From Methylocystis sp. (GTDB taxonomy: Bacteria; Pseudomonadota; Alphaproteobacteria; Rhizobiales; Beijerinckiaceae), in assembly GCF_050251305.1 (NCBI RefSeq), contig NZ_JBFWNB010000001.1:65044-129043 (forward strand): 64,000 nucleotides of DNA, given 5' to 3'. Every line of letters begins with the position of its first letter. The stretch's first letter is position 1. The position numbers and the translations under genes are program-made. The notes beneath the pieces are model-generated. The model was not told where the DNA came from. It ran no database searches and was given only the letters and a program-made list of their open reading frames with translations. Positions 1-64,000 of the stretch are shown one piece after another.

Positions 1-1969
1 CGGAATTGACTTCCCGTGCGCCGGTGACGTCAGTCTTGAAGAAGGCGGCTGTCGCGAGAAGATGCCTGTCGAACAGCTCCCATTTAAGGCCAACCTCCGC
101 CGCCTTATTGATCTGCGGCGGGAAGATCTGAGCCGCCGTATTCAGGCCGCCGTAGTTCGCCGCGCCGCCGTCGAGCTCCGCGCCGACGGGCGTCGCCGAG
201 GTGGCGTAGGCGGCGTAGGCGCTGACATTCGGCAGCGGTTTGAAGACGACGCCGGCGTTCCAGTTGAAGAGGCCGGAATGATTTGAGGCGAACGTCGAGA
301 GCGTCTCGGTGCGGCTGGTAATGTTGTAATCATCAAAGCGCGCGCCGCCGTTGACGAGCACGACGTCCTGATAGTTCGCGGTCTCGATCAAATAACCGGA
401 TTTGGTGTCAACGGCGATTCGTGTCGGATTCGGATTGCGATAGGGCGTGTTCGGAAACGGCAGATAGGTGCACGGCAGATATATGTTGCAGGTGATGGAG
501 TTGCCGACAAAAGGCGTGCTGCCGTTCAACTCGGACGTGAGCCCCTGATAATTGGCGCGCGTCACGCCTTCCCGCGCGAATTCGACGCCGGCGACAAGCG
601 CGTGTTTGACAGGTCCGGTCTCGACTTTGAGCGTCGCTTCCGTCTGGTTGTCCAGCGTGTTCACCACCTGATAGCGGCTTTGCGCGCCAATTCTGACGGT
701 GCCCGCAAAGAGGTCGCCGCCTTGCGCCAACGAACCGATGTAATCCAGAACCGAGCGGCTCTGCCGGAACCGATTGTCGAAGACGAGATTGTCGTTGTAG
801 CGATAGTGGGCGGTGAAGGTGCCGAAATTCTGCAGCGCGACCTGGAAGTCGCGGTTGACGAAACCATACCAGGTGTAGCGAGGCGTGACGCCTTCCGGGA
901 ACGGCCGATTCCAGATGCGGTTATATGGCACGCCGAAGTCCGGGAGGCCGTTTTGATAGACGTGCGTATACTGACCGGTGAGCGTCAGATCCGGGAGCGG
1001 CTTGAACACCACCGAACCGGCGACGCCGTCGCGATAGTCGGTGATAAAGCTGCGGCCCGCGACATTCGAGTCGTGATAGAGCGCATTGACGCGCACCGCC
1101 AGGATCGGACTGATCGACTTATTGACGTCGAGCGTCACGCGCTTCATGTGGTCAGAAAATCCGCCGATCGCTTTCAAATCATAGAAATCGCGGTCGGTCG
1201 CCTGTTTCGTGACGATGTTGATCGCGCCGCCCGCCGTTCCGCGGCCGGCGAAGCTTGATCCCGGCCCGCGCAGAATTTCGACCTGCTCGGTATAGAAGTT
1301 CTCGCGAATGCTGACGCCGGGATCGCGAACGCCATCGACGAAAATATCGTTGCGAACGTCGAAGCCGCGAATGAAGAAGCGATCGCCAAAGGCGTTGCCG
1401 CCTTCGCCGGTGCCCAGCGTCACGCCCGCCACGCTGCGGCCGATATCGCGCAGGGTGAAGGCGTTCTTGTCGTCGAGCACTTCCTTGGTCAACACCGTGA
1501 TCGTGCGCGGCGTATTGAGCACAGGCTCGGTGAATTTCGTCGAAGACAGGCGGTCGACCTTATAAGGCGCGACCGGATCCGCATAAGGATTGGCGTTCGG
1601 CGCCGTGGCCAGGATCGGCAGGCCGCCGGTTCCCGCGCCCTGCCCGCCGCCGCCGGAAGCGCCCGGAGCGCCGCGATGCTGTCCCGCGGCATGCGTGGCG
1701 GCGGGCGCATGATGCGCCGGACGCGACGGAGCGGCGGCGATGGGTTTTGGCTTCACCGGCGTCGCCGCCCGAGGCTTCTCCTTCGGCGCGTCGACCTTGA
1801 CCGGCGGAAGCGTGGTCGAAGCCGATTGCGCGAGCGCCGAGGCGCTGACGCTCGACGCGAGCGCCGCGGCGACGCTGAGCGCCTTTACCGACGTCAGATC
1901 CCCCGCGCGAGTCCGTGGCAGCGACCGGGACAATTTTCTAAGAGAGATGGGAGATTTTACGTCGCTCAT
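1..1969 (-). CDS. TonB-dependent receptor, Fiu/catecholate-siderophore-like (3' end runs off the window)
   Basis: Hand translation from ATG at 1969: MSDVKSPISL...ALAQSASTTLPPVKVDAP, plug motifs 'TPRTITVLTKEVLDD', 'FFIRGFD', 'EQVEILRGPGSSFAGRGTAGGAINIVTK', then beta-barrel strands. Open to the window edge, so absent from the ORF track. Confidence 0.93.
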   Translation of the reverse strand, partial: MSDVKSPISLRKLSRSLPRTRAGDLTSVKALSVAAALASSVSASALAQSASTTLPPVKVDAPKEKPRAATPVKPKPIAAAPSRPAHHAPAATHAAGQHRGAPGASGGGGQGAGTGGLPILATAPNANPYADPVAPYKVDRLSSTKFTEPVLNTPRTITVLTKEVLDDKNAFTLRDIGRSVAGVTLGTGEGGNAFGDRFFIRGFDVRNDIFVDGVRDPGVSIRENFYTEQVEILRGPGSSFAGRGTAGGAINIVTKQATDRDFYDLKAIGGFSDHMKRVTLDVNKSISPILAVRVNALYHDSNVAGRSFITDYRDGVAGSVVFKPLPDLTLTGQYTHVYQNGLPDFGVPYNRIWNRPFPEGVTPRYTWYGFVNRDFQVALQNFGTFTAHYRYNDNLVFDNRFRQSRSVLDYIGSLAQGGDLFAGTVRIGAQSRYQVVNTLDNQTEATLKVETGPVKHALVAGVEFAREGVTRANYQGLTSELNGSTPFVGNSITCNIYLPCTYLPFPNTPYRNPNPTRIAVDTKSGYLIETANYQDVVLVNGGARFDDYNITSRTETLSTFASNHSGLFNWNAGVVFKPLPNVSAYAAYATSATPVGAELDGGAANYGGLNTAAQIFPPQINKAAEVGLKWELFDRHLLATAAFFKTDVTGAREVNS

Positions 1970-2090
1970 CGGGAACCGCCAGGGAGGGTCGTGCGTTGTC
2001 TTACTTCGCGCTTGCGAAGAGTTGACTGAAGCTAAATTTGGCGATGGCGGCGGTCAATCGAGGAAATAGCTGAATGGAAGTATTGTAATC

Positions 2091-2106
2091 TGTATAGTTT
2101 CAGACA
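2091..2106. promoter_or_regulatory. Candidate NifA upstream activator sequence (TGT-N10-ACA)
   Basis: TGT-ATAGTTTCAG-ACA in an AT-rich intergenic region, about 340 bp upstream of the -24/-12 promoter at 2448. The motif is short and the distance is longer than typical. Confidence 0.45.
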
Positions 2107-2153
2107 GATATGTTGTAATTTTGGATGATTGTTACTTTTATGTCACAACAGCT

Positions 2154-2180
2154 AGTTTGGAAACGTTTTAATTCCAAAGT
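2154..2180. promoter_or_regulatory. Irr box (ICE)-like site upstream of the TonB receptor
   Basis: AGTTTGGAA-acgttttaa-TTCCAAAGT: two ICE half-sites (consensus TTTRGAA-N3-TTCYAAA) with a 9 bp spacer. Shares CTAGTTTGGAAA with the boxes upstream of bfd. Confidence 0.45.
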
Positions 2181-2447
2181 AAGCAGTTTATCCGCGATTA
2201 CGAAGGGCATCGACACGCGCTTCGCTCGGCGCAGGAAGAAAATGCCCGCCTCCTAGATTTTCCTTAGAGATCTTCGCCCAGGCGCGCTGAACGCGTCGAG
2301 GCGCGCTGAGCGCGGCCGGGGACGCCCATGCTCATGCTGCAGCGCAAAAACGGACAGCCCTCAAAAGGAGATTTTGGGTCGAGGCGACCGCCTCAACCGC
2401 TTCGGGCGGCCTGCCGGCGCGCGCTCCACGGGTTCTTGGCCCAAAAA

Positions 2448-2463
2448 CGGCACGCGCCTTGCT
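2448..2463 (+). promoter_or_regulatory. sigma54 (-24/-12) promoter
   Basis: CGGCAC-GCGCC-TTGCT with correct GG-N10-GC spacing, 35 bp before the GTG at 2499. Confidence 0.75.
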
Positions 2464-2498
2464 TGGTTTGACCTTCCGTCAACGTAAGCGAGGCTTCC

Positions 2499-2927
2499 GT
2501 GCAACGCGTCTTGGAGACGGCAGAAGTCGTTGAAAGTAAGCGAGTTTTCGTCGTCGATGGCAGTGATGAAGCGCCTGCGGCGATCGAACGTATGCTTTGC
2601 GACACCTATGAGGCGCATAAGTTGGAGAGCGCAACCGGCGCGCTCAAAAAGGTCAAACAGGTGCAGCCGGACCTCCTGGTCCTCGCCGAAGGCGTTATTC
2701 GCACGAATGGCGTGGATCTTATCCAGGAATTTCTGGCGCGTATTCCCGAAGCCAAAATTCTGGTCATCGTTGATCAGATTTCTAGCGGTTTTGGCCAGCA
2801 TTGCGTCGCGGCCGGCGCGCACGGCTTTCTTGCGATGCCGATGCAAGCGGAACGCCTTCGCGACAAGGTCAGCGCATTGCTGAGGGCGAAGACCTATGAC
2901 CGTCAGCGGGCGCGGCGCAGAAGGTAA
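2499..2927 (+). CDS. Single-domain atypical (pseudo-)receiver protein
   Basis: CheY-like pattern (VFVVDG...QPDLLVLAE...AKILVI...GAHGFLAMP), with the phosphoacceptor Asp position as Ala and the conserved Lys as Met. Confidence 0.8.
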   Translation: MQRVLETAEVVESKRVFVVDGSDEAPAAIERMLCDTYEAHKLESATGALKKVKQVQPDLLVLAEGVIRTNGVDLIQEFLARIPEAKILVIVDQISSGFGQHCVAAGAHGFLAMPMQAERLRDKVSALLRAKTYDRQRARRRR

Positions 2928-2954
2928 TCGCTGTTCATTTCAGGAGAGGACGCT

Positions 2955-3380
2955 ATGGAGCCTACGATTGCGCCGATCGAGGATGCGGCTGAACGCGCGA
3001 AGCTGGAGGTCGCGATCAATGATTGCGTGCGCCGGTTTTACGCCAAGGGCGCCGAAGACCCGCTCTTGGGGCCGATATTTACGGCGATACCCGGCCTGGA
3101 CGAGCATATGGGGATCGTCGCGAATTTCTGGTCGCGGACGCTGCTCGGCACGGACCGTTACCAGGGTCATCCCTTCGCCGCACACATCAATTTGCCGATT
3201 GAGCCCGCCCATTTTACGCGCTGGCTCGAACTGTTTCGCGAAACCGCCAGTGAAACTTTGCCGGAGACGCAGGCCGAGCAGGCGATCGCCAAAGCCGCCC
3301 ACATGACCCAATGTTTCCAGTCGGGCCTTTTTCCCTTCACCGGGGCCGACGGAAAGCCGTCGCGCGTTCCTGCACAGTAG
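2955..3380 (+). CDS. Group III truncated hemoglobin (trHbP-like)
   Basis: RRFY (B10 Tyr), DPLLGPIF, DEH (E7 His), NFW, HPFAAH (F8 His), HFTRWLELF (G8 Trp). Confidence 0.9.
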   Translation: MEPTIAPIEDAAERAKLEVAINDCVRRFYAKGAEDPLLGPIFTAIPGLDEHMGIVANFWSRTLLGTDRYQGHPFAAHINLPIEPAHFTRWLELFRETASETLPETQAEQAIAKAAHMTQCFQSGLFPFTGADGKPSRVPAQ

Positions 3381-3403
3381 CTTCCATCGGCCGCCTGCGG
3401 CCG

Positions 3404-3610
3404 CTAGTCGACGGCGATCATGACGTCCGACGACTTGATGACGGCGTTCACCTTGGCCCCCTCGCGGAGCCCGAGTTCGTCGACGGATTCGTTGGTGATC
3501 GCGGCTGTGACCGTCAATCCGTTGACGTCGATCGTCACATGCGCCGTGGTCGCGCCCTTCTGGATATGCTTGACCGTTCCGGGAAGGCAATTGCGCGCGG
3601 AAATCTTCAT
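3404..3610 (-). CDS. mop: Molybdate-binding Mop/molbindin (TOBE) protein
   Basis: MKISARNCLPGTVKHI...AAITNESVDELGLREGAKVNAVIKSSDVM; start reassigned to the ATG at 3610. Confidence 0.93.
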   Translation of the reverse strand: MKISARNCLPGTVKHIQKGATTAHVTIDVNGLTVTAAITNESVDELGLREGAKVNAVIKSSDVMIAVD

Positions 3611-4378
3611 GCCGTCGGCTCCTAAGAGTTGGTGTCGGTTATGCCTCCCCACCCGACGACGCCAGACGTCCTGCGGCGGCGGCGCAATCGCCGCGCCGCC
3701 CGCTTTCCTTCGATGAAATGGGACTGCACGATCCCGCCTATATCACCCGCGACGGGCGGCGCATACCAATAGGCCTTCCGCAAAACGACCAAGATTTGCC
3801 CAGACTGACGAAACTCCGGGCAATCGCGAACTCCCCGTCAAATCCGGCCTTTGCCGCGCGTCAGCCGCAACAGCATTGAACCCGGATCGCCGGCGACCCG
3901 ACGCGCGACCACGCGGATCGCGCGGGTCGGCGTCTCGCAGCGTCGACGAACTCCAGTCGGCTCCGGCGTCCGCGAGAAGGTCGAACGTGAATTTGCGTGG
4001 CTCTCTTGTTCGGAGCTTGCGGACGAACGCCCGGGTCGCGATCAAATTTGAAGTTAGGAAGCGCGCTGGGAGAATTGCGCGCGACAACCGCGCCGCGGCG
4101 GCGAAATGCCGCATAAGACACTGAAACGCCTGTAATTCAGCCCTCGGCTTGCTATGTTGTGCATGGCGCTGGCGCAGCGCGGGCCGTCGCGGGCGTCGTC
4201 GGAGAGCGCCTTTTGGATTTCAGCCAAAGCTCGGCTATCGCGCGCCGCCATTCGACCGGGCGGCGGCGCCGGAGGAGACGGCAGAAGGCGCAAGAACTGA
4301 TCAAGGACACGCGTCAACGGCAATGTCGTTTAAGCCGTAGACCTTTGTTTTTATGGCATCAACGACTTAAGGACCGCA

Positions 4379-4394
4379 TGGCACAATGCTTGCG
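4379..4394 (+). promoter_or_regulatory. sigma54 (-24/-12) promoter of nifA
   Basis: TGGCAC-AATGC-TTGCG, near-consensus. The ORF-track ATG at 4386 lies inside it, so the real start is downstream. Confidence 0.8.
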
Positions 4395-4439
4395 TCAAAA
4401 AATTCGAAAACACCCACGCATGTCGTGAGGCTAAAACGT

Positions 4440-6182
<1,743 letters not shown>

Positions 6183-6281
6183 ACTTCGCGTCAGCGGCTG
6201 GATTCCCCAGGAGGAATGGACACAAGGGGCGCACAAGGCCTGAGCCTTGGCGCGCGCCCTGGACGCGACTGCGCCGCCTTC

Positions 6282-6803
6282 TCAGCACTCGCCCGCGTCG
6301 ATTGAAACGTCTGCGATCGTTTCGCCCTTATTGTCCTTCAGAGAATATCTGATGATCGTGCCGCTGGTGCGATGCTGCGGCATTGTCAGACACACGCGCT
6401 CCTGCAGCTGGGCCTTCAATTCGGTGAGCTTCTTTTCGTTGCCGACGAGGGTTCGAGCCGCCTCGTCGTCGACGACCGTATAGCTGTAATTGAAGATATT
6501 GCCCGGCCCCGCCGTCGTCTTGTCCAGGCGAACGCCGTCACTCACCATTTCGGGAAGCGTCGCATTCACTTCCGCCGCTTCCTGCTCCAATGTCAGCGAC
6601 AGCGGCGCCAGATCCTCATCGTCGGAAAGGCTCTCCCGATATTGCCTGGCGAATAGGAACGCCGCCACCACGACGGCTACCGCCGCGGCCGCTTCCAGAA
6701 TATCCGTCCAAGACTTCTTGTCCCCCTCGTCCCTCACAGCCTGCCTCGCTTTGAACCTCCGGCGATTTTGTCTCGTCGAAGCGCCTTTCGCAAGGCGGCC
6801 CAA
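6282..6803 (-). CDS. Membrane-anchored protein with a GspS-beta/AspS pilotin-like domain
   Basis: One TM helix, then 'VNATLPEMVSDGVRLD...NYSYT...RVC...IRYSLKDNKG...IDAGEC', resembling the AspS/PA3611 pattern with two Cys (pattern recognition only). Confidence 0.5.
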   Translation of the reverse strand: MGRLAKGASTRQNRRRFKARQAVRDEGDKKSWTDILEAAAAVAVVVAAFLFARQYRESLSDDEDLAPLSLTLEQEAAEVNATLPEMVSDGVRLDKTTAGPGNIFNYSYTVVDDEAARTLVGNEKKLTELKAQLQERVCLTMPQHRTSGTIIRYSLKDNKGETIADVSIDAGEC

Positions 6804-6805
6804 AG

Positions 6806-7075
6806 TCAGCGCACTTTGAACTCGCCATTCGTGAGCTTCATCTCGGCGGGCTTAATGAGGTTCGAATGCGCGACAATGACGGAATGGAGCGGACCGTCGA
6901 GACTGCGCATCCAGAAATCGAGGAATTTGCGAAGCTCCGGAAAATCTGGATGGAGATCGTATTCCTGCCAGACGTATGACTGGATGATCTTGGGGTAGTC
7001 CGGCAGGCGATAAAGAATATTTGCCGTCGTCAGGCCATAGCCTTCGAGCTGCAGACGGAAGCCGCTTGACGCCAT
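6806..7075 (-). CDS. usg: Usg family protein
   Basis: GYGLTTANILYRLPDYPKIIQSYVWQEYDLHPDFPELRKFLDFW...LDGPLHSV; GAGGAG RBS fits the ATG at 7075. Confidence 0.88.
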   Translation of the reverse strand: MASSGFRLQLEGYGLTTANILYRLPDYPKIIQSYVWQEYDLHPDFPELRKFLDFWMRSLDGPLHSVIVAHSNLIKPAEMKLTNGEFKVR

Positions 7076-7240
7076 GCCCATCTCCTCGCGCTTCGATTTG
7101 CTCCAGATTAGAAGCAAATTTTTCGAGAGCAAGCGCCTTGGAAGATAAAGGCTTTCAAAAACAAAGTGCTAGCAACATGGATGGGCGAGTGACAAGCCTC
7201 TGAGGCGTTCCGCCGCCGGACGCAGGTCGATCAGAACATG

Positions 7241-7275
7241 AAAAGCGGCGCCGCCATGTTGACGGCGCCGGCTTC
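7241..7275 (-). terminator. Probable intrinsic terminator after pqqA
   Basis: CGGCGCCG-N9-CGGCGCCG stem; the AAAA at 7241-7244 gives a short U tract on the minus strand. Confidence 0.5.
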
Positions 7276-7365
7276 CGCGCACCGGATTTCTCGCGCGATT
7301 CCGCTGCGCCTCGGTTCTCGACGATGCGCACTCAACGCCGAGTTGGCGCCGCCGAGAAAATCAGG

Positions 7366-7443
7366 TCAGATCTCAGCAGATTCGTAGCTGGTGATTTCCA
7401 TACCGACGCAGATTTCGACGATTGTGGGTTGCGTCCAAGCCAT
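7366..7443 (-). CDS. pqqA: PQQ precursor peptide PqqA (25 aa)
   Basis: Hand translation MAWTQPTIVEICVGMEITSYESAEI*, with the E-x3-Y motif (EITSY) and a GGAGGAG RBS. Below the ORF-track length cut-off. Confidence 0.95.
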   Translation of the reverse strand: MAWTQPTIVEICVGMEITSYESAEI

Positions 7444-7586
7444 GACGTTGCTCCTCCAATTTGCATCCGCCGACAGAGCGGCTTCGATTGAGCATATTCA
7501 GCGATCCGCAGCCTTTCACCTTCAAACTTTCGTCATTTGGCCTTCCGAAATTTCCCGACGTCGACGAGCGCCCGGAGGTCGCCGAC

Positions 7587-8969
7587 TCACTCGCCAAAGT
7601 CACGCAGCGGAATTGACGCGACGATCCGCGTGCCGCCGGACGTCGGCCGTTCGATGCGTTGCGCCCCGCCGAGCGCGCGCACGCGCTCGCTCATGCCGAG
7701 CAGCCCCATGCCTGGCGCAAAAGACTCAGGAATTCCGACGCCATTGTCCTCGATCGTGATCTCGAGTTGCGGCGGCGTTTCGGAATCCTGCTCATGCGCG
7801 CCGGCGTCCAGACCGAATTCCAGCGTGACCGCGCCCCTCGTCGCGCCGGAATGCCGAAAGATGTTGGTGACGCCCTCCTGCACGACGCGATAGGCGGCGA
7901 GCGCGGTCTCCTCGTCGAGCGAAGACAGGTCGTGGCGGACGACGAGACGCAAATCGACCTCGGGATGAGTCAACGCCCAGGACGCGAAGAGAGCCTTGAG
8001 CGCCGACTCCAGACCAAGCTCTTCGAGGCCCTTTGGCCTCAACCGGCCAAGCAGATCTCTAAAGAGCGACTGCAGCGACTCGCTCGCCTTGTCGATCGTT
8101 GCGCTCAACTGCCTCAGTTGGCCGATGTCGGCCGACGGATGCGACAAAAGCTCCTGGAGCGCCGCCGACGTGGCGCGTATGGAAAACAGACAGGGCCCCG
8201 CCTCATCATGCAGATCGCGCGCGATCTCCTTGCGTTCGTCCTCTTGCACCTGAATCAGCCTGTCGACGAGTTTGCGATTTTCCTGCTTGACGCGATCGAG
8301 CGTGGCGCCGAGCGAATTCAGCGCGGCCGCGATCGATCTGAATTCCGTCGCCCCGACGGGCGAGAGACGCACGCCGCTCTCTCCCGCCTCCAATTGCGCA
8401 AGGCCGGACTTCAACGCATCAAAAGGCGCAAGCGAGTGGCGCAGAAACAGAAGCACCAGAGTCAGGAAGACGATCGTGACCGCGAGGCTGATGGCCGCAA
8501 GCCACACCATGTCCGACCAGATCTCGCCGAGTTCATCGAAGGGGTTCGAGATCACCACAATATTGCTGTAAGCGCGGCCGCCGATAATGACGGGGATCGT
8601 CATCACCCTCGGCGCGGCGCCGACCAGCCTCACAAACCATTCCGGAACGTCGCGATCGGAATGACGGATCTTTTCCAGCCAGTCTCTGGGCGCGGTTTCA
8701 TTCGGAGCAAGGATCTCCACATCCGCATGGCGCAGGTTGCCCAGAGAGGCATAGAGACGCCGCAGAGAAGGACTGGGATCTTCGTTTTGGGGAAGATTGG
8801 CTATCGTCGCCAGGACAACTTCCCGCATCAATCTGAGATTGCTTCCCGCTTCCGCGCGCACGCGCGGACCGGCGTGAAGAAGCTGAATCGCAAGATTGCT
8901 CAGCAATGTCGCGACAAGCACGACGCCGATCAACCCGCCCAAGCTCGCTTTAAGCGAAAAACCGCGCAT
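7587..8969 (-). CDS. Methanol-oxidation sensor histidine kinase (MxaY/MxcQ/MxbD family; HAMP + HisKA_3)
   Basis: Two TM segments, HAMP, 'ERKEIARDLHDEAGP' H-box, 'IEDNGVG...GMGLLGMSERV' ATPase; adjacent to the mxa cluster. Confidence 0.85.
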   Translation of the reverse strand: MRGFSLKASLGGLIGVVLVATLLSNLAIQLLHAGPRVRAEAGSNLRLMREVVLATIANLPQNEDPSPSLRRLYASLGNLRHADVEILAPNETAPRDWLEKIRHSDRDVPEWFVRLVGAAPRVMTIPVIIGGRAYSNIVVISNPFDELGEIWSDMVWLAAISLAVTIVFLTLVLLFLRHSLAPFDALKSGLAQLEAGESGVRLSPVGATEFRSIAAALNSLGATLDRVKQENRKLVDRLIQVQEDERKEIARDLHDEAGPCLFSIRATSAALQELLSHPSADIGQLRQLSATIDKASESLQSLFRDLLGRLRPKGLEELGLESALKALFASWALTHPEVDLRLVVRHDLSSLDEETALAAYRVVQEGVTNIFRHSGATRGAVTLEFGLDAGAHEQDSETPPQLEITIEDNGVGIPESFAPGMGLLGMSERVRALGGAQRIERPTSGGTRIVASIPLRDFGE

Positions 8970-9084
8970 GATGAGCGCCCTTGTTCGCCGTGCAACGCTT
9001 TACCGTTGACGTTTCGCACGCATTCGATGACAAGACGAATGGTTCGCACAACATAAGTTCTAGCTCTCAAACAAGCGAAAAAGG

Positions 9085-9717
9085 ATGCGCGTTCTTATCG
9101 TCGACGACCACCCTATGGTGATCGAGGGCTGCCGCGGCATGCTGTCGGGACAAAAGGACATCGAGGTGCTCGAGGCGCGCAACGCCGACGAAGCTCTCGA
9201 AGCCTGTGCGTCAGTCATGCCCGATGTCGTGGTGCTCGACATCAATCTGCCCGGCGTCTCGGGCTTCGAACTGCTGCGCCGGATCCTGAAGCGGGACGCG
9301 AACGCCAGGATCATCGTCTTCACAATGAATGACGACCCGGTCTTCGCGGCGCGCGCGATCGAGGGCGGCGCACGCGGCTATGTCGCGAAAAGCGAGGATC
9401 CGCGGATCTTCATCAAGGCGATCCGGGCGGTGGCGGCGGGCGAGCGCTACCTTTCGAACACGCTCGCGTTGAAGCTCGCTTTCGCGGACCAGGCCCGCGC
9501 GAGCAATCCTCTCGACGCGCTGAACGGCCGCGAGATCGAGATCCTGCGCAACCTCGCCGACGGCAAGGACATGACGGAGATCGCGCATATCCTCAAAGTC
9601 TCCTACAAGACCGTCGCCAACAATTGCATTCTCCTGATACGCAAGCTCGGGGCGCGATCGAAGGCGGATTTGTTGCGTATCGCCGTCGAGAACAAGGTCG
9701 CGATGAAGCTCGTCTAG
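9085..9717 (+). CDS. mxaB: NarL/LuxR-family response regulator, MxaB-like
   Basis: REC domain (VDDH...VVVLDINLP...KS) plus LuxR HTH; convergent with mxaH and divergent from the kinase. Confidence 0.78.
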   Translation: MRVLIVDDHPMVIEGCRGMLSGQKDIEVLEARNADEALEACASVMPDVVVLDINLPGVSGFELLRRILKRDANARIIVFTMNDDPVFAARAIEGGARGYVAKSEDPRIFIKAIRAVAAGERYLSNTLALKLAFADQARASNPLDALNGREIEILRNLADGKDMTEIAHILKVSYKTVANNCILLIRKLGARSKADLLRIAVENKVAMKLV

Positions 9718-9723
9718 ACATCG

Positions 9724-10239
9724 CTATCTGAATTGCTTTTGCGTCCGATAGCGCGCGGCGAGCATGCGCAGCGCGTCGTCGCGCGCCGCGCCGCTGTGGC
9801 GCAGATTGTAATAGTGCTGGCATAGCTCGCCATAAGTCTGCTTTTGACCTGCCGCCGCCGCAACCTCGACGAGCGCATTGATCAACTGCGCAAAATCCTC
9901 GGCATGGCCGTCCGCCGCAAGCATCTGCCCGATTTGCGCGGTGCGATTGGCGAGCATGCGGTCGGTTTCCAGAAAATGCGCGCGCGCCGACAGCAAGGCT
10001 GAGCGGATGCGCTCCACCGCGGCGTCGCGCTCGTGAACCGCAGCGCCGGCCTCGCGCTGCGCGAGCCAGAGCGCAGGCTCCGTGTGATCGGTCGCCCGCA
10101 ACCAGACGTCAGCCTTGTTGCGCGCGTCGACCTCGATCGCGTCATCCTGTTCGGCGCTGCGCCGCTCCTCGCCGCAAGAGGCGACGAGCGCGCAGACGCC
10201 TGCAAGGATGACCGCCGTTCGAAGGCGTCCAGAACGCAT
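9724..10239 (-). CDS. mxaH: MxaH-like protein
   Basis: Lipoprotein-like signal (LVASC), 'ETDRMLANRTAQ', 'YGELCQHYYNLR'; position after mxaD. Confidence 0.7.
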   Translation of the reverse strand: MRSGRLRTAVILAGVCALVASCGEERRSAEQDDAIEVDARNKADVWLRATDHTEPALWLAQREAGAAVHERDAAVERIRSALLSARAHFLETDRMLANRTAQIGQMLAADGHAEDFAQLINALVEVAAAAGQKQTYGELCQHYYNLRHSGAARDDALRMLAARYRTQKQFR

Positions 10240-10248
10240 CGCGCACCG

Positions 10249-10773
10249 CTATTTCCCTTCGACCTTCTTCTTCAGGCCTTGAAGGCCATCGTGCAGGTAG
10301 CTCGTCATCGCTTCGCGCGCAGCGTCGTCATTCAGGTTTTCCGGCGGCTCGTTGCTCGTATCGCCGCGATAGAGTCGGCCATACCACTTTACCAAACTTC
10401 CGCCCGCCGCCGCTGGCTCGACCGTGAATGTGACGGTGTAGGAACTGACAGGCATGGCGTCGAGATTGGGATCCGACATGCGCCAGGACATTTTGAACGC
10501 CGCAGGATCATATTCGTCGAGCCCTTCCTTCAAAATGCCGCCCTTCTTGAAGGTCACTTCGCGTTCGGCGCCGGCGGCGTCGCCGCCTTGGGCCTTGACG
10601 CTCTGAACGTAGGGATGCCAGTTGGCGAGGCCGTCGAATTTCCCGGCCACGGCCCATATGGCCTGGGGATCGGCGGCGATGACGATCGACTCATCGACCT
10701 TGATCGGCGTCGGTCCATGCGCGAGCGCAGGCGCGCAGATCAACAGCGCGAAAAGTCCCAGCAGCGTTCTCAT
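10249..10773 (-). CDS. mxaD: MxaD (periplasmic SRPBCC family)
   Basis: Signal peptide, AHGPTPIKVDESIVI, FDGLANWHP; operon position. Confidence 0.88.
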   Translation of the reverse strand: MRTLLGLFALLICAPALAHGPTPIKVDESIVIAADPQAIWAVAGKFDGLANWHPYVQSVKAQGGDAAGAEREVTFKKGGILKEGLDEYDPAAFKMSWRMSDPNLDAMPVSSYTVTFTVEPAAAGGSLVKWYGRLYRGDTSNEPPENLNDDAAREAMTSYLHDGLQGLKKKVEGK

Positions 10774-11777
10774 TTGGATCTCCCTTGTTGCGGATGGCGG
10801 TTGGATGAAACGGCGCGGCGCGCTTGAGCGAACGCCTGCGCGAGCAAGGTCGCCGCGGCGGCGAAGAAGGAAAAGATGGCGGCCGCGACGCCAAAGAACG
10901 GACGCAGATCAAGCGCCGCTTCGCGCGGCCGGACAGAGGCGACGGCGGCGTAGTCCGTCCACAATCGCTTGCCGTTCTCGAGATGCGCGTAGGTCAGGCC
11001 CGTTTTTTCGGCGAACGACCGCAGGTAGTCTTCCCTGACGGACGACAGGTGCTCGACGCCGACCGCCGCCGTCGCGCCGAAGGGCGCGTTGCGCGCATTG
11101 TAGCCGTCGCGCCGTTCTGCGCCTTCCGGCGGCAAGCCGAAGCGGCTCTCGTGCGGAACGTCGGCGACGCCGAGAAACCCGATTTCCCGGCCTCTGTCGT
11201 CAAATTTCGGGATGGGCGAAAGCTCGTAGCCGCCGACGCCAATGAGAAGGCCGCGCACTTCTCCCGCCCGCCCTTCAAACGTCGGCGCGCCGCGCGCGGG
11301 AAGCGGCGGCGCCTCTTGACCGTCGGTGAAAAACAAGAGATCGCTCTTCACATCGCGCGCCATGGCGATTGCGCGGAAATAGCCCGCTGAAATCCGACTG
11401 TCGCCTTCCCACGCCATGCGCCAGTCGAGCGAATCGATCGACGTCTGCAGCGGCGTGAAATCGGCGCAGACGTCGATCGGATCGAAGAGGAGAAACGGCC
11501 TGCGTTCGCTGAAAACGGCGAGAGCGACATGCGACGGACAGGGCAATTCCGCGATCATGACGCGCAGCGCCGTTTTCACCGCCTCGAGTCGGCTGACCGG
11601 CCGGCCGGACGCCGCGTAGTCACGGACATTCATGCTGCCGGTGATGTCGACGACGGCGAGGAAATCGAATGACGGGCGCCGGACCATGATGCGCGGCGCC
11701 AGCAAGGCGACGATGAGCGACAGCGTCGCCAAGACAAGTAGAACGAGTCGGGGATCGCGCACATCCGGGCGGATCAT
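10770..11777 (-). CDS. mxaL: MxaL (vWA domain)
   Basis: VVDITGSMNVRDY, FFTDGQEAPP; 4 bp overlap with mxaD. Confidence 0.9.
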   Translation of the reverse strand: MIRPDVRDPRLVLLVLATLSLIVALLAPRIMVRRPSFDFLAVVDITGSMNVRDYAASGRPVSRLEAVKTALRVMIAELPCPSHVALAVFSERRPFLLFDPIDVCADFTPLQTSIDSLDWRMAWEGDSRISAGYFRAIAMARDVKSDLLFFTDGQEAPPLPARGAPTFEGRAGEVRGLLIGVGGYELSPIPKFDDRGREIGFLGVADVPHESRFGLPPEGAERRDGYNARNAPFGATAAVGVEHLSSVREDYLRSFAEKTGLTYAHLENGKRLWTDYAAVASVRPREAALDLRPFFGVAAAIFSFFAAAATLLAQAFAQARRAVSSNRHPQQGRSK

Positions 11778-12382
11778 GGCAGGCCCTTCGGCTTGCCGGG
11801 GATATCGGTCCAGAGCTTTTTCGGATCGGCGCTCAGTTCATCGCCGCTCTTTCTCTCGAAATCCGGAAAATCGCGGACAAGCCGCGCCGCGACGTCGAGA
11901 TTGAATTTCGCGTCCCAATAGTCGGGCGCAAGCTGCAGCGCGCGGCGATATTCGCGCTTGGCGAGATTGACGAAGGGATTCGCCGCTTCGAGTTCGGAGC
12001 GCTGGATCTGGTCGAAGGCCTTGCGCAGCAGCGCGTTCCCCAAGAGATAATGTCCCCGCGCGCGAATCCCGTCGCCGCCGCTGCGATCGAGCGCCTCCAC
12101 TGAAGCGCGCGCGTGATCGACGTCATTGCGCGCCGCGAGAAAGGCGATGCGGGCGAGAAGCGCTTCGGGCCTGGCGTTCGCGTCCACGGCGATGTCGCGC
12201 CCCTCGTCCAGCGCCTCGATCGCGTCATTGGCGGCGACGGCGTTGCGCCATTCGGTGAGAAAGGCGGCGGCCGCCAGGACGAGCACAAGACAGAGCGCGA
12301 CCAGAAGCGATGATCGCGCGTCGCGCCAGAGGGCGTGCGCCTTGTCGCGAAGGATCACGATCCACGTCGCGAAAACCGTCAT
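11774..12382 (-). CDS. mxaK: MxaK (TPR-like)
   Basis: YLLGNALLR...AKREYRRAL...WDAKFNLDVA...KKLWTDIPGKPKGLP; operon position. Confidence 0.88.
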   Translation of the reverse strand: MTVFATWIVILRDKAHALWRDARSSLLVALCLVLVLAAAAFLTEWRNAVAANDAIEALDEGRDIAVDANARPEALLARIAFLAARNDVDHARASVEALDRSGGDGIRARGHYLLGNALLRKAFDQIQRSELEAANPFVNLAKREYRRALQLAPDYWDAKFNLDVAARLVRDFPDFERKSGDELSADPKKLWTDIPGKPKGLP

Positions 12383-13380
12383 CGCGCGCGGCCTCCGACG
12401 CCCAGTCGAACTTCGGCGAGCTTTGCGGCGAGCAGCAGCGCGGTGGCGGCGAGCGCGAGCGCGAAGGCCCAGGCGCTCAGATCCGTGCGCGGCAATGTCT
12501 CGACGTAGCGGACGGGATGGCGCTCGAGCCGGTCGATTTGCTTTAGCGCCTGCGCCGTCGCCTCGGGACTTTCAGCCTCGAAGGCCCGGTAAGCGACTCC
12601 AAGTGATTTGAAGAAGAGATCGAGATGACGCTCCGGCGCGGCTTGCGGCGATTCGTCTTCCCCCGACGACTGGTCGGCGATGCCCCTGCTGCCCTCCGTG
12701 CGCAGAAACAGCCAATAGAGACCGACATTGGTTTTTCTGAATTCGGCCCTGAGGTCGTCACGCAGCTTCGGATCGATGACGCCGGCGCCGTCCGAGATGA
12801 GCAGGATCGCCCGCGACAGATCCGCCTCGCTCGTCTTGAACATCGACAGCGCCATCGCAAGGCCGCGCGCGATATTCGTGTAATCGAGGCCGGGACGGTC
12901 GATTGCGTCAATGGCGGCTTCGGTCGCGCCGATATGAGCGGAGATCGGCGTCACCAGCATCGGCGCCGTAGAAAACGCCGCGACGCCGACGAGGTCGTGT
13001 CGGCGCGCTTCAACGAACCGCTTGAGAATGCGTTTCGCCGCCGCCGCCTTCGATTCTTCGTCGCCGGACGGCGTTCGGCCCGCGAAGGTTTCGTTCATGC
13101 TGCCGCTGCGGTCGATCAGCATGACGATCTGCGCGCCTTCGGCGAAGCGCTCCACCGCCGCGCCCGCCGCATATGGCCCTGCCGCGCCGACGAGGCTTGC
13201 GGCGATCGCGACGACGCCGCCGATCGTCAGAACGCCGCTGACGAAAGCGGAACCCGTGTCGGCGGGCGCTGCAAGGAGCGAAGAAATCGTCGCGCCGCGC
13301 AGAACCGTCCGCAGCAAGGGAAGCAATGCGAGCGGCGCCAGAAACAGCGGCTCAACATGGTCGAAGCCGAAACCGCTCAC
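12379..13380 (-). CDS. mxaC: MxaC (vWA domain)
   Basis: LIDRSGSMNETF MIDAS motif, LLISDGAG; operon position. Confidence 0.9.
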   Translation of the reverse strand: MSGFGFDHVEPLFLAPLALLPLLRTVLRGATISSLLAAPADTGSAFVSGVLTIGGVVAIAASLVGAAGPYAAGAAVERFAEGAQIVMLIDRSGSMNETFAGRTPSGDEESKAAAAKRILKRFVEARRHDLVGVAAFSTAPMLVTPISAHIGATEAAIDAIDRPGLDYTNIARGLAMALSMFKTSEADLSRAILLISDGAGVIDPKLRDDLRAEFRKTNVGLYWLFLRTEGSRGIADQSSGEDESPQAAPERHLDLFFKSLGVAYRAFEAESPEATAQALKQIDRLERHPVRYVETLPRTDLSAWAFALALAATALLLAAKLAEVRLGVGGRAR

Positions 13381-14273
13381 GCCGAGCGCTCCTGCTTCGC
13401 GAGCGCGCGCACGAATTGCGCGAGCTGCGCGGCCTGAAAATCGCCGTCAGACGCCTGCCCGCCGAAGAAGCGCCGCTGCGAGGCTGCAAAAAACCGCTCG
13501 AGATCCGCTCTCAGCGGCGCAAATTCCGGATGCTTGCGCAGGAAGTCGGAAATATCTCCCGAAAGCAGCGATCCGCCATTGGCGGTATCGAGCGCGCGAT
13601 GCACCGATTGGATCGCTTCACCGAAATCGTGGCCGCCGGACTCAACACGCCAACGGGAAAATTCGTTGGCGAGCGCGGAGAAGACCCGCGTCTTGCGACG
13701 CCGGAAGGGCGGCCAGGCGCGATCGCGCGCAACGAGAGCAAGCGCCAGCAGAGCGGCGCCGCCTGCGCCGATGGCAAGATTTCGCGGCGCGGCTTCGTCG
13801 ATGAAAGCCGTCGAACCGTCGGGCCGCAGATAGTCCTCAGCGCGCTCCTGCTTCTTCGGCGCAATCTCCCTGAGGGGAGAGACGCCGACGCTCCACGCGG
13901 GAACTTTGACGGTCTCAGCGCCTGTGGCCGTCGTGATGGAAATTTCGAATCCGGGGATTTCAATGTCGCGCGCGTCGAGCGCGACGTAGAAATTCTGATA
14001 CGTGAGCTCCAGACGCCACAAGCGCTGACCCTCTCCTGACGATTCGCGCAGCGAGACGTCGCGGAGATCGAGCGAACCCGTCAGCGGGCCCGGGTGCGGC
14101 AGCGAGGCGCGAGAAAGCGTGGCGCCGGCCGGCGCCGAAACGTCGACGCGCGCGCGGATGAGGTCGCCCACGAAATAGCCGAACGGCCGCGCCGAGCGGA
14201 TTCGCGCCGTCGTCTCCTGCGCGACCGCCGGAAGAGTCGTCGCGAGCAGGAGAGCGACGCAGGCGAAGCGCAT
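13377..14273 (-). CDS. mxaA: MxaA
   Basis: Start reassigned to MRFACVALLL at 14273; 'RPFGYFVGD', 'LTYQNFYVA', 'RDRAWPPF'; lies between mxaS and mxaC. Confidence 0.85.
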   Translation of the reverse strand: MRFACVALLLATTLPAVAQETTARIRSARPFGYFVGDLIRARVDVSAPAGATLSRASLPHPGPLTGSLDLRDVSLRESSGEGQRLWRLELTYQNFYVALDARDIEIPGFEISITTATGAETVKVPAWSVGVSPLREIAPKKQERAEDYLRPDGSTAFIDEAAPRNLAIGAGGAALLALALVARDRAWPPFRRRKTRVFSALANEFSRWRVESGGHDFGEAIQSVHRALDTANGGSLLSGDISDFLRKHPEFAPLRADLERFFAASQRRFFGGQASDGDFQAAQLAQFVRALAKQERSA

Positions 14274-14281
14274 CGCCGACC

Positions 14282-15127
14282 TCACGCCGCCGTCAGCCGA
14301 GCGCTGAGATCGTCCGGATCGAAGCCGTCCACGATAAAAATCGGCGCGCGACTGCGCAGCGTCGAGAGACGGGCGAGACTGCGCCGGCGGGCGTTCTCCA
14401 CGTCGATCCAACGCCGTTGCAGCGTCGGTCGCATCAACAGGAACCGACGACGGCCGCTCTCGCTGTCCCAAAGCTCCAGCGTTCCCCATTTTGGCGGCGC
14501 GGTTTCCAGCGAATCGATCAGCACGAGCGGCGCGACATCGTGCAGCGCAAGCGCGTCGAACGTCTGTTCGATGAGCCGCTCGGGCCAACGGAAGTCGGAG
14601 ATCAGCAACACGAGCTTGCGCGCGACGCCGAGCGCCGCCGCCGCGGCGAGCACGCCTTCGGCGCCCGATCCGCGCGGCGCCTCTTGACGCAGCCTCGCGA
14701 CGGCGGCGAGCGCCGCGCGTCTCGACCGCGTCGCGGAAAGCGTCGCCCGATCGACCACCGCCTGATTGCAGGCGACCAGGCCAAAGCGATCGCCGATGCG
14801 CGTCGCCGAATAGGCGAACGCTGCGCAAAGATCGACGGCCACATCAAATCGGCTGACGGCGCCGACGAAACCCATCGACGCGGAAAGATCCACCAGCGCA
14901 TAGACGTCGATGGCGGCCATTTGCTCGAAGCGGCGCACATAGGTTGCGCCGAACGGATCGCGCAGCGTTGCGCGGACGTCGATTCGGCGCGCGTCAGGAT
15001 AGCGCATGAACGGCGCCTGGTCGCGAAAAACGCCGAAACCGCCGACCTCGCTCGACGTATGCGCGCCGACGTGATTGGCGGCATAGCGCCCGCGCGGCCG
15101 ATAGAGGATGTCGACGACGCCGTTCAT
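14282..15127 (-). CDS. mxaS: MxaS (DUF58/vWA-like MoxR partner)
   Basis: Start reassigned to MNGVVDILYRP at 15127; 'PDARRIDVRATLRDPF', 'VDLSASMGF', 'ISDF'. Confidence 0.88.
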   Translation of the reverse strand: MNGVVDILYRPRGRYAANHVGAHTSSEVGGFGVFRDQAPFMRYPDARRIDVRATLRDPFGATYVRRFEQMAAIDVYALVDLSASMGFVGAVSRFDVAVDLCAAFAYSATRIGDRFGLVACNQAVVDRATLSATRSRRAALAAVARLRQEAPRGSGAEGVLAAAAALGVARKLVLLISDFRWPERLIEQTFDALALHDVAPLVLIDSLETAPPKWGTLELWDSESGRRRFLLMRPTLQRRWIDVENARRRSLARLSTLRSRAPIFIVDGFDPDDLSARLTAA

Positions 15128-16152
15128 GGCACCGGCGTCGCGTCGAACGCCGCGTGACACAGGCGCTTGACGATGTCGTCGCCGCGCAGCGCATGGATCG
15201 GATTGACGAAGATGCGATGCGCCATGACTTCGATGAATATGTCGCGCACGTCTTCGGGAATGAGATAATCGCGCGCCTCGAGCCAGGCGCGCACGCGCGC
15301 CGCCCGCACCAGCGCCGCCAGACCGCGTGGACTCGCGCCGCCCTTCACGAGGCTGTCGACATCGACGTCCGGCAGCGACACGCCGGCCGAACCGGGCTCT
15401 ACGAGAGCCTGCCAGAGCTTGAGCACATAGCGTTCCAGCGCCGCGCTGGACCGCACATGTCTCTGTATCGCGCGCGCGACGGCGGGGATCTCGCGATAGT
15501 CGAAAGCCGCCGAACCCACGCATTCGATCAGCGTCTCCATATCATGGAACGCCGGATCGAAGACCAGTCTGCGGCGCGCCTCTTCATCGGCGGGCGCAGC
15601 CATAGGAATCTCCATAAAAAATCTGTCGCGCGCGGCCGCGGGTAATTCGAACGTCTCCTCGCGCTCCACCATGTTTCGATCGGCGAAGACGCTGAGATAG
15701 GGGAAATGATGCACGCGGTTGAACGCCGACACGCTTCGCTCGGCCATGAGCCGAAGCAGCAGCGAGTGAACCTGGGGACGCGCACGGTTGATCTCATTGA
15801 AGAAGAACACCGGCAGCGTCTCGGCCAGGCGCAGCAGCTCCGAGGGATCAACTCGCGGGCGACCGTCCGCGCCAATGTAGGTATGATAGAGAATGTCGCT
15901 CGGCATCATGTCGACCGTGCCCTCGACGCGAGCGAAGTCGCCGCCAAGCGCGCGCGACACTGAACGCAACAGCGTCGTCTTGCCGACGCCGACGTCGCCT
16001 TCGATCAGCACGTGGCCGCGCGCAAAAATGCAGATTGTCGTCAGCCGGACGACGCGCGGCTGACCGATAACCGCCTTCTGGATTTGCCCTTCGAACGCAA
16101 GGGCGCGCTCGCGCCATTCCGAAAGCTTCAGGAGGTGCAGCGTTTCGTTCAA
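15124..16152 (-). CDS. mxaR: MoxR-family AAA+ ATPase MxaR
   Basis: GHVLIEGDVGVGKTT Walker A, FFNEINRA, ELPAAARDRF, GASPRG. Confidence 0.93.
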   Translation of the reverse strand: MNETLHLLKLSEWRERALAFEGQIQKAVIGQPRVVRLTTICIFARGHVLIEGDVGVGKTTLLRSVSRALGGDFARVEGTVDMMPSDILYHTYIGADGRPRVDPSELLRLAETLPVFFFNEINRARPQVHSLLLRLMAERSVSAFNRVHHFPYLSVFADRNMVEREETFELPAAARDRFFMEIPMAAPADEEARRRLVFDPAFHDMETLIECVGSAAFDYREIPAVARAIQRHVRSSAALERYVLKLWQALVEPGSAGVSLPDVDVDSLVKGGASPRGLAALVRAARVRAWLEARDYLIPEDVRDIFIEVMAHRIFVNPIHALRGDDIVKRLCHAAFDATPVP

Positions 16153-16281
16153 GACCCGACCTCAGCGCGCCCAAAATCAAAAATGCGACCACGATCTCGG
16201 GAATGGGCCGACGCGCTATTGTCGAATACGCCGGCTCCAGATCGTGGCCGCTGGAATCATCGCGCTTTGTCGCGATGAAGC

Positions 16282-16572
16282 TTATTGAGCGATCTTGCTT
16301 ACGTCATATTCCCAGCTGCCGGTCTTCTTGAAGTTCGCGACCCGCTTCTTGTTGCGCTCTTCCATGCCCTGAATCGACGCCTGCTGTTTGGCGAGCTCCT
16401 TCGGATCGTGCTTCGGGTCATACTTCGAACCCTCGACCTTTTCCGGGAATCCGGGTTTGGGCTCCCAGCAATTGCCAGCCGCCTTGCATTTGGTGCCGTC
16501 ATAGGCCAGCGCGCCGCCCGCGCCGAACAAAATGCCGACGGTGAGCGCCGCGGCGAAATGCATCTTACGCAT
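16282..16572 (-). CDS. mxaI: Methanol dehydrogenase small subunit
   Basis: Signal peptide then YDGTKCKAAGNCWEPKPGFPEKVEGSKYDPKHDPKEL. Confidence 0.98.
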   Translation of the reverse strand: MRKMHFAAALTVGILFGAGGALAYDGTKCKAAGNCWEPKPGFPEKVEGSKYDPKHDPKELAKQQASIQGMEERNKKRVANFKKTGSWEYDVSKIAQ

Positions 16573-16641
16573 CCGTGTTTCCTCCGTTGATTTGAGGCTT
16601 GCGCCTCAGTGCTTGCGCCCCCGGCGACGGCGGCGTGAAAC

Positions 16642-17223
16642 CTACTTCGCTTTTGGTGGGCACTTGCCCGGCGGATTGTCCGGCAGCGTCTCGTGGCCCG
16701 CATAGGGCTTGAAAGCCTTGCGCTGATCGTCCGTCAGCCAGGTCGCTTTCTGCGGATCGTCCTTGAAGAGATGCCTCACCCAGGCCATGACCTGCAGCAT
16801 CTCGTCGAGCGTCAGGTTCTGATACTGTGGGCCCATCGACGCCTGCGCGCCGCCATAGATCGTCGAAAAGAACCCTTCGTCGGTTTCATTCTGCGGATAG
16901 GTCCAGTAATCGTCGTTGAGGCCGGGGCCGATCTTTCCTTCGCCGAGATGCCCGTGACACCCTGAGCACGCGGAAAGAAACAGCTGTTCGCCCTGCTTCA
17001 GGCAGCTTGCATCCTCGTTGTAGGGATTTTTGCCCGTCGCCATGAATTGCTTGACGCCTTCCGTGTCTTTTCCCTCGGGCAACGCGTCGTCGAAGTTCAG
17101 CACTTCGCCGGTGATCGTATTGCGGAACGTAATTCCTGCGGTTTGCGCGATGGCGCCGAGCGCGATGAGCGAAGCCGCAGCGCCGACGAGAGACAGGGAC
17201 AGTCCTTTGTTGCGTTTCAACAC
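16642..17223 (-). CDS. mxaG: Cytochrome cL
   Basis: [23 protein letters not shown] heme motif, [12 protein letters not shown]. Confidence 0.96.
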
Positions 17224-17264
17224 TTAATTTTCGTCCTGTTTGTTGGCATGCGCGCGCGGCGCAT

Positions 17265-18173
17265 TCATTGACCGACGGGAAGAAGGGGAACGCCTTCCGC
17301 CTTGAGAATTTCATCGATTTTCGGACGGGCGGCGACGAGCGCCTTGTCGACTTCCGCCAACAAGGCTTTGTCGTCGCGCCGCACCGCGATCGACTGGTCG
17401 AACCGCTGCGGCACGTTTTCGCCGCTGCTCTTCACCGCGTCGTCTTCGATCAGCGTCATGCGCAAGGGAGTCGCCGACCCCTTGACATAGCGCGCGACGT
17501 CAGGCGCGAAACCGACCGCAATGTCGGCGGCGCCGCTGATCACCTCGCCGACCATGCGGCCGGGATCAATCTGCGTGTACTGATTGCGCGGCGATTTGAA
17601 ATTCACCAGCGAATAGAGATAGGCCATGTTGTCTTCATACTGGCCCATATCTTTGAGCAGCGTTTCGCCGGGAGAACCGAACGCCACGACGATGTGGCCA
17701 AGCTTTTTCAAGCGCGGATCGGACCAGGATGCGATGTCAAGGCCGCGATCGGCGCGGCTGACGAAGACATAGCCGGTCCGATAATAGGGCTTCGATGTCG
17801 CCACGCGCGGATCGCCGGCGTCGAGGCCGATGATGACGTCGCAGAGATTCTTGTCGAGAGAATCGCGCACGAGATAGATCGCCGGCCGTTGCGACCAGAC
17901 GAATTGCGCCTTGCGTTTCATCGCGTCGGCGAGCGCCACGCCGATCCTGTTCTCAAGACCGGAGCCGTCTTCCATTGACAGCGGCGGCTGATTCTTCGCC
18001 GCGCAGATGCGAAGCGTATTGGGATCGGGCGGCGGAGCCTGTTCGGCCGTGGGCGCGGCGTTCGATCCGGCGTCGCTGGAGCCGCCAAAGGAGGCGCCCT
18101 GCGCGCCGACGGTCGCGAAAGCGACGAGGAGCGCGCCGCCAAAGCCGAGGGACAAGCGAGTGATGCGCGACAT
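17265..18173 (-). CDS. mxaJ: MxaJ periplasmic solute-binding-like protein
   Basis: LRICAAKNQPPLS, KPYYRTGYVF, VNFKSPRNQYTQI; start reassigned to 18173. Confidence 0.95.
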   Translation of the reverse strand: MSRITRLSLGFGGALLVAFATVGAQGASFGGSSDAGSNAAPTAEQAPPPDPNTLRICAAKNQPPLSMEDGSGLENRIGVALADAMKRKAQFVWSQRPAIYLVRDSLDKNLCDVIIGLDAGDPRVATSKPYYRTGYVFVSRADRGLDIASWSDPRLKKLGHIVVAFGSPGETLLKDMGQYEDNMAYLYSLVNFKSPRNQYTQIDPGRMVGEVISGAADIAVGFAPDVARYVKGSATPLRMTLIEDDAVKSSGENVPQRFDQSIAVRRDDKALLAEVDKALVAARPKIDEILKAEGVPLLPVGQ

Positions 18174-18285
18174 GATTCTATTTTCCGTGATCAATTCGAT
18201 CGCCTGCTCGGACGCACGGGGGCGCATCCGAGCAGGCTTCTCACAACCCTCTTGAGGGTGGAGCGATCGATGGAGCGGCCGGCGA

Positions 18286-20160
18286 TCAGTTCGCCTTGTA
18301 TTCGCCGAGACTCAGATCGTCGTAGGGACCCTTGCCGTTAAGCGAGAACACCATCACGCCGCCGCCCATCTGGGTATAGTTGGCGAGTTGCTTGAAGGCG
18401 CCGACCGCGCCGAGACCCGCCGTCGGATCCTGGAGGTCGAACACGAGGCCGACTCCCGGCCAACCGCCGACGCCATACATGATGGCGACATATTCAACGC
18501 CATTGTGCTGGTAGACGATCGGGTGGCCGATGACTCCCGACGGCAGCTTGAACTTCCACAGCAGTTCGCCGGTGTCGCTGTGACGGGCCTTGATGAAGCC
18601 GTCGAGCGTTCCGTAGAAGACGACGTTGCCGGCCGTGGCGGCGGTGCCGCCCCACACGGCGAAGCGCTCCATCTTCTCCCATTTGAACTTGCCGGTGATG
18701 GCGTTGTAGGCCTTGATCTGGCCGAGGCCTTCACCCTTCTGACGATCGCCCTTCGGACCCGGATACATGTTCAGCGTCGCGCCGACGAAGAACTGACCCG
18801 CGCGATAGGGAAGCATGAAGGGCTCCCAGTCCATGCAGATGTGGTTCACGCCGAGGAAGAACAGCTCCTTGGTCGGATCGTAGGAGTCGAGGCCCTGGTT
18901 GTGATAGCCCATCGCCGACGGGCAGACGTCCTTGGCGAGATGGTCCATGCGCGTGCCATATTCCGGATCGCGCACCGGCAGGCCGCTCTTCAGATCGACC
19001 TTCTTGAAGACATTGACCGTGTCGTCGATCTTGTCGGCGGAGATCAGCGTGCCGTCGGTGCGATCGAGCGTGTAGACGATGCCGTTGCGGTCGGGATGGG
19101 TCAGCAGCTTGCGCGGCTTGCCGTCCTTGTCCTTCTGCTCGCTGAGCATCATGAAGTTGATGCCCGCATAGTCCCATTCGTCATGCGGCGTCTTTTGATA
19201 GCCGAACTTCGCCTCGCCCGTATTGAGGTCGCGGCCCCAGATGGTCATCGTCCATTTGTTGTCGCCCGGCCGCATGGTCTCGTTCCACGGGGCGGGATTG
19301 CCGCTGCCGTAATAGACGAGATTTGTGCCCGGATCATAAGCGAACCAGCCCCAGTTGGTGCCGCCGCCGATCTTCCAGGCGTCGCCTTCCCAGGTCGCGG
19401 TGCCGAGACCCTTCTGACCATAATGCGGATTGGCCTTGTTGAAGTCGTCGCCGATCAGCACGTCCGAATCGGGACCCGTCGCATAGGCGCGCCACTTCTG
19501 TTCGCCGGTGCGCACGTCATAGGCTGTCATATAGCCACGCACGCCGAGTTCGGCGCCCGAGCTGCCGATGAGCACGATGTCCTTGTAGATGTGCGGAGCG
19601 ACGGTCAGCGTCGAGCCGACCTTGAAGTCGGAGTTTTCGATTTTCCAATATTCCGCGCCGGTGTCGGCGTTCAGCGCGACGACATGGCCGTCAAGCAGCG
19701 TCTTGACGACGAGCGACGGCGTCTTTCCGTCGCCGGGCCAATACGCAAGGCCGCGATTGACGATGTCGCAGCAGGCGACGGCGCGCGCGGCGGCGTTCTG
19801 CTTCGGCTTATGCTGCCAGAGAATGCGGGTCGGATCGTCAAGATTGAGGGCGAAGGTGTTGTTGGGGAAGGACGTATGAACATACATCTTGCCGTCGATG
19901 ACGATCGGCGACCCTTCGTGGCCGCTCAGCAGGCCGGTCGAGAACGACCATGCGACCTTCAGATTCTTGACATTGTCGGCGTTGACCTGGTTCAGCGCGC
20001 TGTAGTGATTGGCGCTGTAGTTCTTTCCCTGCATGGCCCAGTTGTTTTCGCTCTTCGTCAGAGCTTCGAGCTTGTCCTCGGCGACCGCGGCGGACATCGT
20101 CACCACCGGCGCCGCGATCAGCACGGACAACAAGGACACGGAATTCAGCAGTTTCCTCAT
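18286..20160 (-). CDS. mxaF: Ca2+/PQQ methanol dehydrogenase large subunit
   Basis: ACCD vicinal disulfide; HDEWDYAG with Ala at the position of the lanthanide-binding Asp of XoxF; GGAGGA RBS before the ATG at 20160. Confidence 0.99.
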
Positions 20161-20584
20161 GGACGAGTCCTCCTGCAACGTCGCCCGGACGCCTTCACGG
20201 CTTCTTGGACGGCGACGTCGCCTCGCAGATAGACGGCCAAAATGCAGCCGTCATGGGTTATCGACGGTCGCTTAGTCCCGCTGCGCATCGGCGCAAATTC
20301 GGGATGACGATCCGCGGGCATATAAGTTTATGCGCTCGGCCGAGTCTTCACGATTTATCGGTAATGTGTCTCGGGAATGATCGGCATATACGTTCCCGAT
20401 GCTTCCCGGCGCCTTGGCGCTTGACGAAGATTCGCGCACGGATTTTGTTGACGGAATCGCCTTCGCTGCATTTAGAGAACAAATCTTGGACGCTCTTACG
20501 CCGAGCAATTCGCCTGCATCCCCAACGCGCGCCTTTCCGCTCACGCTGCGCCGGTCTGGAATTCGTCGCGGCACGGTCGCCGTC

Positions 20585-21355
20585 ATGCTGATTCTCGCCG
20601 TCGCAATGGCGGCCCGCGTCGGCGCAAGAACAGCGCAGGCGGCGCTATATCCGCGCGACGGCCGTCAGGCGATGACAGAGGCGGACATGGCTCGCTTCGC
20701 CGGCGCCGGCGTTCTCATGTGCTATTCCGAATTCGGAACGCTGGAGCGCGCCGCCGCCGCATGGCTGATCGGCGCACATGATCTCGTCGTGATGAATGCG
20801 CATAATTTCGTCGACCGGCGTCTCGCGCCGACGCATCCGGTGACGAATTGTTTCTTCAGGATTGCAGGCGGCGACTATTATTTCGATGAAGACAGCCTGC
20901 GCATCGGCGCCGCCGTCGAGTCGAAAGGTCTGCACATCACCGACGACTGGGCGTTGCTGCAGCTGCTGCAGTCGACGCCCGAGGCGGTCAAACCCCAGCC
21001 GGCGCCGGACGTGAGCGACATCGTCACCGGCGCGCGTTTCAAAGTCGTGATGGTCTCTCCGGCCGGACATTCAAATACGCGTCTCGCCGCGACGACCGAG
21101 TCCTGCGACGTCTATCGCGTCGATGAGCCGACCGAGGGCCACGTTCGTCGCGTGCGTCACGACTGCAACGACGGCTATGGCGGTTCCGGCTCCGGCCTCT
21201 TCACCGAAGACGGACGTCTGATCGCCATGCACAGCGCCTCGCTCGATATGAATCAGAAGCGGCCGTTTGACGTTGAGACGCATTACGGATCTGCGATGCT
21301 GTTCGAAGGCGAACTCGCCAAGGCGATCCGCGACGCGGCGTCAAAACCGCGATAG
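20585..21355 (+). CDS. Secreted trypsin-like serine protease
   Basis: Candidate catalytic triad NAHN, DDWALL, GGSGSGL; start uncertain (20399 in the ORF track, 20585 gives a signal-like N-terminus). Confidence 0.7.
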   Translation: MLILAVAMAARVGARTAQAALYPRDGRQAMTEADMARFAGAGVLMCYSEFGTLERAAAAWLIGAHDLVVMNAHNFVDRRLAPTHPVTNCFFRIAGGDYYFDEDSLRIGAAVESKGLHITDDWALLQLLQSTPEAVKPQPAPDVSDIVTGARFKVVMVSPAGHSNTRLAATTESCDVYRVDEPTEGHVRRVRHDCNDGYGGSGSGLFTEDGRLIAMHSASLDMNQKRPFDVETHYGSAMLFEGELAKAIRDAASKPR

Positions 21356-21356
21356 C

Positions 21357-22238
21357 TCATTCCTTCGGCGGAAGGGTTCGAATCCAGGCGACGAGCGCGT
21401 CGAGATCGTCACGCGACATCTTCGAGAAATGCGCTTTCGCGAGCGTCGACATCGGCGGCCTGAGCGGCGCGCCGTCGCGCGACAGTCCTTGTGTGATTGC
21501 GCGTTTCAGCGCCTCATCCGACCACGCGCCGACGCCCTTCGCCGGATGGGACGTGATGTTGGAGGCGACGACGACGCCGGCGGCGTTGTGGAAGATTTTG
21601 CCGCCCGCGCCGAGACGATTGCGATAATCTGGCGCGCCGTCGACCTCGGCGCTGTGACACGACATGCAACGCGCGAGTGAGGCGACATAGAGTCCCCGCG
21701 TCTGTTTGTCCGCGAGCGACGTTTCGTCGAAGGGCGCCGCCGCTCCCGGCATCGGGTGAGGCGCCCATTCGCCATTGCGCTGCTGCGGCGCCTGAAGCGG
21801 CGCGCGCACCGGCGCGGCGGCGCGCAGAAAGCCGATAATCGCGTCGAGATCGCGCGTCGTCAGCGGCTTGTAGGAGTCGGACGGCATGACCGGCGCAAGA
21901 CGATTGTCCCGACCGACTCCGTCGACGATGGCGGCGCGCAATTCTTTGTCCGTCCAGGCGCCGACGCCGGTCTCAACGTCCGGCGAGATGTTCGAACCCC
22001 GCACGACATAGGTCGCCTGGGAGAATGTCTGCGCGCCGCCGGAAAAACGACGGGAAAGATCATAGCCAGAGGGTCCGCGCGGCGTATGGCAATTGTCGCA
22101 CGCCGTCAGCGCTCCGACGAGATAGCGGCCGCGTTCGAGATCCGCCGCCGCATTCGCAGGCGGGCTGATCGGCCAGAACGCAAGCAGAGCGACCGACATG
22201 GCGAAATGCGAGGAGAGACGATCGATGCGCATGTTCAA
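21357..22238 (-). CDS. Periplasmic di-heme c-type cytochrome
   Basis: Signal peptide, CDNCH and CMSCH, two repeated '(S/N)NI(S/T)xxxxxGVGAW(T/S)D...MP/MS' domains. Confidence 0.9.
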   Translation of the reverse strand: MNMRIDRLSSHFAMSVALLAFWPISPPANAAADLERGRYLVGALTACDNCHTPRGPSGYDLSRRFSGGAQTFSQATYVVRGSNISPDVETGVGAWTDKELRAAIVDGVGRDNRLAPVMPSDSYKPLTTRDLDAIIGFLRAAAPVRAPLQAPQQRNGEWAPHPMPGAAAPFDETSLADKQTRGLYVASLARCMSCHSAEVDGAPDYRNRLGAGGKIFHNAAGVVVASNITSHPAKGVGAWSDEALKRAITQGLSRDGAPLRPPMSTLAKAHFSKMSRDDLDALVAWIRTLPPKE

Positions 22239-22349
22239 GACGCGTCGGCGAGAGATTCGGCGCTCTTAACCCAGGTCGCGCGCCGGGTCTTGCGGAAAAA
22301 ATCCTGATCGTTTCAGGAATGCTCGGCAGAGCGGCCTCGCAAGCCTGCG

Positions 22350-23000
22350 TCAACGGCCGAGAGAGAGGTTCGAGCCGTCCAGCACCGCATAGTCGAAACG
22401 CGCGCCGGTCACGATTGCGCCGGTGAAACTCGCGCCCGTGAGAACCGCATGCGTGAGATTGGCGCGCGTCAGGTCGGCGCCGTCGAAATTGGCCTCCGGC
22501 AGTTCGGCGCGCACCGGCACCATGCCCTGATTGGCGGGATCGGCGCCAAGGTCCGCGTTGATAAGCTTCGCGTTGCAAAACTTCACGCCCCTTCCGCCGC
22601 CGATGATTCGCGAATCGGACAGGTCGGCGCGCTCGAAATTGGCGCCGTCGAGAAGCGCGGCGTAAAGCGACGCGCCTTTCATCCGGGCGTCGGAAAAGAC
22701 CGCATTCTGCAATTCGGCGCGGGTGAAATTGGCTCCCGACAGATCGGCCTTCGACAAATTTGCGCCCGCGAGCCTGGCCGAGAAGAAATCCGCGCCGTGC
22801 AAATCCAGGCCGGACAGATCGAGGCCCGAGAGATCGCGGTCTCCGAGATCGACCGGTCCGCCATGCGAATCGGCGATTTTTTGTTCGATCTGCGCGCGCG
22901 ACAGTTCTGCGGCGCAGACGCCTTGAACAGGCGCAGCGACAAACAGAGACGCTCCAGCGAAAAGCGCAAGACCGATCAGCGTCCCGTTCAATCGTCTCAT
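22350..23000 (-). CDS. Exported pentapeptide-repeat protein (PedD-like, PQQ dehydrogenase-associated)
   Basis: Signal peptide, many A(D/N)LXX repeats, 'ADLGADPANQGM' insertion; start reassigned to 23000. Confidence 0.85.
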   Translation of the reverse strand: MRRLNGTLIGLALFAGASLFVAAPVQGVCAAELSRAQIEQKIADSHGGPVDLGDRDLSGLDLSGLDLHGADFFSARLAGANLSKADLSGANFTRAELQNAVFSDARMKGASLYAALLDGANFERADLSDSRIIGGGRGVKFCNAKLINADLGADPANQGMVPVRAELPEANFDGADLTRANLTHAVLTGASFTGAIVTGARFDYAVLDGSNLSLGR

Positions 23001-23159
23001 CCGTCGAACCTCGTCAACTCGCGGCGCATGAAGCCTATGTTCGACGCAACGGAGGACGCAACAGGACAATCTCTTGCGAAATTCGGGAAACACTCCAAGC
23101 CTGTCTTCCGGCGAATGCCCGCCATGGATCGAACGTCGTTTTCGCGATAGTCAACAGCG

Positions 23160-23573
23160 ATGACACTCTGGCGCTTCATATGCTTCGCCGTCGCACTGTC
23201 GCTGTTCGCCCAGGCGCATTTGCCTGCATTCGCTGCGGACGCCGACCTGCCGAAACGCCGCCCCGGCGTATGGCGCATTTCAACGATTTCGCCGGAGGTC
23301 GGCCTTCAAACCAACGACGTCTGCATCGAAGAAGGCGACAGCATCGTCGGCGCTCTGGACGAAAGTTGCGCGACGCCTGCCGTGACGCGCGCAAAGGATC
23401 AGATCATCGTCACTTTCGAATGCGGCCCGCAGGAGTCGCGCGAGGTCACCAGCCTGTTGTTCACCGGCGATTTTGAGAACTGGTATCGCGCGCAATCGAG
23501 GCAGACGGCGAAAGGACGTCGTTCGGGCTTTACGGTCGACGCAAAGTTTCTGTCCGAACGCTGCGCCAGATAG
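23160..23573 (+). CDS. Secreted DUF3617-like protein
   Basis: Signal peptide, 'LPKRRPGVW', several Cys. Confidence 0.6.
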   Translation: MTLWRFICFAVALSLFAQAHLPAFAADADLPKRRPGVWRISTISPEVGLQTNDVCIEEGDSIVGALDESCATPAVTRAKDQIIVTFECGPQESREVTSLLFTGDFENWYRAQSRQTAKGRRSGFTVDAKFLSERCAR

Positions 23574-23743
23574 ACGCACTGAACGCCCCGAGCCTGAAAT
23601 CGGATAGAATTGCCTTCGCCACATTGTAGTCGGGCGTCATGGAGACGCCGGCGCTTGCATGGCGCCGGCGCGCCGATCGACCCATCTCGCTTCGGAACTG
23701 GCCGCGAGCGCCCGCCAACGCATCGCCTTGGCCGGAGGCGCGA

Positions 23744-25114
23744 TCAAGACATCTCCACCACAGGGAAAGACACGTTGAATGTCGCGCCGCCGCCAGGCGT
23801 GTCCTCGACCCAGATGCCGCCACGATGCGCATCGATGAGCTCTTTGGCGATGGCCAATCCCAAGCCCGTGCCTGGAATAGAGTCATTCTTGCGCCAGAAG
23901 GGCTCGAAGATCAGATCGCGGTCCAACTGCTCGACGCCGCATCCATGATCGATCACCTTCAGCGTTCCATCGTCGGCGACGCGAACGTGAACCGTGCCGC
24001 CTTCAGGCTCGGCGCGAAGAGCGTTGTCAATGACATTCGCGATAACCGATTCGAGCGCCGGCCGATTGCCCTTAATGAGCACAGGCGCGCTGGGCGCGTC
24101 GAGAACGATCTGGCGCCGCGCCTTCAGCGCCAGAAGCGCGGCGTCCGCAATCATCGTTCGCGTCAACGCGACGAGGTCGATCGTTTCATCGAGCGTCGTC
24201 GATTGTTCGCCGAGCCGCGCGGAAGCGAGCAGCTGCTCGACGATGTTGCGTATGCGACGATGATCGCGTTTCAGATCATTCTTGAAGGTCGGCTCCTCGG
24301 GCGCGTCAAGCCGCACGCCCAGCACATTGATGGGCGTGCGGAGCTCATGCGCGGCATTTGCCGTAAAACGCTTTTGGCGGGCGACGCCGGCGTCGAGCCG
24401 CGCCAACGCGTCGTTGACCGCGTCGACGAGGGGTCCAACTTCGCTCGATACGTCATTTGCGTCGAGACGTTGGTCGAGGCAGTTCATGTCAATCCGGGAC
24501 GCCTGCTCCGCCACGCGTCTGAGCGGCCTTAGTCCCCAGCGCACGGCGAACCAGCCTGCGCCGGCCGACATGACGATCGCCATGACGAGGTAGGCGGTCA
24601 ACCAGCGCATTTCCTCTATGGCGGCGTCGACGATGTCGCTGGCGCGGAATTTCTGTCCGTATACGGCGACATGAAGGCGGCCGAACGGAGTCGATGACGG
24701 CTCCATAAGGCCTGCGCGAATGGCGCTCGGATCGCCTGGCAACACAAAATGCACATGGGTCGGACTGATCTCGATAAGCGGCCGCAGCATCGCGACGAGC
24801 TCAGGCGACGACCCCGCAACGGGCTCACGGCTTAGCTTCCTAAACGCCGCGAACTTCATGCCGGGCGCGCGCTTTAGATCTTCAAGCAGGCCTGGCGTCG
24901 GCCTGATCTCCAGCATTTTCTCATCGTTCAGCGTCAACGAGGCGATAACCTGCTTTTTCGCGCGAATGGCCGACAGCTCATCGAGCGAGGTCGCGAAAAT
25001 TTCGACGCCTGTGAGGCCAAGGCCCACCGTCACCAGCCAGGCGATGGTGAAGGCGATGATCTGTGCAAGAAATAGACAGCCGACGATGCGCCATACGAGC
25101 GAGTGTCGTCTCAA
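23744..25114 (-). CDS. Sensor histidine kinase (HAMP-HisKA-HATPase)
   Basis: FTANAAHELRTP, NVIDNALR, GTGLGLAI; TTG start overlaps the regulator stop. Confidence 0.93.
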   Translation of the reverse strand: MRRHSLVWRIVGCLFLAQIIAFTIAWLVTVGLGLTGVEIFATSLDELSAIRAKKQVIASLTLNDEKMLEIRPTPGLLEDLKRAPGMKFAAFRKLSREPVAGSSPELVAMLRPLIEISPTHVHFVLPGDPSAIRAGLMEPSSTPFGRLHVAVYGQKFRASDIVDAAIEEMRWLTAYLVMAIVMSAGAGWFAVRWGLRPLRRVAEQASRIDMNCLDQRLDANDVSSEVGPLVDAVNDALARLDAGVARQKRFTANAAHELRTPINVLGVRLDAPEEPTFKNDLKRDHRRIRNIVEQLLASARLGEQSTTLDETIDLVALTRTMIADAALLALKARRQIVLDAPSAPVLIKGNRPALESVIANVIDNALRAEPEGGTVHVRVADDGTLKVIDHGCGVEQLDRDLIFEPFWRKNDSIPGTGLGLAIAKELIDAHRGGIWVEDTPGGGATFNVSFPVVEMS

Positions 25115-25788
25115 TCAAGCAACTCCGTCGTGATGTAACCGACGCCGCGAACGGTGTGAATGGCGACGCCGGCGTCCAACGCCACGAGCCGTCGACGCAG
25201 ACGCGACACAGCCATGTCGAGCGTATTGTCCTGGACATCTTCGTTTGGAGAAAACACATCATTGAGAAGCGTCTCACGCGAAACGACGCGATTGACTCGT
25301 CGCAACAGAGATTCGAGCAGGACTAACTCGCGCCGATGCAAAATGACCGGCTTGCCCGCGATCCGGACATCGCGCGTCGCGAGATCAAAATATAGCGCGC
25401 CCACCGCAATCGGCTTCGGCGCGCCGCTTCCCGGACGTCGAACGCAGGCGCGTATTCTCGCAACCAGCTCCTCTCCTTGAAACGGTTTCGTAACGTAGTC
25501 GTCCGCGCCCAGATCGAAGCTCGACACCTTCTCTCCCGTGTCGTCCATCGCTGTCAGCATCATGACGCGGATGCCCGGCTGCAACTCCCGCGCCAGCGGC
25601 ATCAGCGAGAGGCCGTCACCATCAGGAAGACGACGATCGAGAAGCAGAAGATCGTAATTTGATCGCGTCACCGCGTCGCGCGCCGCGCTCAGACTGTGAG
25701 CTTGATCCACGTCGAATCCGGCCTGAGAGATCAACGACGCGGTGAGACGCGCCGCATCCAGCTCGTCTTCAACAAGTAAAAGTCGCAT
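25111..25788 (-). CDS. OmpR-family response regulator (QseB/BasR-like)
   Basis: LLVED, DLLLLDRRLPDGDG, GADDYVTKPF, SRLRRRL, IHTVRGVGY. Confidence 0.95.
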   Translation of the reverse strand: MRLLLVEDELDAARLTASLISQAGFDVDQAHSLSAARDAVTRSNYDLLLLDRRLPDGDGLSLMPLARELQPGIRVMMLTAMDDTGEKVSSFDLGADDYVTKPFQGEELVARIRACVRRPGSGAPKPIAVGALYFDLATRDVRIAGKPVILHRRELVLLESLLRRVNRVVSRETLLNDVFSPNEDVQDNTLDMAVSRLRRRLVALDAGVAIHTVRGVGYITTELLD

Positions 25789-25916
25789 ATGGGCGCCGCT
25801 CCCGTTCTGTCTCGCCGATTATCGATTTCAGTCGCCGAATGCGCAAGACGCCGGCGCGAAAGGGCCAGCTGTTGCCCTAAAGACACAGCGCCTCGGATTT
25901 CGCGCCAAAATCGCTC

Positions 25917-25943
25917 ATGTCAGGTTCTTGTCAGGCGTGTCAG
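25917..25943 (+). promoter_or_regulatory. TGTCAG direct repeats (OmpR/PhoB-type 7-4-7 operator candidate)
   Basis: ATGTCAG-GTTC-TTGTCAG (11 bp period) plus a third TGTCAG at 25938, between the regulator and the leader ORF. Confidence 0.5.
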
Positions 25944-25985
25944 CTTCGCTTTGGCTATTTTCAGTCGCACAAGACGAAGACGGCG

Positions 25986-26432
25986 ATGATGCGGGCGATC
26001 CTAAACCATACGGCAAAGACGAGCGAGAACGCTCACAGATGCTTGAAAGGCGTCCGTGCGGTTCTGTTCGGCTTGGTCGTATTCGTCATGGCGGTCCAGG
26101 GCGTCGCCCTCGCATTGTCCCGGGCGCAAGCCGCGTCACATGAAGGCGTTGCCGGCGTCTCGACCGCGGCTTCCGTCGATTGCGCGCGAGAGGATTCGCG
26201 CGCGCCGTCGAACGACGGGCGCGCCCATCAATGCTCTCTGGCGGGGCTTTGTTGTTTGGCGAGCTGCGAGCGGCAGACGTCCTTTGGCCTCGCGGGAACG
26301 GCGTTTAGCGCTGCGGCCTTCAGCCGGTCGGCGACTGACCGGGTCGAGCCGTCGGCGCCCGTGAGGCGCCGCGTCAGACCCGCCGGCTGGGCAAGCGCCT
26401 GGTCTTCGCGCGCGCCGCCGCAGACGGCCTGA
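25986..26432 (+). CDS. DUF2946/CruR-like upstream regulatory ORF with a RAPP arrest motif
   Basis: Hydrophobic N-terminal segment (VLFGLVVFVMAVQGVALAL), Cys cluster (HQCSLAGLCCLASC), C-terminal WSSRAPPQTA*; 80 bp upstream of a TonB receptor. Start 25986 or 25989. Confidence 0.75.
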   Translation: MMRAILNHTAKTSENAHRCLKGVRAVLFGLVVFVMAVQGVALALSRAQAASHEGVAGVSTAASVDCAREDSRAPSNDGRAHQCSLAGLCCLASCERQTSFGLAGTAFSAAAFSRSATDRVEPSAPVRRRVRPAGWASAWSSRAPPQTA

Positions 26433-26512
26433 TTCGCGAATCGCGTCCCTCACAGATCAACCTGCCCCATCTCGTCGCTCGAGCGTTCTCGCAATCGCTC
26501 TGGAGTCCATCA

Positions 26513-28867
26513 ATGAACTCGTCCGTCCTCCTGCGCGGCGTTTCCGCCTGCGCGCTGCTGTTCGCCTTGGCGCCTGAATGCGCCCACGCCCAGCAAGCAT
26601 TGCCAACAATCAGCATCGGCGGGCGTCAGCGCGCGCCATCGACGCAGATTTCGGGTTCGCCAACAGGAGAGTCGGCCACATCCGGCTCCGGTCCGTCGTC
26701 AAATTTTCCGAGCGAGCCGAAGACGCCCGCCGAAGGCTATGTGGCGAATGACGCGACCACAGGCACAAAGACCGACACGCCGCTCAGAGAAACGCCAGCG
26801 TCGGTGAATGTGGTCCCCAAGCAAGTGATGCAAGACCAGAACGATACGAGCGTTCAGGAAGCCCTGGAAAACGTTCCCGGCGTTCGCTCGAACAACAACG
26901 ACCTTGAAGGATATAATTTCAAGATCCGGGGCTTCGACAGTCTCTATATCTATCGCAACAATCTCGCGATTCCCGCTGGCGAATCCAATCCCAGCGGCTT
27001 CGACACCGCCAATCTGGAGCGAATCGAAGTCTTGAAGGGCCCTGCGTCAGTCCTCTACGGACGCGCGGAACCGGGCGGATTGATCAATCTCATCACCAAG
27101 CAACCGCTCGACCGCGCCCGCTACGTTGTCGATCAACAGTTTGGATCGTTCAACTGGTATCGCACTCAGTGGGATTTTACCTCGCCCATTGCTGAGGCTC
27201 CGGGTCTCGCCTACCGCTTCACCGGCGCCTATCAGACCAACGGCTCGTTCCGGCGCTTCCAGGGCGGCGAGCGCATGCTCCTGGCGCCCGTCGTGAGTTA
27301 CCGTCCGACCGCCTGGACCGAGTTCACGGCCGAGGGCCAATTTCTTGCGCAGAAGGCTCAAAGCGACATCGGCGTCCCGGCCTACGGATCGACGCCGGCG
27401 CCGATACCGCTCAGCCGCTCGTTTCAGGAGGCGAACGATCCGCGCGACCGGATCGACAGTTTTAACGTCGGCTATAAATTTCGGCAGAACATCACCGAAG
27501 ATTGGAAGGTCACGAATCGCTTTCTCTATTCCGCGACGACGAATTTCCAGAAACCGAACGTTTCATTGTTTTGCACCACGCCCTATTGCGTGGATCCGGA
27601 TATGCGAACGCTGCAACGCATCGTCCAATACCAATCTTTGACGGGCGGCACATTTTCGACGAACGTCGACCTGGAAGGAAAGTTCTGGGCGCTCGGCGGC
27701 AAGCATGACTTTCTCATGGGCCTCGACTATCTGAACGGCCTTTACGACTACTATTTCGGCGACGGCGGCGCTCTTTATCCGATCGACATTTTCTCTCCGG
27801 TCTACGGAACCGTGCCTTCCTTCGCCTATTGGAGCGCGCAAGCCGGCACAGGATACAAGAGCCATTCGTCTGTTCTCACCAGACAGAAGGGACTGTACGT
27901 TCAAGATCAGGTCACCTGGTTCGAACGTCTGCATTTGCTGGTCGGAGCGCGATTTGATGTCGCCGACGTCACTAGGGGCCGCTCCAGATCCTCTGGCGGC
28001 GACTACAGCGCGAACAAATATTTGGCGATTGACAATCGACTGGCCGCACAGACGCGCGTCGATCGGGCCTTGACCCCGCGCGCCGGAGTCGTTTTCGACG
28101 TCGTGCCCGAATTGAGCGTTTATGGCAGCTATTCGCGTTCGTTTGGCGTCAATAACGGCTTCGACGCCAACGGACAATCATTGGGCCCGCAGCGCGGCCA
28201 GCAATGGGAGGTCGGCCTCAAGGCGGAGCCCAGACCTGGCCTTTCCGCAACGCTCGCCTTCTTTCAAATCACAAAAACAGGCGTGCCGACCCGAGATTTC
28301 GCGTCGTTAGATCCTTCCGCCGTGACGCTCGCCGGCCTTCAACGCAGTCGAGGCATCGAATTGGATGTCTTGGGGCGATTGACCGAGCGATGGAGCCTCA
28401 CGGGCAATTTCGCTTATATCGACGCCAAAGTTATTGCCGACAATTTCGTAAATCGGCTCAATCCTTTCGGATTGCTGGACCCTGCGATTTTCGGGGAACA
28501 GGGCGGCCTGCTTGGCAATCATCTCGACAATGTTCCCCGCCATTCGGGCAAAGTTTTCCTTGTGTATGATTTCGGCGACAACGGCTTGGGGCTGCGCATC
28601 GGCGGCGGCGTCACGGCTTCCACCCATGCCTGGGGCGACATCCAGAATACGTTTCTCATCCCGGGCTGGGCGCGGCTTGACGCCTTCGCGAGCTACGCGA
28701 CGCTCGTCGACGGTCATAAACTGACGGCGCAACTCAATCTCAAGAACATCAACAATGCGCAATATTATACCGGCGTCGACAACTTCTTCAATTATTACAC
28801 CCCGCCTCTGCCTTCGTTTCCCGCGAAGCCGTTTACGGCGACGGGGCAGCTAAGAGTCGAGTTCTAG
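26513..28867 (+). CDS. TonB-dependent receptor
   Basis: Signal peptide, TGTKTDTPLRETPASVNVVP, ERIEVLKGPASVLYG, NLKNINN, C-terminal Phe (LRVEF). Confidence 0.96.
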   Translation: MNSSVLLRGVSACALLFALAPECAHAQQALPTISIGGRQRAPSTQISGSPTGESATSGSGPSSNFPSEPKTPAEGYVANDATTGTKTDTPLRETPASVNVVPKQVMQDQNDTSVQEALENVPGVRSNNNDLEGYNFKIRGFDSLYIYRNNLAIPAGESNPSGFDTANLERIEVLKGPASVLYGRAEPGGLINLITKQPLDRARYVVDQQFGSFNWYRTQWDFTSPIAEAPGLAYRFTGAYQTNGSFRRFQGGERMLLAPVVSYRPTAWTEFTAEGQFLAQKAQSDIGVPAYGSTPAPIPLSRSFQEANDPRDRIDSFNVGYKFRQNITEDWKVTNRFLYSATTNFQKPNVSLFCTTPYCVDPDMRTLQRIVQYQSLTGGTFSTNVDLEGKFWALGGKHDFLMGLDYLNGLYDYYFGDGGALYPIDIFSPVYGTVPSFAYWSAQAGTGYKSHSSVLTRQKGLYVQDQVTWFERLHLLVGARFDVADVTRGRSRSSGGDYSANKYLAIDNRLAAQTRVDRALTPRAGVVFDVVPELSVYGSYSRSFGVNNGFDANGQSLGPQRGQQWEVGLKAEPRPGLSATLAFFQITKTGVPTRDFASLDPSAVTLAGLQRSRGIELDVLGRLTERWSLTGNFAYIDAKVIADNFVNRLNPFGLLDPAIFGEQGGLLGNHLDNVPRHSGKVFLVYDFGDNGLGLRIGGGVTASTHAWGDIQNTFLIPGWARLDAFASYATLVDGHKLTAQLNLKNINNAQYYTGVDNFFNYYTPPLPSFPAKPFTATGQLRVEF

Positions 28868-28869
28868 CG

Positions 28870-30093
28870 ATGGCCCGCGGACTTTTCGTGCGGCTGCATC
28901 GCTGGGCGGGACTTGCGATCGCGGGCTTTCTCATTCTCGTCGGTCTGACGGGAAGCCTGCTCGCCTTCTGGCTTGAGATCAACGCTTGGCTGACGCCCGA
29001 ACTCTATTCCGGCCCACGCGCCGGCATAGAACTCGGCGCGGCGACGCTTGCGCAACGCGCAGAATCCATCGTTCCGCAGGCGCGAGCGACGACAGTTTAT
29101 CAAGGTTATCCCGGCTCCGCGATGATCGGCATGAAGGCGCGCGACGGCGCGACGCCGCTCGACTTCGAATACATCCATCTCGATCCGATCGATGGCCAGG
29201 AGCGCGGCCGCGTGTCGTGGCATGGTCTGCCAAGGCGCAAAGCCGACATCATGCCGTTCGTCTACGGCCTGCATATGTATCTCGCGATGAGCGGGATCGG
29301 CGAATGGATTCTCGGCGCGGTGGCGCTTCTCTGGACGCTCGATTGTTTCGTCGGCTTCTATCTGACGCTGCCCATGCGCGGCGAGCGCTCAAAGAAGAGC
29401 TTCTTTGCGCGTTGGAGGCCGTCATGGCTGGTGAAGCTCAAGAGCTCCTTCTATCGCGTCAATTTCGATCTGCATCGCGCCGCCGGCCTGTGGCTCTGGG
29501 CGATGCTGCTCGTCTACGCCTGGTCGAGCGTGTTGTTCACGCTGCCGAACTTCTATACGCGCGTGACGCAGCTCGTTCTCGATTACGAAACGCCGGTCTG
29601 GGCGCAGCGGGGAGCGCCGCAGACCGACGGGCGCGCGCCGATGGAATGGGAAGAAGCGCAAGCGACCGGCGAGCGGCTGATGGCCGAACTGGCGCGCCGG
29701 CACGGCTTCGCGATCGAACGCCCGCTGGCGCTCTATCATCTTCGTGACAAGGGCCTTTACGAATATCGCGTGCGCTCGTCGCGCGACATCGGCGACAAGG
29801 CGGGGTCGACCTCGATTCTGTTCGACTCACGCTCGGGCGAACTGAAGACGCTGAGCCTGCCGACGGGCCATCGCAGCGGAACGACGCTGACCACCTGGCT
29901 CGTCGAACTGCATATGGCCAATCTCTTCGGCCTTCCCTACCGCATCTTCGTCTGCCTTTTCGGGCTCGTCATCGCGATGCTTTCCGCAACCGGCGTTTAC
30001 ATCTGGTGGAAGAAGCGTTCGGCGCGGGTCGCGCATGCGCGGGGAACAGTTGCGCGGCCGGCGCCGGCCGCGCGATCGCCCGCGCGATTTTGA
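28870..30093 (+). CDS. PepSY-associated TM helix protein (FoxB/PiuB-like membrane reductase family)
   Basis: RLHRWAGL, LHMYL, NFDLHRAAGL, ELHMAN, SATGVYIWWKKR. Confidence 0.92.
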   Translation: MARGLFVRLHRWAGLAIAGFLILVGLTGSLLAFWLEINAWLTPELYSGPRAGIELGAATLAQRAESIVPQARATTVYQGYPGSAMIGMKARDGATPLDFEYIHLDPIDGQERGRVSWHGLPRRKADIMPFVYGLHMYLAMSGIGEWILGAVALLWTLDCFVGFYLTLPMRGERSKKSFFARWRPSWLVKLKSSFYRVNFDLHRAAGLWLWAMLLVYAWSSVLFTLPNFYTRVTQLVLDYETPVWAQRGAPQTDGRAPMEWEEAQATGERLMAELARRHGFAIERPLALYHLRDKGLYEYRVRSSRDIGDKAGSTSILFDSRSGELKTLSLPTGHRSGTTLTTWLVELHMANLFGLPYRIFVCLFGLVIAMLSATGVYIWWKKRSARVAHARGTVARPAPAARSPARF

Positions 30094-30115
30094 TGTGGAT
30101 GCGGCGTTGATAGTG

Positions 30116-30448
30116 ATGGAGCGAGACATGGATTTCGATCGAATCAAAGGCGGTCATTTCATCCAGAATCTGCGTCGCGCGCTGCCTTTGCCGGCGCATG
30201 CGAGACCGGCGCTCATCGCTTTTCTGCGCGAACGCGGCGTCATCGCGCGCGGCGCGCCGCGACTGATCATTCTCGATGTCTTCGACGCCGGCGCGGCGGG
30301 CGGACTGATGTGCCGCTTCTCCATCGCCGATGGCGCCGAGGCTTCGAGCTTTATCGCGCCGCTCGCGCAGGTCGCGCTCGAGCGCAAACATCCGGAGCGT
30401 CCGCGCCTCCTGCGCCGCCGGCAGGCGCCGCCGTCCGGCGCGGCATGA
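30116..30448 (+). CDS. Hypothetical protein coupled (ATGA overlap) to the second TonB receptor
   Basis: Sits between the PepSY gene stop (30093) and the receptor ATG (30445); ends RRRQAPPSGAA*. Confidence 0.6.
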   Translation: MERDMDFDRIKGGHFIQNLRRALPLPAHARPALIAFLRERGVIARGAPRLIILDVFDAGAAGGLMCRFSIADGAEASSFIAPLAQVALERKHPERPRLLRRRQAPPSGAA

Positions 30449-32538
30449 GGGCGACGCTCGTCGCGCTCATATGTGTCTGCGTCGGCGCCGCCCAGACGTT
30501 CGCCGAGGAAGTGCAGGAAAAGGAACGCAAGGAGAAACTGCAAAGCGCAGGCAAGCAGCGCGGCATGGACGAGACCGACGATAAGGCGCCGAGCAAGGCG
30601 CGGAACAGGGAACGCAGCCAGATCGAACGGCGCAACGTTGCGGCGCCCAATGCGCAGACTCTGGGGCGCGATCAGAGCGGCGTCTATGTCAACGCTCCCG
30701 CGACCAACTCCGCCTTTTCGCCCGAATTCGTCATGCGCGGCTTTCCGGCGGGAGTGACGCTGTTCGACGGCGCTTCGCATGGCTTCACCGCCCAGAACGT
30801 CGATCTCTCGACCGTCGATCATGTCGAGTTCTACAAGGGCCCGAGCGCCATGCTGTTCGGCAAGGCGCTCGGCGGCTATGGCGGCGCCGCCGACTACATC
30901 CGCAAGGCGCCGGTCGAGGCGACCTTCGCCCGCGGCGCCGCGACCAAGGCCAGTTTTGCCGTCACCCGTCTCACCGCCGACGTCAACGCCCCGCTCAACG
31001 ACGACAAGAGCCTGCTGTTCCGCATGACCGGCTCGGCGCAGAGCCTGGGCGGCTTCGTCAATTTCACGCGCACGCGCAGTTTCGACATTGCGCCGATGCT
31101 GGCCTTCGCCGCAGACAATGGCGATCGTGTCAGCCTGCGCGCCGAACACAATGGCGGGCGGCTCGTCTACCGTGACGGCGTCCCTGCCGATCCGGTGTTT
31201 CTGCATGTCCCGCGCGAGTTTTACGCGGGTCTGCCGGCCAATGAACATGAGACGCCCTTCTTCGACGATGTCACGCTGCGCTATGAGCACGCCTTCGACG
31301 CCGATTGGAAACTCGCCGCGGTCGTCGATTATTTTTTCTACGCCAATCGCTGGGGGTGGTTCACGGGCTGGGGCTATGACGGCTTTCAGTCCGTCGTCTT
31401 CGGCAATCCGGTTCGCGCCCGCACCGCCAACCGCAGCTTCGACGCGCAATTGCGCCTGAACGGCCGCTTCGACACAGGCTTTCTCTCCCACGCCGTCTTT
31501 CTCGGCCTCGAACAGTGGGACTTCTATTTCGGCTACAACAATGACGTCGCCCGCTATGAAGCGGCGCCGCTCAATATCTTGGCTCCCTTCTATTCGCCGG
31601 GCGTCAGCTACGCGGGCGCCTATTGGTCGAATGGCGTCGCGCGCGCGATCAGCCGCTCGATCTATGGCCAGGATCTGATCGATCTGAACGAGAACTGGCG
31701 CATCTTGATCGGCGGACGCTACGATCTTCTGGCGCAGCGCGAACGCGTCTTCGATCCCTTCGGCGCGCTGACCGGCGACCCGACCGCGAGTCTGAGCAAA
31801 GGGACCAAAGGCTATTTCAACCCGCGCGCCGGCGTTCTCTACCGGCCGGACGAGGAGACGCAGCTCTTCGCCGCCTATGGCAAATCGCTGATCCCCAACA
31901 CCGGCGTGCGCATTCAAAGCGGCGAAGCGCCGCCGCCGCAGCAGGACACACAATATGAGCTGGGCATGCGCCACGAATTCCTGGACCGCAAGATGCGTTT
32001 CGAGGTCGGCCTCTTCGACATCACCCGCGACAATGTCGCGATCCCCAATCCGGCCAATCCGAGCGGCTTCTATTCCGTCGTCACCGGCCAGCAGCACAGT
32101 CACGGCATCGAGGTCAATCTCGGCGCCGAGATCCTGCCAAACCTCAAGATCAACGCCGTCGCCACCTTCCTGCACGCGCTTGTCTCGAAGGACGACAATA
32201 TCCCGTCGCAGCAGGGCAGCGATCTCCTGGGCGCGCCGCGGCGCGTCTATAATTTCAACGCCAGCTACGCCTTCGACTCGGGAGACTTCAAAGGACTCGA
32301 ACTCGGCGTGAGCTATTATTACGCCAGCCGCCTCGAGGCGACGCTGCCCAACACCTATGGCTTCACCCTTGCCCCGCAACAGATGCTCGGCGCGACGCTC
32401 GCCTACACCATCAACGACACTCTCAAATTCGAACTTGTCGCCGCAAATCTGACGAACCAATCCAACTGGACGTCGAACGGCGCCCTCTATCACGGGGAAC
32501 CGCGTTCAATCGCCGCAAGCGTCAGCTGTCGATATTAA
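30445..32538 (+). CDS. TonB-dependent receptor (second)
   Basis: Start reassigned to MRATLVALIC; FVMRGF, DHVEFYKGPSAMLFG, barrel strands, ends VSCRY. Confidence 0.92.
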   Translation: MRATLVALICVCVGAAQTFAEEVQEKERKEKLQSAGKQRGMDETDDKAPSKARNRERSQIERRNVAAPNAQTLGRDQSGVYVNAPATNSAFSPEFVMRGFPAGVTLFDGASHGFTAQNVDLSTVDHVEFYKGPSAMLFGKALGGYGGAADYIRKAPVEATFARGAATKASFAVTRLTADVNAPLNDDKSLLFRMTGSAQSLGGFVNFTRTRSFDIAPMLAFAADNGDRVSLRAEHNGGRLVYRDGVPADPVFLHVPREFYAGLPANEHETPFFDDVTLRYEHAFDADWKLAAVVDYFFYANRWGWFTGWGYDGFQSVVFGNPVRARTANRSFDAQLRLNGRFDTGFLSHAVFLGLEQWDFYFGYNNDVARYEAAPLNILAPFYSPGVSYAGAYWSNGVARAISRSIYGQDLIDLNENWRILIGGRYDLLAQRERVFDPFGALTGDPTASLSKGTKGYFNPRAGVLYRPDEETQLFAAYGKSLIPNTGVRIQSGEAPPPQQDTQYELGMRHEFLDRKMRFEVGLFDITRDNVAIPNPANPSGFYSVVTGQQHSHGIEVNLGAEILPNLKINAVATFLHALVSKDDNIPSQQGSDLLGAPRRVYNFNASYAFDSGDFKGLELGVSYYYASRLEATLPNTYGFTLAPQQMLGATLAYTINDTLKFELVAANLTNQSNWTSNGALYHGEPRSIAASVSCRY

Positions 32539-32745
32539 GGAATCCGGCGTCCGCAGACTCCATCGCCCGCGTCGTCATGATTGCCATTTTCCATTGCCAT
32601 TTTCCATGGCGGCGTTCGGAAAGTTCGTCATGGCGTCGGCGCCCGTCACGCGACTGTCGGCGTTTGGGACCAGCGGTCCTCCCATCGGTCACAGCGGCGG
32701 CGAGGCCGGAGCGACCCGCCGAACGTCCGACTCCAGGCGTACGCG

Positions 32746-33612
32746 CTAAGCGTCCCCTTGGCCGTCCCTCGCCTCTCGACAGGAGACGTTCTCCAATATG
32801 TCGAGAAGCGCTTCAAACCCGATCGGTTTGGTCAGCAGACCATCGAAACCGGCGTCTTTCCATAGACTGCCGGAACGCTCCACGCGCGTGGCGCTGAGAG
32901 CGATGAGGAAAGTCTTGCGGGTTTCCGGCGTCTCACGGATGCGACGCAGCGTCTCGACGACGTCGATATAGGGGATGGCGACGTCGATAAACACGAGTTG
33001 CGGAATGAATTCGTTCAGCGCGCCCACGCCGTCGGCGCCGTTGTAGGCGAGTCGCACACATGCCCCGACCGTTCCAAGAAGCAGCGCGAGACGATCCGCA
33101 GCGGCGCGATTAAGGTCGATCACGAGGGTCTTGAGCGGCGCTAAAGTCGCGACCGCGGCCGCAGGCGCCGGCTCCAGTCCATGCCTGTCGCGCTGCGCCG
33201 TAACATCATGCGCGACCCCGATGATCCGGAGCGGCCGCCCGAGTTGGTCTCGCTCGACGATTCCGAGTTCGCGGAACCAGGTCACTGCGCCATCTGGACT
33301 GAGCACCCGGATCTCGGTTTCAAACACCTCGGTCTCGCCGCGCAGCGCCGCTTCAATGTCGTCGCAAAACCTCTCTCTGTCGTCTGGATGAACGGCGTCC
33401 CGCACGGCGGCGAAACGGGTGATCATGCCTGTGCTTTGCGAAAGCTCGGACTCAAACGGATCGAAACGCCGCACGATGTCCCGCACGATGTCCCACTCAA
33501 AGCTGATCATCGGAACCGTGCGCAGCGCCAGACGGAGCGCCAGTTCATTCCGCCGCGCGCGTTCCATGCGCGCCCCATGTCCGAAATTCAATTGCCGCCT
33601 AAGGTGCGTCAT
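32746..33612 (-). CDS. PAS_3-receiver fusion protein without a kinase domain
   Basis: FEWDI...VHPDDRERF...EIRVLSPDGAVTWFRELG...IIGVAHDVT, then a REC domain (LVFIDVAIP...AGFDGLLTKP). Start uncertain. Confidence 0.8.
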   Translation of the reverse strand: MTHLRRQLNFGHGARMERARRNELALRLALRTVPMISFEWDIVRDIVRRFDPFESELSQSTGMITRFAAVRDAVHPDDRERFCDDIEAALRGETEVFETEIRVLSPDGAVTWFRELGIVERDQLGRPLRIIGVAHDVTAQRDRHGLEPAPAAAVATLAPLKTLVIDLNRAAADRLALLLGTVGACVRLAYNGADGVGALNEFIPQLVFIDVAIPYIDVVETLRRIRETPETRKTFLIALSATRVERSGSLWKDAGFDGLLTKPIGFEALLDILENVSCREARDGQGDA

Positions 33613-33678
33613 CGCAGCGTCGCCGTGGTGTCTTTTTGGTGATTGTCGCCGATTCCGCCCGGGCAATCCAATGGAATA

Positions 33679-33693
33679 TTAAGGCAATATCAA
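33679..33693. promoter_or_regulatory. CtrA-like site (TTAA-N7-TCAA)
   Basis: One mismatch to TTAA-N7-TTAA, about 70 bp upstream of the PAS-REC gene. Confidence 0.35.
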
Positions 33694-33836
33694 CCTGTTG
33701 GCCAGCATAGGCGCGCGCCGGCGGTCTGCTGGCGCGCGAACGCATTTGACCAACGCAAGCTGTTGCTCCTACGAGGATTCAACGCTCGCGCGAAGGCGGC
33801 GCCGCAGCGCGGGAGACGGCGCCGCAGCGCGAACCT

Positions 33837-36281
33837 TCAGTCGCGCATCAGCGCCCGTTGAGCCTCCTTCTCGAGGTCGGGATAGGACGCCTTCTCGACC
33901 GTAACGCCGACGCCCTGGATCGTTCCGCCGTGGAATTTGCCCGGCGTCGTGTATTCGTGGCTGACGGCGTCGCCGCTGTCATAGCCGACGCACAGGCCGT
34001 CCCCGCTCAGCGTGAACTTGCCGGCCTGCGTCTTCATCGGACCCTCGGCGACAACCTTGTCGTTCACATACAGCTTCATGCTGCCAGTGGATTCGCCATG
34101 CGGACCGGCGCCCTCCCTCGTGAACTCCATGCCCAGCGTATATTTGCCCGGCTTCAACTCCTCGCTGGACACGAAGCGCTGCTCCGGCGGGATGCCCAGG
34201 AAGTTGTACACATAGTTCAGCTTGCGATCCTTGATGAACAGCGCGTGCCCGCCGAAGCGCGAGCCATGGGCGAAGATCACGCCCGCCGCGTCGGGATCGA
34301 CGATCTCGACATTGGCCAGGATTTTGTACGAACGATTGCGGACGTTCACGGCGACGCCTTCCGGCACCGGGGCGGTGTCCGGGTAATAAACATAGCGGTC
34401 GCGCGGCGGCTCCTCGCTCGGACGCGGAATCCCAAGCTGCTCCACCGCCGTGCGGTCGTCGAGCGGCAGCACCAGATTCTTGCGCGCTTCCTCGTTCCAG
34501 GCGGCGATGAGCGACTGCAGCTTCTTGGGGTGCTTCTTCGCCAAGTCCTCAGACTCGGCCCGATCGACGTCCACGTGATAGAGCTGCCACTGATCCTGGT
34601 CGAAATGGCCCTTGCCGGTGAGCGGCGCATGAAGGGCGCTGGCGAACCACCCGTCCTCCCAGATGCCCCGGGTGCCGAGCATCGCGTAATATTGGCGATG
34701 CTTGCGCGTCGCCGCGTCCGGGGCGGCGTCGAAGGTGTATTTCATCGAGACGCCCGAGAGGGGGAACTGCTGCACGCCGCGATAGTCCTTCGGCATTTCA
34801 AGCCCGACGATTTCGAGGATCGTGGGCACGATGTCGACCGAATGGTGGTACTGGTTGCGGACCTCGCCATGCGCCTTGATGCCCTTGGGCCAGCTGATCA
34901 CCAGCGGATCGGCGGTGCCGCCGGAATATTCCGAATAGCGCTTGAACATCTGGAACGGCGTCGAAAAGGCCACCGCCCAGCCGGTCGGGAAGTGCTCGTA
35001 GGTGTCTGGCCCGCCGAGCTTGTCGTAGAGCTTCATGTTCTCGGCGATTTCGTCCGGGTAGCCGTTGAAGAATTTGTTCTCGTTGACCGACCCGTTCGGG
35101 GTGCCTTCGCCCGACGTGCCATTGTCGGCGGCGTAGAAGATCACCGTATTGTCGTACTGCCCGGTCTGCTTGAGATATTCGACGATGCGGCCGATCTGGA
35201 CGTCGGTATATTCAGAGAAGCCCGCCCAGACCTCGGCGAGACGGGCGAAGAGCTTCTTCTCGTCGGGCGACAGTGAATTCCACGGGCGGACGGCGTCGGC
35301 CTTGTTCGCCACCGATTCCGGCAGCGGGTTGACCGGCGTCAGCTTCGTGTCCTTCGGCAGGACGCCTTTTTCGATCATGCGCGCCAGCGCCCAGTCACGA
35401 TAGGCGTCGTAGCCGTCGTCGAACTTGCCCTTGTATTTGGCGATGTAATCCTGCGGCGCGTGATGCGGCGCATGATTGGCCCCCGGATTGAACCACATGA
35501 ACCAGGGCTTGGACGGATTGGTCGCCTTCTGATCGCGGATCAGAGAGATGGCGTGGTCCGCGAGATCTTTCGAGAGATGGTAGCCCTTCTCCGGGCCATA
35601 GGGCTGATCGATGAAACGATTGTCTTCGACCAGATCCGGATACCACTGATTGGTCTCTCCCCCCAGGAATCCGTAAAAGCGGTCGAAGCCGAGGGACAGA
35701 GGCCACAGCTTGCGGCTCGCGCCGGAGGCGACATCCTGCTCGGGGACGTTGTGCTCCTTGCCGAGCCAAAAGGTGCTGTAGCCGTTGTCCTGCAGGATCT
35801 GCCCGATTGTCGCCGCCTGCGGCGGAATGCGGCCGCTCGCGCCGGGGAATCCGTTCGCGCCCTCAGTGATGGCGGCCATGCCGTTCAAGTGGTGATTGCG
35901 GCCGGTCAGGATGGTCGAGCGCGTCGGCGAGCACAGGGCCGTCGTATGCCACTGGGTGTAGCGCAGCCCCTGGTCGGCGAGCTGCTGCAGCGTGGGCATG
36001 TTGATCCGACCGCCGAAGGGCGACCACGCCGCAAGACCGGTGTCGTCGTACAGAATGAACAAGATGTTCGGCGCGCCCTGCGGCGCCTTTTTCGGCAGGA
36101 ACGGCTTCCAGTCCGCGACCGAATCGCGCACGTCGAGCTTTATGACGCCCTTGAAATCCTTGTAGGGGCCAACGGGCTGCGACGGCTGTTCAGCCGCAGG
36201 CGCGGCGCCGGCGAGCGACGTCAGCGCCAGCGCCAATGAGATCGCCGTCACCAGCCGGCGACGTCTCTTCAACCCGTTCAT
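33837..36281 (-). CDS. Exported Cys-type arylsulfatase
   Basis: PNILFILYDDTG, formylglycine motif LCSPTRSTILTGR, GKEH, NHAPHH, ADNG; GGAGG RBS before the ATG at 36281. Confidence 0.95.
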   Translation of the reverse strand: MNGLKRRRRLVTAISLALALTSLAGAAPAAEQPSQPVGPYKDFKGVIKLDVRDSVADWKPFLPKKAPQGAPNILFILYDDTGLAAWSPFGGRINMPTLQQLADQGLRYTQWHTTALCSPTRSTILTGRNHHLNGMAAITEGANGFPGASGRIPPQAATIGQILQDNGYSTFWLGKEHNVPEQDVASGASRKLWPLSLGFDRFYGFLGGETNQWYPDLVEDNRFIDQPYGPEKGYHLSKDLADHAISLIRDQKATNPSKPWFMWFNPGANHAPHHAPQDYIAKYKGKFDDGYDAYRDWALARMIEKGVLPKDTKLTPVNPLPESVANKADAVRPWNSLSPDEKKLFARLAEVWAGFSEYTDVQIGRIVEYLKQTGQYDNTVIFYAADNGTSGEGTPNGSVNENKFFNGYPDEIAENMKLYDKLGGPDTYEHFPTGWAVAFSTPFQMFKRYSEYSGGTADPLVISWPKGIKAHGEVRNQYHHSVDIVPTILEIVGLEMPKDYRGVQQFPLSGVSMKYTFDAAPDAATRKHRQYYAMLGTRGIWEDGWFASALHAPLTGKGHFDQDQWQLYHVDVDRAESEDLAKKHPKKLQSLIAAWNEEARKNLVLPLDDRTAVEQLGIPRPSEEPPRDRYVYYPDTAPVPEGVAVNVRNRSYKILANVEIVDPDAAGVIFAHGSRFGGHALFIKDRKLNYVYNFLGIPPEQRFVSSEELKPGKYTLGMEFTREGAGPHGESTGSMKLYVNDKVVAEGPMKTQAGKFTLSGDGLCVGYDSGDAVSHEYTTPGKFHGGTIQGVGVTVEKASYPDLEKEAQRALMRD

Positions 36282-36856
36282 CGTGCCTCCTTTGCCGGGG
36301 ATTGCTCCCTCTTGGCCTGTTAAGCGTTGGGCGCCCGGTTCAATTCTCAAGATAGAGCAATCTGGCAAATCAGCATGCCCGCGCAGCAATCACCATGGCA
36401 AGCTGAATGGCACCAACCGCCGCCCTTGCCCAGCCGCATGGCCTTGCGCCGATAGGGAAATCCGGAAGGCGTTCAGGCGGTTGGGCGAGATTCGCGAAAT
36501 CGAACTTCATAAACGAACGCCGGCGCAAGGGCGTGCGACGCGGCGTCCGATCCAGCCGACGCGATCTCCCCGGACCTGTGAGCAACGCTCCGGAAACAGC
36601 CCGCGCGGCGCGTCTGAGCGCGAAAGAAGGTTCAACGTCGCGTTTGCGAAAATTCAAAAAAGGCGCTGGAGCAGGCGCTTAAGAAGGGGAGCGTCATCCA
36701 GCCCGGACTGACGCCTCCGGGACTGCGTCACGCTCTCGGCGCGAGACTCGGAGATTTCGGCGACGACGACCGAACGATCGGGGAGATATTGTCCGGAAAT
36801 CAGTCTCGCCGGCGCGACGCTCTCGCGAGAACGCCATACCCGCCAATGCGAGCGAA

Positions 36857-36932
36857 TGGTGCCCAGGGGCGGAATCGAACCACCGACACTGCGATTTTCA
36901 GTCGCATGCTCTACCAACTGAGCTACCTGGGC
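36857..36932 (-). tRNA. trnF: tRNA-Phe(GAA)
   Basis: GCCCAGGTAGCTCAGTTGGTAGAGCATGCGACTGAAAATCGCAGTGTCGGTGGTTCGATTCCGCCCCTGGGCACCA: cloverleaf, GAA anticodon, encoded CCA. Confidence 0.99.
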
Positions 36933-37258
36933 TCGCGCGGACGCGATGTGTCGGGGCTTATAGAAAGCGCGCCGCGACTTGTCCAGACCCGCAATGCTTG
37001 GGACCGGCAAAACTGTAGCGCGACAAATCACCTGGCCTCCCGCGACAGATCAAATGGCCGCACCCCTGAAGCGCGGCGGGGACCCTCCCTGGAAGGCTCC
37101 CGCTCGGCAAAGAAAATCTGACGAATGCGGCTCCTGACCCAGAGCGGCCAGTTCGGGTCGAAAATTTGCTTGGCAGCGGAGCAGCCACTCTGTCCAGAGC
37201 GCGGGTGCCAGCTATCGATCGTTGACGTTCTTTCCGCCGTGGACCACTACGACGCCGC

Positions 37259-38338
37259 TTAGTTACCAACGACCGGGGTTTCTGGCCGAAAGGCAAAGCG
37301 TCTCATACCGGCGTTCGTATCATGGGAAACATCCACGAGGTGCCCCTGCGGTCCTGCGATCTTCAGCACCGCCCGGAATTCGCCCTCCCTTGGCCTTTCG
37401 AACTCTTCGAGCGTGATCAGTTTGCCTAAACCCGTCTGGGATGCCTCGAAATGCGCAACAATCTGTTCGCTTCTCCAGTGAGGGTGGCTGACGACAAGTC
37501 CCTGCAGCTCATGGATATAGTTGCTCACGTAGCCACGCAGAACGCTTTCGGTGTCGACCGGCGGCTTAGCCGGCAGCGCTTCAATGCACTTAAACAACTC
37601 ACCATACCGCTCTGCCAGCCGGTCGTCGAATTCGCCGGTTGCAAGCAAGGCGATCTCTCCCGCAACGGCTTTTTTCTTGCCACCTTCATTTAGCGCGTAG
37701 CGGTGGCCTTCATACGATGGCAGGTAGTGCTCAAGCGCGCCGCCCCCCAGAAGAAAGATGTGCTTAGTCTGGAGCGCCGCCTGAACCTGGCGCAATCTTC
37801 CTTCGATGTTTGCGATCAGCTGGCGAGTCAAAACCGGCAGCAGACCGTCGCGGTTCGCCGCTATCTCCACGAGCACGGCCACACGTTGCCGCGGGAGTTT
37901 CTTGGCGTCCTCAACTAGCGTTCCAAAGTAAGTCTGAAGCGCCCCGACGGTGCCCTGCGCATCCACAGCGGTTTCGATGGCCCGAACTGCCGTGGTCAGC
38001 TCGCGGTCAAGCGCGCCACAATAGCGGGTGAAGTCGGCACCGAGCCCCAGTTCCGCAAGAAATTCGGCGATGCTCCCGTCCTCGCGAAGACACTGACGAA
38101 GACTGCCAAGGAAGAGACTGTCAAGATCGAAGAGGAAGTACGCCTGCTTACCAAAGTGGCGGCATAGCTCAACATATTTCGTTACTTCCTCGCAGCCACC
38201 AACATCGATCAGGCAACTACCGGCCGCAGTGATTGACGCCTTGCGCCGCTCCTGAATCTTTCCAAGGTTGCGGTGGAAGTTGCAGCTGCCTAAAGAATCC
38301 CCACTGTCCGATTTATGCAGCCCCAGCTTCGTCGGAAT
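37259..38338 (-). pseudogene. 5'-truncated OLD-family (TOPRIM) nuclease remnant
   Basis: The frame stays open from 38338 with no ATG/GTG until 37966. It encodes 'GSCLIDVGGCEEVTKYVELCRHFGKQAYFLFDLDSLF' (TOPRIM GG...DxD) and 'IFLLGGGALEHYLP'. No ATPase domain. A sampled 60 bp line is about 52% GC versus about 67% in glgP. Confidence 0.65.
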
Positions 38339-38834
38339 TCAAATCGACCGACGACCGCCCTTAAAAACCCCATTCCAGTTCCTAGTTTACAACTACGCTA
38401 GACTATTCCAGACTGGGCGCTCTCCTTAGATGTTTGGACCTTTCAGCCTCTTTGATGCTCACACTCTCCAACGGCCCTGACTTCCGAGTTCGCGCGCCAA
38501 GCCAAACTCTAATTCCCGCTTTTCAGGCCTTTTTCGATTTTCGAGGCGCCGCGCCGCACGAGATTTTAGGCCATTTGATCTGTCGCGGCGCATGCCGCTA
38601 TCAAAGCCCTGCGGAACGCGCCATCGCCCGCTTTTCCGGGCCATGTGACCACTCAATCCCGCGCAATCTCGCCTAAATCCGCGTAGGCCATCTGATCTGT
38701 CGCGTTACAAAAACCCGCTGTCGCGCGCGCCGGAGCATCGCGCAGCCGGCGCAACGCGGAGGGCGGCCGCCCTTGCGCGCCGCTTGCCCGCGCGCCGACC
38801 TTCGCCTAAACCGGCCTTCGACTTCGGAGGCGAG

Positions 38835-39188
38835 ATGAGCAACATCAAAAGGATCGGCGCAGGACCCCGCATGAGCCAGGCGGTCGTTCGCGGCAACGCC
38901 GTCTATACCGCCGGCCAGGTGGCGGACAAGACGAAGGGCGGATCGGTCGCCGATCAGACCCGTGAAATTCTCGCGCAGATCGACGCGCTTCTCGCCGAAG
39001 CCGGCAGCGCCAAAGCGAACATCCTGTCGACGACGATCTATCTCGCCGACATCGCGACCTTCGCCGAGATGAACAGCGTCTGGGACGAATGGGTCGACAA
39101 GGCCAATCCGCCCGCGCGCGCCACCGTCGAAGCGAAGCTGGTCGCGCCCGCCTATAAGGTAGAGATCGCCGTCATCGCGGCGCTCTAG
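38835..39188 (+). CDS. RidA/YjgF-family enamine/imine deaminase
   Basis: RMSQAV, YTAGQVA, FAEMNSVWDEW, PPARATVEAKL, VEIAVIAA; GGAGG RBS. Confidence 0.93.
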   Translation: MSNIKRIGAGPRMSQAVVRGNAVYTAGQVADKTKGGSVADQTREILAQIDALLAEAGSAKANILSTTIYLADIATFAEMNSVWDEWVDKANPPARATVEAKLVAPAYKVEIAVIAAL

Positions 39189-39257
39189 CGCATTTTTGCG
39201 CGAAAGCGGACGCAAGTCCGGCGTTGAACATGTGCGCTTAAAAACGGCGCGCTGTCA

Positions 39258-40034
39258 TCAACGCGCGCCGACGCCGCTCAGCGGATTTTCCGGATCATAG
39301 CCGTAGCGCACGGTCTCGAAACGCATGCCGTGCGCGTCGATGAGCAGCAGGCGGCCCACCAGTCCCTCGCCGAAGCCGACGATCTCGCGCACGACCTCAA
39401 GCGCCATCATGGCGCCGACGGTTCCGGCGAGCGCGCCGAGAACGCCGGCTTCCGCGCAGGTCGGGATTTCGCCCGGCTGCGGCGGGATCGGAAACAGGCA
39501 ACGATAGGTCGGGTTCGGCCCATCGGCGCCCTGCTCGAATGGCCGCAGAGTCGTCAGCGACGCGTCGAAGCCGCCGAGCGCGGCGGTGACGAGCGGCTTT
39601 CTTTCGTAAAAGCACGCGTCCGAGACGAGATAGCGCGTCGCGAAATTATCCGTGCCGTCGGCCACGATATCATAGCGCGCGATCAGCGCGCGCGCATTCG
39701 CCGCGTCGAGCCGCAGCGCATGCGGCTCGACGGCCACATGCGGATTGATGCGCGCGACGGCGTCTTGCGCGCTGTCGACCTTGGCGCGGCCGACGTCCTG
39801 CGTCGCGTGAATCACCTGACGCTGCAGATTCGACAGCGAAACGGCGTCGTCGTCGACGACGCCGAGCGCGCCGACGCCGGCCGCGGCGAGATATTGCAGC
39901 AAGGGCGCGCCGAGCCCTCCCGCGCCGACGACGAGAACGCGCGCCGCCTTGAGTTTGCTTTGCCCGGGCCCGCCGATGTCGCGCAGCACGAGATGCCGGG
40001 CGTAGCGTTCGATCTCTTCAGGCGAAAGGCTCAA
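39258..40034 (-). CDS. moeB: MoeB/ThiF-family adenylyltransferase
   Basis: RYARHLVL, VGAGGLG, SNLQRQ, DGTDNF, YRCLFP...TCAEAGVLG. Confidence 0.88.
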   Translation of the reverse strand: MSLSPEEIERYARHLVLRDIGGPGQSKLKAARVLVVGAGGLGAPLLQYLAAAGVGALGVVDDDAVSLSNLQRQVIHATQDVGRAKVDSAQDAVARINPHVAVEPHALRLDAANARALIARYDIVADGTDNFATRYLVSDACFYERKPLVTAALGGFDASLTTLRPFEQGADGPNPTYRCLFPIPPQPGEIPTCAEAGVLGALAGTVGAMMALEVVREIVGFGEGLVGRLLLIDAHGMRFETVRYGYDPENPLSGVGAR

Positions 40035-40144
40035 CGGGCGCTCCAGCGCCGCAGGGTCGCGGCGCGGGGACCATAGCGGCTTCGCCCGCGCGCCTCCAGC
40101 GCCGGCGATGCAAGCGCCGCGATGAGAAGCCGCTCAGACCGGGA

Positions 40145-41245
40145 TCAGGGCTGGACAGGCTGGCGCTTTTTCGCCGCGCGACGCTCGCCGTTCGAATCCT
40201 GGCCCGCAGCGCGCAACGCTTCGATCCCGACGCCGCCGAGCGCCGCCGCGCCGCGGGCGTAGGCGATGTTGTCGAGAAACTGTCGCGCGCAATTTTCCCA
40301 GGTGAAGGTCAGCGCATGGGCGCGTGCCGCCTCGCGGCGAATGTCGAGCGCGGTCAGCGCGGCCGCCCGAAGATCTTCGTTCATCGCGCCGGCGCCGCTC
40401 GCGCCGATCACGTCGAGCGGGCCCATCACGGGATAGGCCGCGACCGGCAGGCCGCAGGCCATGGCCTCCAACAGCACCATGCCGAATGTATCGGTGCGGC
40501 TCGGAAAGACGAACACGTCCGAAGAGGCGTAGAGCGCCGCGAGTTCGACGCTGGTCTTGACGCCGAGGAACTTCGCTTGCGGAAATTTGGCTTCGAGCCC
40601 GGCGCGCGCCGGACCGTCGCCGGCCAGGATCTTCGTCCCCGGCAGATCGAGCGACAGGAAGGCCTCGATGTTTTTTTCGACGGCGAGCCGGCCGGCGTAA
40701 AGGAAGATCGGCCGCTCGTACGGCAGCGGCGTCGACGCATCGGGCGTAAACAGCGCGTGATCGACGCCGCGCGACCAGCGCAGCAGCCGGCGGAATCCGC
40801 GCTCGGACAATTCGCGCGAGAGGCTCGGCGTCGACACCATCACGCCGGCGCCGGCGTTGTGGAAGCGGCGCAGCGCCGCATAGGCCACGCCGACCGGCAG
40901 TCCGAAACGCGCCTGGATATATTCGGGGAAACGCGTGTGAAAGCTCGTGGTGAAGCAGCGCCCGGCCCGCAGCATCACGGCCCGGGTCACGAGGCCGATC
41001 GGCCCCTCCGTCGCGATATGGACGTGATCATAGCCGTCTTCGAGCCGCCGGCGAACGGCGCGCGGCGAGGCGAGCGCCAGCGCGATTTCCGGATAGGTGG
41101 GCATCGGCAGCGAATTGAAGTCGCGCGGCGTCAGAAAGTCGATCTCGGCGCCAAGCGCACGCGCCGACTGCGCCATAGTCTCGAGCGATCTGACGACGCC
41201 ATTGACCTGCGGACGCCAGGCGTCCGTCGCAAGCAATATCCGCAT
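40145..41245 (-). CDS. agt: GT4 glycosyltransferase, Agt-like (glucuronosyl/monoglucosyl diacylglycerol synthase)
   Basis: ATDAWRPQVNGVV, HIATEGPIG, TTSFHTRFPEY, FPSRTDTFGMVLLEAMACG; start overlaps the plcP stop by 1 bp. Confidence 0.8.
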   Translation of the reverse strand: MRILLATDAWRPQVNGVVRSLETMAQSARALGAEIDFLTPRDFNSLPMPTYPEIALALASPRAVRRRLEDGYDHVHIATEGPIGLVTRAVMLRAGRCFTTSFHTRFPEYIQARFGLPVGVAYAALRRFHNAGAGVMVSTPSLSRELSERGFRRLLRWSRGVDHALFTPDASTPLPYERPIFLYAGRLAVEKNIEAFLSLDLPGTKILAGDGPARAGLEAKFPQAKFLGVKTSVELAALYASSDVFVFPSRTDTFGMVLLEAMACGLPVAAYPVMGPLDVIGASGAGAMNEDLRAAALTALDIRREAARAHALTFTWENCARQFLDNIAYARGAAALGGVGIEALRAAGQDSNGERRAAKKRQPVQP

Positions 41246-42078
41246 TAAGCCGCCGCCGCTCTCTCATCCGGCAAAGCGCGCGAGCGTTCAAAGGCCTCCG
41301 AGGCCCCGCGTTCGGCCGCCGTGTTGTGCCAGCGCAAAATCTCAAAGGCGCCGTCGTCATGTTCGGCGATCGCGGTGCAGCTTTCGACAAAATCGCCGGT
41401 ATTGACGTAGAGCTTGCCGGCGATCGTCTTAATCGTCGCGTGATGAATATGTCCGCAGATGACGCCGTCGACGTCGCGCCGGGCGGCTTCGGACGCGAGG
41501 GCGTTCTCGAAATCGCCGATGAAATTGACGGCGTTCTTGACCTTCAGCTTCGCCCAGGCCGACAGCGACCAATAGCCGACTCCGAACATCCGCCGCGCGC
41601 GGTTGAACCACGTATTGACGACGATGGCGAAATCGTACGCCCAGTCGCCGAAGAAGGCGAGCCAGCGCGCATTGCGCACGACGATGTCGAACTGATCGCC
41701 GTGGATGACGAGCATGGTCTTGCCGTCGGCCGTGACATGCAGCGCGTCCTCGACGACTTCGACGCCGCCGAAGTTGAGATCGGTGTAGTCGCGCGCGAAT
41801 TCATCGTGGTTCCCCGGAACATAGATGACGCGCGCGCCTTTCCGGGATTTGCGCAGCAGCTTTTGGACGACGTCATTATGCGCCTGCGGCCAGTACCAGC
41901 CGTTTTTCAGTCGCCAGCCGTCGACGATGTCGCCGACGAGATAGATCGTGTCGGCTTCATTGTGTCTGAGGAAATCGAGCAGGAGCTCCGCTTGAGCTCC
42001 GCGCGATCCGAGATGCAGATCGGACAGAAACAGCGTCCGATACCGCTTAACCTCATGTTCGCTCGTCGTATCCGGCAT
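41245..42078 (-). CDS. plcP: PlcP-type metallophosphoesterase (LpxH-like) for lipid remodelling
   Basis: SDLHLG, VGDIVDGW, PGNHDE, IHGDQFD, CGHIH, NTGDFVES; start reassigned to 42078. Confidence 0.85.
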   Translation of the reverse strand: MPDTTSEHEVKRYRTLFLSDLHLGSRGAQAELLLDFLRHNEADTIYLVGDIVDGWRLKNGWYWPQAHNDVVQKLLRKSRKGARVIYVPGNHDEFARDYTDLNFGGVEVVEDALHVTADGKTMLVIHGDQFDIVVRNARWLAFFGDWAYDFAIVVNTWFNRARRMFGVGYWSLSAWAKLKVKNAVNFIGDFENALASEAARRDVDGVICGHIHHATIKTIAGKLYVNTGDFVESCTAIAEHDDGAFEILRWHNTAAERGASEAFERSRALPDERAAAA

Positions 42079-42189
42079 GCGCCCATCATTGGCGCACGCC
42101 GCTTGGGAGACCTTCGCTCTGGCGTTTCTGTCGAGCATGAGCCTGTTCGCCTCTCGCCTGCGCCGCTTGCCGTGATTGACCAGATTCGG

Positions 42190-42207
42190 ATCACAGCCAG
42201 ATGACAT
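42190..42207 (-). promoter_or_regulatory. Pho box upstream of plcP-agt
   Basis: Minus strand ATGTCAT-CTGG-CTGTGAT, 12/14 matches to CTGTCAT-N4-CTGTCAT, about 110 bp upstream of plcP. Confidence 0.75.
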
Positions 42208-42331
42208 GGCCTCTCGCGCTCGACGCTGACGCGCCGGCGCGACGGCATTTGCCGTTCGATATTTCGAACGCAATCGGCTAACTTGCCGGATCGATTCTGA
42301 ACGGACGGGCGCGGTCGCAGCGCTGGGGCAT

Positions 42332-42949
42332 ATGGGCGTCGAAGGCCAGGACAGGCAAAAAATGCTGGAGGCGGGCGCGCTAGCGCTATCAGGTCAACTC
42401 GGCGCCACGGTGCAGCGGCTTCGGAAGGCCTATAATCTGTCGCTTTCCGAGCTTTCGCAGCAGTCCGGAGTCGCCAAGTCGATCATCAGCCAGATCGAGC
42501 GCAACGAAACCAATCCGACGCTCGCCACCATCTGGCGCCTGGCGCAGGCGCTCGACGTTTCAATCGAACGCGTCCTGCAAACGACGGAGGACGAGCCCTT
42601 CCTGGAGAAGACCAGCAAGGCCGACACTCCCATCCTCGTCTCCGACGACGGCAAATGCCGTCTGGCGATCATCGGCTGGATCAAGACCGTCGAATGGCTG
42701 CAATGCTACGAATTCGCCGCTGATCCCGGCGGCGTGCTTCTGTCCGACGCGCATCAGCGCGGTTCGGTCGAGAGCCTGTCTGTGCGCGAAGGCGAACTCG
42801 AGGTCGAGGTCGCCGGCGCAAAGTCGAGCGTGAAGGCGGGCGAAACGCTGCGCTATCGCTGCGATCGTCCGCACGTCATCCGCAATCTGGGGAAAATCCC
42901 GGCGCAGGCGACGATGGTCTGCATCCTGAAGGCGGCGGTGATGGAATGA
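42332..42949 (+). CDS. XRE-family HTH + cupin transcriptional regulator
   Basis: LSLSELSQQSGVAKSIISQIERNETNPTLATIWRLAQAL, then a cupin domain (AHQRGSVE...RYRCDRPH). Confidence 0.92.
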   Translation: MGVEGQDRQKMLEAGALALSGQLGATVQRLRKAYNLSLSELSQQSGVAKSIISQIERNETNPTLATIWRLAQALDVSIERVLQTTEDEPFLEKTSKADTPILVSDDGKCRLAIIGWIKTVEWLQCYEFAADPGGVLLSDAHQRGSVESLSVREGELEVEVAGAKSSVKAGETLRYRCDRPHVIRNLGKIPAQATMVCILKAAVME

Positions 42950-42997
42950 CCGCCGCCGCTGCGTCAGCAGCGCCGCCTGGGACCGAGGACGCGCCCG

Positions 42998-43477
42998 TCA
43001 GGACTCCAGTTCGCCGACGTGCTTTTGGGCGTAGAGCTGGACGCCGAGCTGCTTGATCAACTCGAGCTGAGTCTCGAGAAAATCGATGTGCTTCTCCTCG
43101 CTCTTGATCACGCCTTCGAAGAGCTGCTCCGAAACGCGATCATTGATCGAGAGGCAATAGGCGGCGGCCTCGACATAGAGCGCGCGCGCGTCGACTTCGG
43201 TCGCAAGATCCGCCTTGATGATCTCCTCGACCGACTGGCCGATGCGCATCGGATCGAGCACCTGCATGTTGGGGAAGCCTTCCAGGAAAAGGATGCGCTC
43301 GGCGAAATGATCCGCGTGATGCATCTCCTCGATGGATTCTTCACGCCATTTCTTGGCGAGTTCGAGGAAGCCCCAATTGTTGAAAATGCGGTAATGCAGC
43401 CAGTACTGATTGACGGCCGTCAATTCTGCGCGCAACCCGCGATTAAGATACTCGATGACCTTCGCGTCACCGCGCAT
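42998..43477 (-). CDS. bfr: Bacterioferritin
   Basis: ELTAVNQYWLH, EESIEEMHHAD (heme Met), SEEKHIDFLETQL. Confidence 0.97.
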   Translation of the reverse strand: MRGDAKVIEYLNRGLRAELTAVNQYWLHYRIFNNWGFLELAKKWREESIEEMHHADHFAERILFLEGFPNMQVLDPMRIGQSVEEIIKADLATEVDARALYVEAAAYCLSINDRVSEQLFEGVIKSEEKHIDFLETQLELIKQLGVQLYAQKHVGELES

Positions 43478-43503
43478 GTCCGCATCCTTTCCATGAAATA
43501 GAC

Positions 43504-43740
43504 TCAGGCCGCCAGTTCGTCGGCGCGACAGCCATCACAATCGCCGGTCCCCGCACACTCGTCCAATCCTCTCGCGGCGTGCTGGTCGACGATGGCGACG
43601 ATACTGCGCACGCAGCGCCCACATTTCGCCTCGCAACCCATGTGCCGAAACACCGCTGAGACCGACGGCCGATCTCCGCGTGACCCGAGCGTGTCGCGCA
43701 CATCGCGGTCCGAAAGGACGTTGCACGAACAGACGATCAT
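43504..43740 (-). CDS. bfd: Bacterioferritin-associated [2Fe-2S] ferredoxin
   Basis: MIVCSCN...CEAKCGRC; upstream of bfr. Confidence 0.92.
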   Translation of the reverse strand: MIVCSCNVLSDRDVRDTLGSRGDRPSVSAVFRHMGCEAKCGRCVRSIVAIVDQHAARGLDECAGTGDCDGCRADELAA

Positions 43741-43750
43741 TGCTTAGCCT

Positions 43751-43819
43751 AGTTTGGAAAGATTGCAAACTACTTTCTGGAAAGATTGCAAACTTCCTAG
43801 TTTGGAAAGATTGCAAACT
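43751..43819. repeat. Three tandem 21 bp Irr boxes (ICE)
   Basis: AGTTTGGAAAGATTGCAAACT at 43751 and 43799 (identical), TTTCTGGAAAGATTGCAAACT at 43774; matches TTTRGAA-N3-TTCYAAA; begins 11 bp upstream of the bfd ATG. Confidence 0.85.
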
Positions 43820-43869
43820 GCCTTTCCTATCAGTAGGTTACAATACTTGCTTGGGTTTGCCAACTCGTG

Positions 43870-43926
43870 TGTCGCCTTTTCGACAGACGCCATGTCGATG
43901 ACTTTCGACTGGCAAGGACCGTGCCG
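43870..43926. promoter_or_regulatory. NifA-UAS-like palindrome plus a bidirectional sigma54-like element
   Basis: TGTCG-CCTTTT-CGACA at 43870-43885; minus-strand CGGCAC-GGTCC-TTGCC at 43911-43926; the plus strand reads TGGCAA-GGACC-GTGC. Confidence 0.45.
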
Positions 43927-44143
43927 TCATCAAATTCATTTTGGACCGCCCGACCGCCCGGGCAAGGGGCGAAGGCGCGCGCCGCGAGCCGGCGGCGCCG
44001 CGGCGCTCGATTTCGACGACGCCGACGCCGCTTTGACGGCTGCGGATCGGTTGAAGCATCCTCCGCGCGGGGCGAAACCGCTCCCAAGATCGCGGCGGCG
44101 CGCTGAACCGAGGTTGAAACTTCCGTTCATCAGAGGGTTATGA

Positions 44144-45640
44144 ATGTCGAAACTTCTTGGCGCGCTCGACCAGGGCACGACGAGCACCCGCTTCGTCATC
44201 GTCGACCCGGGGGGCGAGATCCTCGCCCAGGCGCAGCGCGAGCATCGCCAGATTTACCCCCGCCCCGGCTGGGTCGAGCACGACGCCGCGGAAATCTGGC
44301 GCAATGCGCAGGCGGTGATCGAAGCGGCGCTGGCCAAGGCGGGCCTGTCCGCCCGCGATCTGGCGGCGGTCGGCGTCACCAATCAAAGAGAGACGACGGT
44401 CCTCTGGGATGCGGCGACCGGGGCGCCGCTGCACAATGCGATCGTCTGGATGGACACGCGCACGCAAGCCGCCGTCGACCGGCTCGCGGCGTCGGGCGTC
44501 GGCGATCTGGCGCGGTCGAAAACCGGCCTGCCGCTCGCGACCTATTTTTCGGCGCTCAAGCTCGGCTGGCTCTTCGACGAAATCCCCGGCGCGCGCGAAA
44601 GAGCCGCGCAAGGCGAAGCGCTGTTCGGCACAATCGACTCCTGGATGGTCTGGAATCTGACCGGCGGCCCGAACGGGGGGCGTCACATCATCGACGCCAC
44701 CAACGCCTCGCGCACGCAGCTGATGAATCTTCAAACGCTCGGCTGGGACGACGAACTCCTGCGGATCTTCGACGTCCCGGCGGCCTGCCTGCCGAAAATA
44801 TGCGCGTCGAGCGAAATCTACGGCGAATGCGTCGGCGCGCTCGCCGGCGTTCCGCTCGCCGGCGCGCTCGGCGATCAGCACGCCGCCCTGCTCGGGCAGG
44901 CCTGCGTCAAAGCGGGCGACGCCAAGAACACATATGGCACCGGCTGCTTCCTGCTGATGAATGTCGGCGAGACGCCGCGCGTCTCGACGAACGGCCTGAT
45001 TTCAACGCTCGCCTTCAAGATCGGCGACGCGAAGCCGCATTACGCGCTCGAAGGCTCGATCGCGATCGCCGGCGCTTTGGTGCAATGGCTGCGCGACAAT
45101 CTCGGCGTCATCAAAGAGAGCCGCGAAATCGAGGCGCTGGCGAGAAGCGTGCCCGACAATGGCGACGTCTATTTCGTGCCGGCCTTCTCCGGCCTCTTTG
45201 CGCCGCGATGGCGCGGCGACGCGCGCGGACTGATCGCCGGGCTGACGCGATTTTCCAACAAGGGCCATATCGCCCGCGCGGCGCTCGAAGCGGCGGCGTT
45301 CCAGACCCGCGAGGTCCTGGCGGCGATGGCGGCGGACGCCGGCGTCGGAATCGCCGCGCTCAAGGTCGACGGCGGCATGGCGGCGAGCGACCTGTTGATG
45401 CAGTTTCAGGCCGATATCATCGAGGCGCCGGTCATCCGGCCGCGCGAACTGGAATTGACCGCCGTCGGCGCCGCCTATGCCGCGGGCCTCGCCGTGGGCG
45501 TCTACAGAAGCTTGGACGATATCGCCGCGCATAAGCGCGAATTTGACCGCTTTACGCCGGCTATGGCGCCGCAAGAGCGCGCGCGCCTGATCGCCTCCTG
45601 GGAAAAGGCTGTCGAGCGTTCGCTTGGCTGGGCGATCTGA
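44144..45640 (+). CDS. glpK: Glycerol kinase
   Basis: [53 protein letters not shown]. Confidence 0.97.
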
Positions 45641-45648
45641 TCGACGCG

Positions 45649-45915
45649 CTATTCGAAATCGACGCTTAAACCGTGCTTGTCGAGCTGTTTTTCGACGGCG
45701 TCGAGGATCTTCTGCAGTTCGTCGACCTCGATCGGCGTTTCGTCGTCGGGCGCGTCCCAATGGTCGAGATCGTCGAGACGCACCATGAAGTCGGCGTCTT
45801 CATCCGATTCCGCGTCCGGCGGCGCGGCCGGGATGGTCAGCGTTTTCCCGGCGCGGCGCACGCGGATCGCGCCTTCCGTCACCTCGACCTGATAGCCGCT
45901 TGCGCGTCGCGCCAT
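45649..45915 (-). CDS. Small acidic protein resembling the Imm74 immunity family
   Basis: VEVTEGAIRV...FMVRLDDLDHWDAPDDETPIEVDELQKILDAVEKQLDKHGLSVDFE; family call by pattern recognition only. Confidence 0.5.
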   Translation of the reverse strand: MARRASGYQVEVTEGAIRVRRAGKTLTIPAAPPDAESDEDADFMVRLDDLDHWDAPDDETPIEVDELQKILDAVEKQLDKHGLSVDFE

Positions 45916-45937
45916 GGCTCCCTCCAGCCTTGCGTTC

Positions 45938-46999
45938 TCACCTCTCGACAAGTCCGGCGTGAGCGGCGGCCTTACGCATGAGCGTCGGCAGCCCCTCTTT
46001 ATCGAGATCGGCGCGCGCCGCCCAGCGGCAATCTGAAGGCGTCGTTGTGGCGCGGGTGTGTGCGGTGAACACGGTCGCCTCGAGCGCGAAATGGGTGAAG
46101 ACATGCGTCACCGGCGCGTCGAGCGCGCGCCAGCGCGCGGCGCAGGGCGCAAATTGCGAAAAGTCCGCGGCGGCGACGTCCCGGGTGAAGGGCGTCGCGG
46201 GAAAGGCGTTCATGCCGCCGAACAATCCTTTGGGCGGTAGCCGGCGCAGCAGCGTCTCGTCGCCGCGCCGCAGAATGAAAATCGCGCCCCGGCGCCGCGG
46301 CTTCGGAACTTTGACCTCGCGCGCCGGATATTCCTGCTGCGCGCCGAGACGCCGCGCCGCGCAGAACGGCGAGAGCGGACAGGCGGCGCAATCCGGCGCT
46401 CGCGGCGCACAGACGAGCGCGCCGAGCTCCATCAGCGCCTGCACCGAATCTCCAGGCCGCGCGCGGCTCATGAGCGCCGCCGCTGCGTCCCGGATCAGCG
46501 GCGCGACCCTGCGCGGCGGCTCCTTGATCGCATGCAGGCGCGCCATGACGCGCTCGACATTGCCGTCGACGGCGACGGCGGGATGGTCGAAGGCGATGGC
46601 GGCGACCGCCGCCGCGGTATAGGGGCCGACGCCGGGGAGCCGCCGCAGCGCCGCTTCATCTTGCGGAAATCCGCCGGGCGAGTCCGCGACCGCGCGCGCG
46701 CAGGCGTGCAGATTGCGCGCGCGGGCGTAATAGCCGAGCCCGGCCCATTGCGCGAGAACGTCGTCGAGCGGCGCGCGCGCCAGCGCCTCGACCGTCGGCC
46801 AGCGCGACAGGAAGGCGCGGTAGCGCTCTTTCACCGCGGCGACCGTCGTCTGCTGCAGCATGATTTCGGAAAGCCAAACGCGATAGGGGTCCGGCGTCTC
46901 GCCGCGCTGCGCGCGCCAGGGCAGGTCGCGCCGCTCGGCGTCATACCAGGCCAGAAGCGCTTCGCCCGGTTTGGTCGATTTGACGCGAGCCTTTATCAT
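45938..46999 (-). CDS. mutY: A/G-specific adenine glycosylase
   Basis: RDLPWR, SEIMLQQT, GLGYYARARN, LPGVGPYTA, VDGNVER, C-x6-C-x2-C-x5-C; start reassigned to 46999. Confidence 0.97.
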   Translation of the reverse strand: MIKARVKSTKPGEALLAWYDAERRDLPWRAQRGETPDPYRVWLSEIMLQQTTVAAVKERYRAFLSRWPTVEALARAPLDDVLAQWAGLGYYARARNLHACARAVADSPGGFPQDEAALRRLPGVGPYTAAAVAAIAFDHPAVAVDGNVERVMARLHAIKEPPRRVAPLIRDAAAALMSRARPGDSVQALMELGALVCAPRAPDCAACPLSPFCAARRLGAQQEYPAREVKVPKPRRRGAIFILRRGDETLLRRLPPKGLFGGMNAFPATPFTRDVAAADFSQFAPCAARWRALDAPVTHVFTHFALEATVFTAHTRATTTPSDCRWAARADLDKEGLPTLMRKAAAHAGLVER

Positions 47000-47062
47000 G
47001 CATGCGATTGATAGAGGGCGAAGCCTCGCCCCGGCAAGAAGGGCGGCCGCGCCGCGACTCCG

Positions 47063-47623
47063 ATGAGCCTTCCCTCGCGCGCCAAAGTCTTCACGCGCCC
47101 GCTCGCGGATTACGTCCTGCGCGAACTCGACCCGCTCGTCGCCACGCGCGGCTTCAGCGAAGCCTCGCTGCTCCTGTGCTGGCGCGAGATCGTCGGCGCG
47201 CGAATCGCGCGCATCTGCGCGCCGGCCGCTCTGCAATGGCCGCCGCGGGCGCGGGGCAAATCGAATGACCCGGCAGCGGCGAAACGCCGTGACAAGACGC
47301 CGCGCGAGCCGGCCACTCTTCTGTTGCGGGTCGACCCGGGATTCGGACTCGAAGCGCAGCATCTGACGCCGATCATTATCGACCGGGTGAACGCGCATCT
47401 GGGCTGGCGATGCGTTGCGCGGATCGTTTTGCGGCAGGAGCAACTGCTTCCCGCGTCTGCGGCACGGTCGAGCCCGAGCCGGCCGCCAAAGGCCGATGCG
47501 GCGACGCGCGCCCGGGCGATCGAGGCGACCGAAGGCGTCGCCGAAGAAAGCCTGCGCGCCGCGCTCATCAGGCTCGGCGAACGCGCGCTCGCGCGTTCGC
47601 TTCAGGAGCCCGGCGACGCTTGA
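47063..47623 (+). CDS. DUF721/DciA-like protein
   Basis: GFSEASLLLCWREIVG...LQWP...TLLLRVD...IIDRVNAHLGW; divergent from mutY, a typical alphaproteobacterial arrangement. Confidence 0.8.
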   Translation: MSLPSRAKVFTRPLADYVLRELDPLVATRGFSEASLLLCWREIVGARIARICAPAALQWPPRARGKSNDPAAAKRRDKTPREPATLLLRVDPGFGLEAQHLTPIIIDRVNAHLGWRCVARIVLRQEQLLPASAARSSPSRPPKADAATRARAIEATEGVAEESLRAALIRLGERALARSLQEPGDA

Positions 47624-47787
47624 CGTCGGTCTTGCAAAGGCCTGCAATCGCGCATAGGTTCGCGCCGCGAGAGCGCACTGCGAAAGAGCGGATTCCGGTT
47701 TTTCGTATGAGAGCGCTCTTTAAACTTTTGAGATCGATCACGTGATCCGCCTTTGACGATTTTCGTCCAAAGTCGGCGTGATCTAGT

Positions 47788-47864
47788 GCCGCCATAGCTC
47801 AGTTGGTTAGAGCACCAGATTGTGGATCTGGGGGTCCCCCGTTCGAGCCGGGGTGGCGGTACCA
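47788..47864 (+). tRNA. trnH: tRNA-His(GTG), alphaproteobacterial type lacking G-1
   Basis: GCCGCCATAGCTCAGTTGGTTAGAGCACCAGATTGTGGATCTGGGGGTCCCCCGTTCGAGCCGGGGTGGCGGTACCA; U72/A73, preceded by T. Confidence 0.99.
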
Positions 47865-47933
47865 TGTTTTCGCGATTCTCGCGCCCGAATTCTTAATTCG
47901 CTTCCGATCGGCCGCAGCAGCGAGACCGCGACG

Positions 47934-48140
47934 ATGAGTTGGCGAAGAAAGCTCGCAGGCAAGCCGCCCGAGCGGGACCCGCGGCCGATCTATGTCGCGG
48001 CGTTCGGCCTGTTGATGGCTGCGGCGAGCTACGCGATTCCCGACGAAGGCGCGGCGGGAGCCCTCTTCGGCTCCGGCCTGATTACGGCGGCCTTTTGCCT
48101 CGTCTATTGGCTCGCCAATCCGACCGGCGGCGTGGAGTGA
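47934..48140 (+). CDS. Small membrane protein with two TM helices (68 aa)
   Basis: MSWRRKLAGKPPERDPRPIYVAAFGLLMAAASY...FGSGLITAAFCLVYWL. Confidence 0.55.
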   Translation: MSWRRKLAGKPPERDPRPIYVAAFGLLMAAASYAIPDEGAAGALFGSGLITAAFCLVYWLANPTGGVE

Positions 48141-48193
48141 GCCGGTCCCTCGCAGGCTTCTGAAGAGACTTCAGCCGATCCGTTCGCCTGGAC

Positions 48194-48300
48194 TGTCGTC
48201 CCCGGCAGGCCGGAGGCCTGCCCGGGAGTCCGGCGCAGCGTTCATGACGTTGGTCGTGACCCGCGGAGTCCCTATCGCGCTTCGCGCGTCGGGACTGACA
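48194..48300. repeat. Inverted REP dimer (CGTC-type palindromic element)
   Basis: TGTCGTCCCCGGCAGGCCGGAGGCCTGCCCGGGAGTCC ... GGAGTCCCTATCGCGCTTCGCGCGTCGGGACTGACA: two hairpins with terminal inverted repeats TGTC(A)GTCCC, between convergent genes. Confidence 0.65.
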
Positions 48301-48317
48301 TCCGCGCCCTTGCGAGC

Positions 48318-48896
48318 CTAGAGCAGACTGCCTTCGGAGATCGCGCGAAGCGCAAAGCCGAGCGCGATGATCCCCCATCCTTTGAACAGAAGATCGATGC
48401 CGAGGAAGGTTCCGATCGCCCACATCCCGGTGAACGGCCAGCCGGTCAGCAACAGCGCGCCAAGCAGCAACGCCACGCCGCCCTGCAGGAAATACATCCA
48501 GAGACCGTCGATGTGCGAGCTGAACGCGAAGCCGATGATCATCACGCCTTCCACGAGGAAATAAAATCCGATCAGAAGCGTGATCGCCTCGGCGCCGATG
48601 ACCGGGCGCGTCAATAGAATAACGCCGACGATGGCCAGAAGAACCGCCCACAACACGTGAACGAAGAAGTCCGTCCACAGCCCGGCCGCCGAAAAGGCGA
48701 AGATGAGAACGGACACGGCGCTGACAAGGAGCAGCGCCCCGAAGAAACCAACCGTGACGATGGTCGCGATCCTGGCTCGAACGATCGCGAGGATGCCAAG
48801 CGCGCCGATCAATATCCCGAGGGCGATGACCCAGCCCCAGTGAACGGCGAGGACGTCGGGCGGGAGCGAAACGAAGGAGTCAAACTGTCGCTGCAT
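48318..48896 (-). CDS. HdeD-family membrane protein
   Basis: About six TM helices, HWGWVIALG, LLTGWP..GMWAIGTFLGIDLLFKGW. Confidence 0.88.
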   Translation of the reverse strand: MQRQFDSFVSLPPDVLAVHWGWVIALGILIGALGILAIVRARIATIVTVGFFGALLLVSAVSVLIFAFSAAGLWTDFFVHVLWAVLLAIVGVILLTRPVIGAEAITLLIGFYFLVEGVMIIGFAFSSHIDGLWMYFLQGGVALLLGALLLTGWPFTGMWAIGTFLGIDLLFKGWGIIALGFALRAISEGSLL

Positions 48897-49054
48897 CTAA
48901 TGCATCCATGGCAGAGTGGCGGAAAGCCCGATCTTTGCCGATCGGACGCAAATAGCAAGGCGATAATTGCGGAGAAACGTTGTGATGGCTAACGGCGTTG
49001 CGCCGGGCGGCGGCGCGCGGCGCCGTTCGCAGATCCTAAATCCGCTCGGGCGCG

Positions 49055-49132
49055 AGACCACATGGTCTTGGAGACGGCGCAGCGCTCTGCCCGGTTCGCG
49101 TCGCGAACCGCCCGCCTCATGAAGGAGGGCGG
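49055..49132. repeat. Degenerate palindromic intergenic element
   Basis: Nested hairpins AGACCA/TGGTCT, CGGTTCGCG-T-CGCGAACCG and CCGCCC/GGGCGG; resembles rhizobial CCTCATCCTGAGGAG...CGTCTCGAAGG repeats. Confidence 0.45.
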
Positions 49133-49153
49133 CTAAGCCCCGCAGTAAGGGAT

Positions 49154-49684
49154 TTAAACCTTCTCGACCTGGCCGAATTCGAGTTCGACGGGGGTCGGCC
49201 GCCCGAAGATCGACACGGCGACCTTGAGGCGCGAACGCGCTTCGTCGATTTCCTCGACGAGGCCGTTGAAGGAGGCGAACGGCCCGTCGGCGACGCGCAC
49301 CGTCTCGCCGACCTCGAACATGATCGTCGGCTTCGGCCGCTCGACGCCCTCGGCGACCTGGCCCTTGATGCGCAGCGCTTCTTCCTCGCTGATCGGCATC
49401 GGCTTGTTGTCGGCCCCGAGAAAGCCCGTCACCTTCGGCGTATTCTTGATGAGCGAGAAGACCTGATCGCTCAGATCGCATTTCACCAGCACATAGCCGG
49501 GAAAGAATTTGCGCTCGGCGGAGACCTTGCGGCCGCGCCGCACCTCCATGACCTGTTCGGTCGGGACCAGAATCTCTTCGAACTGGTCGGAGAGACCGCG
49601 CTGCGCCGCGCCCTCGCGAATCGCGTCGGCGACCTTCTTTTCGAAGTTCGAATAGGCGTGGACGATATACCAGCGCATGCTCAT
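49154..49684 (-). CDS. nusG: Transcription termination/antitermination factor NusG
   Basis: WYIVHAYSNFEKKV, FFPGYVLV, KOW motif DGPFASFNG, IFGRPTPVEL. Confidence 0.99.
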   Translation of the reverse strand: MSMRWYIVHAYSNFEKKVADAIREGAAQRGLSDQFEEILVPTEQVMEVRRGRKVSAERKFFPGYVLVKCDLSDQVFSLIKNTPKVTGFLGADNKPMPISEEEALRIKGQVAEGVERPKPTIMFEVGETVRVADGPFASFNGLVEEIDEARSRLKVAVSIFGRPTPVELEFGQVEKV

Positions 49685-49708
49685 AGCGGCGCCATCAGCT
49701 CCAATTGT

Positions 49709-49900
49709 TTATCGCCCGACGCCCAGCATCAGGCCGACGCCGAAACGCAGCGCCGAATCGACGATGACGAAAAACAGGCTCGCGAATAACACCATCAGGA
49801 TCACCAGACCGGTCGTGATCAGCGTTTCGCGGCGCGTCGGCCAAGTGACCTTCGCCGCCTCTGCGCGGACTTCCTGCAGGAACTGAAACGGATTGACCAT
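49709..49900 (-). CDS. secE: Preprotein translocase SecE
   Basis: FLQEVRAEAAKVTWPTRRET followed by a TM helix. Confidence 0.97.
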   Translation of the reverse strand: MVNPFQFLQEVRAEAAKVTWPTRRETLITTGLVILMVLFASLFFVIVDSALRFGVGLMLGVGR

Positions 49901-50084
49901 TCGACTACCGGGCTGTGGGACGCGCGATCCACCCTTGTGACCCGCGCCGTAAAACGATCGCGGCGCGGGACCTGCCGGCCGCGCGCCACGAATGAGCGGG
50001 TTTATAGCCCCTTAGCGCCGCGCCGCCAAGCGAAAAACGCGCGTCGACGCACGGCGAGCCGGCGACGTCTGGCGCGTAAGACCG

Positions 50085-51305
50085 TCATCCCAGCGCGGCG
50101 GCGGAATGGAGGATGGCGCGCGCCTCCGCCAACGCCACGAGATCCGGCGGCAACAATCGGGCTTCCTCGGGCGTGATATAGGCGATTCGCCTCGGCAGGT
50201 CGGGACCGAGCCGCGCCATCGCCTCTCTGAGGTTCGCCGGATCATAGCGGGTCTCCGCGACGCCGTAGATTTCGCAGCTGCGGCCGAGCTTGGCCAGCGC
50301 GCTCCAATGGACCTTCTCATTGACCTGTTCCTCGCCAGGGTCCCCGCTGGAGGTGAAAAAGCTGTTGGCGGGGGCGCCGGCCGGAAACATCTCGCGGCTG
50401 CGTGGAAAATTCCGGTCGACGGGATATTTCTCCGCCGAATCCGGAATGTCGCCGTCGATGTTCGGCGTCAGCGTTCGCCGGATCGCTTCGGCGTCGAAGG
50501 AGAGGCCGGTCAGCGCCTGCGTGCGCGCGATCATCCAGATCAAGGCGATGTCGGACAAGCCGGATTCCGGATATCCGCCGCCCACATTGCAGTGGACGCC
50601 GGGAAACCAGTTCTGCTCGATATTCCGGGGATGCGGCGCCCCCTTCTTCACCGTCCAGAAGGTCGGCGTAAAGGGGCGGCGGCGCTCGTCGACGCCAATC
50701 GCATGCAGCGCATGGTCGACATGCCCGCCGAGTTGCGTGTCCTCGAAACCTCCGAACACCGCCAGCGTGATATAGCGGCCGAGCGGCGCAAGCCCGCTGA
50801 AGCCTGCGGGCACGCCATATGAGCCGACCGTGTCGAAGACGCCGAGCAGCTTGATGCGATTGTTCGTCTGTATGTCGGGACCGCTCGGCGGCGCGCCCTG
50901 CTGCGAGGCCTTTCGCGCGCTCTTATTCGCGCGCGCGATGTCGAAGATGTTTTTGTCTCTGGTCTTTCTGACGCCGCAGTCGCCGATCAGGCCGGCCAAG
51001 GCGCGCGCGGCATAGGCGCCGCGCGAAAACCCATAGATGTAGAGCTCCTGATCGTCGCGATAATTGTCGACGACCCAATTGTAGGCGTCCTGCACGATGG
51101 CGCGCAGGCCCAGACCTGCGGCGCCGCCGACGATCTTGAACCCTTCGGCGCCGACGCCGGAGAAGTAGCCGACATTCTGCTCGACGCCGTCAGCGCCGTC
51201 TCGCGGAATGAGCGGCTCCTCGAATTCCCAGGACTTCTTGCAGATGTTGGTGCAATCGCGCGGCGTGTTCCACGTGCCGTCGAGCAATACGACATTGCGA
51301 ATCAT
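50085..51305 (-). CDS. DUF2235 (Tle1-like alpha/beta hydrolase) protein
   Basis: LLDGTWN, YFSGVG, YGFSRGAYAARALAG, GVFDTVGS, HAIGVDERR, WFPGVHCNVGGG; start reassigned to 51305 (GGAGG RBS). Confidence 0.92.
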   Translation of the reverse strand: MIRNVVLLDGTWNTPRDCTNICKKSWEFEEPLIPRDGADGVEQNVGYFSGVGAEGFKIVGGAAGLGLRAIVQDAYNWVVDNYRDDQELYIYGFSRGAYAARALAGLIGDCGVRKTRDKNIFDIARANKSARKASQQGAPPSGPDIQTNNRIKLLGVFDTVGSYGVPAGFSGLAPLGRYITLAVFGGFEDTQLGGHVDHALHAIGVDERRRPFTPTFWTVKKGAPHPRNIEQNWFPGVHCNVGGGYPESGLSDIALIWMIARTQALTGLSFDAEAIRRTLTPNIDGDIPDSAEKYPVDRNFPRSREMFPAGAPANSFFTSSGDPGEEQVNEKVHWSALAKLGRSCEIYGVAETRYDPANLREAMARLGPDLPRRIAYITPEEARLLPPDLVALAEARAILHSAAALG

Positions 51306-51470
51306 TTTCTCCTCCAACCGCGCGAATCGAAAACGATGGCGCCGGAAAATGAGGCGCCGCAGATGGTGACGCGCTTTGACGGCGTCCGCAAGCAAACATG
51401 AAACGGTTGCCGAGGACGGGCGACCCCAGCTATGAGAAGCGAAACTTCAACCAAGCATTGGAGTGAAACC

Positions 51471-51812
51471 ATGCGCGCACGCCTTTTCCTGCTGGCTGCA
51501 TGCGCCGCGGCGATGAGCGCCGGCTGCAACGCCGCGCGCCAACCGCAAATCGTTCCTTCGGGACCGGGGGGCCCGCCGCCGGGGCGCATGAGCGAAGCGC
51601 CGCCGCCGGGCGCTCCGGGCTGCGCCGGCGCCGTTGCGCGCTATCGGTCCGTGGTCGACAACGACCTCTCGATGGGCCACGTCAACAGGAGCGTTCACGC
51701 GCAGATCTCGAATGAGATCGCCGAAGCGGCGTCCGCCTGTTCGAGCGGTCAGGACGGCCGCGCGCTGTCGCTGCTGCGCGCCTCGAAATCGCGGCACGGT
51801 TATCCGGGATGA
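51471..51812 (+). CDS. Predicted lipoprotein
   Basis: Lipobox-like MSAG-C, Pro/Gly linker, two further Cys. Confidence 0.7.
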   Translation: MRARLFLLAACAAAMSAGCNAARQPQIVPSGPGGPPPGRMSEAPPPGAPGCAGAVARYRSVVDNDLSMGHVNRSVHAQISNEIAEAASACSSGQDGRALSLLRASKSRHGYPG

Positions 51813-51834
51813 GGGTCGCGCGCGACCGGGCGAC

Positions 51835-51855
51835 AGCTTGGAAGCGATCCAGACT
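51835..51855. promoter_or_regulatory. Irr box (ICE)-like site upstream of cupredoxin-FTR1
   Basis: AGCTTGGAA-GCG-ATCCAGACT, 3 mismatches to AGTTTGGAA-N3-TTCCAAACT. Confidence 0.6.
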
Positions 51856-51936
51856 AGATCGATTGACCACATGTTTGGGCGTTCTTACCTTCGGTGAAGA
51901 CGCGTCAAGACAGGTGGCGCTCGGCGAACTTGGGAG

Positions 51937-52278
51937 ATGCGGTTTTTGAAGCGCCACTATCTTACGACCGTTCTTTTGGCCTTGGCTTTGAGCCCTCCGG
52001 GCGGCGCCTTGGCGGAGAACGCCTTCACGCTCACGATCAAGGACCATCGCTTCGAGCCCGCCGAATTGCGCATTCCAGCCAATGAGCCGGCGAAGCTGAC
52101 CGTGAAAAATCTCGACGCGACGCCCGAAGAATTTGAAAGCAAGAGCCTGCGCATCGAGAAAGTGATCCCCGCCGTCAGCGAGGCGACCTTCACCCTTCGA
52201 CCGCTGAAAGCCGGCCGCTACAAATTCGTCGGCGAATTCCACGAAGACGTGGCCAAGGGCGAGGTCATCGCGGAATAG
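51937..52278 (+). CDS. Periplasmic cupredoxin-like protein (FtrB/EfeO N-domain type)
   Basis: Signal peptide, RFEPAELRIPA, PEEFES, GRYKFVGEFHE (no type-1 Cys). Confidence 0.87.
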   Translation: MRFLKRHYLTTVLLALALSPPGGALAENAFTLTIKDHRFEPAELRIPANEPAKLTVKNLDATPEEFESKSLRIEKVIPAVSEATFTLRPLKAGRYKFVGEFHEDVAKGEVIAE

Positions 52279-52281
52279 GCC

Positions 52282-53115
52282 ATGCTCGGCGCGCTAATCA
52301 TCGTCTTTCGCGAAGCCATCGAGGCGGGACTCATCGTTGGCATCGTTCTCGCCGTGACGCGCGGCGTCGCGGGTTCGCGCAGCTTCGTCACGGTTGGCGT
52401 CGGCCTGGGCGCGCTCGGCGCGATCGTCGTCGCCGCCTTCGCCGACCGGCTGTCGCAGGCCTTTGCCGGCAGCGGCCAGGAGTTGTTCAACGCCGCGATT
52501 CTGGCGCTCGCCGTCGTGATGCTCGTCTGGCACAACATCTGGATGGCGCAGCACGGGCGCGAACTGGCGCAGAACCTTTCCGAGGTCGGCCGGGCGGTGG
52601 CGCGCGGCGACGAGACGCTGTTCGCGCTGACCGCGGTGGTGGCGCTGGCGGTGCTGCGCGAAGGCGCCGAGGTGTCGCTGTTTCTCTACGGCATTCTCGC
52701 CTCGGGCGAATCCGGCTGGGACGTCTTCGCCGGGGGCCTCGCCGGACTGGCGCTCGGCGCGGCGACGAGCGTCGCCACCTTCTACGGGCTTGTCGCGATC
52801 CCGGCGAAACGTCTGTTCGCCGTGACGACATGGCTGATCACCCTGCTGGCGGCCGGCCTCGCGGCGCAGTGCGTGGCGTTTCTTCAGCAGGCGGGCTTTA
52901 TCAGCTCGCTCTCAGACACCGCCTGGGACACGTCCTGGCTCCTGTCGGATAAGAGCATCGTGGGGCGGGTGCTGCACACGCTGATCGGCTACGCCGACCA
53001 GCCCTCCGGCATGCAGGTCGCGGTCTATCTGGCGACGCTTGTCGCCATCATTGCGGCGACGAAATTCTTCGCCGCGCGGGCGCATGCGGCCACGGTCCGC
53101 GCGCCGGCCGAATAG
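52282..53115 (+). CDS. FTR1/EfeU iron permease
   Basis: Two RExxE motifs (FREAIE, LREGAE) and about seven TM helices. Confidence 0.93.
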   Translation: MLGALIIVFREAIEAGLIVGIVLAVTRGVAGSRSFVTVGVGLGALGAIVVAAFADRLSQAFAGSGQELFNAAILALAVVMLVWHNIWMAQHGRELAQNLSEVGRAVARGDETLFALTAVVALAVLREGAEVSLFLYGILASGESGWDVFAGGLAGLALGAATSVATFYGLVAIPAKRLFAVTTWLITLLAAGLAAQCVAFLQQAGFISSLSDTAWDTSWLLSDKSIVGRVLHTLIGYADQPSGMQVAVYLATLVAIIAATKFFAARAHAATVRAPAE

Positions 53116-53145
53116 CGCGGCGCTGGCGCAGCCAGCGCCAGCTTC

Positions 53146-55404
53146 TCAGCCGCCGCCGAAGAGCTCTTCGAAAATATTCCGTTCCGGCGCGCCGCGCCGT
53201 TGCCGCGGCCGCTCGATCGAGCCGACCGTCGGGATGTCTTCCGGCGGCAGGAAATCATCCGGCGCGCGGGACGCAGACGGCGGCGGCCGGTCGTGCGCCG
53301 GCCAATCCTGCGGCGCGTCGGCCATCGGCGGCGGCTCGTAGGCGTCGCCTTGAGGCGGCGGAGGCGGAAGCTGCGCCGGCGCCGGGCGCGCGGATTGCGG
53401 CTGCGCCGCGGGCCTCGACTCGCCGGTGAACAGGCCGAACAGGTCGTCGATCGGCCGCGCGATTTCCTCGGGGAGCGCCGCGTTCTCCGAACGCCATGCG
53501 CCCGAGGGCAGCCCGGCGACCGGCTCGCCCTTCAGAGCCAAGTTCATGAAGCGGCTCCAGATCTCAACCGGCAGATTTCCGCCCGAGGCTCTTTTTGTCG
53601 GCGAATTATCGTCGTTGCCAAGCCAGACGCCGGCGATCAGCCGGCCCGTGTAGCCGACGAACCAGGCGTCGCGGAAATCCTGGCTTGTGCCGGTTTTCCC
53701 CGCCGCCTCCCAGCCCGGCAGCGCGGCCTTGCGCGCCGTTCCGGTCAGCAGCGTCTCCCGCATCATGTCGTTCATCATCGCCACATATTGCGGCGCGATC
53801 ACGCGGCCGAGCGAAGCGCTCCTGCGCTGATAGAGCGTCTTGCCGGCGGCGGTCTTCACTCTGAGGATGGCATGCGGCTGCACGGCGATGCCGCCATTGG
53901 CGAAGGGCGTATAGGCGGCGACGAGTTCGAGCGGGGTCACTTCCGACGTGCCGAGCGCGATGGAGGCGTTGGCCTGCAGATCGGATTGAACGCCGAGGCG
54001 ATGCGCGGTCTTCGCGACGGTTTTCGGACCGACTTCGAGGCCGACCCGCACCGCGACGGTGTTGAGCGACAGCGACAGCGCTTTCGTGAGCGTGACCGGC
54101 CCGAGATACTGGCGGCTGTAGTTTTCGGGACGCCAGCCCTTGATGTTGAGCGGTCCGTCCTCGCGCACGGTGTCGGGGGTGAGCCCCTGTTCGAGCCCCG
54201 CAAGATAGACGAAGGGTTTGAAGGCGGAGCCGGGCTGGCGCTTCGCCGACACGGCGCGGTTGAACTGGCTTTGCGCATAGTCCCGTCCGCCGACGAGCGC
54301 CCTGATCGCTCCGGTCGGATCGATGGCGACGAGCGCGCCCTGCCCGACGCCGAACTTGCCGCCCTTTTCGTCGAGCGCCTGTTTGAGCGCGCCTTCCGCA
54401 GCCATCTGCATGCGGCTGTCGATCGTGGTGGTGACGACAATGTCCCGGTCGATCGCGCCGACCGTGTCGTCGAGCATGTCCATGACATAGTCGGCGGCGT
54501 AATTGATCGAGCCTGCGCCGACGTCGCGCCGCGCGGCCGCTGGATGCGCGAGCGCCGCCTTCGCGACCGCTTCGGTGATATGGCCTTCCTGCGCCATGGC
54601 GGCGATCACCTGCGCCGCGCGCTCCGCCGCGCCCTCCGGATTGCGATCGGGCGCCAATTTGCTCGGCGCCTTCATCAAGCCGGCGAGAACGGCGGCTTCG
54701 GACAGGGTGATGGTGCTGGCGCCATGGCCGAAATAGCGCTCGGCGGCGGCTTCGACGCCATAGGCGCCCGAGCCGAAATAGACGCGGTTGAGGTAGAGTT
54801 CGAGGATTTGATCCTTGGAATATTTGCGCTCGAGCCAGAGCGCGAGAATCGCCTCCTGGATCTTGCGCGAGATCGTTCGCTCCTGCGTGAGAAACAGGTT
54901 TTTGGCGAGCTGCTGCGTCAGCGTCGAGCCGCCCTGCATCCCGCCGCGGCCGGTGACGTTGCGGACGACGGCGCGACCGATGCCGATCGGATCGACGCCC
55001 CAATGCGCGTAGAAGCGCCGATCCTCGATGGCGATGAAGGCCTTCGGCACGTAAGGCGGCAGGTCGGCGAGCCTGACCGCCGCGCCGCCGGTGTCGCCGC
55101 GGTTGGCGAGGAGCTCGCCGTTGACGTCCAGGATGGCGATATTGGGCGGCCGCTTGGGCACCGCGAGCTGGTCGATCGGCGGCAGGCGCGAGCCATAATA
55201 GGCGGCGAGGCCGCCGGCGGCGATCGCCCCCCAGAGCGCCATCGTGACGCTCCAATAGATCAGCGCGCCGAAGAACGAACGCGAACGGCGCCGGCGCGGC
55301 GCCTTACGAGCCCGCGCGCGAGGCGACGGACGGCGTTCGGCGCGCAATTCGCCGTAGTCGCCGTCGTCGAACCGTGGTTCGCGACGCTTATCGCTGCGCG
55401 CCAT
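53146..55404 (-). CDS. Class A penicillin-binding protein (PBP1A family)
   Basis: EDRRF, GGSTLTQQLAKN, RKIQE, YLNRVYFG; transpeptidase motifs SAFK, SLN, KTG. Confidence 0.95.
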   Translation of the reverse strand: MARSDKRREPRFDDGDYGELRAERRPSPRARARKAPRRRRSRSFFGALIYWSVTMALWGAIAAGGLAAYYGSRLPPIDQLAVPKRPPNIAILDVNGELLANRGDTGGAAVRLADLPPYVPKAFIAIEDRRFYAHWGVDPIGIGRAVVRNVTGRGGMQGGSTLTQQLAKNLFLTQERTISRKIQEAILALWLERKYSKDQILELYLNRVYFGSGAYGVEAAAERYFGHGASTITLSEAAVLAGLMKAPSKLAPDRNPEGAAERAAQVIAAMAQEGHITEAVAKAALAHPAAARRDVGAGSINYAADYVMDMLDDTVGAIDRDIVVTTTIDSRMQMAAEGALKQALDEKGGKFGVGQGALVAIDPTGAIRALVGGRDYAQSQFNRAVSAKRQPGSAFKPFVYLAGLEQGLTPDTVREDGPLNIKGWRPENYSRQYLGPVTLTKALSLSLNTVAVRVGLEVGPKTVAKTAHRLGVQSDLQANASIALGTSEVTPLELVAAYTPFANGGIAVQPHAILRVKTAAGKTLYQRRSASLGRVIAPQYVAMMNDMMRETLLTGTARKAALPGWEAAGKTGTSQDFRDAWFVGYTGRLIAGVWLGNDDNSPTKRASGGNLPVEIWSRFMNLALKGEPVAGLPSGAWRSENAALPEEIARPIDDLFGLFTGESRPAAQPQSARPAPAQLPPPPPQGDAYEPPPMADAPQDWPAHDRPPPSASRAPDDFLPPEDIPTVGSIERPRQRRGAPERNIFEELFGGG

Positions 55405-55467
55405 CGGATACTCGCCTGTCGCCGCCGCACGGCCCCGAAATGCTTGATGCAGCGTAACGAAGGCCGT

Positions 55468-55482
55468 TTAAGGGCGGGTTAA
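55468..55482. promoter_or_regulatory. CtrA box
   Basis: Perfect TTAA-GGGCGGG-TTAA between the divergent pbp1A and dnaN genes. Confidence 0.7.
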
Positions 55483-55635
55483 GGGCCCCATACGTGGGCG
55501 CGCCGACAAAATATGTTGGACAAACAGGTTCCCGGCGCGCGCGCCCTTGCGCTTCCGGCCCCGCCGCGCCAAAGTTTCCGCCCCCGGCGCGGCGCCCTGT
55601 CGCGCCGCAATAATCCGATCATATGCGGGCGGCTC

Positions 55636-56754
55636 ATGAAGGTCACGATCGAGAGAGCGGCGCTGTTGCGGGCGCTCGGCCACGTTCACCGCGTTGTGGA
55701 GCGGCGCACGACCATCCCGATTCTGGCCAATGTGCTGCTCTCCGCCGCGAACGGCGCGCTCACGCTCAAGGCGACCGATCTCGATCTCGAAATCACCGAA
55801 AAGACGGCTGCGGAGGTTGCGCAGCCCGGCGCGACGACGCTGCCGGCGCATACGCTCTACGACATTGTGCGCAAATTGCCCGAAGGCGCGCAGGTCTCTT
55901 TGGAAGCGACGGGCGACGCCGGACAGCTCACGCTGCGTTCGGGACGTTCGCGCTTCAATCTGTCGAGCCTCCCAGAGAGCGACTTTCCGGACGTCACGTC
56001 CGGCGACTTCAGCCATAAGTTCGCGCTCGCGCCGGCCGATCTCAAGCGGCTCATCGAGAAGACGCAATTCGCGATCTCTTCCGAGGAGACTCGCTACTAT
56101 CTCAACGGCATCTATCTCCACACGCTCGACGTCGACGGCCGCCCGATGCTGCGGGCCGTGGCGACGGACGGCCATCGGCTGGCGCGTCTGGAACTCCCCG
56201 CGCCCGAGGGAAGCGCCGGCATGCCCGGCGTCATCCTGCCGCGCAAGGCCGTCACCGAAGTGCAGCGTCTGATCGAAGACGCGCAGGGAGACGTGTCGAT
56301 CGAACTGTCGATCAACAAGATGCGCTTCACCTTCGGCGACGCGCTGCTGACGACGAAGCTGATCGACGGCACCTTTCCCGATTACGCGCGCGTCATTCCC
56401 GCCGGCAACGACAAGCGGCTCATTGTCGAGCGCGACGTCTTCGCCAAGGCCGTCGACCGCGTCTCGACGATTTCCTCGGAGCGCGGCCGCGCCGTCAAAC
56501 TCTCGCTTTCTGAAGGCAAGCTGGTGCTGTCCGTCACCAATCCGGACCAGGGCTCGGCGGTCGAGGAGCTCGAGGCCGACTATGACGGTCCGCCGCTCGA
56601 TATCGGCTTCAACGCCCGCTACCTCCTGGACATCACGCAGCAGCTCGACAGCGACACGGCGCTCTTCAAGCTCGCCGATCCTGGCTCGCCCACTCTGGTG
56701 CAGGACCGCGACGGCGCCACTGCGCTCTATGTCTTGATGCCGATGCGCGTTTAA
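55636..56754 (+). CDS. dnaN: DNA polymerase III beta clamp
   Basis: MKVTIER, TIPILANVL, ATDLDLE, ETRYYLNG, ATDGHRLA, IDGTFPDY, LMPMRV; start reassigned to 55636. Confidence 0.98.
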   Translation: MKVTIERAALLRALGHVHRVVERRTTIPILANVLLSAANGALTLKATDLDLEITEKTAAEVAQPGATTLPAHTLYDIVRKLPEGAQVSLEATGDAGQLTLRSGRSRFNLSSLPESDFPDVTSGDFSHKFALAPADLKRLIEKTQFAISSEETRYYLNGIYLHTLDVDGRPMLRAVATDGHRLARLELPAPEGSAGMPGVILPRKAVTEVQRLIEDAQGDVSIELSINKMRFTFGDALLTTKLIDGTFPDYARVIPAGNDKRLIVERDVFAKAVDRVSTISSERGRAVKLSLSEGKLVLSVTNPDQGSAVEELEADYDGPPLDIGFNARYLLDITQQLDSDTALFKLADPGSPTLVQDRDGATALYVLMPMRV

Positions 56755-56792
56755 GGCTTGGACCGACGCCTCCAGGCCGTTAGGTTCGACGC

Positions 56793-57650
56793 GTGCTTGC
56801 GGAAATCCCTCATCTTTGGCCGTGGCTCCTCGCCTGTTTTGCGATCGGCGTCGCCGCCGGCGCGTCGACGCGCCCTGCGCCGAACAATAGCCGCATCGCC
56901 CGCTGGCTGGTGTGGAGCGGCCTCGCCTTCGGCGTCGGCGTGCTCGTCGTCCGTCTGGGCGCGCTCGACGCCGCCGCGGCCTTCGTCGAAGGCGGGCTCG
57001 CGGCCTATGCCGTCTTCATTGTCGGCGCCGCGATCGGCGCGCTGATTCGCCATGGCTCGCTGTGGGCGCATGAAGGGTGGTCCGTAGGCCTGGTCGCCGC
57101 GGCGCTCGTCTGGGTCGGGGCGATCGTGATCGATCGATCCCATCACGACGCGAGTCGCCGCGACGCAGCGCTCACGAACGGCGCAGCGCCGGATACGGCT
57201 TCGGCGCCGTCCGGGCGCGTCGACGAAACGCCGGCGGCCGCGCCGCCGCCGACCAAGGCGTCCATTGAAGCGCAAGCGCCCGGCCCGCAACCTACGCCTG
57301 CGCCGAGCGGCATGTCGCTCGTCGATTGCCAGACGGCGCTCGAAGACGTCGCGTCGCCGAGCGAACTTGTCTTTCGCAAAGGCAGCGCGCGACTGACCTC
57401 GTCGGTTTCGCTCGCGCTGGACAAGGCGGCGGCGGTCATACGCCGCTGCCCGGAATATGCGACGATCGAGATCAGGGGCCATGTCCGCGGTTCAGCCGCC
57501 AAAGCGCATAATGACGCGCTGGCGCGACGGCGCGTCGAGGCCGCGATCAACCATCTCCAAGGTCAGGGCGTGGGTGGGCGGCGTCTCGTCGCCTCCCCCC
57601 AGGGATCGGACCAGTCGGAAAGCCGCGCGCTGACCTTTGAGGTTCGGTGA
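56793..57650 (+). CDS. Multi-TM protein with a C-terminal OmpA-like domain
   Basis: About four TM helices, Pro/Ala linker, 'FRKGSARL...IEIRGH...NDALARRRVEAAINHLQGQGV'. Confidence 0.75.
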   Translation: MLAEIPHLWPWLLACFAIGVAAGASTRPAPNNSRIARWLVWSGLAFGVGVLVVRLGALDAAAAFVEGGLAAYAVFIVGAAIGALIRHGSLWAHEGWSVGLVAAALVWVGAIVIDRSHHDASRRDAALTNGAAPDTASAPSGRVDETPAAAPPPTKASIEAQAPGPQPTPAPSGMSLVDCQTALEDVASPSELVFRKGSARLTSSVSLALDKAAAVIRRCPEYATIEIRGHVRGSAAKAHNDALARRRVEAAINHLQGQGVGGRRLVASPQGSDQSESRALTFEVR

Positions 57651-57770
57651 ATGCGGCGGCGCCTCAACTTCGGGCGCCGGCGCGCCATAGCGTCGAGGGC
57701 AATTTCTCCTTAAAACAGCCTCCCTGAGACACGTCTGCGACCCCCACCGGTCCATCGCGAGAGGATCGCC

Positions 57771-60224
57771 TTGAACGCATTCAACCCGCCTGGCGTCGCT
57801 CACAAGGCGCTCGTCGCCGCGCTGCGCGACGACGTGCAGCGGCGCCTGACCTATACGATCGGCAAGGACAACGCCGACGCGAGTCCGCGCGACTGGTTCG
57901 TCGCCACCGCGCTCGCGACGCGCGACCGACTCGTTCCCGCCTGGCTCGCGTCGACGAAGCGCAATTATCAGGAGGACCGGCGGCGCGTTTATTATCTCTC
58001 GCTCGAATTTCTCATTGGCCGTCTGCTCGTCGACGCGCTGACCAATCTCGGCCTGACCGACGCGATGCGCGAGGCGCTCGCGGAGCTTGGCGTCGATCTC
58101 GACATGCTGCGCGCGGTGGAGCCGGACGCTGCGCTCGGCAATGGCGGCCTCGGGCGTCTCGCGGCCTGTTTCATGGACAGCATGGCGACGCTGGAAATCG
58201 CCGCCATGGGATATGGCATTCGCTACGACCACGGCCTGTTTCGGCAGACGATACGGGACGGCTGGCAGCACGAATATCCCGAAGACTGGCTCTCCTTCGG
58301 CAACGCCTGGCAATTTCCGCGGCCGGAAATCACCTATGACGTCGGCTTTTTCGGCCAGGTCGAAAGTTCACGCCTCGCCGACGGCATGCTGGCGCATGTG
58401 TGGCGGCCGGCCGAAACCATCGTCGCCGTCGCCTATGACACGCCCGTCGTCGGCTGGCGCGGCAAACATGTCAATACGCTGCGGCTCTGGTCGGCGCGAG
58501 CGCCGGACGCGTTGCGCCTCGACGCCTTCAACCAGGGCGACCATGTCGGCGCGCAATCGGAGCAGGCGCGCGCCGAAGCGATCTCCAAAGTTCTCTATCC
58601 GAGCGACTCGACGCCCGCAGGACAGGAGCTGCGGCTGCGGCAGGAATATTTCTTCGCCTCGGCCTCGCTGCAGGATTTGATCCGCCGTCACATGCGGCAG
58701 ACCGGCGACATCCACAGGCTCGCCGAGAAGGTGGCGATCCAGCTCAACGACACGCATCCGGCGATCGGCGTCGCCGAGTTGATGCGCTTGCTCGTCGACG
58801 TCTACGGCGTTGCGTGGGAGGAGGCCTGGCGCATCACCCAGGCGACGTTCTCCTACACCAATCACACGCTCCTGCCGGAAGCGCTTGAGACCTGGCCGGT
58901 GCAGCTGATGGAGCGGCTGCTGCCGCGCCACATGCAGATCATCTATCTCATCAACGCCATGCATCTCGACTGCTTGCGCGCCAAAGGCGCGAGCGACCCG
59001 GCGACGCTCTCGTCAGTGTCGCTCATCGACGAGCACAACGGCCGGCATGTCCGCATGGGGAATCTGGCCTTTCTCGGGTCGCACAAGGTGAACGGCGTGT
59101 CGGCCTTGCATAGCGCGCTGGTCAAGGAGACGGTGTTCAAGGATTTCCATCGGCTCTATCCCGACCGCATCGTCAACAAGACGAATGGCGTCACCTTTCG
59201 CCGCTGGCTGCTCGAGGCCAATCCGCCGCTGTCGCGATTGCTCGCCGAAACGATCGGCGCAGGCGTGTTCGATCACCCGGAGCAATTGATCGAACTCGAG
59301 AAATTCGCCGACGACGCCGCGTTCCAGAATCGATTTGCGGCGGCCAAGCGAGACAATAAGGCGCGCCTCGCGGCGACGATCTTCGAACGCGTGGGCGTCA
59401 GAGTCGACCCCGCCGCGCTCTTCGACACGCAGATCAAGCGCATCCATGAATATAAGCGCCAGCTTCTGAACGTTCTGGAAGCCGTCGCGCTCTATCGGGA
59501 CATCGTCGCGCAGCCGGCGCGCGAATTTACGCCGCGGGTCAAGATCTTCGCCGGCAAGGCGGCGGCGAGCTATCACCAGGCGAAGCTCATCATCAAGCTC
59601 GCCAACGACGTCGCGAAAGTCGTGAATGAAGACCCGGCCGCGCGCGGCCTGTTGAAGGTCGTGTTCCTGCCGAACTACAATGTGAGCCTCGCCGAAACGA
59701 TCATCCCCGCGGCCGATCTCTCCGAGCAGATTTCGACCGCCGGCATGGAGGCGTCCGGCACCGGCAATATGAAATTCGCGCTGAACGGCGCGCTGACGAT
59801 CGGCACGCTCGACGGCGCCAATGTCGAAATCCGCGAGCGCGTCGGCGACGACAACATCTTCATTTTCGGGCTTACGGCGCAGGAGGTTGAGGCGAGCCGC
59901 TCTCGGGGCATCGACGCGCGCGAGACGATCGCCGCCAGTCCGCGTCTCGCCGACGCGCTGCGAGCGATCGCTACCGGCGCGTTCTCGCCCGACGATCCGC
60001 ATCGTTACGCGCAGCTCGTCGATACGCTGACCTATTACGACCATTTCCTCGTCGCCAAGGATTTCGACGCCTATTGGGAGGCGCAGCGTCGTGTCGATGC
60101 GCGTTGGCGCGACCAGAAGGCGTGGCGGCGGTCGAGCATTCTCAACACGGCGCGGGTGGGATGGTTTTCTTCCGACCGCACGATCCGTGAATATGCGCAG
60201 GAAATCTGGCATGTCGCCGTGTGA
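57771..60224 (+). CDS. glgP: Glycogen phosphorylase
   Basis: YYLSLEFLIGR, LGNGGLGRLAACF, QLNDTHP, YTNHT, KRIHEYKRQ, EASGTGNMKFALNG. Confidence 0.98.
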   Translation: MNAFNPPGVAHKALVAALRDDVQRRLTYTIGKDNADASPRDWFVATALATRDRLVPAWLASTKRNYQEDRRRVYYLSLEFLIGRLLVDALTNLGLTDAMREALAELGVDLDMLRAVEPDAALGNGGLGRLAACFMDSMATLEIAAMGYGIRYDHGLFRQTIRDGWQHEYPEDWLSFGNAWQFPRPEITYDVGFFGQVESSRLADGMLAHVWRPAETIVAVAYDTPVVGWRGKHVNTLRLWSARAPDALRLDAFNQGDHVGAQSEQARAEAISKVLYPSDSTPAGQELRLRQEYFFASASLQDLIRRHMRQTGDIHRLAEKVAIQLNDTHPAIGVAELMRLLVDVYGVAWEEAWRITQATFSYTNHTLLPEALETWPVQLMERLLPRHMQIIYLINAMHLDCLRAKGASDPATLSSVSLIDEHNGRHVRMGNLAFLGSHKVNGVSALHSALVKETVFKDFHRLYPDRIVNKTNGVTFRRWLLEANPPLSRLLAETIGAGVFDHPEQLIELEKFADDAAFQNRFAAAKRDNKARLAATIFERVGVRVDPAALFDTQIKRIHEYKRQLLNVLEAVALYRDIVAQPAREFTPRVKIFAGKAAASYHQAKLIIKLANDVAKVVNEDPAARGLLKVVFLPNYNVSLAETIIPAADLSEQISTAGMEASGTGNMKFALNGALTIGTLDGANVEIRERVGDDNIFIFGLTAQEVEASRSRGIDARETIAASPRLADALRAIATGAFSPDDPHRYAQLVDTLTYYDHFLVAKDFDAYWEAQRRVDARWRDQKAWRRSSILNTARVGWFSSDRTIREYAQEIWHVAV

Positions 60225-60326
60225 GGGCAGGCGCCCAAGCGGAGCTTTTCGGAAGTTTTCCAAGCGTCCGGATTTGCTTCGTCGCCTGGCGCGCGCAATC
60301 ATGAATGAGGCTTCAGGGACGATCGC

Positions 60327-62534
60327 GTGACGAAAGCCGGCTGGCGCGCATCCGAAGACGACATCGAGGCCATCATCGCCGCGCGCCATGGCGATCCTTT
60401 CGCAGCGCTCGGCCTGCATGAAACGCCCACGGGCTATGTCATACGCGCGTTCGTTCCGGGCGCGACGACAGTCGAGGCGATCGCGCCCGACGGCCGCTTG
60501 GTCGCGACGCTCGATCGCATTCGCGCGGAGGGGTTTTTCGAAGGGCTGACTTCGCTCAAGGCCCGCGCGCCCTATCGCCTGCGCGCCGCGAATGACGCCG
60601 CGCAATGGGAATTCGCCGACCCTTACGCCTTTTCGCCCGTGCTCGGCGCGACCGACGATTATCTCCTCGTCGAGGGCGCGCATCAGAAGCTTTACGAAAA
60701 GCTCGGCGCGCATCTCCTGACGCATGAGGGCGTCGAAGGAACGCATTTCGCCGTCTGGGCGCCGAACGCCCGGCGCGTCTCCGTCGTCGGCGACTTCAAT
60801 CAATGGGACGGACGCCGCGCGCAGATGCGCAAGCGGATCGACAGCGGCGTCTGGGAAATCTTCATCCCCGGCGTCGGCGCGGGCGCAAACTACAAATATG
60901 AGATCATCGGGCGCCATGGCGCGCTCCTGCCGCTCAAGGCCGACCCGCTCGGCTTCGAAGCTGAGCTGCGCCCGTCGACCGCGTCCGTCGTCGCAGCGGC
61001 TTCGGCCTATCGCTGGGGCGACGAAACGCATATGCGCGAACGGGTCAAACATGACCCGCGGCGTTCGCCCATGTCGGTCTACGAAGTTCATCTGCCGTCG
61101 TGGCGGCGCGCGGAGGACGGACGCTTTCTCACCTATGACGAGCTTGCCGATCAGCTTGTGCCCTATGTCGCGGACCTCGGCTTCACGCATATCGAGCTGA
61201 TGCCGATCAACGAGCATCCGCTCGACGCCTCCTGGGGCTATCAGCCGATCGGACTGTTCGCGCCGACGCGCCGACACGGCGATTCTTATGGCTTCCGGCG
61301 CTTCATCGACCGCGCCCATCAGGCCGGCTTAAGCGTCATTCTCGATTGGGTGCCCGCGCATTTTCCGACCGACGAACACGGCCTCGCGCAATTCGACGGC
61401 GGACCGCTCTATGAGCATCCAGACCCGAAGCGCGGCTTTCATCCCGACTGGAACACGGCGATCTATGATTACGGCCGCCGCGAAGTGGCGAATTTTCTGA
61501 TCGCCAGCGCGCTCTATTGGCTTGACCGCTACCATATCGACGGACTGCGCGTCGACGCCGTCGCCTCCATGCTCTATCTGGATTATTCGCGCGAGCCCGG
61601 AGAATGGGCGCCAAATCCCGACGGCTCCAACGACAATCGCGACGCCGTCGCCTTTCTTCAAAGGTTCAACGAACTCGTCTACGCGCTTTATCCCGGCGTC
61701 GTGACCATCGCCGAAGAATCGACCGCCTGGGCGGGCGTGACGCGCCCCACATATGCGGACGGCCTTGGGTTCGGCTTCAAATGGAACATGGGGTGGATGA
61801 ACGATACGCTGCGCTATCTCTCGTCCGATCCGGTCCATCGCAAATGGCGCCACAATGAGCTGACCTTCGGTCTGCTCTACGCCTTCACCGAGAATTTCGT
61901 GCTCCCGATCTCTCATGACGAGGTCGTGCACGGCAAGGGATCGGTCGTCGGCAAAATTGCCGGCGACGAATGGCGTCGCTTCGCGGCCGCGCGCGCCTAT
62001 TACGGATTCATGTGGGGGCATCCCGGCAAGAAGCTTCTGTTCATGGGCCAGGAATTCGGACAGACGAATGAATGGAATTATGCGTCAAGCCTCGACTGGT
62101 GGCTGCTCGCATTTCCGCCGCATCATGGGCTTCAGAGCTTCATTCGCGATCTCAACCGCGTCTATCGCGATCACGAGGCGCTCTATGCGCGTGATTGCGA
62201 AGCCGAGGGCTTTCAGTGGATCGTGGTGGACGATTCGGAGAGCTCGGTGTTCGCTTTCGCGCGTTTCGGCGCCGATCGGTCGCGCGCGATCGTCGTCGTG
62301 TCGAATTTCACGCCGGTGACGCGTAACGCCTACAAGCTCGGCCTGCCGCGCGCCGGACGATGGCGTGAACTGATCAATTCCGACGCCGCGGTCTACGGCG
62401 GCTCCGGACTCGGCAATCTCGGGGCGATTCACGCACGCGGCGAGGCGTTCCGCGACTTTCCGGCCAGCGCGGAAATTCTTCTGCCGCCGCTTTCGACTCT
62501 CTTCTTCGCGTTCGAAAGCGATGCTCTACAATAA
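60327..62534 (+). CDS. glgB: 1,4-alpha-glucan branching enzyme
   Basis: [49 protein letters not shown]. Confidence 0.98.
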
Positions 62535-62560
62535 ACTTCGAATCGTCGACGTCGATAGGA

Positions 62561-63829
62561 GTGGCCATGTCCGTGTCTGACAATCCGCCGCTCGCGCGCC
62601 ACGCCATGGCCTATGTGCTCGCCGGCGGACGCGGCGCGCGACTGATGGAGCTGACCGACCGGCGCGCGAAGCCCGCAGTTTATTTCGGCGGCAAGTCGCG
62701 GATCATCGACTTCGCCCTGTCGAATGCGATCAACTCCGGCATCCGGCGCATTTGCGTCGCGACGCAATACAAGGCGCACAGCCTGATCCGCCATCTGCAG
62801 CGCGGCTGGAGCTTCCTTCGCACCGAACGCAATGAAAGCTTCGACATTCTGCCGGCGAGCCAGCGCGTCTCCGAGGATCACTGGTATCTGGGCACGGCGG
62901 ACGCCGTCTATCAGAACCTCGACATCGTGGAGAGCTACGATCCCAGATTTATCGTGCTGCTCGCAGGCGATCACATCTACAAGATGGATTATGAGCTCAT
63001 GCTGCAACAGCACGTGGACTCCGGCGCCGATGTGACCATCGGCTGCCTCGAAGTGCCGCGCGTCGAGGCCTCGGGTTTCGGCGTCATGCATGTCGACGAA
63101 AACGACCGGATCATTTCCTTCATCGAAAAGCCGATTGATCCGCCAGCGCTGCCGGGCCATCCCGACCGTGCGCTGGTCAGCATGGGCATCTATGTGTTCG
63201 AGGCGAAGTTTCTTTATGAGGAATTGCGTCGCGACGCCGCCGACACACAGTCGAGACATGATTTCGGCAAGGACGTCATTCCCTACATCGTCTCGCACGG
63301 GAAAGCGGTCGCGCATCATTTCGAGCGCTCCTGCGTGCGCGCGGCGAGCGAACAGAACGCCTATTGGCGCGACGTCGGCACGGTCGACGCCTACTGGGCC
63401 GCCAACATCGATCTCACCGATTTCACGCCGCAGCTCGATCTGTATGATCGCAACTGGCCGATCTGGACATACGCCGAAATCACGCCGCCGGCGAAATTCG
63501 TGCACGATCAGGTCGGACGGCGCGGTCAGGCGCTGTCCTCGCTCGTCTCCGGAGGCTGCATCGTTTCTGGCGCGACTCTGCGCCGAACCCTGCTCTTCAC
63601 CGGCGTGCGCGTGAATTCCTACGCCACCGTCGAGAACGCCGTCGTCATGCCCTATGTCGACGTCGGCCGCTCGGCGCGGCTCACGAATGTCGTCGTCGAT
63701 CGCGGCGTGCAGATCCCGCAGGGCCTTGTCGTCGGGGAGGATCCCGAGTTCGACGCGGCGCGCTTCCGACGCACCGAGGCCGGCGTCTGTCTTATCACCC
63801 AGCCGATGATCGACAGGCTTGGCGCATGA
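62561..63829 (+). CDS. glgC: ADP-glucose pyrophosphorylase
   Basis: [45 protein letters not shown]; start 62561 or 62567. Confidence 0.98.
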
Positions 63830-64000
63830 GGCCATTGCGCGCGCTCGCCATCGCTTCGGAGATGGCGCCCTTCGTCAAGACTGGCGGACTGGCCGACGTC
63901 GTCGGCGCGCTGCCGCATGCGCTTGCCGCCGAAGACGTCGAACTACGCACGCTGATCCCGGGCTATCCCGAGGTTCTCGCCGCGCTGCGCGCCGGCGACT
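63826..64000 (+). CDS. glgA: Glycogen synthase (partial, runs off the window)
   Basis: [30 protein letters not shown], with the KTGGL motif; ATGA overlap with glgC. Confidence 0.96.

Follow-up and report, generated by a model that had tools for sequence, protein, structure and literature searches.

A candidate RAPP ribosome-arrest leader of the DUF2946/CruR type at the head of a TonB receptor-PepSY_TM operon in Methylocystis

The locus described here belongs to a Methylocystis sp. known from landfill metagenomes only, and lies in a 64 kb window, that being the whole stretch of DNA analysed. Table 1 presents an overview of its features. A sensor histidine kinase and its response regulator are transcribed divergently from a leader ORF, which is followed in conserved order by a TonB-dependent receptor, a PepSY_TM gene, a small ORF and a second receptor. 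Among related loci, the leader invariably comes first, a TonB receptor next and usually a PepSY_TM gene after that. Strains carrying an orthologue include Methylocystis hirsuta CSC1, M. rosea SV97 and Methylocystis sp. SC2. The original prediction had placed a CruR/DUF2946-like leader with a RAPP motif, an 80 bp spacer, a TonB receptor and a PepSY-TM gene in this order in a methanotroph-like genome, and this order holds. The unit it drew was right but incomplete: it left out the two-component system on one side and, on the other, the small ORF and receptor 2.

Table 1. Coordinates of the features at the leader locus, with the evidence for each
Feature	Position	Strand	Evidence or detail
Sensor histidine kinase	23744..25114	-	Pfam: two TM segments, HAMP, HisKA, HATPase_c
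OmpR/PhoB-type response regulator, partner of the kinase	25111..25788	-	Pfam Response_reg and Trans_reg_C
Conserved divergent control region	25789..25988	.	alignments, 13 orthologues
Leader ORF, 147 aa; predicted diverged DUF2946/CruR-family regulatory nascent peptide	25989..26432	+	
N-terminal hydrophobic helix / signal anchor, residues 25-43	26061..26117	+	Kyte-Doolittle, AF2
Putative metal-binding loop H80-x-C82-x5-C88-C89-x3-C93	26226..26267	+	alignment
Leader cysteines	C82 26232-34; C88 26250-52; C89 26253-55; C93 26265-67	+	
C>G bubble, rut-like C-rich G-poor RNA	26376..26660	+	78-nt windows
Predicted arrest motif G-W-A-S-A-W-S-S-R-A-P-P	26385..26420	+	conservation
Spacer, 80 nt	26433-26512	+	GGAG at 26503-26506 ahead of receptor ATG
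TonB-dependent receptor 1, 784 aa, siderophore-receptor class	26513..28867	+	Pfam Plug and barrel, TIGR01783
PepSY_TM membrane protein, 407 aa, FoxB-like putative periplasmic-face haem reductase	28870..30093	+	Pfam 190 bits
Conserved small ORF, 106 aa	30128..30448	+	synteny
TonB-dependent receptor 2, 697 aa, last gene of putative operon	30445..32538	+	synteny

Two adjacent ATG codons open the leader. Translation from the first yields the 148 aa originally proposed (25986..26432, + strand), while the second, at 25989, is the one kept in 13 orthologues and gives 147 aa; residues are counted here from the Met at 25989. The GC3 of the ORF (0.77) is similar to that of adjacent genes. Residues 25-43 (VLFGLVVFVMAVQGVALAL) carry the maximum mean Kyte-Doolittle value of 2.58 and are modelled by AF2 with a pLDDT above 90, and an A-Q-A signal-peptidase-like site, recognised from sequence only, follows this helix. 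The transmembrane helix alone is ordered in the AF2 model, with no folded domain beyond it. The layout of helix, C-x5-CC-x3-C cluster and RAPP (26409-26420) had been given correctly, as had the departure of the cysteine spacing from the canonical CxxC, which is true throughout the clade. H80, C82, C88 and C89 are invariant among the 13 orthologues, as is a further cysteine, C65 (26181-26183); C93 is replaced by Tyr in two of them. The canonical C-x-x-C is aligned by hhalign to C82...C89, with a four-residue insertion (AGLC) between, and the last loop cysteine stands 51 residues from the R of RAPP, a spacing shared by the canonical paralogues.

Membership of the DUF2946 family is clearer from profiles than from the single sequence. 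Pfam DUF2946 (PF11162) aligns end to end with the leader at 18.3 bits (E 0.004), below its gathering score of 23.7, and matches 12 of the 30 members of the leader family. Comparison of that family with canonical CCxxC DUF2946-type members by hhalign gives a probability of 98.9% (E 2.5e-17). Judged from these alignments, the leader belongs to the DUF2946/CruR family as a diverged member whose hallmark CXXC is broken by the four-residue insertion.

The RAPP codons (CGC GCG CCG CCG) are followed by Q-T-A and a TGA stop at 26430-32, so that RAPP ends three codons ahead of it. In all 39 related loci, RAPP followed by two to six residues and a stop is retained as identity falls to about 25-30%. The segment just upstream (W..WSS or GWxSxWSS) persists even at about 25% identity, and the full 12-residue motif is invariant or nearly so across the 39. 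RAPP is reported among the most depleted tetrapeptides of bacterial proteomes (PMC12992588), and the leader is the sole credible ORF in the window with RAPP, a few residues and a stop. Together with the gene-like GC3, these observations argue that RAPP is more than a chance occurrence, and control of the operon by a RAPP arrest leader is proposed with high confidence. The leader could instead be a small metal chaperone, exported or anchored in the membrane, that works as a finished protein, with RAPP having no regulatory role. The signal anchor, together with the conserved Cys and His residues, would suit such a protein, and CutF, a DUF2946 relative, was first proposed as a chaperone (PMC8456105). 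This reading is nevertheless very improbable given the fixed position of so strongly avoided a motif (PMC12992588) near the stop while the rest of the protein drifts, the lack of a predicted folded domain, and the constant place of the leader as first gene ahead of a long C-rich spacer.

No intrinsic terminator was found in the spacer, nor a match to Rfam families or riboswitches, and its predicted RNA fold is not significant (z = 0.44 against shuffled sequence). The C>G bubble extends from the arrest-motif codons across the spacer to ~150 nt inside the receptor gene and peaks at 26402-26479 (C 42%, G 24%). Over the first 70 nt past the leader stop, the (C-G)/(C+G) skew is +0.33, a value within the top 1% of the window; it is positive in 13 of 13 orthologues as well (+0.22 to +0.43). 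A C-rich spacer of this kind fits Rho control as in CruR, where a stall at RAPP blocks termination. Weak evidence also comes from a sediment metatranscriptome contig of a Methylocystis rosea-like relative, which runs from the 3' end of the leader through the spacer into the 5' end of the receptor gene.

The closest parallel is CruR (Bp2923) of the cruR-crtA-crpH operon in Bordetella pertussis (PMC9426467, PMC12914433, PMC13038864). Both are small DUF2946-type ORFs that encode an export signal at the N-terminus, a Cys motif and RAPP three residues ahead of the stop, and in both the mature protein is predicted to lack structure. Each is the first gene, ahead of a TonB-dependent transporter and a PepSY_TM protein (PMC9426467, PMC12914433), and the long spacer after it shows a C>G bubble and lacks an intrinsic terminator. 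They differ in the Cys motif (CXXC in CruR, C-x5-CC(-x3-C) here), in the Cys-to-RAPP spacing (45 and 47-51 residues), in spacer length (162 and 80 nt) and in the failure of the leader to reach the Pfam gathering score. In vitro, translation of CruR has been shown to arrest at RAPP, the third codon of the motif occupying the P site (PMC12992588). Expression of the downstream genes is lost when RAPP is mutated and copper control when CXXC is mutated, and repression is lost with bicyclomycin (PMC9426467). Other arrest peptides, namely ApdA, ApdP and SecM (RAGP), monitor Sec or YidC activity upstream of protein-localisation genes (PMC7897499, PMC10951233, PMC10987492). While ApdA and ApdP share with the leader an R-A-P-P core near the C-terminus and a conserved segment just N-terminal of it, the leader has a Cys loop and stands upstream of metal-uptake genes.

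The explanation favoured as a whole, and regarded as reasonably probable, is a CruR-kind leader with a metal-released stall that governs the operon through Rho. The act of translating the leader would matter and the finished protein would not. The predicted stall at R141-A142-P143 / P144, three codons ahead of the stop, would place Pro143 (26415-26417) in the P site of the ribosome while Pro144 (26418-26420) occupies the A site. The Cys loop (C82, C88, C89, and C93 in most orthologues), 47-58 residues back, would then be just out of the exit tunnel. When a thiol-binding metal is scarce, the ribosome would stay at the start of the C-rich, G-poor stretch and keep Rho off the RNA or from reaching the polymerase, allowing transcription of receptor 1, the PepSY_TM gene, the small ORF and receptor 2. 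Metal on the nascent loop would release the arrest, the ribosome would terminate, and the bare C-rich RNA would recruit Rho, ending transcription within or just past the spacer. We lean, if lightly, towards stalling as the ON state acting by way of Rho. A ribosome at 26415 reaches no further than the 5' edge of the C-rich stretch, and protection from Rho would therefore need the polymerase to pause close behind.

A second DUF2946 relative, CutF of Rhodobacter capsulatus (cutFOG; PMC9973294, bioRxiv 10.1101/2025.02.05.636593), also combines a Sec signal and a Cys/His metal site with a proline-containing arrest motif at the C-terminus, and controls the next gene, but runs on the opposite logic, which speaks against control of the CruR type. 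There, the mRNA for a detoxifying multicopper oxidase has its ribosome-binding site covered by a stem-loop, which a copper-induced stall opens; the mechanism needs EF-P and the signal peptide. By such logic, metal on the nascent chain, once exported, would bring about or lengthen the stall and the ribosome would melt a helix hiding the receptor start, with metal as the ON signal or translation as the controlled step. The Sec-type signal anchor, the shared family (bioRxiv 10.1101/2025.02.05.636593) and a helix pairing the RAPP codons (~26407-26427) with receptor codons 4-9 in the MFE structures of the window and six of 14 related loci point this way. Yet the helix is missing from the MFE in the other eight loci, shows no real covariation and belongs to a fold no better than shuffled sequence; an importer switched on at abundant metal would be maladaptive, and the motif is RAPP as in CruR, which is EF-P independent, whereas the proline repeat of CutF is EF-P dependent. 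With an importer as cargo and no significant stem-loop, the CutF scheme is unlikely here.

Turning to the metal in the CruR-kind scheme, copper is judged the probable signal and would most likely be bound as Cu(I); copper sensing by the leader is likely. The outer-membrane importer and the FoxB-like periplasmic-face reductase would bring metal in reduced form into the periplasm, the compartment that holds the pMMO copper sites. To our knowledge, all characterised DUF2946 leaders respond to copper. Against the favoured explanation stand the absence of a strict CXXC, the unreached gathering score and the cargo itself. Receptor 1 scores 270 bits against TIGR01783 (cut-off 223.5), has no N-terminal signalling (STN) domain, and is closest in the PDB to FetA (3qlb, 5e-54) and to FoxA and FhuA (~1e-47). 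It lies outside the CrtA cluster; CrtA of B. pertussis (9RVQ) matches the plug only, at E 2.7e-12, and a CrtA/BfrG-like assignment was rejected on this comparison. The PepSY_TM protein, of FoxB size and sequence, is matched over its full length by FoxB (7abw, E 2.2e-56), with four His (H10, H135, H202, H349) aligned, while CrpH has functional His at positions 200 and 444. Since both proteins are of siderophore type rather than CrtA/CrpH-like, the metal could be other than copper. The same leader mechanism might then answer to iron or an Fe-S cluster, zinc or thiol redox, as part of a FoxA/FoxB-type xenosiderophore uptake unit. The C-x5-CC in place of CXXC would agree with this, and canonical-loop paralogous leaders occur in the same genomes as the remodelled-loop leader, which suggests a division of labour. 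However, those methanotroph paralogues precede PepSY_TM proteins 42-60% identical to the one here, so FoxB-like cargo alone is no argument against copper. No Fur, Irr or RirA boxes were found in the leader promoter region, which is neutral, though such boxes are usual in iron systems. Overall, this rival reading with a signal other than copper is regarded as rather unlikely. In Pseudomonas aeruginosa, ferrioxamine uptake and reduction are likewise handled by a TonB receptor in the outer membrane, FoxA, and a PepSY_TM membrane reductase with four His, FoxB (PDB 6z8a, 7abw), but FoxA carries a signalling domain at its N-terminus and is regulated by Fur and a sigma/anti-sigma pair; the Methylocystis operon, with neither STN nor Fur box, has an arrest-peptide leader and a two-component system instead. 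A methanobactin-type cargo, also raised in the original prediction, has no support, as no methanobactin genes adjoin the operon.

The remaining genes have no counterpart in the CruR operon. The small ORF has no Pfam or NCBIfam match, and its AF2 model, a helix with a small beta-barrel, has no significant structural match. Its stop codon and the start codon of receptor 2 overlap (ATGA), and receptor 2 is 23% identical to receptor 1. The divergent two-component system is a further addition. Its response regulator, which reached no NCBIfam equivalog, is 84-91% identical among orthologous loci, and the best NCBIfam match of the kinase is TIGR01386 (heavy-metal sensor kinase), at 156 bits against a cut-off of 292 and over the cytoplasmic part only. 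A sigma-70 consensus scan of the control region gave no match. Six blocks there are invariant in the 13 orthologues (25794-25803, 25818-25824, 25842-25849, 25870-25875, 25879-25888 and 25929-25937), GTCAG direct repeats occur at 25919, 25930 and 25939 (spacing 11 and 9 bp), and a -10-like element, CTATTT, lies near 25955; these may be response-regulator sites and a promoter. The two-component system would probably add a second, transcriptional input, and the kinase adjoins the leader, divergently transcribed, in orthologous and paralogous modules alike.

The original prediction described a short ORF with one hydrophobic helix, a Cys cluster and a terminal RAPP motif ahead of a TonB-dependent receptor gene and a PepSY_TM gene, and this description of the ORF and its surroundings is borne out here. 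Only the start has to be moved: two ATGs stand side by side, of which 25986, the proposed start, comes first, and the one conserved across 13 orthologues is the second, at 25989, giving a leader of 147 aa. Public gene calls of the orthologues (P0002-P0010; window 25917-26432) are often over-extended into the divergent promoter region, to 170-215 aa. The GC3 of the leader (0.77) is in line with that of the neighbouring genes. Its N-terminus is basic, with K/R residues, and leads into a single strongly hydrophobic helix (residues 25-43; AlphaFold2 pLDDT >90), providing an N-terminal signal peptide or Nin-Cout transmembrane (TM) segment. The middle of the protein is low-complexity and Ala/Ser-rich and contains C65, H80, C82, C88, C89 and C93. 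With a family alignment as input, AlphaFold2 is confident in the TM helix alone and gives the rest of the leader a pLDDT of <60; CruR, the copper leader of Bordetella pertussis, has likewise been reported without a confident structure outside its TM helix.

Features of the leader, its control region and the downstream genes (positions in the window)
Feature	Position	Strand	Remarks
Invariant block AAAGACACAG	25879-25888		13 orthologues
GTCAG direct repeats	25919, 25930, 25939
Leader	25989-26432	+	147 aa
RAPP codons CGC GCG CCG CCG	26409-26420	+	R141-P144
Leader tail G133-W-A-S-A-W-S-S-R141-A-P-P144-Q-T-A-stop	stop 26430-26432	+
Spacer	26433-26512	+	80 nt, ahead of receptor 1
Receptor 1	26513-28867		784 aa
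PepSY_TM gene	28870-30093	+	407 aa; starts two nt past receptor 1
Conserved 106-aa ORF	30128-30448	+	between PepSY_TM and receptor 2; stop overlaps receptor 2 ATG
Receptor 2	30445-32538

The leader is a genuine gene and is conserved. By word-indexed search, 12 homologues of 58-65% identity were found, those with names being from Methylocystis, and these share the C-terminal sequence GWASAWS[SA]RAPP followed by 2-3 residues. An exhaustive profile search recovered 40 representatives, adding 37 more distant ones to the word-indexed results. The predicted arrest motif is kept throughout: in all 39 loci with a readable tail (35 from a scan of one genome per species and four fetched by exact protein), the leader ends in W..WSSRAPP, then 2-6 residues and a stop. 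Across a 30-sequence alignment spanning 18-66% identity, W138, A142, P143 and P144 are the only invariant columns, with G133, W134, S139, S140 and R141 nearly so. The stretch N-terminal to RAPP in these diverse members, G-W-[AT]-S-[AS]-W-S-S, is nearly invariant as a whole and would support arrest. Among all six frames of the 64-kb window, the leader is the only credible ORF with RAPP at its end. A second ORF (39938, + strand, frame 1), in which the stop comes immediately after RAPP, was dismissed as a chance, arginine-rich, out-of-frame reading of a GC-rich region.

By sequence comparison, the leader is classed as a diverged member of the DUF2946 family, whose prototypes are CruR and the CutF protein of Rhodobacter capsulatus. 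The similarity to DUF2946 (PF11162) put forward in the original prediction extends from end to end of the profile (3-117 of 117, E 0.004), while the score of 18.3 bits falls below the gathering threshold of 23.7. Since 12 of the 30 aligned relatives also match PF11162 (best E 2.8e-8, joint alignment) and hhalign joins the window clade to the canonical CCxxC clade (98.9% probability, E 2.5e-17), diverged membership is the appropriate assignment.

The divergence extends to the Cys loop. The canonical pattern, found also in paralogues within the same methanotroph genomes, is C-C-x-x-C, and the last Cys of the canonical methanotroph paralogues lies 48 or 51 residues ahead of the RAPP Arg. As had been noticed from the sequence alone, the spacing here is different: the cluster C82-x5-C88-C89-x3-C93 lacks the C-x-x-C that is the invariant hallmark of the family. 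The pattern C-x5-C-C-x3-C is found across the window clade, its Cys lying 58, 52, 51 and 47 residues ahead of the RAPP Arg. In the hhalign comparison, the canonical C-x-x-C pair aligns to C82 and C89, with the four-residue insertion A-G-L-C between them. C93 is replaced by Tyr in two orthologues (L005, L010) and lost in three more distant members; therefore, the conserved core is (H)-x-C-x5-CC. Despite the missing CXXC, the last Cys appears to keep its place relative to RAPP. Set against the Bordetella spacing of 45 +/- 2 between Cys motif and RAPP, that of the leader is 47 (from C93) or 51 (from C89), constant within the clade and shifted relative to Bordetella. A distance of 47-58 residues is approximately what it takes to clear the exit tunnel, and would place the loop just outside it once the ribosome has reached RAPP.

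The predicted order of leader, receptor and PepSY_TM gene is part of a larger conserved unit. One gene order is shared by M. hirsuta, Methylocystis sp. MitZ-2018 and an ENA assembly: a divergently transcribed histidine kinase and response regulator, then leader, receptor 1, PepSY_TM, an ORF of ~105-109 aa and receptor 2, with different flanks outside the unit. When all loci are compared with the window proteins by BLAST, the unit recurs in the 12 orthologous loci. Four diverged metagenome members with the C-x5-CC loop share the window arrangement. Contigs from Methylosinus, from Methylocapsa and from other Methylocystis hold paralogous versions of the unit (BLAST against the window proteins), at identities of 40-56% for kinase and regulator, 31-57% for the receptor and 28-60% for PepSY_TM. 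As elsewhere in the family, the leader is first in an operon with a TonB-dependent transporter (TBDT) and/or PepSY_TM gene and is followed by a long spacer. Some genomes hold several RAPP leaders: Methylosinus sporium UOS2 has five, distributed over its chromosome and two plasmids, Methylocapsa aurea has four, strain LW5 has three and at least five other genomes have two. In four paralogous loci (L022, L034, L036 and L038, from Methylosinus sporium, strain LW5 and a Methylocystaceae MAG), genes for an ECF sigma factor, a FecR-like anti-sigma factor and a TonB receptor with an STN domain lie downstream of the RAPP leader, whose arrest would there govern a sigma factor cascade. These ECF-FecR-receptor modules have no mbn genes after them.

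Turning to the cargo, receptor 1 is a TonB-dependent receptor scoring above the TIGR01783 siderophore-receptor cut-off. Its nearest solved structures are the enantio-pyochelin receptor FetA (5e-54, 187 bits), then FoxA and FhuA (~1e-47). The kinship with the B. pertussis copper transporter CrtA (BfrG) implied by the original prediction was not recovered, as 9RVQ is matched in the plug only (49 bits, E 2.7e-12). CrtA is represented by PDB 9RVQ/9RVX, in which the ligand-site residues include the essential His358. Receptor 2 has 23% identity to receptor 1 and is likewise closer to FoxA (116 bits) than to CrtA (60 bits); neither receptor clusters with CrtA. The PepSY_TM protein matches FoxB (7abw) over its full length (E 2.2e-56, residues 3-387 against 2-378), and its His10, His135, His202 and His349 align to FoxB His residues, suggesting haem binding. 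CrpH, the Bordetella PepSY_TM protein, belongs to another sequence cluster than FoxB and has its functional His at 200 and 444 (PMC13038864). Given the full-length match, the four His and the separate clustering of CrpH, the window PepSY_TM has the FoxB layout and may be likened to this haem-dependent ferrioxamine reductase of Pseudomonas. The unit contains no inner-membrane transporter, which fits delivery of the reduced metal to the periplasm. The methanobactin-type cargo entertained in the original prediction loses ground, as no mbn genes adjoin the operon in the window.

The 106-aa ORF has no Pfam or NCBIfam match. It has 67 homologue clusters, of which the source-named ones are hypothetical proteins of Methylocystis, and an invariant G-x-x-C-R-F motif. 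Its AF2 model (pLDDT 75) consists of a helix and a small SH3/Tudor-like barrel, for which a structure search gave nothing significant (best PDB match E 0.09). Methylosinus sporium carries copies as well, on a plasmid, next to an ECF-FecR-receptor module (L036 11016-11366 and 11903-12316).

Control of the CruR type is most likely for this operon. By analogy, the ribosome would arrest while Pro143 occupies the P site and Pro144 the A site, at a predicted 26415-26420; the same P/A-site arrest has been shown for ApdA, ApdP and CruR (PMC10951233, PMC12992588). The parked ribosome would shield the transcript from Rho and the operon would be read through. Upon binding of metal by the nascent Cys loop, the arrest would be released and Rho would terminate transcription. 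Repression by metal is the proposed direction, given that the operon encodes an importer and that the leader shares the RAPP motif of CruR. In Bordetella, it was a C>G bubble that pointed to Rho-dependent termination between cruR and bfrG (PMC9426467). Measured with a 78-nt window as in Roy et al., a continuous bubble is also found here at ~26376-26660, with a peak of 42% C against 24% G at 26402-26479. The (C-G)/(C+G) skew of the first 70 nt past the leader stop is +0.33, a value reached by 1% of the 70-nt windows when both strands of the 64 kb are considered. Spacer skew is +0.22 to +0.43 in all 13 orthologues and positive in 37 of 39 loci. A rut-like bubble thus covers the leader end and spacer, as in the family, and Rho dependence would follow by analogy.

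An alternative is offered by CutF-type leaders, where a stem-loop over the next gene's ribosome-binding site is opened by the stalled ribosome. Among the orthologous and diverged loci that were folded, the spacer is 60-85 nt long. RNAalifold proposes a candidate helix between the RAPP codons and receptor codons 4-9 with almost invariant arms, and this helix could possibly act as a second control layer. The spacer itself folds no better than shuffled sequences (z = 0.44). The helix is inconsistent across loci, forming at minimum energy in the window but in just 6 of the 14 related loci that were folded, and it shows no covariation; in the alifold run the covariation term was unfavourable (+1.44, with 3 compensatory pairs among 47). 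A terminator scan found no intrinsic terminator in the spacer, and Rfam returned only chance-level matches to it and no family.

Public runs offer a limited view of the RNA. The window sequence occurs in landfill metagenome DNA runs only, and M. rosea is represented by just three RNA runs with ~5% of words and fragmentary contigs. One contig from a sediment metatranscriptome (run X16) matches the locus of an M. rosea-like organism (L007 6320-6569) at 90-95% identity, reaching from the 3' end of the leader across the spacer into the first ~45 nt of the receptor gene. It suggests that environmental relatives co-transcribe leader and receptor, with DNA carry-over as an alternative source.

A further input may act upstream. 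The regulator-leader intergenic region (25789-25988, ~200 bp) is conserved almost throughout, with six blocks invariant among 13 orthologues. These blocks and the GTCAG repeats could possibly represent response-regulator sites and promoters, and the 11-bp gap of the first two repeats would suit an OmpR/PhoB-type regulator. Permissive scans of 25701-26000 for Fur 19-mer, 7-1-7, Irr ICE and RirA IRO boxes found none, and scans for sigma-70 promoters and intrinsic terminators, covering the surroundings of the leader and the region past receptor 2, gave nothing relevant. Identification of the kinase and regulator as a known metal sensor was set aside, no specific NCBIfam cut-off being reached. By comparison with PfeSR and PirSR of Pseudomonas, where two-component input is linked to the substrate, the system probably adds a transcriptional input such as substrate presence.

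By analogy, the metal sensed under CruR-type control is most likely copper, which is favoured by family precedent and the thiol ligands. Another signal is conceivable because the cargo is of siderophore type and the Cys loop is remodelled. A more far-reaching reading, which we regard as improbable, is that the AGLC insertion turning CXXC into C-x5-CC has retuned the leader input. The new input may be another metal, copper at a different affinity or oxidation state, or the redox state of periplasmic thiols. Leader and two-component system would in that case act as a gate with two inputs on a FoxA/FoxB-type pathway that imports and reduces a metallophore. Alphaproteobacterial methanotrophs have up to five of these leaders in a genome, each with its own Cys loop and receptor module and some placed before ECF sigma/anti-sigma genes, and as a set they would act as nascent-chain metal sensors. 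If true, the set would constitute a previously undescribed post-transcriptional level of copper response in methanotrophs.

Copper sets the choice of methane monooxygenase in methanotrophs and the activity of pMMO; to our knowledge, the sensors behind this response are poorly known. A metal sensor of nascent-peptide type ahead of genes for an outer-membrane importer and a periplasmic reductase would provide a direct and testable control point on Methylocystis metal supply, and the naturally altered Cys loop lends itself to experiments on what determines metal specificity in CruR-type leaders. The 2022 description of CruR came together with a survey of >2000 homologues, often located ahead of TBDT and PepSY_TM genes, and a 2025 study reported RAPP/RGPP uORFs upstream of TonB-related genes across Gram-negative bacteria. 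Since both the mechanism and its wide occurrence ahead of TonB receptors are published, the present locus extends known biology and introduces no new principle. A full-text literature search for DUF2946 together with methanotroph returned the CruR paper only. New here are the interrupted CXXC, a cargo that is FoxA/FoxB-like and not CrtA/CrpH-like, the fixed partners (divergent two-component system, conserved 106-aa protein and second receptor) and the multiple leaders per alphaproteobacterial methanotroph genome.

Other genes of interest lie near the leader or its relatives. In M. hirsuta, a bufferin-like cluster (BufA1, MbnB-family, HvfC_N and DoxX; L001 815-3336) is located ~5 kb upstream of the kinase gene, and in another related locus (L003) an MbnB-family gene lies ~7 kb upstream; both are absent from the corresponding window position. 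A Methylocella MAG (L021 1916-4552) has a RAPP leader followed by a 533-aa protein without assignment, with a Tat-like N-terminus, and an MbnB/TglH/ChrH-family (DUF692) enzyme. Within the window, a 630-aa PQQ-dependent alcohol/methanol dehydrogenase-like gene is accompanied by genes for an SBP_bac_3 protein and a c-type cytochrome (16642-20178, - strand). This cluster, which lies upstream, and PMC12482762 prompted the idea of LutH-like lanthanide uptake by the leader operon, which was set aside as a Cys-based sensor is ill-suited to hard Ln3+. The layout of the cluster resembles xoxF-xoxJ-xoxG and is consistent with a methylotroph.
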